Part shown: positions 1-64,000 of the stretch, one piece after another
Position numbering within the stretch: position 1 is the first letter of the stretch
Layout of the letters: each line of letters starts with the position of its first letter
From: Promethearchaeota archaeon
Lineage (GTDB): Archaea > Asgardarchaeota > Lokiarchaeia > Sigyniarchaeales > SOKP01
DNA length: 64,000 bases
Assembly (NCBI GenBank): GCA_048939995.1
Contig: JBHLOY010000003.1
Coordinates: 64,001 to 128,000, forward strand
Reading direction: 5' to 3'
The notes under the pieces: model-generated
The model's database searches: none
What the model was told of the DNA's origin: nothing
What the model saw: only the letters and a program-made list of their open reading frames with translations
Translations under genes and position numbers: made by a program

Positions 1-1
1 T

Positions 2-574
2 GATCCAGAAGCATTAAAAATACTGAAACAGAAAAAGAACATGATAATTCTTGAGTTTGGGGACCTTCTTAATAAAAGGGACATCATTTATAAACAACTT
101 GAGATACGGTCAACTCTAGGAGGTGCTGTTATTCAAGAATATGACCATAAGCCTTTAATTAAGGAATGGAAAGTTGTGAGTAAAAGAAATATAAATGAAG
201 TTGAAAAGGAGGCTTTAATTTTTGCGTATAGAGTATCTAAATGGGCTAAATCGAATTCAGCATGTTTTGCTCAACTTTATGATGAAGGAATTTATACGAT
301 CGGTATTGGTGCTGGACAACAATCACGAGTTCATGTAGTAAGACTTGCTGCACAAAAAGCAGTAGAGTTTGGTCATAAGAATAAGCTAAGGGAATCATTT
401 ATGGGGACAGACTCGTTTTTTCCATTTCCAGACGGATTAGAAGCTGCTGTAAACGCCGGTGCTAAAGCTATAATTAACCCAGGTGGTTCAATTAGAGATG
501 CAGAAGTAATTCAAAGAGCAGATGAACTAGATTGCGCTTTAGTTTTCTGTGGTAAAAGAGTGTTTCGACATTAA
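2..574 (+). CDS. purH: PurH C-terminal part (AICAR transformylase domain), 5'-truncated by the window edge
   Basis: KSN, GIGAGQQSRV, DSFFPFPDG, PGGSIRD and RVFRH motifs; frame open from position 2 (DPEALKILKQKKN). Confidence 0.95.
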   Translation, partial: DPEALKILKQKKNMIILEFGDLLNKRDIIYKQLEIRSTLGGAVIQEYDHKPLIKEWKVVSKRNINEVEKEALIFAYRVSKWAKSNSACFAQLYDEGIYTIGIGAGQQSRVHVVRLAAQKAVEFGHKNKLRESFMGTDSFFPFPDGLEAAVNAGAKAIINPGGSIRDAEVIQRADELDCALVFCGKRVFRH

Positions 575-737
575 AAACTTGATGAAAAAGAATGCAATTC
601 TGAATAAAATAGTTCCAAATCTTTAAGCGATCTTGTTTTTTTATAATTTCTAGTTAGAAGAAAAAAACTTTATAAACATCTGAGTATATCTAAATATACG
701 ACTTATTAAATAACAAATATTCCTAAGCGAAGATTTT

Positions 738-1019
738 ATGGACTTTTTCTTGAAAAACTTAAGGGAAACTCTTCATGCTATTAATAAATTAATCGATAAT
801 AATGTGAATATTGTAAATACTAAAAGAATAAGAAGATGTAACAATATTAAGTCATCTAATCGCTCTAAAATTAACTTTATATGGCGTTCATTAAACTATC
901 TCGAAAAAGAAGGCATATTAGAGATTAATGGTTCTTATAGTCCGAAAACATATAAAATTGTAAGCGAAAAAATAAATATCGATAAGTTAATGACTCAAAT
1001 TGAGAAACAAAGATTCTAG
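738..1019 (+). CDS. small basic hypothetical protein, probable winged-helix DNA-binding fold
   Basis: 93 aa; IWRSLNYLEKEGILE...KTYKI helix plus wing pattern. Confidence 0.6.
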   Translation: MDFFLKNLRETLHAINKLIDNNVNIVNTKRIRRCNNIKSSNRSKINFIWRSLNYLEKEGILEINGSYSPKTYKIVSEKINIDKLMTQIEKQRF

Positions 1020-1023
1020 GAGT

Positions 1024-3756
1024 TTAGATTAAGTTTAATTGATTTAGTAAATCATTTAATTTTTGTTTATTTTCATGATTGTCTGGATCTTTTATTAGTC
1101 TTTTTTGATAAAAAATAACATTACCATATTTTAATTCAATATTATTAAATCTTTTAACCCATGACATAAATTGGTCTAAATAATCTTGTACTTCGGGATC
1201 ATTTTCAAATAATTTGATTTCTTCTCTTTTTTGACTTGCTGCAATCATACGCTTATATTTTTTCAAATTATATCCTTGCTTTTTTAATAATTGAATATTA
1301 GCTCTACGTATAAAAGCTTCTATACCGCTTCTCCACCTAACATATTGCTCATTAATTCTATCAATTGTCTCTTGAACCATCTTTATTTCTTGTGGAAATA
1401 TGGTAGTTTTATTTTTAGTCAGAATCTTCTTAATGACTTGAAATTCGGTACTAAAAAAGCTAATATAATTGCTTATCATTTTCGCAAATTCATCTAATAC
1501 AATATTATAATCTTGTTCGAATAGAACTTCAAAACTAGAAAATGTAAGATTTTTTTTATCGAATGTTCCCTTTATTTTCCTTGTGTTGAGTAAATCCTCT
1601 GTAATTAAACATAGTAATTCAATTTCTTTTTCCATTAGTTCTTTCCCATAAAAAAGGTCCTGAAAAGAAAAACTATAGCTATTTTGAAATATTAGTTTTT
1701 CAATTCCTTTTTGGGTGTAAAATCTTACTTTTTCACCATCATCATAAAAAATTCCTTTAATTTTTTCACTATCCTGCAATTCAGTTAGTAATTCTTTAGT
1801 CAAACTCGATGTAGTATCTATATCTTCTAGAGAAATATAATCTTGTGATATTGCTTTATCTATTAAAACATTTCTTAATTCCTTTTCTGCGTCTTTTATC
1901 TTATTTTCATTAAAAATTAAAGTATCTCCTCTTTTTAAATATCTTAGATCTAATGAGTGTAGAAATTCAAAAAAAGCAGTTTCACTCATTCCAGTTTTAT
2001 CGAGATATTCTCTAATAATTAGCTGTTCTTGCTGTTTTATTTCATCTCCAATAAGGCGAAGGTTTTCATCAATTTTATTTAAAATAAGATCTTCATGAAT
2101 ATTTAATTCTTTTGATAATTCTGCTATTTTAAATTTCCTAATGTCAAGATCATTGATTTGATTTATTTTATCTATCTTCTCATTTACATATTTTGAGTAA
2201 TAAAATCTCTCTCTATCATTATTAAATATCCCGCTTCTGGAATCAACGATCTTATCCAAAACATCAACTAATAAAACTTTGCCAATATTCAACCTGCCAG
2301 ATATTATTGGGATAGAAAAATAACCTAAAATTTTAGAATCTTCAATTTCCTTTTCGATTTTTAAAAATCCTAGATTAGTTAGTAGCATTGTTCCCTTGCG
2401 GTAGTTTGTTAGATAATCTTTAGGAAGATTTTTTATTAACTTAATAAAGCTTTTATTGGTTAAGATCTCACGATAAGGTCTCAAATCAACGGTATTATCT
2501 TTTGCTGCTTTAGAATTGATCTCTTGTGTAATAGTTTTTAATGAATAATATGCTGTTGCATCCTTTCCTAATAAAAATTGTTTCTTGCCCGAGAAAGAAA
2601 TATCTTTAACAATTTTCTTTATTAAGGTACTTGGTAAATAATCAAATTTATTAATATATAGGATTCCGTTATCCTTTATTTGCTTTTCAAACTCAGCTCT
2701 CAAATAATTATATGGATAAAAATAACCTAAATCTGAAAAATAGCCCTTGATAACTTTTAATTTAATCAATGATTTCATAACTAGATTTAATTCAGAATCT
2801 GATTCAATAATATATAAAAAATCATTAATTGATTGACTTGAAACTCTTCTATTTTGCTCAAAAAAATCAATCAATTTTGATTTCTCAAGTTCATAAAAAA
2901 AAGTTCCATTACGTTTCTCACTTTTGATATAAAAATATACTTCTTCGTCTTTAAATTTGGATTTCTTTATATTTTCTATAAAATCCTTTAATCCAATTTT
3001 ATGTTTCTCACTTAATTCTTTAATATTATATTTTTTTAAGATTATTTGAGAATTAACTATTTCAAAGATTTTATCAAAATCCTTTCCTTCATAATTTAGG
3101 GTTCTTAGAGGATCATAAAGTATCTTACATACTGCTATTAATTGATTATAAAGATTAGGGTGCATCTTTTCTCCTAACTTTGAAAATATCCTTATAAATA
3201 TTTGTTTAAAGCAAAAAAGTTCATTAAAGTGAAAATCCTTACAATTACTTAGAAAAACTAATAAAGAATAAAGATTATCATTATTTTCTTCAATTGAAAG
3301 AGCATTTAAGATATCTTCTTTATAATCACATAGTACTTGGGGTTGTTTTTTTATAATCTCTTGGAGAAAATAATGAACATTATCCCTTACATCTGAATTT
3401 TTCTCAATCAAAGCTTTGGTGAAATGCGATATACTCTTTTTGATGTACTTGGAATCATTTAGCATTCCAAATCCTAATATAATTATTGAATTCAACATTA
3501 ATTCTGGTGAACTTAAAAACTCATGGATTTTTTCTAACAAATCATCAGAAATATAATTAAAATTATTTTCTGCTAAGACACTTAAAATATAGGTTATTAA
3601 AATCCTATTATCTTCTTGTTCTAAGAGAACATTTAAATCTTTTATGATTTTATGAACTTTTTCAACCTTATTTTTATTCAAATACTTATTTAGTTTCCCA
3701 ACAATATTTTCTAGAATTTCATTTCCCTTAAAATCCTCCAAATTAAACATAATCAT
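1024..3756 (-). CDS. 910-aa protein: HEAT/ARM-like N-terminus, tandem PCI/winged-helix repeats, C-terminal helical/coiled-coil region
   Basis: NSDVRDNVHYFLQEI HEAT-like segment; recurring wing motifs IKGYFSDLGYFY, SGIFNNDRERFYY, IKGIFYDDGEKVRFYT, IKGTFDKKNLTF. Confidence 0.6.
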   Translation of the reverse strand: MIMFNLEDFKGNEILENIVGKLNKYLNKNKVEKVHKIIKDLNVLLEQEDNRILITYILSVLAENNFNYISDDLLEKIHEFLSSPELMLNSIIILGFGMLNDSKYIKKSISHFTKALIEKNSDVRDNVHYFLQEIIKKQPQVLCDYKEDILNALSIEENNDNLYSLLVFLSNCKDFHFNELFCFKQIFIRIFSKLGEKMHPNLYNQLIAVCKILYDPLRTLNYEGKDFDKIFEIVNSQIILKKYNIKELSEKHKIGLKDFIENIKKSKFKDEEVYFYIKSEKRNGTFFYELEKSKLIDFFEQNRRVSSQSINDFLYIIESDSELNLVMKSLIKLKVIKGYFSDLGYFYPYNYLRAEFEKQIKDNGILYINKFDYLPSTLIKKIVKDISFSGKKQFLLGKDATAYYSLKTITQEINSKAAKDNTVDLRPYREILTNKSFIKLIKNLPKDYLTNYRKGTMLLTNLGFLKIEKEIEDSKILGYFSIPIISGRLNIGKVLLVDVLDKIVDSRSGIFNNDRERFYYSKYVNEKIDKINQINDLDIRKFKIAELSKELNIHEDLILNKIDENLRLIGDEIKQQEQLIIREYLDKTGMSETAFFEFLHSLDLRYLKRGDTLIFNENKIKDAEKELRNVLIDKAISQDYISLEDIDTTSSLTKELLTELQDSEKIKGIFYDDGEKVRFYTQKGIEKLIFQNSYSFSFQDLFYGKELMEKEIELLCLITEDLLNTRKIKGTFDKKNLTFSSFEVLFEQDYNIVLDEFAKMISNYISFFSTEFQVIKKILTKNKTTIFPQEIKMVQETIDRINEQYVRWRSGIEAFIRRANIQLLKKQGYNLKKYKRMIAASQKREEIKLFENDPEVQDYLDQFMSWVKRFNNIELKYGNVIFYQKRLIKDPDNHENKQKLNDLLNQLNLI

Positions 3757-3769
3757 TTTAGTTTAATTT

Positions 3770-4495
3770 TTAGTCTAATATGAATTTTTTGATTGGTTCA
3801 AATTCCAAAAGAGATTCAATATTTTGGAGGATAACAGTTGGATTGGATTCTTCTAAATCCTTTTTAGTTCCATGTCCGCTTAATAATGCAATGCTCCTTA
3901 TATTAGCATTCTTAGCAGTTTCGATATCACTCGGTAGATCTCCCACAAAATATACATTATTTTTTATGATTTCACATTTATAGATGGTTTTAATTTGATT
4001 TAATGCTAACAAGATTGGATATGGATTTGGTTTTCTATAAGAAGAGTTGTCTCGGGAGATGTAAACAGTAAAAAAGTTATCTAAATTTAAAATTGTTCTA
4101 AAAAAATTCAACCGAGCCTTGCTTGTATTCGATACTATTCCCATTGGAATTCTGTTTATTTTCAATTTTTTTAAAGCATTCTCTAAATTTGGCTTCAATG
4201 TTTCATATCTTTCATATAGGGGATAAGTACGCTTAAACTTCAAGAAAAAAAGAATTCTTCGCCACCTACTAGGAATATATCTCTTATAGACTTTATAAGC
4301 GCGAATTAAGGCTTTAATCCTGTTTTTTGAATCAGCTTCTTCAAATAAACGGGCAAAATCTATTAATCTCAAATCCTTAACATTCCTAAATTTATAGAAT
4401 TTATTCTTTAATAATTTTAACGCGGTATATTCAAGAGCTTTCTGAGTGATTATAACACCATCAAAATCGAATAGCAAAATAGGTGGATTTAGCAT
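3770..4495 (-). CDS. HAD-superfamily hydrolase (phosphoglycolate phosphatase-like)
   Basis: FDFDGV, VSN, RKPNP, VGDLPSD motifs I-IV. Confidence 0.9.
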   Translation of the reverse strand: MLNPPILLFDFDGVIITQKALEYTALKLLKNKFYKFRNVKDLRLIDFARLFEEADSKNRIKALIRAYKVYKRYIPSRWRRILFFLKFKRTYPLYERYETLKPNLENALKKLKINRIPMGIVSNTSKARLNFFRTILNLDNFFTVYISRDNSSYRKPNPYPILLALNQIKTIYKCEIIKNNVYFVGDLPSDIETAKNANIRSIALLSGHGTKKDLEESNPTVILQNIESLLEFEPIKKFILD

Positions 4496-4692
4496 ATGTA
4501 CTACTCAAAATTTAATTTAATTCTTAAATCTAATGGAATATAATTATTTAATTTTAATATTAAGCTTTCCTAAATGTTATATTATTCTGTGTATAAGAAG
4601 GTTTTTTAAATAGCATTTCTATATATATTGTTAATAACTCGTTTATTTATTAAAAAAAATATAAAGATTGCTAGAAAAAGTAAGTGATAATT

Positions 4693-5355
4693 ATGTCTGA
4701 AAATAAAGTAAAATCTGTGTCTGAAGTTAAACTACGATCTTATCCAAAGGTTATATTCTTTTATCCACTGCTCATTGTAAGTTTTATTTTATGGCTTTTG
4801 CAATTCTTTTTTACAGAACCGGTAGCTTGGTTTGGTAATATATGGATGATTGTCTTCTTTGTTAATTTATTTATAACCGCTTTTGATTTTTCGTCTACTA
4901 AATTTTTCCTTCTCCTTCTTGCTGTCGTAATTGTTGTGCTAGTAATAATATTTTTAATCCCAGGTGGGATTGTACCTGCTGCAACATTTGATTTTAATTT
5001 GAGATTAACTGCAGAGTTTTATTTTGTAGCCATGATCGTGTTGATTTTTATTTTAGGATTGGTCCTTATTAGCGCTCAATTTGATTACTGGAAGATTGAA
5101 AGAAATGAAATTTACCACAAAAAAGGTATCTTCACTTCAGCAGAAAGAATTCCAACTAAAAGCTTAAGAATTAAAAAGGACATTCCAGATGTTTTCGAAT
5201 TCTTCGTCTTAAGAGCCGGTTCTATTACACTTATGCCAGGACACGGTGATGTAATCCCTTTAACTACAGTTTTAAATGTAAATAAGAAAGCAGAACAAAT
5301 TGATTGGCTGTTAAGTCATATTAGTATGGAACCTGATGAGTTAGATGGTCAGTAA
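4693..5355 (+). CDS. 4-TM membrane protein with C-terminal bacterial-PH-like domain
   Basis: Four hydrophobic segments, then DYWKIERNEIYHKKGIF...VFEFFVLRAGSITL; ATG at 4693 (ORF track starts at GTG 4684). Confidence 0.65.
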   Translation: MSENKVKSVSEVKLRSYPKVIFFYPLLIVSFILWLLQFFFTEPVAWFGNIWMIVFFVNLFITAFDFSSTKFFLLLLAVVIVVLVIIFLIPGGIVPAATFDFNLRLTAEFYFVAMIVLIFILGLVLISAQFDYWKIERNEIYHKKGIFTSAERIPTKSLRIKKDIPDVFEFFVLRAGSITLMPGHGDVIPLTTVLNVNKKAEQIDWLLSHISMEPDELDGQ

Positions 5356-5430
5356 ATTATATCAAGTAGATAAATAAACTTTATTTTTTATTTTTTTTAA
5401 ATTACCCTTTTTTCATTTCATCCTAGCAAA

Positions 5431-6183
5431 TCAAAAGTAATTTCCAATTGATTTTACCATTCGATAAGAATAAGCGATTTGTTGGTTCCCTTGATCGCTT
5501 ATTCCCATGTGACCCGGAAGTAGGTATTTTACATCCAAATTGCTTACGAATTTTATTGATTCAGTTAAAGTTTTTAATGATCCTCCAGGAAAATCATAAC
5601 GACCAAAACTTCCCCCCGTAAATACTAAATCTCCGGGAATTAAGATTTTTTTATCAGGTTCATATAATGACATTGATCCTATAGAGTGACCTGGAGTATG
5701 AAATATCTGAAAACTAAATTCATTATTGACTTTGATTACGTTACTACTACTTAAATCTTCCACTTTTAAAGGAATAATGTTAACACCAAACATACTAGGT
5801 GTTATTCCAAGACTACCCGGGAAAATACTCGATTCATCTCCTTCTTGCAATATTTTAGCGGTTTTGCCGTATGCATAAATATCTGGTGGATTTTCTTTTA
5901 ATAAATTTATCAGTGGATAAACGCCAAGAACATGATCAACATGTTCATGAGAAATGTAGACTTTTGTTATATTATTAAACTTTAAATTAAAATCTTTCAT
6001 GCCTTCTATTAAACCGTTTAAAGATATACCGTTTCCCGCATCAAAAAGTGCCAAATCATTAGAATCATTATCTTTAATTATATATTGATTACAATCCAGC
6101 ATTAAATTTTCACTAAAATAATATAAATTTGTAGTTACTTCTTGGCCTCTTTTCTTTGAACCTTTAATTTCCGGAAAAAACAT
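5431..6183 (-). CDS. MBL-fold metallo-hydrolase (glyoxalase II-like)
   Basis: HEHVDH, TPGHS, GDLVF, PGH motifs. Confidence 0.92.
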   Translation of the reverse strand: MFFPEIKGSKKRGQEVTTNLYYFSENLMLDCNQYIIKDNDSNDLALFDAGNGISLNGLIEGMKDFNLKFNNITKVYISHEHVDHVLGVYPLINLLKENPPDIYAYGKTAKILQEGDESSIFPGSLGITPSMFGVNIIPLKVEDLSSSNVIKVNNEFSFQIFHTPGHSIGSMSLYEPDKKILIPGDLVFTGGSFGRYDFPGGSLKTLTESIKFVSNLDVKYLLPGHMGISDQGNQQIAYSYRMVKSIGNYF

Positions 6184-6288
6184 AATTAAAACCTTAGAGT
6201 TTACAAAAATAAAGGCTATTATATTTTAATGTTTTTCTATTCAAAAATATAAAAAATAATTAATTCCAAAAAAAATAATCTATATATT

Positions 6289-6699
6289 ATGAAAGCACAA
6301 CCACCAGATGATAATAATTTTGAAACATTAAAACATAAAATTGGATTTGGTATTAAATTTTGGTTAGAGTTTCAAAATAATAAACGAAAGAATATTCTAG
6401 GCTCGGGGTGGGCAAAATTACTAGATAGTATAAATGTAACTCAAGAACAAGAACCTAAGTCTTTAACAATAGCAGCAAAAGAATGTGGCTATTCCTATAA
6501 ATATGCTTGGAATATATTAAAAAGGATTGAAAGAAGAACAGGTATGGCCCCCGTATTAACAGGAAAAGGAGGTGCTGGTGGTGGAGGGTATGTAATATTA
6601 AATAATTGGGGTAAATATTTGCTAAAAACTTATAAAAATTTGTTATACGAGTTGCAAGAGGTTGAAAAAAAGCTTGAAAAATCCTTTAAAATAACATAA
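6289..6699 (+). CDS. ModE-type winged-helix regulator (HTH domain only)
   Basis: SLTIAAKECGYSYKYAWNILKRIE...KGGAGGGG signature. Confidence 0.85.
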   Translation: MKAQPPDDNNFETLKHKIGFGIKFWLEFQNNKRKNILGSGWAKLLDSINVTQEQEPKSLTIAAKECGYSYKYAWNILKRIERRTGMAPVLTGKGGAGGGGYVILNNWGKYLLKTYKNLLYELQEVEKKLEKSFKIT

Positions 6700-6803
6700 T
6701 ATTTAGATTTAATTAAATTTTAATTCTATTAAATAATATTAATTTTAAGAGCATCAATATTATTACTGATTTTAAATCAATGAGTATTTAATAGGGAGAT
6801 TAT

Positions 6804-7229
6804 TTGGAAGATAAAGTTCAGAAATTCAATGAAATTAAAGTATCTGATTTTATGATAAAAGAACCTATTTTTATTACTCCTAATGAGAAAGCCAGTACTA
6901 CTGAACTTCTAATGTTAAGAAAAAATGTAGGCAGCCTTCCTGTTGTTAACAATTCTACAGATAAAAGAGTAATTGGAATTATTACTCAGAGAGATATTAG
7001 ATTAGCACGATTTGCTATGAATTTAGAATCTCCTAATACAAGAGTTAGAGATTTAATGACACCTGATCCAATTGTTGCTAAAGTAACAGATTCGTTAGTT
7101 GAAGTTTTAGAAAAATTAGTAAAAAATAACATCGAACGTTTGCCAGTTATAAATGAGAATCAAAATTTAGTAGGCTATATTACAAAACAATCTATTATCG
7201 AAACAATATATAAACATCTTAATTTGTAG
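6804..7229 (+). CDS. CBS-domain pair protein
   Basis: Two CBS repeats (VSDFM...LPVV...GIITQRDI; VRDLMT...LPVI...GYIT). Confidence 0.92.
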   Translation: MEDKVQKFNEIKVSDFMIKEPIFITPNEKASTTELLMLRKNVGSLPVVNNSTDKRVIGIITQRDIRLARFAMNLESPNTRVRDLMTPDPIVAKVTDSLVEVLEKLVKNNIERLPVINENQNLVGYITKQSIIETIYKHLNL

Positions 7230-7361
7230 TAATACTTCTTGAATCATAATTAATTATAAGATATCACCTTAAAAAAAAACACATACATATTTTTATTACA
7301 ATCAATACTTTATGTTTATAGATATTATAGTTCATATAAATCAAAATTAAATTGAGATAAC

Positions 7362-8888
7362 ATGGCATTACCTCTATCGGGAACACCGATAATTCTTGAT
7401 ATAGGATCAGCTTATACAAAGGTTGGATTTGCTGGAGAACCCAGTCCTAGGTTTGTTTTTCCCACAATAACCGGCACAGAAAAGTATAAAGCCGTAATGG
7501 TTGATGTAAGTGCGAGGAACATATATGTGGGAAATGATGCTGCAAAAATGAGGGGTGTTTTAAAGATAAAACGTCCGATAGAGAGGGGAGCAATAATGGA
7601 TTGGAATGATTATTACGAAATTCTAAATTATTGTTTTTATTCTCTTCTAAGAATACCTGATCTTTCTCAATACCCTGTTTTATATACTGAACCTCCATTT
7701 CTACAGAAGGAAACCAAAGAATATATCGCACAAGTTCTATTTGAAACACATCGTGTACAAAAATTAATTATGGTTCCCACACCCATTTTATCTATATTTA
7801 GCGTGGGATTAACAACTGGTTTAGTAGTTGAAGGTGGAGATGGCATAACTTGGGTTTGTCCAATAATTAATGGACAAATCATTGATCAGACAGTGCAAAA
7901 ATTAACCTTAGCAGGTACAGATGTTAACCAGTATCTGAAAAACCTATTAATGCGAGAAGGGATTCATATCGAATCCAGTGCAGTTGATGAAATTGTTAAG
8001 GATATAAAAGAACGTAATTGTTACTTTGTTTTAGATCCAAAAAATCCCCCAAAAAAGGATGAAAAGTTTAAGACTGTCATGCCAGATGGCTCTACCCTAA
8101 GTGTTCCACATTATATCTTTCATGAAGCACCTGAGGTATTATTTCAACCAAGCCTAATAGGATATCCGATTAATAATATTCCTCAAGCTATTATAACTAG
8201 TCTTAAAGGAATTGATAAATATTATTGGAGTGAGTTATTATCTCATCTTGTCTTATCAGGCGGTAATCTATCTTATTCTGGTTTTGAGGAAAGATTAGGC
8301 CTTGAATTATCAAGTTTAATTCCCCAGTTGGGAAAGATTCCTAAACCAAAACAGGAAAAATCTACAACTAAAGGAAAGGCTCTATTAAAATCTGTTGAGG
8401 GAATGAAGAAAAAGCAAGATACTTGTCCACATTGTGGTACAATTGTAGATTTATCTGATGATAAAGAAATATGCCCCTCATGTGGAGGCAGAGTCGTTTT
8501 ACCAGAACTTACAATTAGTTTAAATAATTCAAATAAAAAAGCACCTCTTATTGCGGGGAAACTCTTTTGTCCTCACTGTGAAAATAGCATTACCGATTTA
8601 TCCTCAATATTTTGCCCTTATTGTGGAAAAAGTGTTGAAACTCTTGATACTAAAGGAGGTTCAAAAAAAACAATTGATTCACCACCTCCTGCTAAGGAAT
8701 TTGCTGGTTTCTATGACCCATCTGAAGAGATATTAAGTTTCTTTGTACCTGACAACCTTATGTATGCAATTTTCAACGGTGCAGCGATTCTAGGAACACT
8801 CCAGTCTTTTCTGAGATTGTTTATTACTCAAGAGCAATTTCTTTCCAATAAAGATCTTTTATATAAAGATATAAGTGAAATTTTTTAG
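7362..8888 (+). CDS. Asgard actin-family (actin-related) protein with double zinc-ribbon insertion
   Basis: ILDIGSAYTKVGFAGE, PIERGAIMDW, PVLYTEPP, TGLVVEGGDG, MPDG, APEVLFQP, VLSGG, AIFNGAAIL; four CxxC motifs in the insert. Confidence 0.95.
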   Translation: MALPLSGTPIILDIGSAYTKVGFAGEPSPRFVFPTITGTEKYKAVMVDVSARNIYVGNDAAKMRGVLKIKRPIERGAIMDWNDYYEILNYCFYSLLRIPDLSQYPVLYTEPPFLQKETKEYIAQVLFETHRVQKLIMVPTPILSIFSVGLTTGLVVEGGDGITWVCPIINGQIIDQTVQKLTLAGTDVNQYLKNLLMREGIHIESSAVDEIVKDIKERNCYFVLDPKNPPKKDEKFKTVMPDGSTLSVPHYIFHEAPEVLFQPSLIGYPINNIPQAIITSLKGIDKYYWSELLSHLVLSGGNLSYSGFEERLGLELSSLIPQLGKIPKPKQEKSTTKGKALLKSVEGMKKKQDTCPHCGTIVDLSDDKEICPSCGGRVVLPELTISLNNSNKKAPLIAGKLFCPHCENSITDLSSIFCPYCGKSVETLDTKGGSKKTIDSPPPAKEFAGFYDPSEEILSFFVPDNLMYAIFNGAAILGTLQSFLRLFITQEQFLSNKDLLYKDISEIF

Positions 8889-9011
8889 CTTTCCAATTTT
8901 TTAATTTTATCCTAAAATTATAACTTATATCTTATAATATCGTTAATTTTTAATTCCAAGCTATATTAAAAAAATTAAAATCTATTTTAGTCCATATTGA
9001 GGTTTTATTAG

Positions 9012-10112
9012 TTGAGAAGTAAATTACGGAGCTTGGCAGTAATAACTGTGATTTTTTCATTATTCTTAATAATGCTTCCAACGGTTTCAGCAAAAACTAG
9101 AGAGAGTTATTTAGTTGATTTTTTATATCAAAATTATGATGAAAACAATAATTTTGGTAATACTTTTGAGGATACCTTCTTTGCCTTAGAGATAATCGAT
9201 TATTATAATTTATATTCCATTCCTGTATTATTTGGTACTGAAGACAAAATTGATAAAGCTACATTTATTGATCATTTAGAATCTAAAGTAGAAGAAATGT
9301 TTGATGATGACGATGTTAACCTCTACGATTTATCTAATATCTTAGCTTCACTAAATATCTTAAACGGAATAGCATCATTAGACTCAAACTATAAACTCAA
9401 AATTTATAGATATATTAACCAAACTGTACAAACATACGGTGGATTCTCGATTACAAATTCATCTACAGCAGTGAATCTAATCTCAACATTTATTGTATAT
9501 AATATCTATACATTGATAGGTGAACCTATAGTTAATCAATCACGCCATATAAACTGGATTCTTTCTTGTAATAATACTGATGGTGGTTATGGAGGTAATC
9601 AGACTTTACCCTCAACAATCTTGACAACGTATTATGCAATATATTTAATCAATGAATTTTCTTCTCTTCTCGTTAACGAGACCGCAACTTCAAATTATTT
9701 AGTCTCATTCTTTAGTAGTGATTCAAATGATCAAGTTAATTATGGAGGTTATTTTCCCAGTCAAATAGCAGATAACACTTTATTGAGTAGCACTTATTAT
9801 TGCGTTAATGCGATAAATTTAATTGATGCATCGGAATTAAATCCTAGTTTAACAATAAGTTGGATATTAGCACGTCAAAATATTCAAGATGGTGGATTTA
9901 TAGATGATCCAACAGCTCAAGGCCAAGGGGATTCCTCAATTGCAGCATCTTATAATGCGTTTAAAGTATTACAAGTGTTAAATGCATTAAATTATCTCAA
10001 CCAAGATGTCTTCATGGTCGAGTTTAACTATATTGTTTTAATTGTATTATTATCAGTAATAGGAATAATAGTTATAATTATTGTATTTGTTTGGAAAAAA
10101 AGAAAAATTTAA
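9012..10112 (+). CDS. secreted, C-terminally membrane-anchored prenyltransferase/squalene-oxidase-repeat (alpha-alpha barrel) protein
   Basis: Signal peptide; repeats NTDGGYG, NYGGY, QDGGF with TYYAI/TYYCV; C-terminal TM plus KKRKI; several N-x-S/T sequons. Confidence 0.8.
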   Translation: MRSKLRSLAVITVIFSLFLIMLPTVSAKTRESYLVDFLYQNYDENNNFGNTFEDTFFALEIIDYYNLYSIPVLFGTEDKIDKATFIDHLESKVEEMFDDDDVNLYDLSNILASLNILNGIASLDSNYKLKIYRYINQTVQTYGGFSITNSSTAVNLISTFIVYNIYTLIGEPIVNQSRHINWILSCNNTDGGYGGNQTLPSTILTTYYAIYLINEFSSLLVNETATSNYLVSFFSSDSNDQVNYGGYFPSQIADNTLLSSTYYCVNAINLIDASELNPSLTISWILARQNIQDGGFIDDPTAQGQGDSSIAASYNAFKVLQVLNALNYLNQDVFMVEFNYIVLIVLLSVIGIIVIIIVFVWKKRKI

Positions 10113-10232
10113 TCCTTCCATTATTTTTAATAATCATCTAATAATACTTAATTAAATCTTTAGTTTACACTCTTTATATAAAATATATAATTTTTTTTTT
10201 ATTTTTATTTGAATTACTTAAATTGATTAACT

Positions 10233-11090
10233 ATGGAAAAAATTCTTGACGGTAAAAAGTTAGCAGAAAAACTCAATTCTGATTTGAAATCAAAAATATT
10301 AAATATATATACTGAAACAGGAATTAAGCCAAAATTGGCAGCTATTTTAGTAGGTGAAGATCCAGCTTCTGAAATCTATGTAAATATGAAGCGAAGAAAA
10401 TGCGAACAAGTTGGTATCGAATCAATATTAATAAAGCTAGATAGACAAATTTCAAAAGAAAGAATATTTAGCGAAATAGATAAATTGAATAATGATGAAA
10501 CTATCCATGGGATTCTTTTACAAATACCTTTACCTGAAAAGTTCAAAGAGATTAAATCAAAAATCTTAGAAAGGATTTCTCCCCTTAAAGATGTGGATGG
10601 TTTTAATCCTATTAATAAGGGGATGCTTTTTGATTATGAAGAAGAATTAGCACCATGTACCCCAAAAGGTATTATTGCTTTACTTGAATATTATAATATC
10701 ACAATACAAGGTAAAGATATAGTAATCGTAAATCGTTCTAATCTTGTTGGAAAACCTCTTATTTTTATGCTTCTTAAACGGAATGCAACTGTTACGATAT
10801 GTCATACTTCTACTAAAAGCATTGAAAACCATATGCAAAGAGCAGATATATTAGTAGTAGCTGTAGGAAAACCTAAATTTATCACAAAGGATAAGGTAAA
10901 AGAAGGTGTTATTATTATCGACGTGGGACAGAATAGAGTTCAAGGGAAGTTGTATGGTGATGTTGATTTTGAAGATGTATATGAAAAATGTGGTGCAATA
11001 ACACCAACGCCAGGAGGAATTGGACCTTTAACTGTTGCTTTCTTACTTCAAAATACTTTTATTGCTTATAAAAAACAATTAAAAATTTAA
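10233..11090 (+). CDS. folD: methylenetetrahydrofolate dehydrogenase/cyclohydrolase
   Basis: LDGKKLA, HGILLQIPLP, KDVDGF, PCTPKG, RSNLVGKP, TPTPGGIGPLT. Confidence 0.97.
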   Translation: MEKILDGKKLAEKLNSDLKSKILNIYTETGIKPKLAAILVGEDPASEIYVNMKRRKCEQVGIESILIKLDRQISKERIFSEIDKLNNDETIHGILLQIPLPEKFKEIKSKILERISPLKDVDGFNPINKGMLFDYEEELAPCTPKGIIALLEYYNITIQGKDIVIVNRSNLVGKPLIFMLLKRNATVTICHTSTKSIENHMQRADILVVAVGKPKFITKDKVKEGVIIIDVGQNRVQGKLYGDVDFEDVYEKCGAITPTPGGIGPLTVAFLLQNTFIAYKKQLKI

Positions 11091-11181
11091 AAAAGTAACA
11101 CTTTAAAAGAAATAAATAGATTTATTATTAATATAAGACATATAGAGGATTATCAGTAAAAATTAAATAGCTCTTAAAAAG

Positions 11182-11634
11182 ATGGCAGTTCTCGAGTGCG
11201 GAATAAATTTAGGAATGAGAAATTTGATCGAGATTCGCTATTATTCTTCCTCAGATAATTTACTAGATCCAAATTTGAGAGCAGGATTTCTTTCCGCCCT
11301 TGAGTCTTTTACTAGTGAAGTTTTTGGAGATGATATTAATGTTGTCTCATTAGCTTCATTCAAACTTGTATGTTATTGCGATTTAATTGCTTTACCTAAT
11401 GATACATTAAACAAGCAACCATTATTATCGTATGCAATTATCGAAAAAGAAACAGATACAGAACTTATAAAGAAATTCTTAAAGAAAATAAATTCCCATT
11501 TCCTGAATAGATATTCTCTTAATGACATTTTTTCAAAGAAAGAAAACTATTTCGCAAAATTTATAGATCGAATTAATGAAATTCTTGGAGATCTAAGATT
11601 AAAAACGGAAGATCGATTTAGATCGATTTTTTAA
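11182..11634 (+). CDS. longin-like domain protein
   Basis: DPNLRAGFLSALESFTSE helix after two N-terminal strands; FLKKINSHFLNRY...F C-terminal helices, typical of Asgard longin-fold proteins. Confidence 0.65.
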   Translation: MAVLECGINLGMRNLIEIRYYSSSDNLLDPNLRAGFLSALESFTSEVFGDDINVVSLASFKLVCYCDLIALPNDTLNKQPLLSYAIIEKETDTELIKKFLKKINSHFLNRYSLNDIFSKKENYFAKFIDRINEILGDLRLKTEDRFRSIF

Positions 11635-11689
11635 AAAAATTGGCTACTTATCATTGAAATAACCGAAAATTTTCAGGTGTTATAGGTTT

Positions 11690-12892
11690 ATGAGTTCAAA
11701 TATAGGTCCAGAAGCACAGGCAGCTTATCAAAAATATCTAGATGCTACCTCTTTAGAGGAAAAAATCAAAAAATTGGAGGAATTTATTTCTTTAGTACCA
11801 AAACATAAAGCCACTGAAAAGATCGTAGCGTTGAATCGATCCCGCCTTGCAAAGTTAAAAAGAGAGCAAGAAGAACAAAGAATTAGACAAAAAACGACAG
11901 CTAAAGTAATAAGCCCATTTTCCATTAAAAAAGAGACGATTCAAATAATCTTGATAAGTGACTATTATACTCCTGGTGCGGGTAAAACTTCACTATTGAA
12001 TTTTTTAACGGGAGCAGCAGAAGAGAAAATAGGGAAATTTACTGCATTACCCGAAATTGGTATCTATGAATATGATAAAATACGATATCAAATAGTCGAT
12101 ATGCCTTCGATAATGGAAGGTGCTTCTAATGGAATTGGCAATGGTAAAGAAATACTTTCTCAATTAAGATCATGTGATTTAATATGTTTTTGTATTGACT
12201 TATCTCGCGAATATGATTCTCAGATAAAATTATTATTAAGTGAGTTAAATAATGCAAATATTCGTTTAAATTTACCTCCACCACCAGTTACAATAGAAAA
12301 AACAGGTTCAAATAAAATACAAATATTCTTTCTTACTCCAGATGCAAAAGAATCTGATGAATTTCTCGAATTAACCGAAAGGATAAAGGAAATTGTCGCT
12401 GCTAGTGGTATTAGAAATGCTATAGTAAAAGTTTCTGGTGAGATAACGCTAGATCAAGTAGTCGATGCATTAAATCCGTCTGTTTCATATAAGAAAGCTA
12501 TAATTATCGGGACAAAGGGTGATTTACCTGGCACAAAAGAACAATTTGAAAAATTGAAGAAATCATATTTAGATAAATTTCCAGCAATAATTGGATCTAG
12601 CATACCTAAAAAAGAATTCCCAGATAATTTTGGAGAAATTATATTAAATATTCTTGGTAAAATCAAAATTTATACGATGAATAAAGGAGAAGTTGCTGAA
12701 AAGCCATTAGTGGTAGATTCAGAGCCAAATATGCCTAAAATTAGAGATATTGCATTAAGAATACATAAACGCTTCTATGATAAATTTGATCATGCTGTTG
12801 TAATTAGAGAATCAGAACGTCAAAAAAGAAAGAAAGTTGGGTTAGATTATGAACTAAAAAATAATGATATTGTAGAGTTATTTACTAAGTAG
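11690..12892 (+). CDS. DRG/OBG-family GTPase with C-terminal TGS domain
   Basis: PKHKATEK N-terminus; PGAGKTS, FTA, DMPS, TKGD; IH...F...KVGLDYELKNNDIVE TGS. Confidence 0.9.
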   Translation: MSSNIGPEAQAAYQKYLDATSLEEKIKKLEEFISLVPKHKATEKIVALNRSRLAKLKREQEEQRIRQKTTAKVISPFSIKKETIQIILISDYYTPGAGKTSLLNFLTGAAEEKIGKFTALPEIGIYEYDKIRYQIVDMPSIMEGASNGIGNGKEILSQLRSCDLICFCIDLSREYDSQIKLLLSELNNANIRLNLPPPPVTIEKTGSNKIQIFFLTPDAKESDEFLELTERIKEIVAASGIRNAIVKVSGEITLDQVVDALNPSVSYKKAIIIGTKGDLPGTKEQFEKLKKSYLDKFPAIIGSSIPKKEFPDNFGEIILNILGKIKIYTMNKGEVAEKPLVVDSEPNMPKIRDIALRIHKRFYDKFDHAVVIRESERQKRKKVGLDYELKNNDIVELFTK

Positions 12893-15563
12893 GAGAAGGA
12901 TTCCGTATTTTTTCTATAATATTAGGTATTTCTTTTATTTGATCCTCATATAATAAATCAAGTTTAGGAATTCCATTTAAAATATTCAAGATACTCTCAA
13001 ATGAATAGATTAAATTTTCTAAATAATCTACTATATCACCTTTAAATATTAAAATTTTATACTCCTCTTCAAAAATTCTGCTGATCTCTTCAACTGAGAG
13101 ATTATCATCAATTCTAAAGGATAATAACATTCGCTCTAAATTTTTTCTCCCGCAATCACAATAAGGATTATCCTTACAGCCACAATTAAAGATTTCATTT
13201 ACCCATTTTGTAATAAAGTCAATGAATTCATTTGAGAATTTTTTTCTTTTTTTTACATAATCTGCATCCATTAATGATAAGACACTTGAACTGAAGAAAT
13301 TATTACTAAAATATCTCATATTAATATTTTTTGATAAATCTGATACAACTTTTTTTGATAAGTAGACATTCTTTAATGGTTTTAATTCGAGCACGATATT
13401 TATGATGCTCTCAGCCTTTAGTTTTAAAACATCAATAATTTCTAAACTCTTTTCAACCGTTAAAAATGATTTGGAAATTGCCTGTCCTAATTGAGTAGTA
13501 GAATAAATTGAATTATAATCTAATATAATTAATTTCAATTTCATTAACTTTTTTAGTAGTAATTCAACTTCATAATCTGAATTAATTAAGTATTTATTAA
13601 ATTCATAGATACTATTTTTTGGAGTTCCCTCGTTAAACATTGAAATAAACCCAAGTAATTCTGTCATTGATTTATCTTCATTTGGCTCTAATTCAAAGTC
13701 TTTTATCTTCCCATTTAATAGTTTGATAGCTATATTCTCTTCAGTAATTTTCATTTTAGGAACATAAATCTTTTCAGGTTCTACAAGAAGATATGCATAA
13801 CCGATATCATGTTTCCCTAATCTTCCTGCTCGGCCTAACATCTGTTCAAATTCTGCCACCGTCAAAACTTTAATTCCCATTGCTAAAGATTCAAATATTA
13901 CTTGCTTTGCAGGGAAATCTACTCCTGCAGCTAGTGCAGCAGTAGCTACAACAGCTGAAATTTTCTGATCTTGGAAATCCATTTCAATTAACTTTCTTTC
14001 TTCACTAGTTAATCCTGAATGGTAAGCTCTTGTTTTGATCCCCTTTTTATCTAGGAATGTGGCTAGCGACTCACACTTTTTCCGAGAATTAGTAAAAACT
14101 ATAGATTGCCCTCTAAATCCATAACTAGATCTCTCGGAAAATGCAGATTGAACCAGTTTTATTATGAATTTATGCTTTAGGGTTTCATTTAAGCACAAAA
14201 TTAAGTGGCGTTCAATAGGGACAGGTCTATTATTATATTTAATTAATGTTCCATTTAGCTTTTTGGCTAAAAGTTCTGGAGCTCCAATTGTAGCGCTTAA
14301 ATATAAAAATTGCACATCCTTACAAATCACTTTCAACCTTGCTATTAATCCATCTAATAGATATCCTCTATCCAAATCGGTTAATACTTGAATCTCATCA
14401 ATTATTATTGTACCTATATCCCCCAATAAACCTTTATTTCCACTCCTTAACAAAAAATCTATAGCTTCATAAGTTGCAATAATAATATCGGCATCAACTA
14501 ATTCCTCTAAATTAAGAGTCTCTGTTTTATCTAATAATGATTCTCCAATTTTTTTTATTACCTTCAAACTTAAGGCTTTATATTTTATCTCGAATTCTTC
14601 TGTTCTTACATTTGCTAAAGCTACAATTGGAACTAAATATAACATTTTAAGCTTTTTTGTTAATACTTTTGAAATTCCAGCAATTTCACCAATTAAAGTC
14701 TTGCCAGAAGATGTAGGTGCCATAACTATTTGATTTTTATTATCACTTAACAGCCCTTGTTCAATTGAGATAGCTTGAATTGGCAGTAATCTGTAAATTC
14801 CCTGTGCTTTTAATATTTCAATTAACTTCATTGGTATAGAGACATTATCAAAATGATAATTTAAGTATTTTTTATTCAGAGAAGGACTTTTTTCAATATC
14901 GTACAAAGTAGTCTCTTTATTTTTGACTGGATTAAAATCTAGTTTAAAAGAATTTAGGACTTTATCAATGTTTTTAAATTTTAAAATCATATGATTAAAA
15001 AAATTTTTTAGCTTTGGATTAACTTTCTCGGTTGAAATTAACCCAATAAGTCTTGCTTGACCTAAAACAAGTTCTAAAGCACAATCAGAGCATACAATTT
15101 GATTTTGGCTTGATTTAATTTGCTGATTTTTATTTAGGATATTAAATTCTTTCCTATCTAAACAAGTTCTACAAAATGTTAAATTAATTATTTTATCATT
15201 ATTAACTTGGAAACTATTTAACATTTTTCGAATTTCTCGATAATATTTTGGATCAGTTTGACTTGAGAACGCTACAAATTGATTTTTCTCAGATTTTAGA
15301 AACTTTTTGAAAACTTTTGGATCAATAGGTTCTTTATCGCCGCCCTTTTGTATCTTCAAGAAAGATAGTGGACGAAACTTGTTTTTAAAATCTAAACCAA
15401 AAAGTAGTATACCTCTAAAAAAAGGCTTTCTAACATAAGTGATTGAGTGAGTCTTCTTGTTGAAAGATTTTAAATAAAAAAAGTTAATATTAAAACAGTT
15501 CTCTTTCTTACTTTCCAGATTTTTATCTAACACAATAAAGAACTTTCTATTGATAACACTCAA
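12885..15563 (-). CDS. archaeal DEAD/DEAH-box SF2 helicase (DUF5814-type)
   Basis: APTSSGKT, DEIQ, SAT, YHSGL, QMLGRAGR, C-terminal CGCKDNPYCDCG. Confidence 0.93.
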   Translation of the reverse strand: MSVINRKFFIVLDKNLESKKENCFNINFFYLKSFNKKTHSITYVRKPFFRGILLFGLDFKNKFRPLSFLKIQKGGDKEPIDPKVFKKFLKSEKNQFVAFSSQTDPKYYREIRKMLNSFQVNNDKIINLTFCRTCLDRKEFNILNKNQQIKSSQNQIVCSDCALELVLGQARLIGLISTEKVNPKLKNFFNHMILKFKNIDKVLNSFKLDFNPVKNKETTLYDIEKSPSLNKKYLNYHFDNVSIPMKLIEILKAQGIYRLLPIQAISIEQGLLSDNKNQIVMAPTSSGKTLIGEIAGISKVLTKKLKMLYLVPIVALANVRTEEFEIKYKALSLKVIKKIGESLLDKTETLNLEELVDADIIIATYEAIDFLLRSGNKGLLGDIGTIIIDEIQVLTDLDRGYLLDGLIARLKVICKDVQFLYLSATIGAPELLAKKLNGTLIKYNNRPVPIERHLILCLNETLKHKFIIKLVQSAFSERSSYGFRGQSIVFTNSRKKCESLATFLDKKGIKTRAYHSGLTSEERKLIEMDFQDQKISAVVATAALAAGVDFPAKQVIFESLAMGIKVLTVAEFEQMLGRAGRLGKHDIGYAYLLVEPEKIYVPKMKITEENIAIKLLNGKIKDFELEPNEDKSMTELLGFISMFNEGTPKNSIYEFNKYLINSDYEVELLLKKLMKLKLIILDYNSIYSTTQLGQAISKSFLTVEKSLEIIDVLKLKAESIINIVLELKPLKNVYLSKKVVSDLSKNINMRYFSNNFFSSSVLSLMDADYVKKRKKFSNEFIDFITKWVNEIFNCGCKDNPYCDCGRKNLERMLLSFRIDDNLSVEEISRIFEEEYKILIFKGDIVDYLENLIYSFESILNILNGIPKLDLLYEDQIKEIPNIIEKIRNPSPT

Positions 15564-15657
15564 TAAAGTCTCACTTATAATTTAATTTCAATAAGAAAAA
15601 ATGAAAATAATTAAATCAATTTTTCTGATAAATTTGTGTTAAAAAGTAAATTAAGGA

Positions 15658-15819
15658 TTAGAAGCCAAATATTTGCTTAATTTTATCATAAACTTCTTTA
15701 ATTTGTCTTAGTTTAGTTTCATCTCCTTGATTCAAAAAGTGCTCAATCCACTGAGCAAGACCATTAGATTCAATCCATTGTTTAAAATATTCAACAGCTT
15801 GGCGATCTTCAGAGGACAT
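15658..15819 (-). CDS. 53-aa small protein absent from the ORF track (MSSEDRQAVEYFKQWIESNGLAQWIEHFLNQGDETKLRQIKEVYDKIKQIFGF)
   Basis: ATG at 15819 to TAA at 15658-15660, uninterrupted, higher GC than the flanks, helical amphipathic pattern. Confidence 0.7.
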   Translation of the reverse strand: MSSEDRQAVEYFKQWIESNGLAQWIEHFLNQGDETKLRQIKEVYDKIKQIFGF

Positions 15820-15939
15820 TTTTTTTTACTTTTTTTAATTCTATATAAAATTATAAATTATTCTATTTTATATTTTTATAATTTTATTTTAGTTAATTAA
15901 AATTAATGTAAAACATAAAAAAGCAAAGTTGAAAATCTA

Positions 15940-16899
15940 ATGCCAGATGTAAAGATCAAAACTCCTAATTTGGATGATATATTTGAGAAATGGAAACAAA
16001 GTGCTGTAAGGAAAGATCGAAAAAGAATGGAAAAACAATTTGGTACAAAAGGTGCTGTGTTTTCTTTAGATGCCATATCTGCTGCCGAATATGTTAAAGA
16101 TACAATGAAGGAGGCTGCAATTTATTTTGCAGTTAAAATGACTCTTGGAGCTGCGCCAAAAGGAAAAGAAGAACATATCCTATTAGCTCCTAAATTACCC
16201 AGAGAATATTTTTATTCATTTAAGGGATCAGAAAAGGTTAATAAGGATAATTGGAAGGGAGATGAATTGGTACCTATGTATGAATCGATTCAACCGATAT
16301 CATGTAAAAATTGCGGAGGAAAGGGATATATTGATGGCAAATGTAAAAATTGTAATGGTAGTGGTAAAATCGAAGAAAATATTGTTGTTTTTATCGGGGA
16401 AGAGCAAAAGAAAGAAAAGAAACCCTTCTCCTATTCATGTGTTGCGTGTTATGGTACGGGAAATCGAAGGGAGCCTTGTAAAGAGTGTGGTGGGCATAAA
16501 AGTTTATATAAGTATGAGATTCTCCCTGTTCCTTTTAAAACAGTAGTTACTGGGATTCCAATACTTCATAGTAGTGCCCAAACTAAATATGAAAAAGAAA
16601 TGGGAGAGGATCTTCATAAAATGCTTGAAGATGTAGAAGGAATTAAGTTCAGTGAATTCAAAGAACTAGAGTCGAAATCAGAAGCTTCATTGGGGTATTG
16701 GAATAAAAATATAAAAAAAACAATTAACTCAGCAGGCAATGATTATAAAACTTATCAAAAAGATAAAGATACACAAATTACTACCCAGATTTATCTTTTT
16801 CCTCTTATCCAAATGTTCTGCGAGACTAAAAAAGGAAAAAAGTTCGAGATCTATAGTTTAGGCTCAGCAAATAAATTTATGATTTACTCAAACTTCTAA
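15940..16899 (+). CDS. DnaJ-type CxxCxGxG zinc-finger protein without J-domain (SSUH2-like)
   Basis: CKNCGGKG, CKNCNGSG, CVACYGTG, CKECGG; no HPD motif. Confidence 0.75.
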   Translation: MPDVKIKTPNLDDIFEKWKQSAVRKDRKRMEKQFGTKGAVFSLDAISAAEYVKDTMKEAAIYFAVKMTLGAAPKGKEEHILLAPKLPREYFYSFKGSEKVNKDNWKGDELVPMYESIQPISCKNCGGKGYIDGKCKNCNGSGKIEENIVVFIGEEQKKEKKPFSYSCVACYGTGNRREPCKECGGHKSLYKYEILPVPFKTVVTGIPILHSSAQTKYEKEMGEDLHKMLEDVEGIKFSEFKELESKSEASLGYWNKNIKKTINSAGNDYKTYQKDKDTQITTQIYLFPLIQMFCETKKGKKFEIYSLGSANKFMIYSNF

Positions 16900-16931
16900 T
16901 TCTTAATTCTTTTATATTTTTATGATAAATA

Positions 16932-19526
16932 CTACTCAATTATATCATAACGATATATTAATTTGATAAAAATTTTTAATAACCAAAATAGTTTTTTTGG
17001 TGTTCTTGAAACCCAGTAATTAAAGGTTGCGACAAAATCGTTTTCCTTTGAGTGCAGACCCTCTTGAAAACTGGGATAATTCAATCCCCCCGTTATTTTT
17101 GGGGGTTTACCTAAACTTTTGACATTTCGCCAGCTATCTTCCAGATTCCGTCTCCCTAACCATGATTTATCACTTTTTAATATAATTAAATCTCCGGATA
17201 CAGTTTTGATCTCACCATAAATGTTAATTAATCCAAGACCCCCAATATAGTCTGTATTTTCTACCATGATAATGTTTTCTCCTCTTTGTAAGAAGCTTTT
17301 TATATCAAAGATTTGAATATTATTTTCTAAGGTAACGAAGTTAAGAGAATGCCTTGTAATTGCATAACCAAGAAATTGATTATTTATATATATATTAGCA
17401 AATGTTCCTACAATTACTTGAATGTAAGCCTCACTTACAATATCTTCAACTTCTATAACTCTTTTATAACATGTTTTATGCACATTATGTATTTGTTTAG
17501 AATCATAATATATCGACTCACTTGGAATATTTGGGTTTATCCAAGTATCGTTATTCTTTATTTCAAAAACCTTATCTCTGTAAAATCTCAATAGCCAAAG
17601 ATAACGTTGTTTTATAGCATGAAATCCATCTTCTTTGGCACATTCAAGCCAAAGGGTTTGATATTCTTCTAAAATTTTATTTAGATTCGTTATTAAGTCA
17701 TTTATCTCTTCAATTCTTTCATTTTTTAATTTTAATTTGACTTTAATCGGGGAAAAGTCAATAAATTTTTTGGAATTCAGTCTTTTCTGACAATAGAATC
17801 TTAGATGTTTTGCTATAAAGGCAAGATTTCTTATATTTATTTTATTTTTAATAACTTTTTGTTCTAAATTTCTACAAGTGTCGATAATTGTATCTAAATT
17901 CTTAATAAGATTGTCATATTTCGTGGTTTTAATATTACGTTTATACATTGAACTTTTTTTATTGTAGGGATGGCTAAAGAAGTGATTATAATAAGAAGAT
18001 GCACGAGTGTGGAGTTTATTACTATCTTGAATTGTTCTTAAAGAGCCAAAAACCATTTCTAACTCAGGATCAATCAGACCAAAAAAATGTAGGAATAAAC
18101 CTCTCCAAAATTTAAGTTTATCAACATTTTTCTCGGGATTCCAGCCAACTTCTGCAGAAAAAATAAATCCATATATTCTATTTTCCCGTATTTCTTTATT
18201 CTTATAATCACCCCAACTTGAAGTAACTTCTCCTATAATTTTTCTATTATATCCGTAATTGATTAAATTAATAACATTTTTTTCTGATTTTGTAAATGAG
18301 GGTAATAATCTGTTATAATCCATAATAGAGGGGCTTACAATAATGGGATAACCATAGTTCTTAACATGATCTAAGGTAGGGTGCTTTTCTTTTGTATTAT
18401 ATTTCCAATACATAATAATCATGTCCTTCGGTAGCTCTTGTAGCACTTTTTTATGTCTATAAAGAATATCATGATAGATTATGATCTTTTTATATCCATG
18501 TTTCTTAGCAATCTCATAGATCTTCTTATAATGTTTAAGATAAGCATCTTCAATTCCTATTTCTTTGATATAGTTATGTGAAGCAGATTTGCCAATATCT
18601 GTACTTTCATCAGCTCCTATATGAAAGTACTCAGATTTAAAAACTTCACGTATTTCTTTAATCATAACATCTAATAATTGATAGATCCCTTTATTAGAGA
18701 TATTTAAGCTATTAGAGCCGGGAAATTCTGCATAATCCCAGTAATCTTTACGATTCAAAATATTGTCCCAATGTCCAGAAGTCTGAAAAATGGGAATGAG
18801 CTCAATAAAATGTTTTCTCGCGAATTCAAATAAATCCGCTATCTCTTCCTTAACATAAGCTCCTCTTCCCTCTGAAATGTCTGAATAGCTTTTAAATTTA
18901 AACATATCTTGTATATAAGCCAAATAATAATGGTTGATTTTAAAATGACTTAACTCTTCTATGAATTTTTTTAAATTTTCAATTGTCGCTGCTTGACCCC
19001 TTGAAATATCATCAGACACTCCTCTTATTTCTAATAATGGAAAATCAATTATCAATATATCATTTAGTGACCATTTGTCAGGTGTAGAATTAATTAATTG
19101 GAGCAAAGTTTGAATTCCATAATAAATTCCATTTGGAGTATCTGCTTCAATAATTACTTTATTTTCCTTGGATAATAAGATATAACCCTGCTTTATTTTA
19201 AGCTCATTATTCATAATGCTATCAATATTGGAACTAGGAAAAGCTTCGATACATTCCTTAATAATTTCTCCTTTGTTGACTAAAACTTCTATGCTTCTAT
19301 ATTTCTTAATTTGGATATCAATATTATTCTTAAAAATTCTTATTTTATTTTCGAATTGCTCTACAATAAAATCAAATTCATCCGATAGATCAGTTGAGAT
19401 GGTCATATGATTTGTAAAATTGAATAAATAATCACTTTTTATCTTGAAGTATTGAGCATTAGGAACAAGATATAATTCATTAGAAATTTTACTTTTTTTG
19501 ATCAAATTTTCTAAGCAGAAAAACAT
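16932..19526 (-). CDS. GH20 beta-N-acetylhexosaminidase with C-terminal beta-sandwich domain
   Basis: [17 protein letters not shown]...[10 protein letters not shown], catalytic HIGADE; no signal peptide. Confidence 0.92.
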
Positions 19527-19612
19527 ATTGCTAAATCATTTAATAAACTAAAAAAATTTATTTAATACCGTTATCGTATCATAAGATTTATAAAGAAATG
19601 AAAAATATCTAG

Positions 19613-19644
19613 GTTTGAACTTATATAAGTTTAAACTTATATAA
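19613..19644. promoter_or_regulatory. nested palindrome / tandem 16-mer, candidate operator between divergent genes
   Basis: Perfect 24-bp palindrome TTATATAAGTTTAAACTTATATAA (19621-19644); GTTTRAACTTATATAA occurs twice in tandem. Confidence 0.45.
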
Positions 19645-19676
19645 AAATTGAATATAAAATTTGAAAGTGATGATAA

Positions 19677-20306
19677 GTGAATAGCCAAGTTGTAGCACCA
19701 GAAAAGAAATTTGAAGCAAAATATAAAACATTTAGAGGTTATGTTTTGTATACTAATTCATTGAGCGTTGCCATAGCAGCAATATTTTCTGCTTTTACTT
19801 GTGGCTTAACACTCCTATTTCCACTCCTTTTTCCACAAGGATTTATTAATATAGGTGATCTAGCGGTAATGATAACTGCAGTGCTTTTTGGTCCAATTAT
19901 TGGATTTACAGCAGGAGGTATTGGTCCTATGCTAGCAGATTTCATATTAGGATATCCCCAAACTGCTCTCTTCACATTAATAATAAAAGCTTGCGAAGGT
20001 TTTGTAGTAGGATTTATTTCTAACCCAAGAAAACATTACAAAAAAATTAATTATCAAGACATAGTTGGATTAATAATTGGAGGCTTGATAATGGTTTTTG
20101 GATACTTTTTTGTTGAATTATATATTTTTAGAGATCCTGGATGGGCATTTGGAGAATTACCTCTAAATTTTGGAGTTCAATTTGGTGTAGGAGTTATCGG
20201 GACAATAATTTTTATAATATCTTCTCGTAAGAACATTATAATTAACTTCCCTCATGTATTTGAAAAAATTTTTATTTTAGAATCTTTAGAAACCATATCA
20301 AAATAA
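19677..20306 (+). CDS. ECF transporter S component
   Basis: GFINIGD...FGPIIGFTAGGIGPMLAD...TLIIKACEG. Confidence 0.9.
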   Translation: MNSQVVAPEKKFEAKYKTFRGYVLYTNSLSVAIAAIFSAFTCGLTLLFPLLFPQGFINIGDLAVMITAVLFGPIIGFTAGGIGPMLADFILGYPQTALFTLIIKACEGFVVGFISNPRKHYKKINYQDIVGLIIGGLIMVFGYFFVELYIFRDPGWAFGELPLNFGVQFGVGVIGTIIFIISSRKNIIINFPHVFEKIFILESLETISK

Positions 20307-21728
20307 ATTAATTAGAGTCTCTAGAGCTTCTAATACTTTTTTTCCATTATCGTTTATCCTATAATATACATTCTTTCCACTTTTTTCTCTATAGATTAAC
20401 TGTTTTTCCTCTAATTCTTTCAGATGTTGATAAACTGCCGCTACACTGATAGATCCCAACATATCCTTTATTTTTGTACCATAGATTCCTTTATTACCAG
20501 CCAACGAAATTTGAGTTAAAATTTTTAGTTTAGTACTCAATAAACTGCCCATTCCTGCGGTTTTAGTTCTAGATGAGAGTGCATCTAATACATAAGGAGC
20601 CTTTAATCCACTTCCTGTTATAATACAAACTATCTTTTCATTAGCATCAAACAATCCCTGTTGATTTAAGGTCTGCAAGGCAGCTAAAGTTAAAGCTGAT
20701 GAGGGTTCAGCAAAAATTCCCTCGTTTCTAATCAATTCATCAATTGAATTTAAGATTAAATTCTCAGGAATAGCTATTGAAGAGCCCTTACTTTCTTTTA
20801 TACATCTAATTGCTAAGTCTTTAAAAATAGGTTTTTTCACAAGAATGCCTAATGCAAGTGATTTTAAGGTATCTCCTCCTCCGCTTTCTTCGGTACTTCG
20901 CTTAAAAAAACCGTCTACTATCGGAGATGATATTTGAGATTGCACTCCTATCAACTTGGGGACTTCTTGGATAATATTTGATTCTCTAAGCTCATTATAG
21001 CTTTTCCACAAACTAACTAATAACTCACCACTTCCCATTGGGATTATCATCCAATCTGGAACTCCTAATTTTTGATAAATCTCAAATCCAATAGTTTTTT
21101 GAGCTTCAATGGTGAGAGGATTATATTCACTTGTACATTGGTAATGTTCATTGTATTTTTTATCTAAAGCCAATTCAAGTGCATCATCAATGAGATCACC
21201 ATTAATGATTATTTCGGAATTATATGCAATCATTTGGGCTTTTTTCCCTATATCAATTTCACTTGGTATAATGTTTACACATTTCATGCCCTCTAAGGAA
21301 GCATATGCTGCAATCGAAGCACCTTGATTTCCATTCGAAGCGCACACTACCTTATTATATTCCCAACTTCTTGCGTGGGATATTAACAATGCAGCAGATC
21401 TATCTTTAAATGAGTTTGTGGGATTTTGAGTTTCATCCTTGAAATATAAATTTTTAAGTCCTAAAATTTCTCCTATTCGTTCTGATTCTTTACACGGGGT
21501 TCCCCCTTCTCTTTTATCTAAAGTTACAATAAATTCTTTTTCAATCTGTGGAAAAGAGAAATAGAAGTCCCAAAACGTACTGAAAGGCTTATTAAAATTA
21601 TATTTATAATTTTGAATTTTTGGCATAAACCATAATAAGCTTCCACATTGAGGACATTTATGATTAATTGAATTAAGTTCATATTTTTCTTCACAATCAC
21701 TGCAAGTTAAAATTATATGCTTCTTAAT
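20298..21728 (-). CDS. thrC: threonine synthase-like PLP enzyme with N-terminal Zn ribbon and C-terminal winged-helix fusion; probable ATT start at 21728
   Basis: NPTNSFKDR, ASNGNQG, PMGSG, EPSSA, TGSGLK; in-frame CSDC...CPQCG upstream of the ATG at 21626; C-terminal VYQHLKELEEKQLI HTH. Confidence 0.85.
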   Translation of the reverse strand: MKKHIILTCSDCEEKYELNSINHKCPQCGSLLWFMPKIQNYKYNFNKPFSTFWDFYFSFPQIEKEFIVTLDKREGGTPCKESERIGEILGLKNLYFKDETQNPTNSFKDRSAALLISHARSWEYNKVVCASNGNQGASIAAYASLEGMKCVNIIPSEIDIGKKAQMIAYNSEIIINGDLIDDALELALDKKYNEHYQCTSEYNPLTIEAQKTIGFEIYQKLGVPDWMIIPMGSGELLVSLWKSYNELRESNIIQEVPKLIGVQSQISSPIVDGFFKRSTEESGGGDTLKSLALGILVKKPIFKDLAIRCIKESKGSSIAIPENLILNSIDELIRNEGIFAEPSSALTLAALQTLNQQGLFDANEKIVCIITGSGLKAPYVLDALSSRTKTAGMGSLLSTKLKILTQISLAGNKGIYGTKIKDMLGSISVAAVYQHLKELEEKQLIYREKSGKNVYYRINDNGKKVLEALETLINLF

Positions 21729-21773
21729 TGTAAACTACCCTCTATTTTCCAATAAATCAAAAAACTATATTTA

Positions 21774-22265
21774 TTACCTTTTTAAAATCTCATTAGTTGC
21801 ATATGCAGCAATTATTTTACCAAAAAATAAATGATGACTTGCCATACTACCTGATTTGCATGAATGTACTATTCTGCATTCATAATTTAATATACAATCT
21901 TTAATTGTCGGAACTTTGGTTTTACTTCCTTCAATTATTTCTAATCCTGCTTTTTTGAACTTATCAACATTCCTACCAGAATAGGAACCCGTGATATTAA
22001 TCGCATTTTCAATTTTATCGGATGGGATATTCACAGTAAATTCATTTAATCCCTCGGTTAATAACTTAAAAGTATATCGTGATGGAGATACAGCTACAGT
22101 TATAACTGGAATTCCCCATAACTCTCCAATAGTCTTCCATAATAACGCCATGACATTAGGAATTCCTTCTTTATCCATGGCTACAAGAAGAGCAGCCTTT
22201 GACATGAATTCATTTATATATTCATATGGTGTAACTTCAATCCGATTTGATATCATTATGATCAC
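21774..22265 (-). CDS. flavin reductase family protein
   Basis: PNVM...RYT...EFTVN...GSYSGRNVDKF...ECRI...HHLFFGKI. Confidence 0.9.
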   Translation of the reverse strand: MIIMISNRIEVTPYEYINEFMSKAALLVAMDKEGIPNVMALLWKTIGELWGIPVITVAVSPSRYTFKLLTEGLNEFTVNIPSDKIENAINITGSYSGRNVDKFKKAGLEIIEGSKTKVPTIKDCILNYECRIVHSCKSGSMASHHLFFGKIIAAYATNEILKR

Positions 22266-22274
22266 TATAGTTCA

Positions 22275-22514
22275 TTAAGGCTCAAAAGTTTCATCATGTA
22301 TTAATTTATCGATCGCATCCAAACAAGCTTCTTCCCAATCATCCTCTGGGTTTACATTTTTGCAACAATCAGGACACCAGTCATCTGGATAGCCTGAATC
22401 CCAATCACCCTCTTCTAAATCTCCATTTAACATACTTCCACAATAAAAGCAAACCCCTTCATCATACCTGTCTAAAATTTCCGAAATTAGTTTTATCTTC
22501 TTCTTAGAATTCAT
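22275..22514 (-). CDS. small acidic Zn-binding protein
   Basis: CFYC...WCPDCC; 79 aa. Confidence 0.7.
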   Translation of the reverse strand: MNSKKKIKLISEILDRYDEGVCFYCGSMLNGDLEEGDWDSGYPDDWCPDCCKNVNPEDDWEEACLDAIDKLIHDETFEP

Positions 22515-22568
22515 CTTAATTTTATCATTAATTATTTTATTAGATTAATAAAAAGGAGGAATTATAAA

Positions 22569-23603
22569 TTAGTTAATCAATTTATTCGTTTCCTTTAATA
22601 ATTTCTCAGTTTTTTTCACAATGTTTTCCATTATACTTTTTACATTATCTATGGAATGAATTAGTCCTATACTTTGACCTAAAAGAACTGCTCCTTCTTT
22701 AATATCGCCATCATAAACCATTTCATAATGTTTTTGATCTTCTAAAGCTTTCTCTGGGGTTAATTCAGCTTCTAGAGCTAATTTTTCCTCTTTATTAGAT
22801 ACTGGTTTATGTGAGAGAGCATATTCATTTCGCCACAATCTAATTGGACCAAGAACACCAAGACAATATTCTGTATCGCTTGCTTTTGCGGGAGGAATAA
22901 CACTTTTATAATTATTATGAAATTCCGACTCTTTTGATGCAATAAAGCGTGATCCCATTGCTATCGCTCCAGCACCCATCGCTAAAGCTCCAGCTAGTCC
23001 CTCACCTGTAGCAAAACCCCCACATGCTATAAGTGGTGTTTCTGGATATTTCTCACTAATTTGTTGTAGTAATACTAATGTACTTACCCTTTCATAAGAT
23101 TGGTGTCCGCCTCCTTCCCAACCAGTAGCAACAATTCCATCCACCTCTGCTGAGATGCATTTATCTGCAAGCCATAATGCAGGAGCTACATGAAAATGTT
23201 TTATTTGAGAACCGCTATCTTTTAGTTTTTGAAATGCATTATTATGGATCATTTTTGGAGTTCCAGCACTAGTCACTACATATACACATTGTTCTCTTAA
23301 CTTTTGATTGTCTCTAATAAACCTTGGAATTACTCGACATAATGTCGCTGCATCAAGTTGTAGTCTAGCGGTTCTAATATTAAATCCAAAAGGTTTATCT
23401 GTATGCTCAATTACATACTCCATATTTTGCTTCATTTCCTGGACACTACTTTTCCCAAAGAGATTTGTGTGACTTAAAACGCCTAACCCTCCTGCTTCTG
23501 AAACTGCGACTGTTAGTTCAGTTGTATAAAAAGGACCCATAGGCGCAGCAACAATTGGATACTTAATTCCAAACATTTTAGTTATGTCTGTTTCTATTAC
23601 CAC
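22569..23603 (-). CDS. nitronate monooxygenase / FabK-like flavoenzyme
   Basis: PIVAAPM, VSEAGGLG, EGGGH, ACGGF, MGSRF. Confidence 0.92.
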   Translation of the reverse strand: MVIETDITKMFGIKYPIVAAPMGPFYTTELTVAVSEAGGLGVLSHTNLFGKSSVQEMKQNMEYVIEHTDKPFGFNIRTARLQLDAATLCRVIPRFIRDNQKLREQCVYVVTSAGTPKMIHNNAFQKLKDSGSQIKHFHVAPALWLADKCISAEVDGIVATGWEGGGHQSYERVSTLVLLQQISEKYPETPLIACGGFATGEGLAGALAMGAGAIAMGSRFIASKESEFHNNYKSVIPPAKASDTEYCLGVLGPIRLWRNEYALSHKPVSNKEEKLALEAELTPEKALEDQKHYEMVYDGDIKEGAVLLGQSIGLIHSIDNVKSIMENIVKKTEKLLKETNKLIN

Positions 23604-23775
23604 TTTTCTTACCTAATTTTCCTGTTTAATATTTATTAAATTATTAAATGTATTAGAATTTAAATTTTTAATAGATTAGGTAATGTAAATAGAAATTTTA
23701 CTTATTAAAAGAAATTTAGTATACTATTAATATATAAAATAATTGATTGCATAAGTATATATTATTAATAATTAG

Positions 23776-24006
23776 ACCAATTTCGCTCTTGATATTCTTC
23801 TATTCGTACCAGTCCCACCTTTTCCTATCCTGGGGGGTGTAATTACTCATATTCTCTTTATTCTACTATTCGGAGTTATAACACTATGCATCAGACAATT
23901 AATTATGGTATTATCAAAATTTTTTAAAAATAATATATCGCTTTATGCTTTGGTTATGTTCCCATTCATTATCTTCTTTATAATGTTTTTTTTTAGAATC
24001 ATCTAA
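23776..24006 (+). pseudogene. possible remnant of a membrane-protein gene
   Basis: 76 sense codons, hydrophobic (TNFALDILLFVPVPPFPILGGVITHILF...FFFRII*), directly after a TAG; first ATG only in the last 33 codons. Confidence 0.3.
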
Positions 24007-24074
24007 CATCAAATTTAATACAATCTCAACTTAATTCTTAATAACTTTCTAATATTTAATTTTAATGAGCTCTC

Positions 24075-25031
24075 ATGTACCCAGATATAATATGTTTAGG
24101 AGAATTATTAGTTGAAATTATGCGGCAACAAGTTGATATTCCTCACAGTGAAATAGGGAAGATCTATAATGGACCATACCCAAGTGGAGCTCCGGCGATT
24201 TTTATTGACTCTGTTGCTCGAATGTCGAAACCGTTCAACCTTTCAACTGGAATTTTTGGGGTCGTAGGAAATGATGAGTTCGGGGAGTGTATTATTAACA
24301 AAATTAAAACTGATGGAGTGGATATTTCAAAGGTAAGAATTTTAGATAATTATACGACGGGAATTGCATTTAATCAATATAACTCTGATGGTTCACGAAA
24401 ATTTATTTTTGCATCTGGAGCAGCAGGTAAAATCTATCCGGAAGCGATTAATGAAAAGTACTTCTCAAATGTAAAAGCTCTGCATATTACTGGTAGTGCT
24501 CTCTCTATTAGTAAAAGTTCACAAGAATCGTGTTATAAAGCGATTGAAATTGCCAAAAGAAAGAATCCTAATGTTACAATTTCATTTGATCCTAATTTGC
24601 GTTCCGAAATGCTAGATTTAGAAAAGATTTTAGAATTGAGCAAACTTGTATTGAAAAATACATTTATTTTGTTACCGAGTGGAGAAGAGGCAGAAATGTT
24701 AGCAGGAGTTGATGATGCTGTTAATGCATGCATTAGTTTATTGGATCATGGTCCTAAAGTTATAGTATTAAAACTAGGAAAAAAAGGATGTATTATATTC
24801 ACTGACAAGAATAAGAAGGGAATAGAAGTGCCTGGTTTTGAGGTAAAAGAGATTGATCCCACTGGGGCTGGTGATTCGTTCGGGGGAGCTTTCATTGTGG
24901 GATATCTTGCTGGGTGGAGTTTTGCTAAAATAGGAAGATTTGCTAACGCTGTTGGTGCTCTTAAAGTTCAGCATTTTGGTCCTATGCCAGACACTACATA
25001 TGAAGATGTTGAGATGTTTATGAAGCGTTAG
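24075..25031 (+). CDS. PfkB-family sugar kinase
   Basis: GAPAI, VGNDEFG, FDPNLR, DPTGAGDSFGGAF. Confidence 0.95.
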   Translation: MYPDIICLGELLVEIMRQQVDIPHSEIGKIYNGPYPSGAPAIFIDSVARMSKPFNLSTGIFGVVGNDEFGECIINKIKTDGVDISKVRILDNYTTGIAFNQYNSDGSRKFIFASGAAGKIYPEAINEKYFSNVKALHITGSALSISKSSQESCYKAIEIAKRKNPNVTISFDPNLRSEMLDLEKILELSKLVLKNTFILLPSGEEAEMLAGVDDAVNACISLLDHGPKVIVLKLGKKGCIIFTDKNKKGIEVPGFEVKEIDPTGAGDSFGGAFIVGYLAGWSFAKIGRFANAVGALKVQHFGPMPDTTYEDVEMFMKR

Positions 25032-27024
25032 ATCGTTTTAAATGTAAAGAAAGAACTCTAGCATTTACAATTTGATTATCTCTTACAGAGTAAATTCTAA
25101 AACCAGGTGGTTTATATTTATACAAAGCAGATATTGGACCAATTGCTTGAACTTGAAATACAAATGGTTTATTAACATCGAACCATATATTTAAATCGGA
25201 CTGATCTTTAAAAGTTTCAAACTTCTTACGATAGGTTGATGTATACACTTCACAAGGAACTTCAATATATATTGGCAAAAACCAAAAACCAAAATTTATA
25301 AGTTCAGTTTCTTGAGCTTCTTTTAACCTGTATTCTTTCAGAGTATGGGAGTGTCCACATAAAATTAGATCCACTTTTCTTCTAACTACTTTATCAGAAC
25401 CAGTAACTATTCTCAATAATGTTGCCCAGTTATACATTATTGTTTCATATTTCAAATTTAAAACAGTATCCAACCTTCCGGTATTATTTATTTTTTTCAA
25501 ATTATTTTCATGGAAATCGGACCATTCTAGTTTTCTTTTTTTAATTCCAAACTTTTTCTTATATTTCCTCTTTTTAAAAGAACTTAAATTAGGAGATATA
25601 GGAGGAGTATGCATTACAATAATAATTTTTTGATCATGAGATAATTTTATGTATGCTCTAAGTAAATCTACTTGTTCATCCTTTATTCCTTTAGTACTGG
25701 GACCCCCTTTTAATAAATCGTGAAGATCAGCAATCGAATCTTGTCCTGTATCAAGGAAAATGAAATTGTAATTGTCTCCAATTTTTAAATTATAGTTAAG
25801 ATTTGGATTAAAATATCTGAAATAATCTTTTATGTATTTATCTCGAGATTTAAGAGCTGTAAAGTAATTAAAAAATTTTGTATCATAATAACCTTTAATA
25901 TCAGAATTTGTTAGGCCAAAAATTTTATGAATCTGACCGAATCTTAAACCATAATGCTCCTTTCGATAATCATGATTTCCTACTAATGTAAAAATAGGTA
26001 CTAAAATCTCTTTTTTATTCACAAATTCCAGATCTATCCCCAAATAAGGTGGTTTATCTAAACCACGATTTAAACCTAGTAATATATCGAATAAAACATG
26101 AAAGTTGTTAGCATATTGATAATTTCCCTTTGCAATTTTTAAATAATCTATTAAATCTCCTGTCATCAAAATAAAATCTAACTGATTTCTTCTTGCTCGT
26201 TCATTTACGAAATTTATAAACAATCTTAAATTGTAATTAAAGTTATATTTAGCATATCTTAAATCCTCATATTTATCTTTGTGAAAGTCATCTCTGTATT
26301 CAAATTCTCTATTTAAGACAAAATCATCTATCTTTTTAAGCCTTCTTTTATTCTTTTCATAATATTTCATTTGAGCTCTTACTTTTTCTTTAATAAAGTG
26401 TAAAATGAAATCATTTCTCCTTGCTATATGAAAATCTGACGCGTGAATGAACTCAAAATTATCCCAGTCCTTATCATAAATTGCGAGACTATGGAAATTT
26501 ATCTTATTATCACTCCGATTAGGAATATCATGCACTAAATCGAATAATAAATATTCTCTGTCATATTCATTTAATAAATTTTGAATTTTTTTGATAATAG
26601 GGATTTCAATTTTAAATTTAATTTGATATAATTCTTTTCTTATTCCATATAGATCATCTAAGTGCAATGCTGAATTAAAAATATCCCATATAATACAACT
26701 CTGGAACTCGAGAACAGCCTGTTCTCTAAAATCAAGTTTTTCTACTTTTGAAATTTCAATTGGAGTGATAGGATATAAATCACCCCTTCTTTGCTGAAAT
26801 TCTCCTTCATCTTTTAAAATGGGTTGAACAAATATGTTTAAATGAAAATATTCTAATATTCTTTTAACTGAATGGGAACTTTTGCTAACAATTAAAGCTT
26901 CAAAGGTAATTTGTTTATTATATTCTTTGAATTCATCTCTAAAATCCTTTAAGTTAAGGAGTATTGGTTGCCCTAAGTTTGGTTTTATAATTAGTGGAAA
27001 GCTTCCCTCGGTTGGATCTAACAT
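25018..27024 (-). CDS. calcineurin-like metallophosphoesterase with large N-terminal extension and inserts
   Basis: SDFH, TGDLID, GNHD, HTP, GHSH motifs. Confidence 0.88.
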   Translation of the reverse strand: MLDPTEGSFPLIIKPNLGQPILLNLKDFRDEFKEYNKQITFEALIVSKSSHSVKRILEYFHLNIFVQPILKDEGEFQQRRGDLYPITPIEISKVEKLDFREQAVLEFQSCIIWDIFNSALHLDDLYGIRKELYQIKFKIEIPIIKKIQNLLNEYDREYLLFDLVHDIPNRSDNKINFHSLAIYDKDWDNFEFIHASDFHIARRNDFILHFIKEKVRAQMKYYEKNKRRLKKIDDFVLNREFEYRDDFHKDKYEDLRYAKYNFNYNLRLFINFVNERARRNQLDFILMTGDLIDYLKIAKGNYQYANNFHVLFDILLGLNRGLDKPPYLGIDLEFVNKKEILVPIFTLVGNHDYRKEHYGLRFGQIHKIFGLTNSDIKGYYDTKFFNYFTALKSRDKYIKDYFRYFNPNLNYNLKIGDNYNFIFLDTGQDSIADLHDLLKGGPSTKGIKDEQVDLLRAYIKLSHDQKIIIVMHTPPISPNLSSFKKRKYKKKFGIKKRKLEWSDFHENNLKKINNTGRLDTVLNLKYETIMYNWATLLRIVTGSDKVVRRKVDLILCGHSHTLKEYRLKEAQETELINFGFWFLPIYIEVPCEVYTSTYRKKFETFKDQSDLNIWFDVNKPFVFQVQAIGPISALYKYKPPGFRIYSVRDNQIVNARVLSLHLKRSNAS

Positions 27025-27393
27025 TTCTGAAGTAGCTCAAATTTAAATTGTCATACTTTATAATAATTATTTGATTTTTGTTAATAATTAAGTTTTTCAA
27101 TATTTTTAGATAATCAAGAAATTTCTCTTATCAATTTCATATATAAACTTATCTATCTAGTTCTTTATTTTCTAACTAAAAAATTAAATATGGTTAAATT
27201 TTAAATAGATAAAAATTGTATATCTTATAAGCATCTCAAAATGGATGTATAAAATGAAATATTATTTAATCAAAAATCTATTTGATGAAATAGAAATTAA
27301 TTTTTCATATTTAAATAAGTATTAAATTTTAAATTACGAATCCTACTTTTATTTTATATCAAGTATAAAAGCTAATAATCAAAATTTTGCACA

Positions 27394-28899
27394 ATGACGG
27401 ATGAACTGAGAGAAGAGGATAGGGAAAGTAAGTCAGATAGTAAGTCAGATAGTAAGTCTGAGAAAGATGATGATCGCGTAGATAAAGAGTTTCTAAGCAA
27501 AGCAAAAGAATCAAGAGATTTAATAGATAAAAAGTTAAGAAGCTTTGAAAATAGTATTGAAGATATTTCTGATACAATTAAAAATGGTGAAACTGAAGAG
27601 GAACAGAAGGAAAAAGAAGAAATTCCAAGTGAGGAATTAAGTGAAGAAATTGAGAAAGAAATATTAAAACTTGAAAATTTAAAAAAGAAGGTTGATGATA
27701 AAGAGGAATATCTAGCTGCTCTCGAAGAAACTATAAAAGATTTAACAGAACGATACAATAGAAAAAATGAAGAAATGCAGAATCTCGAAGAAAGACTGAA
27801 AATTACTCAAGAAAGTAAAGAAACTCTTGAAGAAGAATATAAAGAACTGATAAAGAATAATGAACAGTTAGTTAAAACCTATGAAACGCGTCAAGTTGAT
27901 TTAATAGTACTAACCGATAGTGTGAAGGAAAAAGTTACAACTCAAGATGAATTGAGAACCAAAATTGCTAAATTTAACCAAGAGATTCAAGAAAAAGAAG
28001 AAAATATTGAAAAGTTAAAAGAAGAATCAGAGGCTTTGGAAAAGAAAATTAAAAGCTTAACAGCAGAAAATGAGACTCTAAAGGTTTCAATTGGAAAGAA
28101 TAGATTTGAACTAGATCATACTAATAAAGAAATTGAAGCAAAAGAAGAGGAAAAGAAACTGTTATCAGAACAACTAGAGAAAAAAGAACAAAGAATAAAA
28201 ACAATTGAACAACAAATCGAAGATTATAAACAAGGTTTTCCTGAGATGGAGAAACAAAGACAAACATATGAAGAACTATTAGCTAAATATAAAGTTCAAT
28301 TAACTGAAAAGCAACAACAATTAATCGAAACTGAATCTAGAATTCAAGATTTGACAGAATCTTTAACTTCTTATGATGAACAGATATCAAAAAAAGAGAA
28401 TTTAATAGAAGCTAATCAAAAAAGGTTAGACGACCTAAAAAAGGATATAGATAGCACAAATATGGAATATATTGAAAGAGAAGAAAGATTGCATTCACTT
28501 ACTGAAAAATTAGAATTTATGCAAGCTGAACATGACAAATTAAGCAAAGCAAAAGAAGTAATAGAAAAAAGCACAAATGAATCTAAAGCACTACTTCAAA
28601 AGCTAAAGATAGAATTAGATAATCAGGAAGAAGAAATAAGAGACAAAGAAAGTAGAATTCATAGATTGGAGACTCTTTCATTTATATATAGACTCTCAAA
28701 ATTCTTTGGAGGAATATTGATTGGAGTGGGTATATTTTTTATTATTCTTGTAATAGGGGATGCATTTAACTTCATTAATTTTGGAGATATTGAAATTATA
28801 AATCTTGGAGCTTTAAGTTTAGGGGTAGTAGGCCTATTACTGTTAATAAGTGCTTTATTTTTAATTATTTCTGGTATATTTCATCTAGAAAAATCCTAA
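27394..28899 (+). CDS. long coiled-coil protein with two C-terminal TM helices
   Basis: About 400 aa of E/K/Q-rich heptads followed by two hydrophobic segments. Confidence 0.85.
   Translation: MTDELREEDRESKSDSKSDSKSEKDDDRVDKEFLSKAKESRDLIDKKLRSFENSIEDISDTIKNGETEEEQKEKEEIPSEELSEEIEKEILKLENLKKKVDDKEEYLAALEETIKDLTERYNRKNEEMQNLEERLKITQESKETLEEEYKELIKNNEQLVKTYETRQVDLIVLTDSVKEKVTTQDELRTKIAKFNQEIQEKEENIEKLKEESEALEKKIKSLTAENETLKVSIGKNRFELDHTNKEIEAKEEEKKLLSEQLEKKEQRIKTIEQQIEDYKQGFPEMEKQRQTYEELLAKYKVQLTEKQQQLIETESRIQDLTESLTSYDEQISKKENLIEANQKRLDDLKKDIDSTNMEYIEREERLHSLTEKLEFMQAEHDKLSKAKEVIEKSTNESKALLQKLKIELDNQEEEIRDKESRIHRLETLSFIYRLSKFFGGILIGVGIFFIILVIGDAFNFINFGDIEIINLGALSLGVVGLLLLISALFLIISGIFHLEKS
27427..27458 (+). 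repeat. 12-bp in-frame tandem repeat (AGTAAGTCAGAT, about 2.7 copies; SKSD)
   Basis: agtaagtcagat agtaagtcagat agtaagtc. Confidence 0.7.
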
Positions 28900-28947
28900 A
28901 AGACTAAGTTTTTCATAACCTCAAATAACTATATTTGTTGAATAGAA

Positions 28948-30813
28948 TTGAGTGAAACTAAAAAGGAAATCACGTTACCGAAAAGAACACTTAGCTTATC
29001 TCAGGCCATTATTTATGGAGTTGGATGTGGGATTGGAGGGTCAATATTCGTCCTTCTAGGTGTTGGAATTGAGAGTGCTGGTCCTGGAATATTATTAAGT
29101 TTGATTTTAGGAGGAATTCTTATTTTTTTTACTGCCCTTAATTATGCAGAATTATCTACAAGTTTACCAATAGCTGGTGGAGCATATAATTTTACTAAAG
29201 AAGGATTAGGAGGGTTCCTAGCTTTCATTATTGGTTTCTTTTTATGGATAGCTAATACTGCAGCTTGTTCTTTTTCAGCACAAACATTTGCTTTAGTTAT
29301 AAATGAAATTTTTAAAGAAAATAATGTAATATTGACAACGCCCTTCATAATTCTTGTAGGTATTTTACCAGTATTATTAACAAGTTTAGTTATATTTAAA
29401 ACCCAGAAAATTGCTATAAGAGTTTTATTAATATTTACAATAATTCTTATTGGAATGTTCGGATTCTTTGTAATTTCAGCTTTAATATTACCAGCATTTC
29501 AAATATCAAACGGTTACTCTGGTTTCATATTTTCAGACACTAGTTTTTTCGGTATAATCTCAGCATTTTCACTGTTATTTATTTTATACACAACAATAAC
29601 TTCTAACTTAGCCTTTTTGAATGCGGATTTAAAAAATCCTTCAAAAAATATTCCAAAAACATACATATATGCAATTTTGATAACAATCGGCATATATCTG
29701 TCAATTACATTAGCGGCACTCATTAATGTGGAAGTGACTGATTTAAGTGGAACGCCAGTTTTATTAGCAGATATTTTAAAAAGTATATTAGGACCATTTG
29801 GATATTATTTTATGGCTACGGCAGCTTTAATTTCCACACTTATAGCTATTAATGCTGCTTTAGGATCAGCAGTTAGTGTTATAACAGCATTAGCACGGGA
29901 TCGATATATTCCCAAAAAAGTTAAAGCAATAAAAAAAAGAACAGATATGCCTGCTTTGGCTTTAACAATTACTGCTTTCTTAGCAATCGTTTTTACTATT
30001 TTTGCTGGAATAGGACTAACCGCGGAAACTACAAATCTTATCTACTTTATCGCTCTAGCCTCCATTAATTATGCTGCATTTAAATTAAGACGAAAAAGGA
30101 AAGAACTAGATCGCCCTTTTAAGGCTCCATTCTTTCCTTATCTTCCAATTCTGCTATTTATTTGCTTTCTGACTTTTTCAGTAATATTTGGAATTATATT
30201 TTCAATTGGGGCTCTTATCTTAGGAATTACTATTTCAGTAATAGGAGTATCATACTATTTGATAACAATAGCCGATAAACCATCAATTTCTTTAACATTA
30301 TCAGGCATCAAGTTTTTTGTAGTTATTGGTGTCGGATTTATAATATGGATGATAAACAATTTTTCAGTTTTAAATTCAATTACTATCTTTATCAACCGTC
30401 TTTTAATAGGAATATCTGTTTTTACTATTAGTACCATAATTTTCGATCTTTTTCCACTTCGTGTGGTTATTTATTATTTTATTAAAAAAGTAGATAAACA
30501 AAAGGTAGCAATAAGGTTTGGGGATGCTCAAATTATCGAATTAGGAAAAAAACGATTAAGGATTATACATTTAATAAATATAGTAATAATTTTCTTTCAA
30601 TTTGTTTCAGTTGTTTTGATTTTTTCTATTGTTTATCTATTGACAAATAATATAATAGTTATTGAAGAGATAAATCTTGGCACTACGATTATAACTCCAG
30701 AAGCAGCAACTTTTTTCTTTACCTCAGTTTTAATATTTTTTGGGATTATTCTCTCCTTTAGTGGCTCTGTATTATGGTATAGAAATAGAGAAATGAAAGA
30801 ACTAGGAATTTAA
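28948..30813 (+). CDS. APC-family amino acid permease with extra C-terminal TM region
   Basis: IGGSIF, YAELSTSLPIAGGAY, KNPSKNIP, RPFKAPFFP. Confidence 0.92.
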   Translation: MSETKKEITLPKRTLSLSQAIIYGVGCGIGGSIFVLLGVGIESAGPGILLSLILGGILIFFTALNYAELSTSLPIAGGAYNFTKEGLGGFLAFIIGFFLWIANTAACSFSAQTFALVINEIFKENNVILTTPFIILVGILPVLLTSLVIFKTQKIAIRVLLIFTIILIGMFGFFVISALILPAFQISNGYSGFIFSDTSFFGIISAFSLLFILYTTITSNLAFLNADLKNPSKNIPKTYIYAILITIGIYLSITLAALINVEVTDLSGTPVLLADILKSILGPFGYYFMATAALISTLIAINAALGSAVSVITALARDRYIPKKVKAIKKRTDMPALALTITAFLAIVFTIFAGIGLTAETTNLIYFIALASINYAAFKLRRKRKELDRPFKAPFFPYLPILLFICFLTFSVIFGIIFSIGALILGITISVIGVSYYLITIADKPSISLTLSGIKFFVVIGVGFIIWMINNFSVLNSITIFINRLLIGISVFTISTIIFDLFPLRVVIYYFIKKVDKQKVAIRFGDAQIIELGKKRLRIIHLINIVIIFFQFVSVVLIFSIVYLLTNNIIVIEEINLGTTIITPEAATFFFTSVLIFFGIILSFSGSVLWYRNREMKELGI

Positions 30814-31548
30814 ATGGATATTCCTAAAATTAATTTACATATTCATTCATCTTATTCTGATGGAACAAATAATATTAGTGAAATAATAAAAAAAGCAATT
30901 AGTTATAACTTAAACTATGTAGCTGTTACAGATCATTTCACAAATTCATGGAAAGCAAAAATAATAGTCCATTTAAATTCCAAAGATAAAATTGCTAATT
31001 ATTTAGAAGATATCACTAAACGTCAACAATATTTAAATCAGAATAAAATTAACTTAAAACTTTTTAAAGGCATAGAAATTGACATTAGTAGTTCACAAAA
31101 TTATATATTAAGCTTAATTAATCCTTATAAATTTGATATAATTCTTTTCGAATATCTCGAAAATCCTGAAGGAATCGCTTTTATTAAAAATATTGTTAAA
31201 AATTGGAGGATCAAATATAAGCCTTACAGAGCTTTTCCCATTCTGGGTTTAGCTCATTTGGATCCCTCCTTCTTTATTTATAGTGCTCTAGCTGTCTTAA
31301 TAAATTTTTTAAAAGAATATAATATTTATTTTGAATTCAATTCAAGCTATTCTCAATATTATTCTGTAAAATATAAAGACTTTTTCATTAAATTAGCTAA
31401 AGAAAAATTATTAATTGGGATTGGATGTGATTCTCATGATTTAAAAAGTTTAAATAACATCGAAGAACCACTTAAAGTAATACAAGAATATGGGCTTCTA
31501 GATAATTTAATTACACTTATTAATATCCTTAAATCTAAACCATATTGA
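30814..31548 (+). CDS. PHP-domain phosphoesterase
   Basis: NLHIHSSYSDG, VTDH, GIE, AH, GCDSH. Confidence 0.9.
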   Translation: MDIPKINLHIHSSYSDGTNNISEIIKKAISYNLNYVAVTDHFTNSWKAKIIVHLNSKDKIANYLEDITKRQQYLNQNKINLKLFKGIEIDISSSQNYILSLINPYKFDIILFEYLENPEGIAFIKNIVKNWRIKYKPYRAFPILGLAHLDPSFFIYSALAVLINFLKEYNIYFEFNSSYSQYYSVKYKDFFIKLAKEKLLIGIGCDSHDLKSLNNIEEPLKVIQEYGLLDNLITLINILKSKPY

Positions 31549-31609
31549 ATTAAAAAAAATCATATTTAATTTTGTTGTTATATTCTATATAATGTCTAAA
31601 AGCTTTCTC

Positions 31610-31645
31610 AAAAATTTAAAACTTTAAAAAAAATTTAAAACTTTA
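31610..31645 (+). repeat. 17-bp direct repeat AAAAATTTAAAACTTTA x2 upstream of the sirtuin
   Basis: Copies at about 31610-31626 and 31629-31645. Confidence 0.45.
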
Positions 31646-31731
31646 GGAGTTAGTATAACCAATTAGATAATGAAACTTAAAATGTTCTAAAAATGAGAAT
31701 ATCTTTTTAATAGCATTTCTTTAGTTTAGCT

Positions 31732-32487
31732 ATGGATTTAAATGAGAAGATTGATCTGGCTGCAAAATGGATTGCAGAATCAAAACGACTAGTTGTATTC
31801 ACTGGAGCAGGAATTTCGACAGATTCAGGATTGCCAGACTATCGTGGACCTGATGGTGTATGGACTAGGCGAGATAAAGGTTTGCCTCCCCCAAAAAGTC
31901 CACCGTGGGATAAAGTTAAGCCAAACTCGAATCATTACCTCATCGTAGAATTATTAGAGTTAGGAAAATTAGATTTTCTTATATCCCAAAACGTCGATGG
32001 ATTACATGCGAAATCTGGAATCCCATTTAGTAAACTAGCAGAGTTACATGGCAATATGTATTTTATGAAGTGCCTAGATTGCTATAAGAAAATGACATTT
32101 GAAGAGGCAGGGTGGGATAAATCTAAATGGGGTTCAGGATATAGAACTAATAGAGTACGCGAAAATCAACCAAAATGTCCTTATTGTGGTGGTAGAATCG
32201 TTTCAAGCATAGTTAATTTTGGAGACTTACTGCCATATGATGAACTAGAAGAATCTAGAAAGCGCTCTGAAAATGCAGATACATTTTTTGTTATTGGATC
32301 ATCTTTAGTGGTTACTCCCGCAGCTAATATGCCGGGTTATGCCAAGATGAATAGAGCTAAGTTAATTATTCTAAATAAAGGAGATACACCTTATGATTCT
32401 GTGGCAGATATAAGATTTGATAATTTAATTGAAGATGTTTTGCCACCAATAATGGAAAAAGTAAGGAATCTTATAAAGAATCAATAG
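31732..32487 (+). CDS. Sir2-family NAD-dependent deacylase (SIRT6/class IV-like motifs)
   Basis: [37 protein letters not shown], CxxC...CxxC, GSSLVV. Confidence 0.95.
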   Translation: [251 protein letters not shown]

Positions 32488-32590
32488 ATTTTTTAGTATT
32501 AGTTTATAAATTGCGTTCGAAAATCTTCCTTGGTGGAGACCTATTTCTACATTAGATGGACTAATTATAGCAAAAATAAATAGAATAATT

Positions 32591-34240
32591 TTATTTTAAT
32601 TTCCCATAAATATCTTTATGTCCATTATATTCTTTTAAGACTTTCTTGCCTTCTTTATGAGATAAGGATAACGTAATTTCGCTATTACGGCTTAAAGAGC
32701 CTGCAAATATATGTCGATTATCAGCATAAACTATTATATTTCTACTAGCATATATAGGATCTGCCCTTAAAATTAACTTATTTCTTTGGACTTCTATATC
32801 CAGATTAATCTTTTCATTATATGAATCTTTTTCATCAGTAAACTCTTCCAATCGTCTATATCTTTTTGAACTTACTGGTTTAATGGGATTAACAACAATA
32901 TCTTGTCCAAAGGAATAAATTTCATACTCTAATTGTTTAGTCTTATAATCTCTTACTTCCACAACAGGTCTAGCAAGATCTTTATCTCTAAAACCATGTG
33001 GTACTTTTACAGTCATTTTTATAGCTAAAACTCTTGAAATATCTCCATCTTTTATAAATATTATAGTATCTATTATTGAAGGGAGCATACCAAGTTCTAT
33101 TCTCCCAATAAATCTTTGAATTGCGTCAATTGCGGATGAAGAATGCACAACACCAACCATACCTACTCCAGATAATCGAAAATCAGCATAAACTTGAAAA
33201 TCTTTTGTAGTTCTTACTTCATCAAATATGGTGAAATCAGGTCTCACTAATAAAAGTATATCTGCCGAATTTTCAAGGCTTCCTTCTAATTTAGTATATT
33301 GAGTAATTTCAGGAGTAACTTGTAAATCCCTTACACTCTCAAGTGTTTTCACGATTTTATTTTGTTGAGCATAGAAATTTGCTAGCGCTGCTGAAAAAGT
33401 ACTTTTACCAGCACCAGGTGAACCAGCAACTAGAATTCCTTCTGCCTTTTCCAGCCGTCTTCGTAACCTTGAGTCAATAGAATAATCTGATAGTGTCAAA
33501 TTAACAAGGGGACGTGTCGCAGTTATTTCAATATCATTTGAAAAAGGAGGACGAGTTATCACGATTCTAAACTCTCGTAGTTGGGCTACAACTGCACCAT
33601 ATTTTTCAATTTCAATGAATGAGTGAGTATCTTCGCGAGTAAATTCCACAATTTCCATCGCGATTTCTTCAAGCTGATCTTTAGATATTGATTCCTCTCT
33701 TACTATCTCTAAATACCAATTACCCGGACTACCCTTTTTAGCATAAGGAGGCAATTCTTGCTTTAAATGGACACTCATAGTATTTCCATCAAAAAATTTA
33801 ATTAATTGGAGTGAAGATGAATCAATTTTTGTCGGAGGGATTTTTTCCTTCACGGGCATTACTTCAATTCCCTCAAAAACTCCTACATCACCCTGAATTC
33901 TGTCCGAAGTGATTAAAATAGCCTTATTTTCGCGAGCAGATTCCCTAATTAAAGCATCTAATTCACCTCCAGGAGCCATTTTAATTTCTTCCCGAGTTGG
34001 CCTTTTGCCTATTAAATGTAATTGTATTTTATTTTCATTGTGGTATTGTCTAAGCCTTTTTAAAACATTCAAACCTAAAAATCCGATTTCCTTTTGAACA
34101 TTTGTTCGGTATTCAACTTCAGCTACAACAATATTAGGGATAAAGATTTCTGGATATTCACCTAATTCTCCATCTTCAATTAAATCCAAAATAAGTCCAT
34201 TAAAAATAACTGAAGTGTCACAGACAAACTTATCTGGCAT
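32591..34240 (-). CDS. PIN-domain ATPase (PINA / VirB11-like)
   Basis: VCDTSV PIN motif; GSPGAGKST, ESVRDLQ, RPDFTIFDEVR; likely start MPDKF at 34240 (ORF track 34255). Confidence 0.93.
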   Translation of the reverse strand: MPDKFVCDTSVIFNGLILDLIEDGELGEYPEIFIPNIVVAEVEYRTNVQKEIGFLGLNVLKRLRQYHNENKIQLHLIGKRPTREEIKMAPGGELDALIRESARENKAILITSDRIQGDVGVFEGIEVMPVKEKIPPTKIDSSSLQLIKFFDGNTMSVHLKQELPPYAKKGSPGNWYLEIVREESISKDQLEEIAMEIVEFTREDTHSFIEIEKYGAVVAQLREFRIVITRPPFSNDIEITATRPLVNLTLSDYSIDSRLRRRLEKAEGILVAGSPGAGKSTFSAALANFYAQQNKIVKTLESVRDLQVTPEITQYTKLEGSLENSADILLLVRPDFTIFDEVRTTKDFQVYADFRLSGVGMVGVVHSSSAIDAIQRFIGRIELGMLPSIIDTIIFIKDGDISRVLAIKMTVKVPHGFRDKDLARPVVEVRDYKTKQLEYEIYSFGQDIVVNPIKPVSSKRYRRLEEFTDEKDSYNEKINLDIEVQRNKLILRADPIYASRNIIVYADNRHIFAGSLSRNSEITLSLSHKEGKKVLKEYNGHKDIYGKLK

Positions 34241-34847
34241 ATTCTTCATCATCAATATCTAATTTACTAATTAACTCAAACTTATTGACACTATAATAGA
34301 TTGGTTTGGATAGTCTATCAACTGTAGCAACGATTAAATCTTTTCTAGAGCTCATAGCAACTCGAGACATTTTGTCTAAATCCTTTAATTCGATTGGATA
34401 TCCTTCAAATACCGGATATATTAAATATTTTGCAGCATCTTCCTTTATATCTGCCCCTCTTTTGTAAACACGAAAATCAATCCCATTCCCATATCCTGCC
34501 CTAACAATATATCCCCTTTTTCGAAGATCCATATAAATAATATACTTTTGCCATAATCTGGAATCAAATTGAGTGAAATAAATCAATAAATTTTCAAAAT
34601 CATATACTTGATTATTTTTATTATTTTCTCTCCATAATAAAATTCTATTTCTTTCACATAAGAGGAGGACTTCGATTGGTTCTAAAACTAATATTTTATC
34701 ACCCTCTTCTCTCTCTTCTAAAGTTCCAATATAAGATCCATTGTAAAACTCTTCTATGGCTTCTTCATCAGAAATAATTACTTTATCTTTCTTGATAATT
34801 GCCTCGAACTGTGTTTTCTCTGCCTTTTCACTAGCTTTTTCTGTCAT
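34230..34847 (-). CDS. endA: tRNA-intron endonuclease family subunit (catalytic His apparently absent)
   Basis: LEPIEVLLL, YMDLRKRGYIVRAG, DFRVY, RVAMSSRK; DAAKYLI where active subunits have HSxYLV. Confidence 0.85.
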   Translation of the reverse strand: MTEKASEKAEKTQFEAIIKKDKVIISDEEAIEEFYNGSYIGTLEEREEGDKILVLEPIEVLLLCERNRILLWRENNKNNQVYDFENLLIYFTQFDSRLWQKYIIYMDLRKRGYIVRAGYGNGIDFRVYKRGADIKEDAAKYLIYPVFEGYPIELKDLDKMSRVAMSSRKDLIVATVDRLSKPIYYSVNKFELISKLDIDDEEYAR

Positions 34848-34907
34848 GTTCCCTAATTATTATAGACTTTGATATTTATTGAACTTAACCATAATGAAAA
34901 ATGTATA

Positions 34908-35789
34908 CTATATTGAACGAGCTATAATGAAATCTATTAATTTACCGAGGTGTTTAACATTTTCATAGACTTTTGGAGCTCTTTCTTCTAAATATCCTTT
35001 AAAAACTCCCCAATTCTCCTTATTACCTGAAGGTGCTTCAATTAATAACTTTTTAGCTTCATTAATATCATAAGTAAAAATGAGAGCATTATCAAGTTTG
35101 TTAGCATAATCACTTAATAAAAATATATAAAACTCATTTAGATCCCAAGGATTTAATACATAAGCGGGTTTATTTCCATCTCCTGCATTTTTCCCTCTCA
35201 ATAGCCGAGTATCTACTTGTGTTGGCAATACCATATTAAAATTGATATTTTCTTTTTTATATTCTGTAGCCATAGATTTCTGCATTCCAACCACTGCATA
35301 TTTAGTGGCAACATAAGCAGTAAGCCTTGGTGGAGCGTTCGGATAAGCTTCACTTCCAGTTATTATGAATCTTGCTTTTTTATTTTTATCTTCTTTATCC
35401 ATATAAGGATAAGCTGCTTTAAATGTGAAAAATACTCCTAATACATTAGCGTTTAAAATTTCAGAGAATTTCTCATTATTAAATTCATGAGTTGCCCACA
35501 TGCGTGAATAACCAGCATTTGCAATGACTCCATTTAAAGGGCCAAACTCTTCATAAAAGAATTTAAATGCTGCCATTACTTCGTCATATTTGCTAATATC
35601 TGCAACTTTAATTACTACTTTCACATCAGTTCCAAGAGCGATGATCTCCTTTTTAGTTTGGTTTAATTCCTCTAATGTACGTGAGGTTAGCCCAACCTTT
35701 GCCCCTTCTTTAGCGCAAGCTATAGCAACGGCTTTTCCTATACCTCTTCCAGAACCAGTAATTACAACATTTTTACCTTTTAATAACAT
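34908..35789 (-). CDS. short-chain dehydrogenase/reductase
   Basis: TGSGRGIG, ANAG, YVATK. Confidence 0.95.
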   Translation of the reverse strand: MLLKGKNVVITGSGRGIGKAVAIACAKEGAKVGLTSRTLEELNQTKKEIIALGTDVKVVIKVADISKYDEVMAAFKFFYEEFGPLNGVIANAGYSRMWATHEFNNEKFSEILNANVLGVFFTFKAAYPYMDKEDKNKKARFIITGSEAYPNAPPRLTAYVATKYAVVGMQKSMATEYKKENINFNMVLPTQVDTRLLRGKNAGDGNKPAYVLNPWDLNEFYIFLLSDYANKLDNALIFTYDINEAKKLLIEAPSGNKENWGVFKGYLEERAPKVYENVKHLGKLIDFIIARSI

Positions 35790-35875
35790 AAGTGAATCAA
35801 AAATTTTTGAAATAAAAGATTTACTTTAATTAATAATAAAATAATTAATAGTTATTCAACTTTTTTCTCTTAATA

Positions 35876-36475
35876 ATGAATGAATTATATGAAAAACTTA
35901 AGATTCGCTTGAAACATGCATCCAAAATTATATTTATGGGAATTGGAGAGGAGAAGTTAAGAGATGATGGTGTCGGCCCATACATTATTGGTGAACTCTT
36001 AACTCACTTTAACATGGAAAATCTCCTTAATAAAATGATTCTATTTATAAATGCTGGAACTGATCCTATGGCAAGAGTTGATGAAATTGTTAAATTTAAC
36101 CCCTCACATCTAATCCTCCTAGATACTTGTACATTAAGTAAACCCCCTGGAACTATTGCAATCCTTGAACGTGAGAATATTAGCGAATTTGTCCCTATAT
36201 CATCGCATACGGTTCCAATTCATATAGTCATGGATTTTATTATAAAGCAAACTCCAATGCTAGACATATTTATGATTGGCTTTGTACCCGAAAGCCTTGA
36301 AGGATTTGAAAATTTACAATTCTATAAAGCAGATAAAATTAGTGATGATCAGATGAGTGAGAATATTGATCTCCCTTTTTTTAAGATTAACTTGACTAAA
36401 AAATTAGAGAAAGCAGCACTCGAAGTTATTAATATTATAAAAAGATTAATTAATGACTTAATTCCAAAAATATAA
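35876..36475 (+). CDS. hydrogenase maturation endopeptidase (HycI-like)
   Basis: MGIGEEKLRDDGVG, ILLD, SSHTVP. Confidence 0.85.
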   Translation: MNELYEKLKIRLKHASKIIFMGIGEEKLRDDGVGPYIIGELLTHFNMENLLNKMILFINAGTDPMARVDEIVKFNPSHLILLDTCTLSKPPGTIAILERENISEFVPISSHTVPIHIVMDFIIKQTPMLDIFMIGFVPESLEGFENLQFYKADKISDDQMSENIDLPFFKINLTKKLEKAALEVINIIKRLINDLIPKI

Positions 36476-36548
36476 TAATTCCCTTTTTAATCTCTATTTA
36501 GTTAAAGTTAAACATAATGAAAAGAAAGAGAAAGAAATAAGAAATTAT

Positions 36549-36803
36549 TTATAATCCGCCCGCTTGGGTGGCCATAACAGTTATTACATCCTTTTTTGGA
36601 TGAATTCCTACTTTTGCGAATTTAAGATCATCTGGAAGTACCTTGCCTTTAAAAATGAATTGTATTGCTAAAATTGGGTTCAATTTGTATTCTCTCTGAA
36701 CAGTTTTTTTAATATCTGCAATAGATTGGTTTGGATCAACTTCAATTAACTTTATAGCCTGATCTGGTGGTACTCCAGTAAGTCTAAACCGATATTGAGT
36801 CAT
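36549..36803 (-). CDS. ubiquitin-like protein with C-terminal GG-L
   Basis: IEVDPNQSIADIK, FIFKGKVLPDD, QAGGL; beta-grasp pattern. Confidence 0.88.
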   Translation of the reverse strand: MTQYRFRLTGVPPDQAIKLIEVDPNQSIADIKKTVQREYKLNPILAIQFIFKGKVLPDDLKFAKVGIHPKKDVITVMATQAGGL

Positions 36804-36956
36804 TTTATATCAACTAAATTTTTATTTATAATTTTATATATAAATAAATGTATATTAACAAAAATAAAAGGTCAGCGGTCTTGTAAGTTGTACTAAAGTT
36901 TAAATTGATTCATATCTATCGACAAAAACCAAATTGGCTTTATTAAGCAATCTTAC

Positions 36957-37154
36957 TTAAAACTTAAAGGGTTCTGGAGGTTGGCCCGGAGGACCTGGCG
37001 GATTTGGTGGTGGGAATGGGCTAGGTTGAGGTGATGGTTGAATTGGTAACCGACTTAATCTATTTTCAATCAATGAAATACGATTTTCTAATTCATTTAA
37101 TCTCTTTTCAATTTTATTAATTTTTTCCAATAAGTTTGGGTTTTCTATTGTCAT
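36957..37154 (-). CDS. 65-aa coiled-coil protein with polyproline tail
   Basis: LLEKINKIEKRLNELENRISLIENRL heptads, then PIQPSPQPSPFPPPNPPGPPGQPPEPFKF. Confidence 0.75.
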   Translation of the reverse strand: MTIENPNLLEKINKIEKRLNELENRISLIENRLSRLPIQPSPQPSPFPPPNPPGPPGQPPEPFKF

Positions 37155-37328
37155 TATATATCAAATTAAAAATTTTATAGACTGATATTTATTCTTAACT
37201 CTCTATCAAAGAATTAAAAATAAGAATATTAATAAACCAAATTTGTATTAATTAGTATTTTATTTTTTTTTGGTTTTAGTACAGAAAAAAAGTATAATTT
37301 TATATTTTAAGATCTTTACTTAATTATT

Positions 37329-38432
37329 ATGGAAAGTTGGAATATTTCAAAAAAGTTAAAGAGTGAGTTACTCAAAAAGTCTAGTAGTATTGAAGATAAT
37401 AGTAGGAGGATATTGTACATTCTTAGAAACTTAGGTCCACAGAGATTTACTAATATTATAAAATATTCAAATTTAAGTAGATCGACTGTATCTAAATATT
37501 TAAATTTACATCGAAAAGAAAAAAATGTTGAACAAAGGTTAATTACTGATAAAGAAACCAGTAAACAATATCAAGGTTATGTTATCACTGAAAAAGGTGT
37601 AGAAAAATTAGGAGAGGGCCCTTTAAGATTAAAAGATGAACTTTATATAATTAATGAATTAAAAAAAAATGTTCGAAAACTAGAAGATTTAATCGAATTT
37701 TATAAAAAAGTAAATGTAGAAGACCCGTTTATAATTCATATAGTACGTATTATCTCTAAAATAGGTGACAACTTTTTTGAATTACATCAAGATAGAGATC
37801 TATATTTATCTCTTTTTTATATCTTCTATAATTCTATTTTAGGGCAAGGAGCTTTAGCACGAAAATATTGGCATTTTGAAGATTCTAGTCCTCAAAAGTT
37901 TGCTGGCTATAAATTGAATTTAGACCAATTTTGTGAATTATATCACGTTTCCAAAGAAGCAATTAACTATTTAGCTCGAATTAAATTAATTAATCCCGAT
38001 TTTGGATTTTATCTAATTAAGCGTGAAAAAAATGATTTCTTCTTCCATGAAGAAGATCTTTTGGGTACCACAACGATTCGATTAATTAAAGATCGATTAA
38101 TAGATGAAATAATTAATCTTCAGGAAGGAATCTATGATATGATCTATGATCTAGATATCATTGCCGAAGATATAACCAACCAATTAAAAGAAATGGGTTT
38201 AATATGGAATGCTATAAAAGAGCAATTTCAATTATTGGTTATAAATCTTATAATTAAGAATGCAATAGAAATGGGTTTTCTAGATATTGAACGCGAAAAA
38301 TTAATGGAAGGAATTGCTCAATCAAAAAAATTAGCAATGTCTAAAGAAGGAAAAATCCTTCAAAAGTCAATTTTAAAAGGTTCAAAAATTGAAGCAAATC
38401 TTAATGTTCTTAGTCTAATTTTAGAAGGGTAA
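37329..38432 (+). CDS. winged-helix DNA-binding protein with uncharacterised C-terminal domain
   Basis: ILYILRNLGPQRFTNIIKYSNLSRSTVSKYL...YVITEKG. Confidence 0.75.
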   Translation: MESWNISKKLKSELLKKSSSIEDNSRRILYILRNLGPQRFTNIIKYSNLSRSTVSKYLNLHRKEKNVEQRLITDKETSKQYQGYVITEKGVEKLGEGPLRLKDELYIINELKKNVRKLEDLIEFYKKVNVEDPFIIHIVRIISKIGDNFFELHQDRDLYLSLFYIFYNSILGQGALARKYWHFEDSSPQKFAGYKLNLDQFCELYHVSKEAINYLARIKLINPDFGFYLIKREKNDFFFHEEDLLGTTTIRLIKDRLIDEIINLQEGIYDMIYDLDIIAEDITNQLKEMGLIWNAIKEQFQLLVINLIIKNAIEMGFLDIEREKLMEGIAQSKKLAMSKEGKILQKSILKGSKIEANLNVLSLILEG

Positions 38433-39030
38433 CTTATGGCAACTAATTACCAAATCCAGAAAGACTAGAGTTTTAATATGTCATAAACTTAGAATATTAG
38501 AACTTAATAATAATCGTTTGAATAATTTAAAAAATCTTGAAAAATTATCGCTTAGGAACAATTTAATAGAGGAAATTTGTGATTTAAATGGGCTCAATCA
38601 CTTAGAGTATCTTGATCTTTCAGGAAATGTTGGTATCAATGAAATTCTAGATTCTCTAAAAGATCACCCGTCATTAAAAACATTAAAATTATCTGGGTGC
38701 CCCCTTAAGAAATATTCAGCCTCCGTGTCAAAATTTTTTTGGATGGAAGCTAATTATAGCTACTATTCCAATTATTCCTCAAAGGATACTATTCAATACC
38801 AACGTATCTTTAATAGAAACCCTCAATATGGCAATAGAGTTTATAAACATTTCGTAAAATAGTTATTAAATATCAAATCGATTAAATTTAAATTAACATG
38901 TAGTTACGAAACCATTATTCAGTATGAAAATGAAACAAATAAGAGTGCTATTTGGAGTGGTAAGGCCACAAAAGCTTTTATGAAGTGGTTATATGAAAAA
39001 AAGCAAACAAGGATTACTGATTTCTTATGA
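38425..39030 (+). pseudogene. degraded leucine-rich-repeat protein gene with in-frame TAG and C-terminal PIP-box-like motif
   Basis: LRRs (LRILELNNNRL, LEKLSLRNNLI, LEYLDLSGN, LKTLKLSGC); first LRR lies upstream of the only usable start; TAG at 38860-38862, then 55 more sense codons ending QTRITDFL-TGA. Confidence 0.7.
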
Positions 39031-39969
39031 AATATTTAACATTTTCTCAATCGGTTTTAAAGCTCTTTTAGCGATGTCCGAAGGCACTTTTACTTCATAA
39101 GGCTTATCTTCTAGATTTTCCAAAATATATTTAATCAATTCAAGATTGTGCTTTTTCATATTGTAGCAGATTAATTTATCCCTTGCTAATTGTAGATTTG
39201 TTTCTGGAAAATCCTGTTTCAAGCGTTCTAATAATCCAACCTCAGTTCCAATTATGAATTCACTAACTTTTAAAGAGTTTTCTTTAACATAATTATACAT
39301 CCGTGTGGTAGAGCCAACAAAATCTGCCATATTTCTTACTTCTCTTACACATTCAGGGTGAACAAGAAGTTTTGCTTGAGGATACTTAGCCTTTATGGTA
39401 TGAATATCTTCTACTGTAATTTGCGAGTGAACATAACAATGTCCATTATCAGGCATTTTAATAGTTTTAATATTAGATAATTCTTCAGCATAATCTGCCA
39501 AATTGGCGTCGGGTCCGAAAAGAACTGCATTAACGTTATATTCTTTACTAATGTTTTTAACAACTTTTACAGCATTAGATGATGTACAGCAAACATCAGA
39601 TTCAGCCTTCACTGCTGCAGTTGAATTTATATATACTACCGTAGGTAAATCAGGAAATCTTTGTTTAAAATCTAATACTTTTTCAGGAGTCAAAAAAGCT
39701 GCCATGGGGCAACAAGATTCGGGATTTGGGATTAGAACATGCTTATCTTGGTTCAAAATTGATGCTGTTTCAGCCATGAAATCAACTCCTGCAAATATAA
39801 TGTATTCTGTATGAATTCTTTCCTTGGCTATCCGAGATAAGCCAAGAGAGTCACCTAGATAATCTGCGATTTCCTGGATTTCAATAGGTTGATAATAATG
39901 TCCCAAAATTGTCACATCGTTACTTTTTTTTAATTTTAACACTTCTTCTTGAAGTTGACTAAATTTCAA
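39025..39969 (-). CDS. nadA: quinolinate synthase A
   Basis: GHYYQ, GDSLGL, FMAETA, CPMA, YINS, CYVH, HPEC, CYNMK. Confidence 0.97.
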   Translation of the reverse strand: MKFSQLQEEVLKLKKSNDVTILGHYYQPIEIQEIADYLGDSLGLSRIAKERIHTEYIIFAGVDFMAETASILNQDKHVLIPNPESCCPMAAFLTPEKVLDFKQRFPDLPTVVYINSTAAVKAESDVCCTSSNAVKVVKNISKEYNVNAVLFGPDANLADYAEELSNIKTIKMPDNGHCYVHSQITVEDIHTIKAKYPQAKLLVHPECVREVRNMADFVGSTTRMYNYVKENSLKVSEFIIGTEVGLLERLKQDFPETNLQLARDKLICYNMKKHNLELIKYILENLEDKPYEVKVPSDIAKRALKPIEKMLNIS

Positions 39970-39972
39970 ACT

Positions 39973-41193
39973 CTATCTCACCTTAGAAATAAGATTATAT
40001 TTTTTACTAATTTCAAGGAATGAATTTACAAAATGTTTTACTTGGTTCCACGTTAGACCATAGGTATTGAACTTCATTTCTGTAGAAATTCCAGGAGCTA
40101 ATCCAATAATACCTCTCTCCTTAAATTCATCCCTTACAAAAAAACCTTTCCGAGAATGAGTCTCAGCAATTTTGGCAAAAGAATTTGTTTCAAGATTGGT
40201 TAAAGGATGAATTTTTGGTAACTTTCCCATAATATCAATCCCTTTTATATTTCTAATGTTTTCAATAACAAAATTAGCTTTTTTTGATTCTTTTCTCACA
40301 ACTTCTATTTGAGTCCTCTTTACTATCGAAGGAAAACTTGCCATTAAAGTAATTAAAGGTGCTCCATAAACAGGAGGACATCCCATTAAATTGCAAATTT
40401 TATTTGGGAATGATTTTGATGTCAAATTTCCTTGGATTTGGGAACTTACCATGATGTCATTATAATAGTCATCATTAAATCCAAGAAGTCCTATTGGACC
40501 CGAAGCAGCCATAGATTTGTGTCCACTACATACAACAAAATCTATATTATTAGCTTTACAGTCTATTGGTAAAATCCCAGCTGAATACGCGGCATTCAAA
40601 AGAAAGGGAATCTCATAACTTCGACAGATATCTCCTATTGGCTTCGGATCGTTAAAATTTCCGTACTTATAGTCCACATGAGTTAATAATACTAATAATG
40701 GTAATTGACCTGTTTCTTTCTTAACTGCATCAATCGTCTTTTTGTAATCCTCACTATTAATATTAAATTCTGGGCCAGCTGAATTTGGAACCTCCCTAAC
40801 TTTTAATTTATTTGACTCAATCGCTAAATATGTTGTATAATGGGCTAAACTGTCTATTATTACTGTCTTTCTTTTTGGATACTTTTCTGATAGAGATTTA
40901 ATTACAAGACGTTTTGATTCTCTAGCAGCTGCCGTAGGACTTACATTATCTATATTTAAGAAATTAGCCATATCATGCAAAAAGTCAACAACAGGAGGGT
41001 TTTTAATTTCATCAATTCGGCCTTTTAGGCAATTATCGCATATTGAGTATCCGTCTCCATAGTGTATTAATGCCTTATACGCTTCTGGCGTTAAGAGACC
41101 TCCTCTTTGAATAGGATGGATATTAATAAATTCCTCATTTACAAATCGAGAAAGCTTAGCATATTTTTGAACAAGAGTATTGCTATATTCCAT
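39973..41193 (-). CDS. pscS: O-phosphoseryl-tRNA:Cys-tRNA synthase (SepCysS)
   Basis: PIQRGGLLT, GDGYSICDNC, AHYT, SGHKSMAASGPIG, MGC. Confidence 0.95.
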   Translation of the reverse strand: MEYSNTLVQKYAKLSRFVNEEFINIHPIQRGGLLTPEAYKALIHYGDGYSICDNCLKGRIDEIKNPPVVDFLHDMANFLNIDNVSPTAAARESKRLVIKSLSEKYPKRKTVIIDSLAHYTTYLAIESNKLKVREVPNSAGPEFNINSEDYKKTIDAVKKETGQLPLLVLLTHVDYKYGNFNDPKPIGDICRSYEIPFLLNAAYSAGILPIDCKANNIDFVVCSGHKSMAASGPIGLLGFNDDYYNDIMVSSQIQGNLTSKSFPNKICNLMGCPPVYGAPLITLMASFPSIVKRTQIEVVRKESKKANFVIENIRNIKGIDIMGKLPKIHPLTNLETNSFAKIAETHSRKGFFVRDEFKERGIIGLAPGISTEMKFNTYGLTWNQVKHFVNSFLEISKKYNLISKVR

Positions 41194-41312
41194 GATATCC
41201 CATTTGACAAATAATATTTGAATAAATCACATTTCTTGATTAGAAATAGTATTTTACTTTATAAAAATTAAAACATTATATCGCATCATTCTATTCAATT
41301 TAGTGATAAAAT

Positions 41313-41858
41313 TTGCCAATAGTAATGCCAAGTCCTCAGACTGGAAAGAAACCTCAAATAGATGAAACTGTGTTTATAGCACCCACAGCTGTTATTATAG
41401 GGGATGTGACAATCGATAGAGGCACAAATGTTTGGTTTGGAGCTGTTTTGAGAGGAGACTGGGGAACAATCACAATAGGAAAGAATTCTAGTATCCAAGA
41501 TAATGTTACGATACATAATGAAATGGGCTCAAAGGTTAAAATCGGTGATGATTGTATAATAGGTCATCATGCAATGATACATGGACCTTGTACAATAGAA
41601 AATGGCTGCGTAGTAGGTATAGGCTCTAATATTTTACATAATTCTAAGATGGGAGAAGGATCTCAAGTCGGTGCTGGAGCAGTTTTAGTAAATAAGGAGA
41701 TTCCTCCTAGAGTATTAGCTGTCGGGGTTCCTGCAGAAATAAAAAAGGAATTATCTCAAACTGGTGAGTTGATAGGAAAAAAAACTTCAGTGGATTATAC
41801 AAGAAATGGAAAGCTCTTCAAGGAGTTCTATAGCAATAATCCAGAATATTTAAAATAA
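41313..41858 (+). CDS. gamma carbonic anhydrase family (hexapeptide repeat) protein
   Basis: IGDVTI, WFGAVLRGD, IQDNVTIH, GHHAMIHG. Confidence 0.93.
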   Translation: MPIVMPSPQTGKKPQIDETVFIAPTAVIIGDVTIDRGTNVWFGAVLRGDWGTITIGKNSSIQDNVTIHNEMGSKVKIGDDCIIGHHAMIHGPCTIENGCVVGIGSNILHNSKMGEGSQVGAGAVLVNKEIPPRVLAVGVPAEIKKELSQTGELIGKKTSVDYTRNGKLFKEFYSNNPEYLK

Positions 41859-42065
41859 TAATCCTTTTATTTTTATTCTAAAATAAAAATTAATTGGATT
41901 TAATATATCTCTATATTATCTTTTTTTTTTAAGGAATTTCTCCAATCTAATTTCATTAATCAAAAAAATCTAAATTAAATTCCTCTAAAATATTTATATA
42001 TTTAAAAGGATTAAGATATAATTATAGAAATTACCAATAAATCAAAAAATTTGGGTTAGATCTTC

Positions 42066-42617
42066 ATGAATTTTATAAAAACCTTTTTCATATCATTAAT
42101 AATCTATCTGGGATTGAATCTAGTTTTCGCTTTAATAATGGTATATTCATCTCCAATATTATCTGCTCAACCAGATGTGGGTATTTATATCATAGCAATG
42201 ATGTTCGGCCCCATTACTACGAGCCCTAGTGTAGCCTGGATTGACTCGGGAATAATATCATTAATACAATCCTTTCAACTTGGTGGTGATCCTTTAACTG
42301 CAACAATATTGTTTCTTTATTATATAATTCCTCCACTATTGACTGTAATCATAGGTGGAGCCATTGCAGATAGTACTTCTATTGCATTTCTATCTTGGTT
42401 ATTAGTAGCAATAATTTCTATTATCGCTTATATTCTAATAATAGTATTTGCTGGTTCTAATCCTCTAGTTTCACCCTCTTTATATTTTGGTATATATACA
42501 TTGTTGTGGTTCCTCTATGGGCCAACTGATCTCTATATAGCGATGATCCTATTTGGATTACTGAATATTTTCTTATATGGTTGTGTTTCTTTCCTAGTTA
42601 CGAGGAAGAAGCTTTAA
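42066..42617 (+). CDS. hypothetical multi-pass membrane protein
   Basis: Four to five hydrophobic segments. Confidence 0.7.
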   Translation: MNFIKTFFISLIIYLGLNLVFALIMVYSSPILSAQPDVGIYIIAMMFGPITTSPSVAWIDSGIISLIQSFQLGGDPLTATILFLYYIIPPLLTVIIGGAIADSTSIAFLSWLLVAIISIIAYILIIVFAGSNPLVSPSLYFGIYTLLWFLYGPTDLYIAMILFGLLNIFLYGCVSFLVTRKKL

Positions 42618-42645
42618 GTTAAATAAAAAATCTTATTTTTTTCTA

Positions 42646-43389
42646 TTATTTTGAGCAGATGCAGAATTCATTTTTAACTAAATCTATCTTATCAAATGTT
42701 AAATTTATAAGATTTACCATAAGTAATTTGTTTTCGAGGTTCGGATGCCCTAGGGAAGTTTTAATAACTTCAAGAGCTTGTAAAGTACCCAGAATACCTG
42801 GGGTCACACCGATTACGGGTAAAAGATTCGCTTCTTGCTGATATGGTTCTGGTTCGTTGAACACACATTGATAACATGCGGATTTTCTTGGATTAATTGT
42901 CATTATCTGACCAAAGAAATCCTTAATCCCAGCTATTACACATTTTAGATTAGCTTCAATTGCCATTTTATTAACTAGAAACTTTGTTGGCAAATTATCG
43001 CTACAATCAACAATGAAGTCCTTATTTTTAACATATTTTTTAATTGTATCCTCCTCTGCACAATCTTTATGTACATTAATCTTAACTTCAGAATTTATAT
43101 TAGATAAAACGGTTTTTGCAACATGAACCTTGTCCATATCAATTTGATTCTCGTTATAAAGGATTTGACGTTGCAAATTTGAAAGTGAAATTGTATCGTT
43201 ATCTATTATTGTAAGTTCTCCGATACCAGCAGCAACTAAATAGTATGCAAATGGAGATCCTAAACCTCCTGCCCCAATTTGGAGGACTTTAATCTGAGAT
43301 AATTTTTCTTGGCCATTTATACCAATATAAGGAGATATAATCTGTCTTGAATATCTATCTTTTTGTTTTTCAGTAAGAAATTTATTCAC
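42646..43389 (-). CDS. ThiF/MoeB/UbaA E1-like adenylyltransferase
   Basis: RYSRQI, GAGGLG, SNLQRQ, DCSDN, CYQC. Confidence 0.93.
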   Translation of the reverse strand: MNKFLTEKQKDRYSRQIISPYIGINGQEKLSQIKVLQIGAGGLGSPFAYYLVAAGIGELTIIDNDTISLSNLQRQILYNENQIDMDKVHVAKTVLSNINSEVKINVHKDCAEEDTIKKYVKNKDFIVDCSDNLPTKFLVNKMAIEANLKCVIAGIKDFFGQIMTINPRKSACYQCVFNEPEPYQQEANLLPVIGVTPGILGTLQALEVIKTSLGHPNLENKLLMVNLINLTFDKIDLVKNEFCICSK

Positions 43390-43756
43390 CTTTCATATAA
43401 CTTTTTACTTTTTTTAAGCATTCTTCAATCTCAATGAAAATTAATCCTAGATCAATATTTCGATCAACAAGTGATACTATAATTGTATTTTCGTCTATAG
43501 AAAGCATAACTAATAGGTAATCAATATATTCTACCGTTATATCAACTAGTTTGTCATCTATAGTTGAGATTGCACTTTCCATTGCACCAAAGGTAGTAGC
43601 TGCCATAGCACCAAATTTCCTATCATCAATATTTCTTGGTAGATTGGATATAATTGTGAGACCATTGCGATTAACAATAGCTGCTCCAATTATTCCAGTT
43701 ACAAGCTCTAGTTTTTCTAATTCTTTACTAAGATTTTCTAGTGAGATTGAATTCAT
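43382..43756 (-). CDS. roadblock/LC7 domain protein
   Basis: GIIGAAIVNRNGLTIISNLP...FGAMAAT...LGLI. Confidence 0.92.
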   Translation of the reverse strand: MNSISLENLSKELEKLELVTGIIGAAIVNRNGLTIISNLPRNIDDRKFGAMAATTFGAMESAISTIDDKLVDITVEYIDYLLVMLSIDENTIIVSLVDRNIDLGLIFIEIEECLKKVKSYMKGE

Positions 43757-43815
43757 TTAAATTAGAACTTATAAACTATGATTTAAATTTTCCGCTAAAA
43801 AAGTTTATAAAATAA

Positions 43816-44016
43816 TTATCTATAGAAACCTTTGTTTCCATTAAATGGGCGGAATCGGTTTCTCCAACCAGGTTGTCTTAACTTGGCGGTTCTACCAAAA
43901 CCACAACTTGCGCAAAATCGTTTTCTCCTATGATAACTGTGTTTGCCACATCTCCGACAGGTTTTATGAGACGCTGCTTTATTCTTCTTTCCTTTACTTG
44001 GAGTTCCCTTACCCAT
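43816..44016 (-). CDS. rpl37e: 50S ribosomal protein L37e
   Basis: KGTPSKGK...CRRCGKHSYH...CASCGFG. Confidence 0.97.
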   Translation of the reverse strand: MGKGTPSKGKKNKAASHKTCRRCGKHSYHRRKRFCASCGFGRTAKLRQPGWRNRFRPFNGNKGFYR

Positions 44017-44036
44017 TTATGCCTCACTCCTTAAAA

Positions 44037-44345
44037 TTAACTATCTTCATCTTCTTGTCTATGCATTAATTTATCTTCATCATTTTCAGAGAAGATCAAC
44101 TTCTCACGGTCTTGTCCGATGAAAATTACTGAAGCACCTCTTATCATCACTTTTCCAAGATCTTTGCTTCTCTTTCCACCACGACCAAAATATATTTCTT
44201 TTGCATCATCAACAATCAAATTCATATAATTATCAAACATCTCTAATTTCCCAGTTAAATAAGTATTCCAAATCTTTAATTTAATGCGAACTTCTGGCTT
44301 TAAAATCGCTTTACTCAAAGTCCTATGAATTGTTTGCTGAGACAT
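44037..44345 (-). CDS. Sm-like archaeal protein (Lsm/SmAP) with acidic tail
   Basis: GKLEMFDNYMNLIVDDAKE (Sm1), LGKVMIRG (Sm2); adjacent to L37e. Confidence 0.92.
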   Translation of the reverse strand: MSQQTIHRTLSKAILKPEVRIKLKIWNTYLTGKLEMFDNYMNLIVDDAKEIYFGRGGKRSKDLGKVMIRGASVIFIGQDREKLIFSENDEDKLMHRQEDEDS

Positions 44346-44474
44346 ATTAGAAATAAGAAAATTAATTGAATATTCTATAAAATGTAGTAAAAATATAAAT
44401 ATTTTTTTATTCTAAACGATTTAATTAACCAATTTAATTAAGTTTATACTATTATATCATTTTGAAATTTAGAT

Positions 44475-45512
44475 ATGAAAAAGATTGGGATATTTGATAG
44501 TGGAGTAGAAACTCCTGAAGAAATTATCATGGCCGCAGGCTTTATACCCTATCGACTTTTTGGTGATCCTTCTATAGAACCTGATAAAGCAAATGAACAT
44601 ATTCCACCAACTCACTGCATATGGAGTAGAAATCTTCTTGAACGTGCGATTAATGGAATAGATGATGATATTATAGGCATTATCGGAACACACGGCTGTG
44701 ATCGTACTAATAGAGAATTTGATATTTGGATTGAATGTTTAAATCTTGACTTCATGTTTTTCCTTAATTCACCCCGTAAGAGAGACAATCTTGCTTTGAA
44801 GTTCTTCCTCGATGATATGAAGGAATTAATAATTCAGTTAGAAGAAAAGTTTAAACTAAAAATCTCTTTGGACAAAATTAAAGATTCCATTAAAACTTTA
44901 AATAAGATTAGAGTCTTACTAAAAGAAATCTCAGAATTTAGAAAGGAGATGAAATTAAAAGGATCTGAATTTCATTCATTAGTAAAAAAATCTCAACAGG
45001 AAGAGAAGAATATACTCCTAAATCTATTGGTGTCTAAATTAGAGGAGCTTAAAAAAGGAGAATCATTTGAGAACAAGAAATTTAAAAATATATTATTAAC
45101 CGGTTCAGAGATAGATGATACAGAATTCATTAAATATCTTGAAGATTTAGGATTCCATATTATTATAGATGATTTAGGGGTAGGTACTAAATATTTTTGG
45201 AATGCAGTGAAAGAAAATGGAGATCCAATAGAAAATTTAGCAAAATATCATCTAACCAAACCAATTAACTCGATAAAATTTCCGGCATACGAAAGATTTG
45301 AAGTATTGAAAAACTTAGCCATTGACTATAAGGTTGATGGAGTAATTAATATTGCTCAAAAGTTCTGTGAACCTGTATTATATGATCATCCTTTCTTACA
45401 TAGGAAATTTAAAGAGCTAGACATTCCATATTTATTTGTAGAAGTTACCTATAATCGAGAGTCTTATAAACAATTATCTACTAGATTTTCTGCCTTCGCA
45501 GAGATAATATAG
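44475..45512 (+). CDS. 2-hydroxyacyl-CoA dehydratase / benzoyl-CoA reductase family subunit
   Basis: TPEEIIMAAG, HCIW, HGCD, DGVI...KFCEP. Confidence 0.9.
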   Translation: MKKIGIFDSGVETPEEIIMAAGFIPYRLFGDPSIEPDKANEHIPPTHCIWSRNLLERAINGIDDDIIGIIGTHGCDRTNREFDIWIECLNLDFMFFLNSPRKRDNLALKFFLDDMKELIIQLEEKFKLKISLDKIKDSIKTLNKIRVLLKEISEFRKEMKLKGSEFHSLVKKSQQEEKNILLNLLVSKLEELKKGESFENKKFKNILLTGSEIDDTEFIKYLEDLGFHIIIDDLGVGTKYFWNAVKENGDPIENLAKYHLTKPINSIKFPAYERFEVLKNLAIDYKVDGVINIAQKFCEPVLYDHPFLHRKFKELDIPYLFVEVTYNRESYKQLSTRFSAFAEII

Positions 45513-45521
45513 AGGTGAATT

Positions 45522-46778
45522 ATGCCTAAAACAGAACATAAGAAAATGTTGGATGCCACCCAAGGGTTAAAAAACATTATGGGTCGCCACTTTTTAGCAA
45601 TTGAACAAGCATATAGAGATGGTAAACCAACTGCATGGGCTACTTCTGGTTCTCCCGTAGAAATGCTTTATGCTATGGATGTTCAACCAATTTTGCCTGA
45701 AAATAGCGCTACAATAAGTGCTGCCCAAAAGTTTTCACAAAACTTCATAGAAATTGCGGAACAAGAAGGCTATTCCTATGATTTATGTTCTTACTTTAAA
45801 ACAAATGTGGGAGCGGTGGTAAGTAACGCAGATATGGCAAAAGGAGGGACAAGAAAACCTACATTTATGTTGTCAACTGATGTGATTTGTGATACGCACG
45901 TTAATTGGTTTGAAGTTCAAGCTGAAAGATTTGGTGTACCACACTATACAATAGATGTTCCACATGTAGTAAGCAATAACACCAATCGACAATATAATTA
46001 CTTCAAGAAATATATCACAGAACAATTATATGAATTTATTGATTTTATTCAGGATGTTACTGGACATGAATATAATGAAGAAAAAAGTCTTGAAGTAACC
46101 AAAAATTCATGGGATTTGAGTATGATCTGGCAGGATATTTACAAATTGAGGAAAAGTGTTCCTTGTCCAATTTCTACAAGAGATACTTTCGGAGGGCTTT
46201 TTCCCCTCTTCACCATGCCAGGCTTAAAAGCTCCAATTAGATTGTACAAAAGAATGTATCGAGAAGCAAAAGAACGTGTGGACAAAGGTATTGGAGCTAT
46301 AGAAAACGAGGAATTTAGGTTGATGTTCGAAGGTATTCCCTTTTGGTATAATCTTAAATTTTTTAGTATTTTAGAAAAGTTGGGTGCGATTATTGTATAT
46401 GAGCCCTATACCTACGCATTTAGTAAATATATGAATCCAAATGTCACTAAAGAGTATGTTTTTAATAAACCAATTGAAGCGATGTCTGAATTAATGTTGA
46501 AATTCTGGTATATCTATGATCTACAAACTCGGATCAAGAAGTTTGAGGAAACCGTAAGAGAATGGAAAATTGATGGAGTACTATTGCACGAGAACTTATC
46601 TTGTAGACCAAATTCCTGCGGTTTATATGATTTAAAGCGTCATTTAATGGATGATTATGATATCCCGTCTCTAGTGATTTCCAGTGATATGAATGATCCA
46701 AGAAAAATGAATGAAACTCAATTAATTAATCAAATCGAGAGTTTCATAGAAATTCTCCGTAAAAGGAAAAAAAGATGA
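45522..46778 (+). CDS. 2-hydroxyacyl-CoA dehydratase / benzoyl-CoA reductase family subunit
   Basis: LPEN, DLCSY, ICD, IDGVLLHENLSCRP, SDMNDPR. Confidence 0.9.
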   Translation: MPKTEHKKMLDATQGLKNIMGRHFLAIEQAYRDGKPTAWATSGSPVEMLYAMDVQPILPENSATISAAQKFSQNFIEIAEQEGYSYDLCSYFKTNVGAVVSNADMAKGGTRKPTFMLSTDVICDTHVNWFEVQAERFGVPHYTIDVPHVVSNNTNRQYNYFKKYITEQLYEFIDFIQDVTGHEYNEEKSLEVTKNSWDLSMIWQDIYKLRKSVPCPISTRDTFGGLFPLFTMPGLKAPIRLYKRMYREAKERVDKGIGAIENEEFRLMFEGIPFWYNLKFFSILEKLGAIIVYEPYTYAFSKYMNPNVTKEYVFNKPIEAMSELMLKFWYIYDLQTRIKKFEETVREWKIDGVLLHENLSCRPNSCGLYDLKRHLMDDYDIPSLVISSDMNDPRKMNETQLINQIESFIEILRKRKKR

Positions 46779-46832
46779 GAATTTTTAGAAATCTCACTTT
46801 ATTTTCCTTTCAGTTTATTTAAATATTATTAT

Positions 46833-47351
46833 TTAATTGTAATAACTCAAATAAATCTTTTTTATTATGGATTGTAATTCTTCACGATCATTGTAATAGA
46901 ATAAATCATGACCAAGTTTAAAAAATGGGTTTAATAAACCTCCTTTTTTTAGCATATGCGTCATTTCCACGTTTTTTAATACGAATACCTTAGTTTTGTT
47001 ATAGAATTCAGGAAAAGCAACGATAATACCCATTTCTATCATCTGCCCTCCTTTATCATGCTCAAGTACCATAATAATTTCATCAGAAAACTTAGCGATT
47101 AAGTCAAATTTGAGGATTAGATTCTCACTGTGGGTACGTCGAAATTCTTTTTCAAAAAAAGCCAAGGTTTTTTCTCTCTTACTTAATATTTCCTTTATTT
47201 GAATTAAGCTAGGGAAGTTTGCTTCACTGTATGACCCACAAATGAAAATTTTGTATTTTAAAAGGTCAAAAATTGAAAATACATCAACAAATTCATCTAA
47301 AAATTCTTCCCATGTTTCTTCATGTGAATGCTCCATTTTATGTCTCACCAT
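46833..47351 (-). CDS. hypothetical protein, nucleoside 2-deoxyribosyltransferase-like fold
   Basis: KIFICGSY...SDEIIMVLE...GGQMIEMG pattern. Confidence 0.5.
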   Translation of the reverse strand: MVRHKMEHSHEETWEEFLDEFVDVFSIFDLLKYKIFICGSYSEANFPSLIQIKEILSKREKTLAFFEKEFRRTHSENLILKFDLIAKFSDEIIMVLEHDKGGQMIEMGIIVAFPEFYNKTKVFVLKNVEMTHMLKKGGLLNPFFKLGHDLFYYNDREELQSIIKKIYLSYYN

Positions 47352-47465
47352 TAGTTAATATTCCTATTTCAATTGACTCGATATAATTTGAGTTAAATAT
47401 AAATATCAAGATTTATTATTTTTTTATAGAAGTAATGAAAAATTCAATAAAAACGTGAAGGGTGA

Positions 47466-47813
47466 GTGAAATTGGAAACTCCCAAAAAGTTAGAAAAAAT
47501 GAGAAAAGATTTAGAAATAATTTCAGAAAAGACTCGCTATAAGATATTACTTACATTATTGGCAAGTGGAGATAAGTTATCTTTCAGCCAACTTAAAGAA
47601 TTACTTCCCTCAATTCCAGATAACAACTTAAATTATCATCTTAGTGTACTAAAGGAAAATGAATTTATTAATAATGAAAAAAAATCTGAGTATAAGCGTA
47701 TGGAACCCCGCTCTTTCTATTCGTTAAGTAAACGAGCAATTAGCCTGCTTGACAACTTAGGACTTAATGCAGTTAAAAAAGAGTTCCAAGCATTGTTTCA
47801 ACAAATGACTTAA
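47466..47813 (+). CDS. ArsR-family winged-helix regulator
   Basis: TRYKILLTL...LSFSQLK...LNYHLSVLKENEFI. Confidence 0.88.
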   Translation: MKLETPKKLEKMRKDLEIISEKTRYKILLTLLASGDKLSFSQLKELLPSIPDNNLNYHLSVLKENEFINNEKKSEYKRMEPRSFYSLSKRAISLLDNLGLNAVKKEFQALFQQMT

Positions 47814-47850
47814 CATTAATAGACATTAATAGAAAAAGTGTAGGAATTAA

Positions 47851-48528
47851 ATGCCGAGCTCCATATTTTCTCACCAAGCACCTGGATTAATTATAAAAAT
47901 AAAATATCCTTATAAGTTTGATGGAACAGCACTCTGCATAAGTACATTAGTTCCTGATATAGATGTAATTCTTGAACTATTATTTCCCATTTCTCTAAGA
48001 GGAATTACCCATAGTTTTCTTGGGTTGTTAATATGGACAATGCCCTTAACTATTCTCCTAACTATGCTTTTCTCTAGATACATTGGACCTCTATCTGCAA
48101 ATATTGCTAAAATAAATATCAAAATTTTCAAACCACTAAGATATTTTGGTGTAGATGAATGGGATCATCTACGTAAGAAAGAATTTAATATTAAGTTTTT
48201 TATTATTGCATCTTATTCAGCAATAATTGGAGGATTGACGCATCTTTTGCTTGATTTTCCATCACACGAGAAAATATATTTATTTTTTCCATGGGCTATT
48301 TTACAATCTCCTGATTTTTTATTGTACTCTATTATAAGCCATGGTACTTTTTATTTTGGTCAATTTCAAATTGAGGCTAATCTGACGGTATATCGTCTCA
48401 TCTGGAGCATTGAATCTCTAATAACTTTTATATTAACTCTTTATTTTCTTAGATATATCAAAAAGCATAATCTGATAAATGAATGGTATGAAGAGACCAG
48501 ACTTATCGATATAGAAAGTAAATTTTGA
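47851..48528 (+). CDS. DUF4184-like membrane-bound metal-dependent hydrolase
   Basis: FSH...VPD...THSFLG...THLLLDFPSH. Confidence 0.8.
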   Translation: MPSSIFSHQAPGLIIKIKYPYKFDGTALCISTLVPDIDVILELLFPISLRGITHSFLGLLIWTMPLTILLTMLFSRYIGPLSANIAKINIKIFKPLRYFGVDEWDHLRKKEFNIKFFIIASYSAIIGGLTHLLLDFPSHEKIYLFFPWAILQSPDFLLYSIISHGTFYFGQFQIEANLTVYRLIWSIESLITFILTLYFLRYIKKHNLINEWYEETRLIDIESKF

Positions 48529-48539
48529 TTAGTTAAAGA

Positions 48540-48893
48540 TTAATTGGCAATTTTTATAAGAGAATTTGGAGTGAGTATAAGATATTCCTCTCCAATGCGG
48601 GCCATCGAACCTCCATTTTCCCGCAAAAATGATTTTAAATCTTCTATTCCCCTCTTAAGTTTAGTCACATCTACACTTTCAAGTAATGTTTTAGTGTTAA
48701 CGATTAGGATTCTACGTCCAAGTAGTTCTTTTTTAATTTCCTCGATTTGCTCTAGCGATGAGAAATCATACTTTTTAATTAAGAAACTCTGTTTTAGAGA
48801 CGGAAAATCTCTTGAAAAACCCATAGTCTCTTCAGGTGAACCTAGGAGTTCTTCATCCATTTTTTTCCAGAATTTAACCAATTTAAAGATCAC
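48540..48893 (-). CDS. sepF: cell division protein SepF (archaeal type)
   Basis: IEEIKKELLGRRILIVN...LKRGIEDLK...GGSMARIGEEYLILTP. Confidence 0.8.
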   Translation of the reverse strand: MIFKLVKFWKKMDEELLGSPEETMGFSRDFPSLKQSFLIKKYDFSSLEQIEEIKKELLGRRILIVNTKTLLESVDVTKLKRGIEDLKSFLRENGGSMARIGEEYLILTPNSLIKIAN

Positions 48894-49199
48894 TCCTAAT
48901 TTTATTTATACGGTAAACATGTATGTGGGTTAGTATTTAAATTGAAAAATTATCCATGTGTATACTTATTGAATATAGAAATATTATTAAGAAAATACAA
49001 ACTCAAGTCTAACTAATTTACCTTTTATCAACCTAATCTATTTATGAGATATAATGAAAACTTTTACACTTTAAATATTGTAATATGCAAATAATATTAG
49101 TCTTCCAAATAAGTCTAAAATCTAACCTTCAGATAAACCCTTATTTGCTACAATTCATAATACTAACCATAATAAAATTAAAAATTTAAGATATAAATT

Positions 49200-49658
49200 A
49201 TGAGTGAAAAGGTTATCGTTACAAATAAAGGATTGATTAGAGCAGAGTTTAATTTCTGGGTTGGTCAGTATCTTGATAAATTTTATGATAATCTTGAGCA
49301 TAAAAAAATTATTGGAAATAAATGCCCAAAATGTGGTGATGTATTTGTTCCACCAAGAAAAGTATGTGGAAAGTGTAATTTTACCATTTCTCTAGACAAT
49401 AATTGGGTAGACTTGCCAAATACCGGTATACTTTTGAATTTTACAACAACTTCATATCGAGTTAATGATAGAAGTCATAGAAAGGCTAAACCACAAACAA
49501 TTGGAATGATAAGGATCGATGGAAGCAATAGTGCATTAGTATATAGATTATTAGGTTTGGAGCCCGAAGATATTAAAATAGGAATGAAATTAAAGGTTGA
49601 TTGGGAAGAGAGTACAAAAGGAAACCCTTCAGATATCAAGGGCTTCACGAAATTATGA
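49200..49658 (+). CDS. DUF35 Zn-ribbon/OB-fold protein
   Basis: GNKCPKCG.VFVPPRKVCGKC, IKIGMKLKVDW. Confidence 0.92.
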   Translation: MSEKVIVTNKGLIRAEFNFWVGQYLDKFYDNLEHKKIIGNKCPKCGDVFVPPRKVCGKCNFTISLDNNWVDLPNTGILLNFTTTSYRVNDRSHRKAKPQTIGMIRIDGSNSALVYRLLGLEPEDIKIGMKLKVDWEESTKGNPSDIKGFTKL

Positions 49659-49661
49659 GAG

Positions 49662-50816
49662 GTGAGACAAGAAATGCAAAAAGTAGGTATCGTTGGATAT
49701 TATCAAGTGAAATTGTATTCAGATGCTAATTATGGCAGATATGAGATGATCTTTGAGGCAGTAAGAGGAGCTCTGGACAGTGTGGGGTTAAAAAAAAAAG
49801 ACATATCGACTGTTGTATCAGCAACAAATGACTATTATGATGGACGAACTATCTCTAATGCACTTACTGTAGAACCTGGAGGAGGATATTTAGTTGATGA
49901 ATCTAAGGTAGAAATGGATGGTGCTTATGCGGTATTATATGGATTGATGAGAGTTTTATCTGGTAATCATAAATTGGCAGTTGTGTGGGGTGGAAGTATG
50001 GTATCATGCTTTCCTTATCATAGTGCACGATTATATGAAACAGATCCCACATGGGAGCGGCCACTTGCTTATGTGAATGATATAACCTCAGCAGGGTTTC
50101 AGATGAGAGCTTATATGGAGAAATATGGAGTAACTGCTGAAGAAATCGCTGAAATTGCTGTTAAAAATCATAATAATGCCTCAAAGAACCCTTTAGCTTT
50201 ACAAGAAGCTCAAAATCCAAATTTATCAGTTAAAGATATTTTAAGTTCAGAAATGTATGCTGATCCGGTGACAGAATTAATGGTAGCTCAACCATGTGAT
50301 GGTGTAGCCGCGTTATTACTAGCACCAGAAAAACAAGCATTGAAGATTACAGATAATCCTATATGGATCACAGGCGTTGGTTTTAACCAAGAAACTTATT
50401 ATCTTGGTGATAGAGATTTATCAATAAGCAAATCAATGGAATTAGCAGGTAAAATGGCTTTTAATTCAGCAGGAATTAATGATCCCATGAGTCAAATTGA
50501 TGTAGCTGAGATATTTGAGGCTTATGCACACGAAGAATTAATTCTTAGCGAAGCTCTGGGATTGACTGAAAAAGGAATGGGATATTCCTTAAATACTGAA
50601 ATTGGAGGAGATCTACCCATTAATCCTTCTGGAGGGGCTATTGGCGGAAATCCTCCTTGTGCCGCAGGATTAATAAGAATTATTGAAGCTACTAAACAAT
50701 TGAGGGGGGAAGCAAACGGATATCAAGTCAAGGGAGCAAAAAGAGCTATTGCTTCAGGTCAAATAGGACTTTGTGCCCAAAATAATATAATTTATGTATT
50801 AGAAGGAGGTAATTAA
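49662..50816 (+). CDS. thiolase-fold protein without catalytic Cys (Ltp4-like)
   Basis: ESKVEMDGAYA, QPCDGVAA, INPSGG; likely start ATG at 49674. Confidence 0.85.
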   Translation: MRQEMQKVGIVGYYQVKLYSDANYGRYEMIFEAVRGALDSVGLKKKDISTVVSATNDYYDGRTISNALTVEPGGGYLVDESKVEMDGAYAVLYGLMRVLSGNHKLAVVWGGSMVSCFPYHSARLYETDPTWERPLAYVNDITSAGFQMRAYMEKYGVTAEEIAEIAVKNHNNASKNPLALQEAQNPNLSVKDILSSEMYADPVTELMVAQPCDGVAALLLAPEKQALKITDNPIWITGVGFNQETYYLGDRDLSISKSMELAGKMAFNSAGINDPMSQIDVAEIFEAYAHEELILSEALGLTEKGMGYSLNTEIGGDLPINPSGGAIGGNPPCAAGLIRIIEATKQLRGEANGYQVKGAKRAIASGQIGLCAQNNIIYVLEGGN

Positions 50817-50818
50817 AA

Positions 50819-52066
50819 ATGGGAAGGCAAGTGTGCGTTGCAAGTGCAGGTTTTAGCGAACATGCTTCTAAGCGGTCAGATGTAAACATGCCGGAATTAG
50901 TAAGTGAAGCGATAGATGATTGTCTTAAAAAGATTCCCAGCCTTGAATTAAAAGACATTGATGCTTTTGTAAATGGGAATATGCCAGCATTTGAAGGATC
51001 AAATATTCCTGAACTATGGATGACAGATTGGATGGGTGCCAGAAATAAACCTGTAATGCGAGTAACTACAGGGGGAACTACAGGTGGTTCAGTATCTATT
51101 GCTGGATACTATTCTGTTGCTGCAGGATTACCTGGAATTGATACCGTATTAGCTATTGCTTTTGAACAACAATCTCAGGGTGATACAAGCGTTGGATTGG
51201 CTAGTACTGCTTATGGAGAAATTTCTGTTATGAACTCATTAGGTATACCTTATGATCAATTAACAATCATTTTATCGGGTGGTGCTGCTATTGGTATAGC
51301 TTCTTATCAAGCTACTAATTATATGCGTAAAAGTAAGATTACAGAAGAAGATTTAGCCCGAGTCGTAGTTCAAAACAGGCATAATGCTGCGAAAACATGG
51401 TGGGCTCATCTTAAAATGCCCGATCTTACTATTGAAGATGTTTTAGATACACCTTATATTTCATATCCTTTAAGATATGGAATGGTTTGTCCAGCCTCTG
51501 ATGGAGCATGTGCCATGCTTTTCACAACTGAAGAATACGCAAAGGAAATATGTGATATTCCCGTATATGTGAACGGAGTGGGCAGTGTTGCTAATGAAAC
51601 TGCTCTTATTGGATATGGAGGCAGTGGATCGGGACAGCTAGACCTTTCTGAACAACTGGGAGCTCAATTAACCTCTGACTTAGCCTTTAAGCAAGCTGGT
51701 ATTCACTTTCCAAGAAAAGAAATTGATTATGCTGAAGTCTATTCACCCTTTCCTAATCAAGAACTCATGTGGGTTGAAAAATTGGGGTTATTCGAACAAA
51801 ATACGGCACCAATTATGTATGAAACAGGGATAACAGCTTTAGATGGTGAATTGCCCATCAATTGTTCAGGAGGCGTCAATTCTACTAATGCTATTGGCGC
51901 ATCGGCATTGGAAAGACCTGCTGAAGCAGCTTTGCAAATTATGGGAAAAGCAAGTAACCAAATCCCTAAAACAGTGCACACATCATTAGGTCATGGATGG
52001 GGAGGGTATGTTAACTTAGTCACCATGATGGTTATGGCTGATGAACCAGCTAGAAAATATAAATAA
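50819..52066 (+). CDS. thiolase-fold protein without catalytic Cys (Ltp3-like)
   Basis: RVTTGGTTGGS, CPASDGACA, INCSGGV, HGWGG. Confidence 0.85.
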   Translation: MGRQVCVASAGFSEHASKRSDVNMPELVSEAIDDCLKKIPSLELKDIDAFVNGNMPAFEGSNIPELWMTDWMGARNKPVMRVTTGGTTGGSVSIAGYYSVAAGLPGIDTVLAIAFEQQSQGDTSVGLASTAYGEISVMNSLGIPYDQLTIILSGGAAIGIASYQATNYMRKSKITEEDLARVVVQNRHNAAKTWWAHLKMPDLTIEDVLDTPYISYPLRYGMVCPASDGACAMLFTTEEYAKEICDIPVYVNGVGSVANETALIGYGGSGSGQLDLSEQLGAQLTSDLAFKQAGIHFPRKEIDYAEVYSPFPNQELMWVEKLGLFEQNTAPIMYETGITALDGELPINCSGGVNSTNAIGASALERPAEAALQIMGKASNQIPKTVHTSLGHGWGGYVNLVTMMVMADEPARKYK

Positions 52067-52075
52067 AAATAGAGG

Positions 52076-52615
52076 ATGAATAAAATGTCTAAAAGAACTT
52101 TAAGAAAATCAATGGATTATATTAAAAAGGAATATGTGAGAACACGAACCTTACCAGCGAGTTGGTATTTAACTAGTTATAGATTCAAGTTTAACATTAC
52201 TCACATGAAACCCTTTCTTGATAAATTAAAGCAAAAAAAGCTAATTGGAAATCAATGTTCAAGTTGTAATAAAGTCTATTTCCCACCAAGACAAATCTGT
52301 GGTAAATGCCTTGTGAAACCAGATAGATGGATTGATTTGCGTGAAACCGGAAGGATTGCTTCTTTTACAGCAACCTACTTAAAAGACTCTGAAACTGGTG
52401 AAGTGATCGAAAGACCTATTGTGTGTGCTCAATTAGATGGTGCTGATACTTCATATCCAGCACAATTAGATTCTAGTATTGAATTTAAGGACACTTATAT
52501 TGGTATGCCTATAAAGGTTCATTGGGCAGAAGATATCAAGGGAGGAATGATGGATATCGAATATTATGATCCTATCGAAGATGATGCTAAAGATTTAATA
52601 TCTAAAGGAGAATAA
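52076..52615 (+). CDS. DUF35 Zn-ribbon/OB-fold protein
   Basis: GNQCSSCNKVYFPPRQICGKC, IGMPIKVHW. Confidence 0.92.
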   Translation: MNKMSKRTLRKSMDYIKKEYVRTRTLPASWYLTSYRFKFNITHMKPFLDKLKQKKLIGNQCSSCNKVYFPPRQICGKCLVKPDRWIDLRETGRIASFTATYLKDSETGEVIERPIVCAQLDGADTSYPAQLDSSIEFKDTYIGMPIKVHWAEDIKGGMMDIEYYDPIEDDAKDLISKGE

Positions 52616-52641
52616 CATAATCTATTTATTAAAATTTTTAT

Positions 52642-54315
52642 TTATTCCAAGATTATTCCCTCTAGTGGGTTTAACCTTAGTTTTTTCTTATAATTATTTG
52701 AGTCTAGAACAATTCGATTAACTAAAGTCGAAAATAATAATTTATCTTGCTTTGGACAATCTATCATTATAGCTTTTTTAGAAAAATTCAGATAAACTAT
52801 TACTTGATCCCCATCAATAAATCTACGATAAGCTAAATATTTATTCTTTAATTTATTAACATTTAAGAATTCAAATGATCCTTCCGATAATGATCTTTTT
52901 TCTCTACGTATTTTCAATAATTTCCTATAAGTATTAAAAAGTGAGTCGGGATTCCCTACCTCCTGTTCAACGTTAATTAATTTATATGAGTCCGGTATTC
53001 TTAACCATGGTTTTATTATCCCATTTACACTAAAACCGGCATTTGGTTCAGGGTTCCATTGCATAGGCGTTCGGCATCTATCACGTGTCAGTGAAAATCC
53101 AAGAATTCGTGCTAGAAAAGAGATAGGAAAAACTGAAAATTTATTAGCTATTGGATCTTGACTTTCTTCTAATTTAAAATAAACATTTGACATCCCTATT
53201 TCTTCTCCATAATAGATAAATGGTATTCCCCTTAGAGTGAGTTGTAAGGTCGCCAATAATTTAGCTTTTTGAATATCACCGTTTACGAGGGAAATATATC
53301 GGTCTCTATCATGATTTCCATATACGTAGGTTGGTGTAAAAGGAGGTGATAATGCTTTTTCTATTCTAGAAATTATCCTTCTAATTTTTTTTGGATTAAA
53401 AGATGGTATTGTAGAGGTAAACTCGAATAAGAAAACTGTGTGTAATCCATTATTCTTTGGACCATAATATTTTGCTAATTCTTCAATAGTCCCAAAAGCC
53501 TCGCCCACTAAAAATCTTTCTGGCTTATATTCGTCCATTATACTTCTTAAATCCATTGCAAAATCAAATGTTTCAGGAAGATTTAAATCATATTGATGTC
53601 GGTGAAATAAGGTATCAACATGAGTATCGGAAGGTAGTAATCGCCAACTCAACTTATCATTCCTTAATTGCTTATCTTCGAAAATTGAATGTAAAATGTC
53701 CAATCTAAACCCATCTACTCCTTTATCAAGCCAAAAACGCATTGTTTTAAACATTTCTTCCTTAACTTGTGGATTTCGGTAATTTAAATCTGGTTGGAAG
53801 GGTAAGAAATGAAAATAATACCATTGATCGGTTTTTTCATCATATTTCCATGCAGATCCTCCTATCATAGATTTCCAGTTATTTGGAGGTTTTTTTCCAT
53901 TAGGTTTTTTACCATCACGCCAGATATACCAATCCCGCTTTGGATTATCTTTGCTAGAAGCTGATTCTTTAAACCATAAATGTTTATTTGAAGTGTGATT
54001 AAGTACAAGATCTAAAACCATTCTCATATTTTTACTATGCATTTTCGAAAGTAGCTCGTTAAACTCTTTCATGGATCCATATATTGGATCTATAGAGCGG
54101 AAATCTGAAACATCATAACCGTGATCAGCTTGAGGAGATTCGAAAAAAGGGCTAAACCAAATAGTTTCAACTCCAAGATCTTCATTTAAGTAATCCAATT
54201 TCTCTATTATTCCTTTTAGATCTCCTATACCATTACCAGATGTATCTCTAAAACTTCTAGGATAAATTTGATACACGACTGTTTTTTGCCACCATTTTAA
54301 TTTATCCCCATTCAT
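52642..54315 (-). CDS. GH13 alpha-glucosidase / oligo-1,6-glucosidase
   Basis: WWQKTVVYQIYPRSF, DLVLNHTS, QPDLN, GFRLD, VGE, NHD; likely start MNGDK at 54315 (ORF track 54354). Confidence 0.95.
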   Translation of the reverse strand: MNGDKLKWWQKTVVYQIYPRSFRDTSGNGIGDLKGIIEKLDYLNEDLGVETIWFSPFFESPQADHGYDVSDFRSIDPIYGSMKEFNELLSKMHSKNMRMVLDLVLNHTSNKHLWFKESASSKDNPKRDWYIWRDGKKPNGKKPPNNWKSMIGGSAWKYDEKTDQWYYFHFLPFQPDLNYRNPQVKEEMFKTMRFWLDKGVDGFRLDILHSIFEDKQLRNDKLSWRLLPSDTHVDTLFHRHQYDLNLPETFDFAMDLRSIMDEYKPERFLVGEAFGTIEELAKYYGPKNNGLHTVFLFEFTSTIPSFNPKKIRRIISRIEKALSPPFTPTYVYGNHDRDRYISLVNGDIQKAKLLATLQLTLRGIPFIYYGEEIGMSNVYFKLEESQDPIANKFSVFPISFLARILGFSLTRDRCRTPMQWNPEPNAGFSVNGIIKPWLRIPDSYKLINVEQEVGNPDSLFNTYRKLLKIRREKRSLSEGSFEFLNVNKLKNKYLAYRRFIDGDQVIVYLNFSKKAIMIDCPKQDKLLFSTLVNRIVLDSNNYKKKLRLNPLEGIILE

Positions 54316-54420
54316 AGATATTTCAATAATTAAAACCATAAAATCTTTTTTCATTAATATGAGATGTAATCTATAATTTTGGGAAAAGTATAAATTACTT
54401 TTAATTAATTAATATAAATT

Positions 54421-54942
54421 ATGGAATCAATGATTGAATTTATCAAATCAAGAAAGAGCGTAAGAAATTTTATATATCAAAAGATTGATAATGATACCAT
54501 AAAAGAACTTATAGAATGTGGACGTTGGGCACCTTCAGGCCAAAATAACCAACCTTGGAAAGTTTGTATTGTTGTCCATCCTACTGTTAAAAGAATGATT
54601 GCTGAACAATCTCAAAATGGAGGTATTATAGAAAGCGCATATGTAAATTTCGTTATTTTTTTAGATCTTGAACGTTGTTATGATCGGACAAAGGATCTTC
54701 AGTCTATTGGTGCCTTTATCCAAAATATTCTCTTAGCTGCTCATGCTAAAGGATTAGGGGCTGTATGGATAGGGGAGATATTAAAGAATAAGGAAAAAAT
54801 AAATGAAATTTTTAAATTAGCAATAGATAAATTTGAGCTTATGTGTGTAATCGCATTAGGGGTTATTGATGAAGCAATGGAGGCAAAACGTAAAGAAGAG
54901 AGAAAAAGAAGATTAATCGATAGCTTCATAGATTGGTACTAA
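54421..54942 (+). CDS. nitroreductase family protein
   Basis: SRKSVRNF, APSGQNNQPW, QNILLAAHAKGLGAVWIG. Confidence 0.95.
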   Translation: MESMIEFIKSRKSVRNFIYQKIDNDTIKELIECGRWAPSGQNNQPWKVCIVVHPTVKRMIAEQSQNGGIIESAYVNFVIFLDLERCYDRTKDLQSIGAFIQNILLAAHAKGLGAVWIGEILKNKEKINEIFKLAIDKFELMCVIALGVIDEAMEAKRKEERKRRLIDSFIDWY

Positions 54943-55097
54943 TCTAGAGTTATTATTTCGTATCTCTTTGATTTAAGTATTAAAATCTGTATTGATTTTA
55001 CTTTTGTTAATAAGTACTACACCATTTAATTTTCCTATAGCTATTAAAAAGTTAAATTAGATAGCCCTTTTAATCAATAATCTAATTTTGAAGAATT

Positions 55098-56375
55098 ATG
55101 AAAAAAGAAGAGCGATATACACATGATTTTAATAATATGATTAAAATCGTAATTTTTAATAGTTTTGGGTTCTTTTTCTTAGAATTTATAATTCCTTTTT
55201 ACGTTAGTCAAGTATTAGGAGCAACAAATATAGAATTAGGGATTATTTTCTCCATGAATCTTGTTGGTCATATAATAAGTTCTTCTTTTACTGGTATTTT
55301 AACCGATAGATTGAAATCAAAAACAAGACTAATTTTACTCGGTTCCTTTGGACGAGGTATCGCATATTTTTGGCTTTATGGAGCATTCATTTTAAATTCT
55401 CTTTTAGGTATAATGCTGGGAAACTTTTTTATTGGCTTTTTTGTTGGGTTTTTTTGGATACCTTTTGATACCTTAATAGCTGAAAAATCGAACAAAAATA
55501 ACCGCGCTAATGCATATGGGAAAAGAAATTCAGCAATAGGTATAGGGATGTTAATAGGTTCCTTAATAGGTTTTCCCATTTTTAGTTATCTAATTTCCAT
55601 TTCATCAAATGCATCTTTAATTTATATTCCTATTGTGTTTTTCGGGATTTCAAACTTCTATGCTGGAATTCAATTTATTAGAAAAGTTAATGAATCAATC
55701 AAATTCAGTAATTTTGGATTTGAATTTTCTAATAATGATAATATAAGAAGAGCTCCTAATTCATCAAGAAGTTTTCTATTTGGTCTAGTATTCATATCAT
55801 TAGTTCTATTCTTAGCCAATATTAATGGATCTCTCGCAAAACCGTTCTTAAATGTTTATCTTTTAGAAAATATTGTTAACGACCCTACGATTGCTGTTTG
55901 GGTGTATTTACCACCTGGGATAATATCAATGCTTTTAGCTCCTAAATTAGGAAATCTTGTTGATCGCTTGAAACCATCAATAGGAATTAGTGTTGCTAGC
56001 GCTTTAGGGGCCGGAATTACCTGGTTATTGATAAATACCAATAATGTTTTTCTCTTTTCTCTCCTTTTAGTTTTTGACATGACAATTGTGCATACTGCAA
56101 ACTTAGTTATACAAAACCTGTTAAGTAGAATATCTTTAAAGCATCGCGGGAAGATCTTTAGTTTATTTCGAGTATTTTTGAACGTAGGAAATGTAATTGG
56201 ACCCATATTGGGTGGTTTTGTATCGTTTTATGTAGGATTGAAATCCCCATTCATAATTTCAATTATAGTTGAATTGTGCTTAATACCTTTTTATGTCATT
56301 ACTTTGCTTGTTTTAAAACCATTTTTAAAAGAAAAGTATGAAAAAATCAAGGAATTTCATGAAGAGTTAGTCTAA
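55098..56375 (+). CDS. MFS transporter
   Basis: About 12 TMs; GILTDRLK and GNLVDRLK motif A; GPILGG. Confidence 0.92.
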   Translation: MKKEERYTHDFNNMIKIVIFNSFGFFFLEFIIPFYVSQVLGATNIELGIIFSMNLVGHIISSSFTGILTDRLKSKTRLILLGSFGRGIAYFWLYGAFILNSLLGIMLGNFFIGFFVGFFWIPFDTLIAEKSNKNNRANAYGKRNSAIGIGMLIGSLIGFPIFSYLISISSNASLIYIPIVFFGISNFYAGIQFIRKVNESIKFSNFGFEFSNNDNIRRAPNSSRSFLFGLVFISLVLFLANINGSLAKPFLNVYLLENIVNDPTIAVWVYLPPGIISMLLAPKLGNLVDRLKPSIGISVASALGAGITWLLINTNNVFLFSLLLVFDMTIVHTANLVIQNLLSRISLKHRGKIFSLFRVFLNVGNVIGPILGGFVSFYVGLKSPFIISIIVELCLIPFYVITLLVLKPFLKEKYEKIKEFHEELV

Positions 56376-56396
56376 TATCATAATCTTAATTATAAA

Positions 56397-57050
56397 TTAT
56401 AAATATAACCAAAAATGGAAAATCCTGGAAAAAATCGGGCCAATCCAATAGTAGAATTCAACCCAATAAATGTAAGTAAATCCCAGATATATTATAGCAT
56501 ATATAAACGCAAAGATAAAACCAAAAATTACATCTACAGGGAAATGAACTCCTAATACTAATCGTGAAATTGCCATTATAATATCTAAACTAAAAAAAAC
56601 TAAAAAAATGAACCAATTATTGAAATACCAAGCAAATATTATTCCAAAAAATAAGAAAAAAGTCACATGACCACTTGGAAAAGATTTCTGCTCAGATTCT
56701 GACATAAGATAAGGAATTCGAATAAATTCATCATGTTTTTTAACACCCTTACTTTCAAGAGTGATATAAGGTCGCTTTCTTCTTACTAAGCGGTATCGAA
56801 TTATGCTATGGATTATAATTGATTGGTCAAAGCCTCCCGTGAAAATCACTAAAAGATAATAATCCTTTGTTATGTAACCATAGATGAACCATGCTATCCA
56901 GATTACACCCCAGAAATATAAACTTCCGCAAAAACTATAAATTTTAGCAAAAGCTTTGGTTCGTTTGCTAAAATCACTATTATATAAGTTTAGAAAAACC
57001 TTAGTATCCCAATTCTCAAGTTTTTCTATATATTCTGAAATAATTGACAT
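56397..57050 (-). CDS. PAP2-family membrane phosphatase
   Basis: RKRP, SFPSGH, SRLVLGVHFPVDV. Confidence 0.93.
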   Translation of the reverse strand: MSIISEYIEKLENWDTKVFLNLYNSDFSKRTKAFAKIYSFCGSLYFWGVIWIAWFIYGYITKDYYLLVIFTGGFDQSIIIHSIIRYRLVRRKRPYITLESKGVKKHDEFIRIPYLMSESEQKSFPSGHVTFFLFFGIIFAWYFNNWFIFLVFFSLDIIMAISRLVLGVHFPVDVIFGFIFAFIYAIIYLGFTYIYWVEFYYWIGPIFSRIFHFWLYL

Positions 57051-57215
57051 AGCTTTGAATGGTCTTTGGATGATTTAACTTTATAAATTGAGCTATTAAA
57101 ATTTTATCCTACAATTAATAATTTTGATACTTTTAATCATCTTTATAGAAGTATCGATTATATATTTAAAAAACAATGCTTTAATCTAGAATATTAAAAA
57201 TATTATATATTCAAA

Positions 57216-57737
57216 GTGAAGATTATGAATGATTATAATTATGCTGGATTCTCTGAAGAACATCTACGCAGAATTGCCTTAAGAAAGGTACATTTTAGGA
57301 TGTCAGTAAAGATACATGTAGGAATTTTTATTGTAATTTCAACTTTAATGTTAATAATAAATTTGCTATTGACTCCAATGACATTTTGGATAATTTATCC
57401 TTTCTTTGCATGGTTAATCGGTGTTGCGGAACATATCACAGCTTATCTAATCTATGCTAAAGGGATATATCCCGGAGCTAAACAAGGTATTATACTGCAT
57501 CTTGTTGCGTATTTTTTCGTGCAATTACTTCTTCTTATTATAAATATTATGGTAACCCCTTTTTTTTATTGGGTTTTATTTCCAGCTATTTTTTGGGGTA
57601 CAGGATTGGCAATTCATTTATTATCCTATTTAACTTTCCAACGGTCTTCCAGTGATGAAGAAGGAGAACTAAAATCAAGAACTCAGCGTGCAGTCGAAAA
57701 AGAAATGGAAAAAATTAGAAAAAAAATGAATAACTAG
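57216..57737 (+). CDS. tandem 2TM-domain membrane protein
   Basis: Two H...IN...TP..W..P...W..G...H units. Confidence 0.8.
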   Translation: MKIMNDYNYAGFSEEHLRRIALRKVHFRMSVKIHVGIFIVISTLMLIINLLLTPMTFWIIYPFFAWLIGVAEHITAYLIYAKGIYPGAKQGIILHLVAYFFVQLLLLIINIMVTPFFYWVLFPAIFWGTGLAIHLLSYLTFQRSSSDEEGELKSRTQRAVEKEMEKIRKKMNN

Positions 57738-57753
57738 GAGTGTTGGTAAGTTA

Positions 57754-58269
57754 ATGTGGCTTGGTAAGTTTTTAGATTTAGAGGAAGACTTAAACGACTT
57801 AAAGAATAAAATAAAGAATGAAATTATGGAGAGTATAACAAAAAATAAAATCACCCCTCTTGAATTTACTATTATGGAAGCAATATTTAATAATAAAGAA
57901 TTATCAGGTTATGATATTATCCTAAATCTAAATAAACACTTTGCTGGTACGTGGATAGCTCAATCAGGAACAATTTATCCTATCTTATCCAAATTAAAGA
58001 AAGAAGGTTTTCTAAAATCTAGACCTATGAAAAGTCCAATTGGTCCTGTTAAGACAGTTTATTCATTAACAGAAGCAGGAGCACAAATCTTAAAAGAAAA
58101 GGTTAATAAGAACTTTGAGGATCAAATTAAATTCATTGAAAATTTTCTTGTTGAGTTATCTTCTATCTATATCCACTCCTACTCGAAAACTGAAAGAACT
58201 ATAAGAATTGAGGAAGTGCATAATATCTTAACTCAAACATTTGAAAGAATAAAAAAAAATATCCTTTAA
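57754..58269 (+). CDS. PadR-family transcriptional regulator
   Basis: SGYDI, SGTIYPILSKLKKEG, YSLTEAG. Confidence 0.93.
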   Translation: MWLGKFLDLEEDLNDLKNKIKNEIMESITKNKITPLEFTIMEAIFNNKELSGYDIILNLNKHFAGTWIAQSGTIYPILSKLKKEGFLKSRPMKSPIGPVKTVYSLTEAGAQILKEKVNKNFEDQIKFIENFLVELSSIYIHSYSKTERTIRIEEVHNILTQTFERIKKNIL

Positions 58270-58328
58270 CTACCTCTGACTAAAGAAAAGTTTTAAAAAA
58301 TTCAGAATAAAAAGAATAATTAAAAAAA

Positions 58329-58904
58329 TTATAAATCTTTTGAAGTAAATTTAATTAGGACAAACGTAAAAATTACCAAAATTATTCCAGTAACTAAATA
58401 TATTAATCTCCAATAGATCAATCCATAAGAATTAAATATCAAATATGGAATCAATATATTAGCTATAACGATTATTAAGGTAGTTATAATTTTTACTCTA
58501 CTTTCTTGGCCTAAAAATACATTTTTTGATATGAATTTTAAAGTCACTGGAATTGTAAATCCAAATAAGGCCCCGCTTAAAATAGTTATTAAAATGTAAA
58601 TTTCAAGTATGTAGGTTGATGCTAAATAAATAAGTGTAAGACCTGTAATGACTAAACTAAGGAGGACAGTAATGGTATTTGAAAGCTTATCTATAAATCT
58701 AGTACATATCAAAAATATGAAAATAAACACAATGAAGGATATTGAAGTGTATAATGCAATCATACTGACTGGCATAAACCAAGAGTAATAGTATTCGGGT
58801 ATATTAAGGGATGCAAATGAAATAAATGAGTAAATTGGTCCTAAAAGTACACTAAATGATATAAGCAGTTTGAAAACAAAATAATAAATATTTTTTTGAT
58901 TCAT
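58329..58904 (-). CDS. hypothetical membrane protein (half-MFS-like)
   Basis: About six TMs; RFIDKLS and YWRLIYLVTG resemble an MFS N-terminal half. Confidence 0.6.
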   Translation of the reverse strand: MNQKNIYYFVFKLLISFSVLLGPIYSFISFASLNIPEYYYSWFMPVSMIALYTSISFIVFIFIFLICTRFIDKLSNTITVLLSLVITGLTLIYLASTYILEIYILITILSGALFGFTIPVTLKFISKNVFLGQESRVKIITTLIIVIANILIPYLIFNSYGLIYWRLIYLVTGIILVIFTFVLIKFTSKDL

Positions 58905-58946
58905 AGAAATTATTTATATTGAATTCTTTAAATTTTTTTTGAAAAT

Positions 58947-58971
58947 GTGAATACACATAAAGTGTATTCAC
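58947..58971. promoter_or_regulatory. perfect 10-5-10 inverted repeat, candidate transcription-factor operator
   Basis: GTGAATACAC-ATAAA-GTGTATTCAC, just upstream of a TATA-like TTTATAAA (58981-58988). Confidence 0.6.
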
Positions 58972-59009
58972 TAGTAAAAGTTTATAAAGTTTTTAATATA
59001 CAAATTATT

Positions 59010-61082
59010 ATGTCTAATAGATTAACTTTAAGAATTTCTGTAATCTTATTAGCTCTTGGTATTGGTTTAATACCACCAGCATATTTAATCAGTGGATACA
59101 TGCGAGATCAAGTTGATGCTGAGATTCCTAGCACTTTTTTAACAATTAGACAAGGATTTGCTAACTATTTAGAAGCAAACTTTATCGGTCTTGGAATACC
59201 AGATGTATTAAATGAAATTAGAATGTCCAACACAAGAATTCCTTCCCTTGAGAGGCTGACAATCTATGATTTCTTATATATGGTCGACACGATTCCGCAT
59301 TTTCTGCAAGAGATAAAAAATAATATGATAGAAAAGTTCCCATCGATGATTAACGGATCTCGAACTGCTCAATTTATAAATAACACTATATTTGCTGTAA
59401 TGAATGAAACTGCATTATCAGAAGGACAAGTGAGAGTTTTATTCTTTAATGACTACTTATTTGAAGATAATCATGAAAATGCTTCAATAGAGGGCATTTC
59501 GGAATATGGATTAGGCATTGCTTCTCTCAACTACTCAACACTAGCTCGAACTAGAATATTAGATGGTTATGGTATTTATCCAGGTTTACTTACAGATATA
59601 ATTTATGGGGGAGGAGTTATAGATTGGTTAGATTTTTATGATTTAGCGGAAGCTAATATTGGTAATAATCGGACTGAAATGGAATCGGCATATAATTGTA
59701 CATGGAGTTCTGGACAATTACAAAACGTATCACAATATATAAGAAATTATATGTGGGATACTATAATTAAAGCTATGTACTTTCCCAAAACAATTGAAAC
59801 ATATGGAATGGAAATGTTTTACGGACAATGGGCAAATTTTAGCTTTTATGAGGATCATGTTAATTTTAGGCCCTTTCTTGATCCATTAACAACAAGTCTT
59901 CGCGGGTTTGAAATAGCACAAATTATAAGTAATAATCCAGTCCCTTCTGGGATTTCTTTAACTGTTTGTGAGAATTTATGGGACGTATCAAACCCATTAT
60001 CATTTGTTAACCAAAGTGGTTTAATAAAATGGTTTCAAGCGTCTAATTCATCGTATGCATTATATGACCAAAGACTTACTGAATTAAATTCAACTTTTGG
60101 ATTAACTCTTGAACAATTTCAGAGTATCACTACTTGGTTATTCGATCTCGAGACGACATGGAGTCTAAGATTTGTTGTTATAAGTGTTCTTATTCAATTA
60201 CCTAAACCTTTTGGCTTTCAAACATTTCCAATAGTTCATAGAGACAATGTATTTTATGAGCAATGGGCAAATGGTACAGTAGTAAAGGGTGGGCTTAATC
60301 TCAATTTAGCTAGTAACTTAAAAGGATATGAAGCAGGAGTTCCTACTAGAACGAATATCTCAAGAACGATAGCCAAAGCATTCTTCAATGTCAATAACAT
60401 ATCTAGTTTTATGAGTAAAATTGGTATTTTTAAGTGGGTGCAAGCACAACAAGGAAATATATCAGCTCAAAATGAATTAATGAATACATTTGATTTAAGT
60501 ACATCTCAATTGAATTTGCTTCTTAACTGGCTCTTTGTCACATTCAGAGACAATTTGGTTCCTTATTTCGTTTTATCATTAGTAGGAAAAACTTTAAATC
60601 AACTTGCTTTTGACGAATACCCTCGTCAATGGGGTTATGGAACATATAATGAGAGTAGTATAGATCTTACAGATTATGCATCTACAGGATTTAGCTATTT
60701 AGGATGGGAACTCGGCATTCCAACAGACATCACTCTAAATCTCACTCAAACTACTGCTCTATTGGATGTTTCAAATAGTCTATCATTTGCAAATCGCAAA
60801 GGAATATCAAAATGGCTGAGATCAGTGGAAATACAAGAATATTACAATGAAATCATACAAGCTTTCAGTATAACCAACACAGAATATACTCAGATCTATA
60901 ATTATATCATGTATGTAAAAGAAAATTATGTAATCCCATTACTGATTCAAGAATCTATCTTCCAAATGGATCCATATACAATAAGTGAATTGTACCAAAC
61001 AGGAATCCTCATTGGAGCTATAATTATTATTGCTGCTGGTATTATATTTGGTGTCTTAGATTTTCTAAAGAAAAAACGCTAA
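59010..61082 (+). CDS. large surface protein with N- and C-terminal TM helices and four ~130-aa internal repeats
   Basis: ATG at 59010 (MSNRLTLR); repeats QW(A/G)...G(F/Y/W)E...SF...G(L/I)xKW...F.L...Q...WL; many N-x-S/T; C-terminal TM plus KKKR. Confidence 0.8.
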   Translation: MSNRLTLRISVILLALGIGLIPPAYLISGYMRDQVDAEIPSTFLTIRQGFANYLEANFIGLGIPDVLNEIRMSNTRIPSLERLTIYDFLYMVDTIPHFLQEIKNNMIEKFPSMINGSRTAQFINNTIFAVMNETALSEGQVRVLFFNDYLFEDNHENASIEGISEYGLGIASLNYSTLARTRILDGYGIYPGLLTDIIYGGGVIDWLDFYDLAEANIGNNRTEMESAYNCTWSSGQLQNVSQYIRNYMWDTIIKAMYFPKTIETYGMEMFYGQWANFSFYEDHVNFRPFLDPLTTSLRGFEIAQIISNNPVPSGISLTVCENLWDVSNPLSFVNQSGLIKWFQASNSSYALYDQRLTELNSTFGLTLEQFQSITTWLFDLETTWSLRFVVISVLIQLPKPFGFQTFPIVHRDNVFYEQWANGTVVKGGLNLNLASNLKGYEAGVPTRTNISRTIAKAFFNVNNISSFMSKIGIFKWVQAQQGNISAQNELMNTFDLSTSQLNLLLNWLFVTFRDNLVPYFVLSLVGKTLNQLAFDEYPRQWGYGTYNESSIDLTDYASTGFSYLGWELGIPTDITLNLTQTTALLDVSNSLSFANRKGISKWLRSVEIQEYYNEIIQAFSITNTEYTQIYNYIMYVKENYVIPLLIQESIFQMDPYTISELYQTGILIGAIIIIAAGIIFGVLDFLKKKR

Positions 61083-61145
61083 ATCACCAAAAGAATTGCA
61101 GCTAATTTTTATTTTTTTCAAATTTTAGAATTTAATAAAAAAGAC

Positions 61146-62417
61146 TTAATTTATATTAATATCATACTTTCTAAATACTTTCTCAAGTGCTTCACTTGCT
61201 AATTCTCTCAATACATTTCCCAGAGGAGCTAAAACCTCATCTTTCGAGGTTCGACGATTTTTACTAATTCGACCCTCCTTTACTTCAAAACTATTTTGTG
61301 CCCAGCTATATTCGTCATTGAATGTAAACCAGACATCCTTATAGGCATTTTCCTGACCTCCATCTCTAGCTAATGGCTTCTCCTCAACTGGAACATCAGG
61401 ATCCTGCAAATAGCACCAATCTAGCACAACCCACTCGAGCTTTCTTGGAGATTCCGGCCGATCTGCCAAATATATACAATAAGAATGACCACCTAATTCT
61501 GAATCAGATGGGGCAACAACAGGGTCAGCCATAACCTGAGCAGCACATACTTTTACTCTCCATGATGGAATTCCAGCATTGATTAATAAGCTTGCTATTA
61601 AAATAGAGCCATCTTCACAATCTCCAATTTCAGATTGAATAGTTTCAAATGGAAATTGCCAATATTCCGGACATTCAGAGGTAATATCATCATAAGTATA
61701 TTTAAGAAATTCACTTACAAATTTCTGACATACCCAAGCAGTTTCATTAGGCGTATTTCTTCTCAATTGAAGCTTATATATGACATGTTGGAGAATAGAA
61801 TCATTCTTTTTAATAAATGACTTAACATCAACATCAATTTCTTTCTTATAATGCTCTCCCCTTAAGGCTCTCCCCGTATAAATAATGTGTGCTCTCTCCC
61901 ATTTACTGTTCCAATAATCTTGACCAAATTCACCATAATTTTTTTCTTCAAACGGAATGACTTCAAGAGGTACATTGGGGGTAATAATTTCTGGTGTATC
62001 CTTTTCTTTTTCTTTACTTTTACTTTGTCTAGAGAATGCTTTCGCTTTACTTATCCAACTTTCTATTTCTTTTTGGGAAGGAATTTTCGTTAAAAGATTT
62101 GAATTTTCTTTTTTTAATTGCTTAAGTTTTTCTAATAAACTTTTGGCATTTCTTCCAGCAAACTCTTTAACAGAATCCACACCACTTAAATTTAGAGCGT
62201 TTGCTATTTTAGGATTAATTCCTTCAATACGCATGAGATCAGCATGTTCTTGCCAGGTATCTAACAAGTTTACCGTAACTCCGATTTTTCGAGCCAATTT
62301 TCTAATTTGATTTGGACTAAGTGGTATAAGGTCTTCCACAGTCATAATACCTTCTTTTTTTAGAAGCTTTGCATGTTTTTCTTCTAAAGAAATAATTTCA
62401 ACTAAATTCAATATCAT
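61146..62417 (-). CDS. DUF4332 (HhH-like) plus transglutaminase-like cysteine protease fusion
   Basis: ADLMRIEGI...GVDSVKE...WI; GDCED, GGHSY, VLDW triad. Confidence 0.82.
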   Translation of the reverse strand: MILNLVEIISLEEKHAKLLKKEGIMTVEDLIPLSPNQIRKLARKIGVTVNLLDTWQEHADLMRIEGINPKIANALNLSGVDSVKEFAGRNAKSLLEKLKQLKKENSNLLTKIPSQKEIESWISKAKAFSRQSKSKEKEKDTPEIITPNVPLEVIPFEEKNYGEFGQDYWNSKWERAHIIYTGRALRGEHYKKEIDVDVKSFIKKNDSILQHVIYKLQLRRNTPNETAWVCQKFVSEFLKYTYDDITSECPEYWQFPFETIQSEIGDCEDGSILIASLLINAGIPSWRVKVCAAQVMADPVVAPSDSELGGHSYCIYLADRPESPRKLEWVVLDWCYLQDPDVPVEEKPLARDGGQENAYKDVWFTFNDEYSWAQNSFEVKEGRISKNRRTSKDEVLAPLGNVLRELASEALEKVFRKYDININ

Positions 62418-62720
62418 AACCCTTTCATTTATTTTAATAAAAATTGGTAGAATAATATATAATTTTTTCCAAATTTATATATTCATATATGAAATCACAA
62501 TTAAATGGTTGTCTCAAAAATGGTTTAATTAACTTTTGGACTCCTAATTTAATTATGAAGAAAATTAACTAAACTTAATAAGATTTAATATTTTCTAAAT
62601 ATAAAGATTTAAATTCAAGCTAAAATTTTTCAATATTACTACAAAAGCTTGTAGAAACTTAATATATCTTATGGTTAAATACATCTAACTAAATATCTCA
62701 ATAGAACCGTTTGATTAATA

Positions 62721-62869
62721 GGCGGGATTACCGAGATTACTCAAGAGCTTCTCTTACATCGGGAATCTGGTCAATGGTCGCGTCTAAAAATGGGTCAAGA
62801 CCGATTATAGGTGCTGGACTTAAGATCCAGTGGCAAAGGCCTTCGGGAGTTCAAATCTCCCTCCCGCCA
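62721..62869 (+). tRNA. tRNA-Leu(UAA) with two non-canonical D-arm introns (about 62736-62765 and 62775-62808)
   Basis: Acceptor GGCGGGA/TCCCGCC+A; anticodon arm CTGGA-CTTAAGA-TCCAG; long variable arm; T arm GGGAG-TTCAAAT-CTCCC; removing 30 and 34 nt gives an 85-nt Leu tRNA. Confidence 0.88.
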
Positions 62870-62995
62870 TTATTTTCCAATTTTTATTAAAAGACAAGTA
62901 TTTAAAAGGAAATATTAAGTAAAAATAAATAAATAATGACATGATATTAAATTTATAATATAAGAAATAATTACATTAATAACGAGGTTTTTAAT

Positions 62996-63373
62996 TTGCC
63001 AGTTGGGATTCTTATTATTCGATGGGATAATGAAATTGGACCAATAAATGAAGGTTTTTATCCGGAAAATTTGAAAATAACTAATAATCTCCTCACACAA
63101 GTCTACTCATCACATAGATATCAGAGTTTAAAACCGGGATTTGCAAGTATCGCTCTTAAAAATAATAAGGTTGTTTCTTTTTTTTCAGGAGTTGGTACAG
63201 ATCATATTAGTGTTGAAAATTATGTTGTTGCACTCTTACTCAGAAGAGATGAGAAACCCAACAAATACCGGGAAATTTTGAAAACTATAGCTGCTGAAAT
63301 CCTAGATAAAATACCTGATGGGAAATTCAAAAAAGTTTTACCTGACTTGTATAAAGATTTAGCTAAAATATAA
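62996..63373 (+). CDS. longin/uDENN-like domain protein
   Basis: GILIIRWDNEIGPINEGFYP N-terminal motif, YVVALLL strand, C-terminal helices. Confidence 0.65.
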   Translation: MPVGILIIRWDNEIGPINEGFYPENLKITNNLLTQVYSSHRYQSLKPGFASIALKNNKVVSFFSGVGTDHISVENYVVALLLRRDEKPNKYREILKTIAAEILDKIPDGKFKKVLPDLYKDLAKI

Positions 63374-63382
63374 AATAAAATA

Positions 63383-64000
63383 TTAACTTATTTGAGCTTT
63401 TTTTAATGAAATCTTTCCATTTTCATCTAATTCAATAAGGTCTACGTCCTTTAGCTTTTGCACTAACTTTCTAACTAGTACAATTGGAGAACCAAGGGCA
63501 TTTCTTAGATCTTCTATACTCATAGAACCAACTTTTTCAATTATTAAAAAGGATTTGAACTGAGCTTCCTGCTCCATTAAATCAGTGAGTTTATCGAAAT
63601 AAACTATCTTTTTCATATTTTCATTTTTAAATGTATCAACTTCGTCAACTCTTTCTTGTAATTGCCTAATTAATGTTTCTGCATTTCTCTTTTCATCGCG
63701 TAATTGTTCTACTTTATTAATTAGTTCTTCATATTTTTGGTGAATCTCTTCAAATCGAGATTTTACATCTTTTGCTTCAGAGGTCGCTTCTGTTGATACT
63801 AACTTAAAATCTAAAAGAAACTTATCCAATTCTGCAATTTTTGTTGTTAATTCTTTTTTTTCTTCGAAATGCTCTTTTTTCAATTTTTCTATCTCATTCT
63901 TCCACTTTTGATCCATATCAGACAAAAGTTTTACTTGTTCATCTTGTAATTTATCTGCAAAAGCTTGAATTTCTTGAACCATATTTTCAAGGTTTTTAAC
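63383..64000 (-). CDS. coiled-coil protein with C-terminal winged helix; probably 5'-truncated by the window edge
   Basis: Frame open to 64000; heptads, then SMSIEDLRNALG...VRKLVQKLKDVDLIELDENGKI. Confidence 0.75.
   Translation of the reverse strand, partial: VKNLENMVQEIQAFADKLQDEQVKLLSDMDQKWKNEIEKLKKEHFEEKKELTTKIAELDKFLLDFKLVSTEATSEAKDVKSRFEEIHQKYEELINKVEQLRDEKRNAETLIRQLQERVDEVDTFKNENMKKIVYFDKLTDLMEQEAQFKSFLIIEKVGSMSIEDLRNALGSPIVLVRKLVQKLKDVDLIELDENGKISLKKAQIS

Follow-up and report, generated by a model that had tools for sequence, protein, structure and literature searches.

What might an actin fold do when two zinc ribbons interrupt one of its filament-contact loops and the residues that place water for ATP hydrolysis have been replaced? 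Lokiarchaeia crawl using lokiactin-filled protrusions (PMC13716822), and a protein of this kind is encoded in the 64,000-nucleotide stretch of Lokiarchaeial DNA analysed here (the window). Judged by its sequence, this actin-related protein (ARP) is an actin-family member from a known but uncharacterised clade of Asgard ARPs, for which a specific function can be predicted.

The zinc-ribbon ARP gene is intact and encodes an actin fold

The gene is a single open frame of 508 aa, and internal stops are absent:

7362..8888, + strand: zinc-ribbon actin-related protein (ARP) gene; open reading frame, Pfam, AF2 model, independent contig

Pfam Actin (PF00022) matched residues 8–324 at 220 bits against a curated cut-off of 27, and PDB actins aligned to the protein as two segments, residues 4–323 and 461–494, the best being the Asgard 'HC1 actin' (9wc4). 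An AF2 model built from a 136-sequence alignment reached a pLDDT of 88, with the core and both ribbons well defined and three linkers poorly so, and superposed on actin with TM ~0.9 by target. Model and sequence together showed the four subdomains of the actin fold, along with its phosphate-1, phosphate-2 and adenosine motifs. The complete actin fold described by an earlier sequence-only reading of this locus was thus confirmed by profile, PDB matches and model.

That reading had also raised the prospect of an assembly chimera, or of an insert missing from close orthologues. A contig from another study's run covers positions 7200–8983 with 3 differences and so spans the entire gene, and both ribbons were present in 120 of the 120 nearest database homologues (62–100% identical). 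Because of the independent contig and the orthologues found throughout the order, a chimera was ruled out. A sigma-70 promoter and terminator scan gave matches at chance level; its consensus is bacterial and the host archaeal.

Orthologues occur throughout one order of Lokiarchaeia

Distribution was surveyed in 400 Asgard genomes, with three candidates scored per genome. Of the 153 further genomes of the order, 142 had an orthologue, with all four families represented, and this query found none in 246 Asgard genomes outside it. Among the 11 genomes of the order without a match, the misses inspected were mostly assembly gaps, G147 aside: the gene runs off the contig end in G134, and elsewhere the flanking genes were missing too or stood at contig ends. 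Lokiactin co-occurs in all four families. Exact look-ups retrieved orthologues from L. ossiferum (UYP44711.1), P. syntrophicum (QEE17409.1) and H. repetitus (MCF2140085.1), and both cultured Lokiarchaeia carry the protein.

The genome under study has four actins, namely lokiactin on contig C19, the zinc-ribbon ARP and two further ARPs. In a 116-sequence tree the zinc-ribbon ARPs formed one clade (SH-aLRT 100) apart from lokiactin and eukaryotic actin, and our protein was monophyletic and syntenic with UYP44711.1. By tree and distribution, then, the zinc-ribbon ARP is an order-wide Lokiarchaeial actin paralogue and not lokiactin, as had been proposed from the letters of the window. One genome (G196) has, next to a normal copy, a 385-aa long-branch duplicate inside the family (L254:2973-4130(-), contig C37), in which the ribbon insert is absent and the D-loop decayed.

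The L. ossiferum orthologue UYP44711.1 is one of three ARPs from that organism placed in a tree and measured by RT-qPCR by Rodrigues-Oliveira et al. (PMC9834061, Fig. 5d,e). As far as the available parts of that paper go, the word zinc is absent and the account is confined to tree position and transcript level, with no insert, active-site change or function. The available part of a viractin preprint (bioRxiv 2020.06.16.150565) describes two Lokiarchaeota-only asgardactin clades with no insertion mentioned, and the zinc-ribbon ARPs are probably one of these 'asgardactin 02/03' clades. Its methods list a P. syntrophicum asgardactin as 'QEE...17499'; the corresponding position in that genome (L116) yielded no actin, and the entry may be a slip for QEE17409, the ARP orthologue. 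In databases the automatic name of the family is 'zinc ribbon domain-containing protein', and a 79-member Actin+DZR cluster in the ESM Atlas corresponds to it. Within the literature searched, only PMC9834061 cites a family accession, no function was found for Asgard ARPs, and no account was found of the insert, the altered active site or the asymmetry between faces reported below, an earlier mention of the insert being possible. The protein had been called an undescribed component; this may hold for its architecture and asymmetry and has to be given up for the protein as such, given the published tree and RT-qPCR.

Two zinc ribbons occupy the actin 322–326 loop

Between actin positions 322 and 327 the ARP has 136 residues compared with 4 in lokiactin. 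The ~130-aa insert first placed at about nucleotides 8328–8723 mapped to this loop:

8328..8723 (approx.), + strand: ~132-aa insert in the actin 322–326 loop (residues ~323–454); PDB alignment, residue mapping, model
8424..8483, + strand: zinc ribbon 1, C355–C374; Pfam; in 36/36 diverse members; zinc binding predicted from the motif
8568..8624, + strand: zinc ribbon 2, C403–C421; Pfam; in 29/36 diverse members; zinc binding predicted from the motif

The four CxxC motifs are C355/C358/C371/C374 and C403/C406/C418/C421, and all eight Cys are invariant in alignment A1. DZR and Zn_ribbon models matched residues 355–422, and the scores for the DZR, Zn_ribbon_3 and Zn_Ribbon_1 modules exceeded the Pfam cut-offs (DZR, PF12773, 32.2 bits against 27.3), which bears out the two zinc ribbons first read from the CxxC motifs. 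Compared with DZR-type modules in Pfam, the ARP ribbons lie 28 residues apart, sit within an actin fold and are lost independently, ribbon 2 being absent from 7 of 36 diverse members, L. ossiferum among them. On this pattern they are two independent units.

The remainder of the insert is less constant. Its length across the family runs from 101 to 214 residues, and the model shows its linkers as flexible, with low confidence. The Lys-rich linkers and the SPPP motif pointed out earlier are both present, and neither is a family trait: the linkers are Lys-rich in close relatives only and acidic in distant members, and SPPP, at 440–443, is not conserved and is probably incidental. Its candidacy as a profilin or SH3 site was rejected on that ground.

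At least 28 ORFs of the genome carry ribbons of the same generic type, which often terminate membrane proteins and also end two Rab-like GTPases (G000 contigs C19:129050-129640 and C27:8999-10624). The GTPase on C19 lies ~7 kb from the lokiactin gene. A 319-aa protein elsewhere in the window (15940-16899(+)) has a DnaJ-type cysteine-rich zinc finger and no J-domain match. An Atlas feature search and a PDB sequence search with the insert returned generic ribbons only, and the ARP ribbons were weakly similar to those of Nop10 and RpoM (E 0.009–0.11). In the NZF/RanBP2 ubiquitin-binding finger, Trp precedes the first Cys and Thr-Phe follows the second. By inspection this signature is absent from the ARP ribbons, which show Asp-Thr/Asn before and Gly-x after, and zf-RanBP is absent among the Pfam matches listed for the ARP; NZF-type ubiquitin binding was rejected for want of the motif.

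The nucleotide site is kept and the hydrolytic residues are replaced

With residues mapped on conventional 375-aa actin, the active site comprises the following:

7398..7421, + strand: phosphate-1 loop, D13/G15/K20 = actin D11/G13/K18; invariant in 36/36
7584..7586, + strand: R75 replacing sensor His73; Arg in 36/36
7779..7781, + strand: T140 replacing Gln137; Ser, Thr or Ala in 36/36
7830..7853, + strand: phosphate-2 region, with E157 for Asp154 and W164 for His161; residue mapping

Residues that hold the nucleotide (D11, G13, K18, G156, G158, E214, G301 and G302) are invariant in the family. Lokiactins keep Q137, H161, H73 and D154 in 34/34 sequences, and the ARP has none of the four. The substitutions first noted by eye (Thr for Q137, Trp for H161, Glu for D154) were recovered by alignment, which added Arg for H73. 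Glu is usual at the 154 position throughout the family; position 161 varies among the 36 diverse members (Trp in 16, His in 4), so its Trp is best described from the alignment as a lineage-specific trait.

Placement of the hydrolytic waters in F-actin depends on Q137, H161 and D154 (PMC9618068). Arp4, in which Thr142 stands for Q137, lacks ATP hydrolysis, and in Arp8 Arg takes the place of H73 (PMC3510490). Since the water-positioning residues are gone, as in Arp4, we infer that the ARP binds nucleotide and hydrolyses little of it, in line with the low ATPase activity predicted earlier. Ser14 of actin is Glu or Gln in 21/36 members, and ATP binding may therefore be weak in distant members.

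The pointed face is retained and the barbed face is degenerate

We used the filament contacts listed by Chou and Pollard (bioRxiv 309534), the pointed face being formed by subdomains 2 and 4 and the barbed face by subdomains 1 and 3. The ARPs matched the lokiactin consensus with an identity of 0.55 on the pointed face (17 positions), 0.26 on the barbed face (18 positions; 0.88 in lokiactins) and 0.37 elsewhere; the pattern had been noticed beforehand, so this test was not fully blind. Pointed identity exceeded barbed identity in 36/36 diverse members and all 9 deep lineages, compared with only 4/31 other Asgard ARPs and 0/21 sequences of a second paralogue described below. Against random positions matched for lokiactin conservation, p was 0.004 for the difference, 0.019 for the pointed excess and 0.053 for the barbed deficit, values that are optimistic because neither positions nor lineages are independent. 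The contact segments are:

7479..7559, + strand: subdomain 2 D-loop and helix (residues 40–66); pointed contacts K39, Y40, M44, R62, V64 (actin numbering) retained
7866..7889, + strand: W-loop (residues 169–176); Y166, E167, Y169, H173 equivalents lost; degenerate barbed face
8082..8090, + strand: Pro-Asp-Gly 241–243 (actin 243–245); invariant pointed contact
8214..8231, + strand: actin 286–291 segment, D288/R290 replaced by Tyr/Trp; degenerate barbed face

Among the pointed-face residues, E205 and S202 are not kept, M44 stands in 34/36, and K39, Y40, R62, V64, P243, D244 and G245 never vary. On the barbed side the partners of these retained contacts, Y169, E270, Y166, H173, D288 and R290, are lost almost wholly. 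Since K39, Y40 and D244 are retained also in the second paralogue, part of this conservation is structural, and the specific signal lies in M44, R62 and V64. All members have a C-terminal extension of 4–9 residues beyond the usual end, on the barbed face. Actin residues 322–325 contact 243–245 of the next subunit (PMC7247010), and the insert, sitting at 322–325, is therefore on a filament-contact loop.

A one-faced subunit that may dock on lokiactin

An incoming actin monomer joins the barbed end through its own pointed face (bioRxiv 309534). A protein with only that face could add once and could not be extended. We consider the evidence evenly poised for the ARP being a non-hydrolysing, one-faced subunit that docks on the lokiactin barbed face, with its ribbons tethering a partner. 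It would bind nucleotide as a structural cofactor, hydrolysing poorly. Its D-loop, R62 and 243–245 loop would dock on the lokiactin barbed face like an incoming monomer, no further subunit could then add to the ARP, and the growing end would be capped or a monomer trapped. Held by flexible linkers on the side left free, the ribbons might recruit a partner, possibly at the membrane, and so fix the sites of filament ends. Capping of the growing filament end is a tentative proposal, somewhat short of an even prospect, and head-to-tail trapping of a lokiactin monomer is a decidedly unlikely one. Weighing against a block to extension are the M44-accepting pocket, which is largely retained, and the flexibility of the insert. 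The capper suggested by the sequence-only reading has gained specific, sequence-based support from the asymmetry of the two faces. UYP44711.1 is transcribed, and lokiactin expression is severalfold above that of the other homologues (RT-qPCR, available part of PMC9834061), as would be expected of a sub-stoichiometric regulator.

The ARP might instead serve outside the cytoskeleton, as nuclear Arp4 and Arp8 do, as a rigid ATP-bound scaffold whose ribbons bind nucleic acid or a protein machine. The genes around it are housekeeping and not cytoskeletal, it shares active-site changes with the nuclear Arps (Thr for Q137, Arg for H73) together with insertions, and the faint Nop10 and RpoM likeness of its ribbons also fits. 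Such a role leaves unexplained why lokiactin-type M44, R62 and V64, lost in most other Asgard ARPs, are retained here, and the linker charge, basic in close and acidic in distant members, is not conserved; we regard it as unlikely.

Retained contacts might also mean that the ARP polymerises, either alone or as a subunit within lokiactin filaments, by way of a barbed face that has evolved anew, with ribbons displayed along the polymer. Both the D-loop and the pocket that accepts M44 (L142, Y143F, T148, I165) are present, the latter largely so, and a further subunit might therefore still add; Trp stands at 290 in 25/36 members and D286 is kept in 22/36, and the insert, flexible in the model, need not block sterically. 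Against this, no variation is seen in K39, R62 and D244, the salt-bridge donors, but their acceptors D288, R290, E270 and E167 do vary, so that the two sides are not co-conserved (within-family conservation 0.74 pointed vs 0.54 barbed). The W-loop tip Y169 is lost in 36/36, the C-terminal extension is present and the hydrolysis residues are gone. Polymerisation of this kind seems to us distinctly improbable.

A mirror-image paralogue

The second ARP (L002:5528-6643(-), G000 contig C6; L. ossiferum UYP44126.1) shows the reverse face pattern in 21/21 sequences. It keeps Y143, Y166, H173, E270, D286, D288 and R290 in about 20–21 of 21, has lost M44 and R62, and has Arg for H161 in 21/21. By this pattern it is a candidate pointed-end capper or nucleation template. 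If the zinc-ribbon ARP is an actin-fold barbed-end capper, the two could form a capping and anchoring system built from paralogues, with the ribbons tethering filament tips to the membrane, a scheme we think somewhat unlikely.

The mirror ARP might also be the direct partner of the zinc-ribbon ARP, in a closed head-to-tail heterodimer or with the two capping both ends of a lokiactin mini-filament, as in dynactin. Its retained barbed contacts, its loss of M44 and R62 and its confinement to the same order agree with this. The two genes are never adjacent, and five genomes with the zinc-ribbon ARP, four of f4 (63–88% complete) and one of f2 (66%), yielded no mirror ARP; the misses make lokiactin the likelier partner, and direct pairing of the two ARPs very unlikely.

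Several genomes of family f1 have, at one or two genes' distance upstream of their mirror ARP, a gene for a 229-aa proline-rich protein (L002:7534-8223(-)) with a near-invariant C-terminal helix ending in LKK, WH2-like by eye and with no Pfam support for WH2. From its sequence it is a possible actin-binding or nucleation-promoting factor. Gelsolin domains are present in the genome; profilin and CapZ-alpha profiles gave no match, and neither did the control searches.

Other Asgard ARPs have been remodelled in other ways. Two unrelated ones (L179:630-2081(+) and L180:792-2258(-)) retain the barbed face and have an N-terminal Cys/His extension, probably a zinc ribbon by its residues and then a second, independent fusion of actin and zinc ribbon. 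Seven further ARPs (L164, L166, L174, L177, L183, L187 and L193) have 570–850 aa with large insertions or fusions, which in several interrupt the D-loop region.

The gene neighbourhood

The ARP gene lies in a 12-gene block (window 1024–15563) conserved in family f1. The block includes genes for a HEAT-like 910-aa protein, a HAD hydrolase, a 223-aa membrane protein, a metallo-beta-lactamase-fold protein, a small HTH regulator, a CBS protein, a FolD-like protein, a 150-aa protein, a DRG-like TGS GTPase and a helicase-like protein, and the usual downstream neighbour of the ARP:

9012..10112, + strand: 366-aa protein, usual downstream neighbour; Pfam, synteny

The 366-aa protein has a signal-like N-terminus, a prenyltransferase-like alpha/alpha toroid, a C-terminal membrane anchor and a basic cytoplasmic tail of 4–7 residues, and is predicted to be a single-pass surface protein. 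Its gene is directly downstream of the ARP in 76/81 close loci and downstream in 17/20 more distant ones (one with a small ORF between), so a functional link is possible. The ARP could then be a dedicated cytoplasmic anchor for this surface protein, joining cell coat to actin skeleton, and ribbons of its type end many membrane proteins and two Rab-like GTPases in the genome. The synteny is less telling than it looks: close loci keep the entire block, and 13/20 distant ones still have FolD and the HTH gene. L117, L121 and L125 are exceptions to the pairing, searches of G274, G276 and G278, which carry the ARP, did not find the neighbour, weak homologues of it occur in lineages without the ARP, and its cytoplasmic tail has just 4–7 residues. 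A dedicated anchor is highly improbable.

Implications and comparison with known systems

Docking of the ARP as a one-faced subunit on lokiactin is a polarised, testable prediction, for a protein that both cultured Lokiarchaeia encode and that almost no genome of the order lacks. If true, actin duplicates became end-specific regulators outside eukaryotes, with one polarity unknown among eukaryotic Arps, and this would bear on how Arp2/3- and dynactin-like machines originated from actin paralogues.

The closest known proteins are UYP44711.1, QEE17409.1 and MCF2140085.1, which share the clade (100% support), insert site, ribbon 1 and downstream gene; the L. ossiferum protein has one ribbon compared with two in the 508-aa ARP. 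With lokiactin (PDB 9wc4; the C19 copy) and eukaryotic actin the ARP shares the fold, nucleotide pocket, D-loop and pointed contacts. It is ~37% identical to lokiactin over the core, and differs from both in forming a separate clade, in lacking Q137, H73, usually H161 and the barbed contacts, and in having the insert and the C-terminal extension.

Arp4 and Arp8 resemble the ARP in Thr for Q137 (Arp4), Arg for H73 (Arp8) and loop insertions, a resemblance only (PMC3510490). Arp4 helps keep actin monomeric, and the large insertions of Arp8 cover its pointed end and hydrophobic plug (PMC3510490), whereas the pointed face of the zinc-ribbon ARP is intact. By analogy with these two, the ARP probably does not self-polymerise. 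Both lack zinc ribbons.

Arp2, Arp3 and the dynactin subunit Arp11 are actin-fold proteins of filament ends with one working face; they are found at pointed ends and have kept the barbed face. Short insertions in the 322–326 loop do not stop Arp2 and Arp3 from templating growth, which counts against the insert as a bar to extension of the ARP. In eukaryotes only proteins of non-actin folds (CapZ, gelsolin) are known to cap barbed ends. The polarity of the zinc-ribbon ARP, with its pointed face intact and its barbed face degenerate, is opposite to that of Arp2, Arp3 and Arp11.
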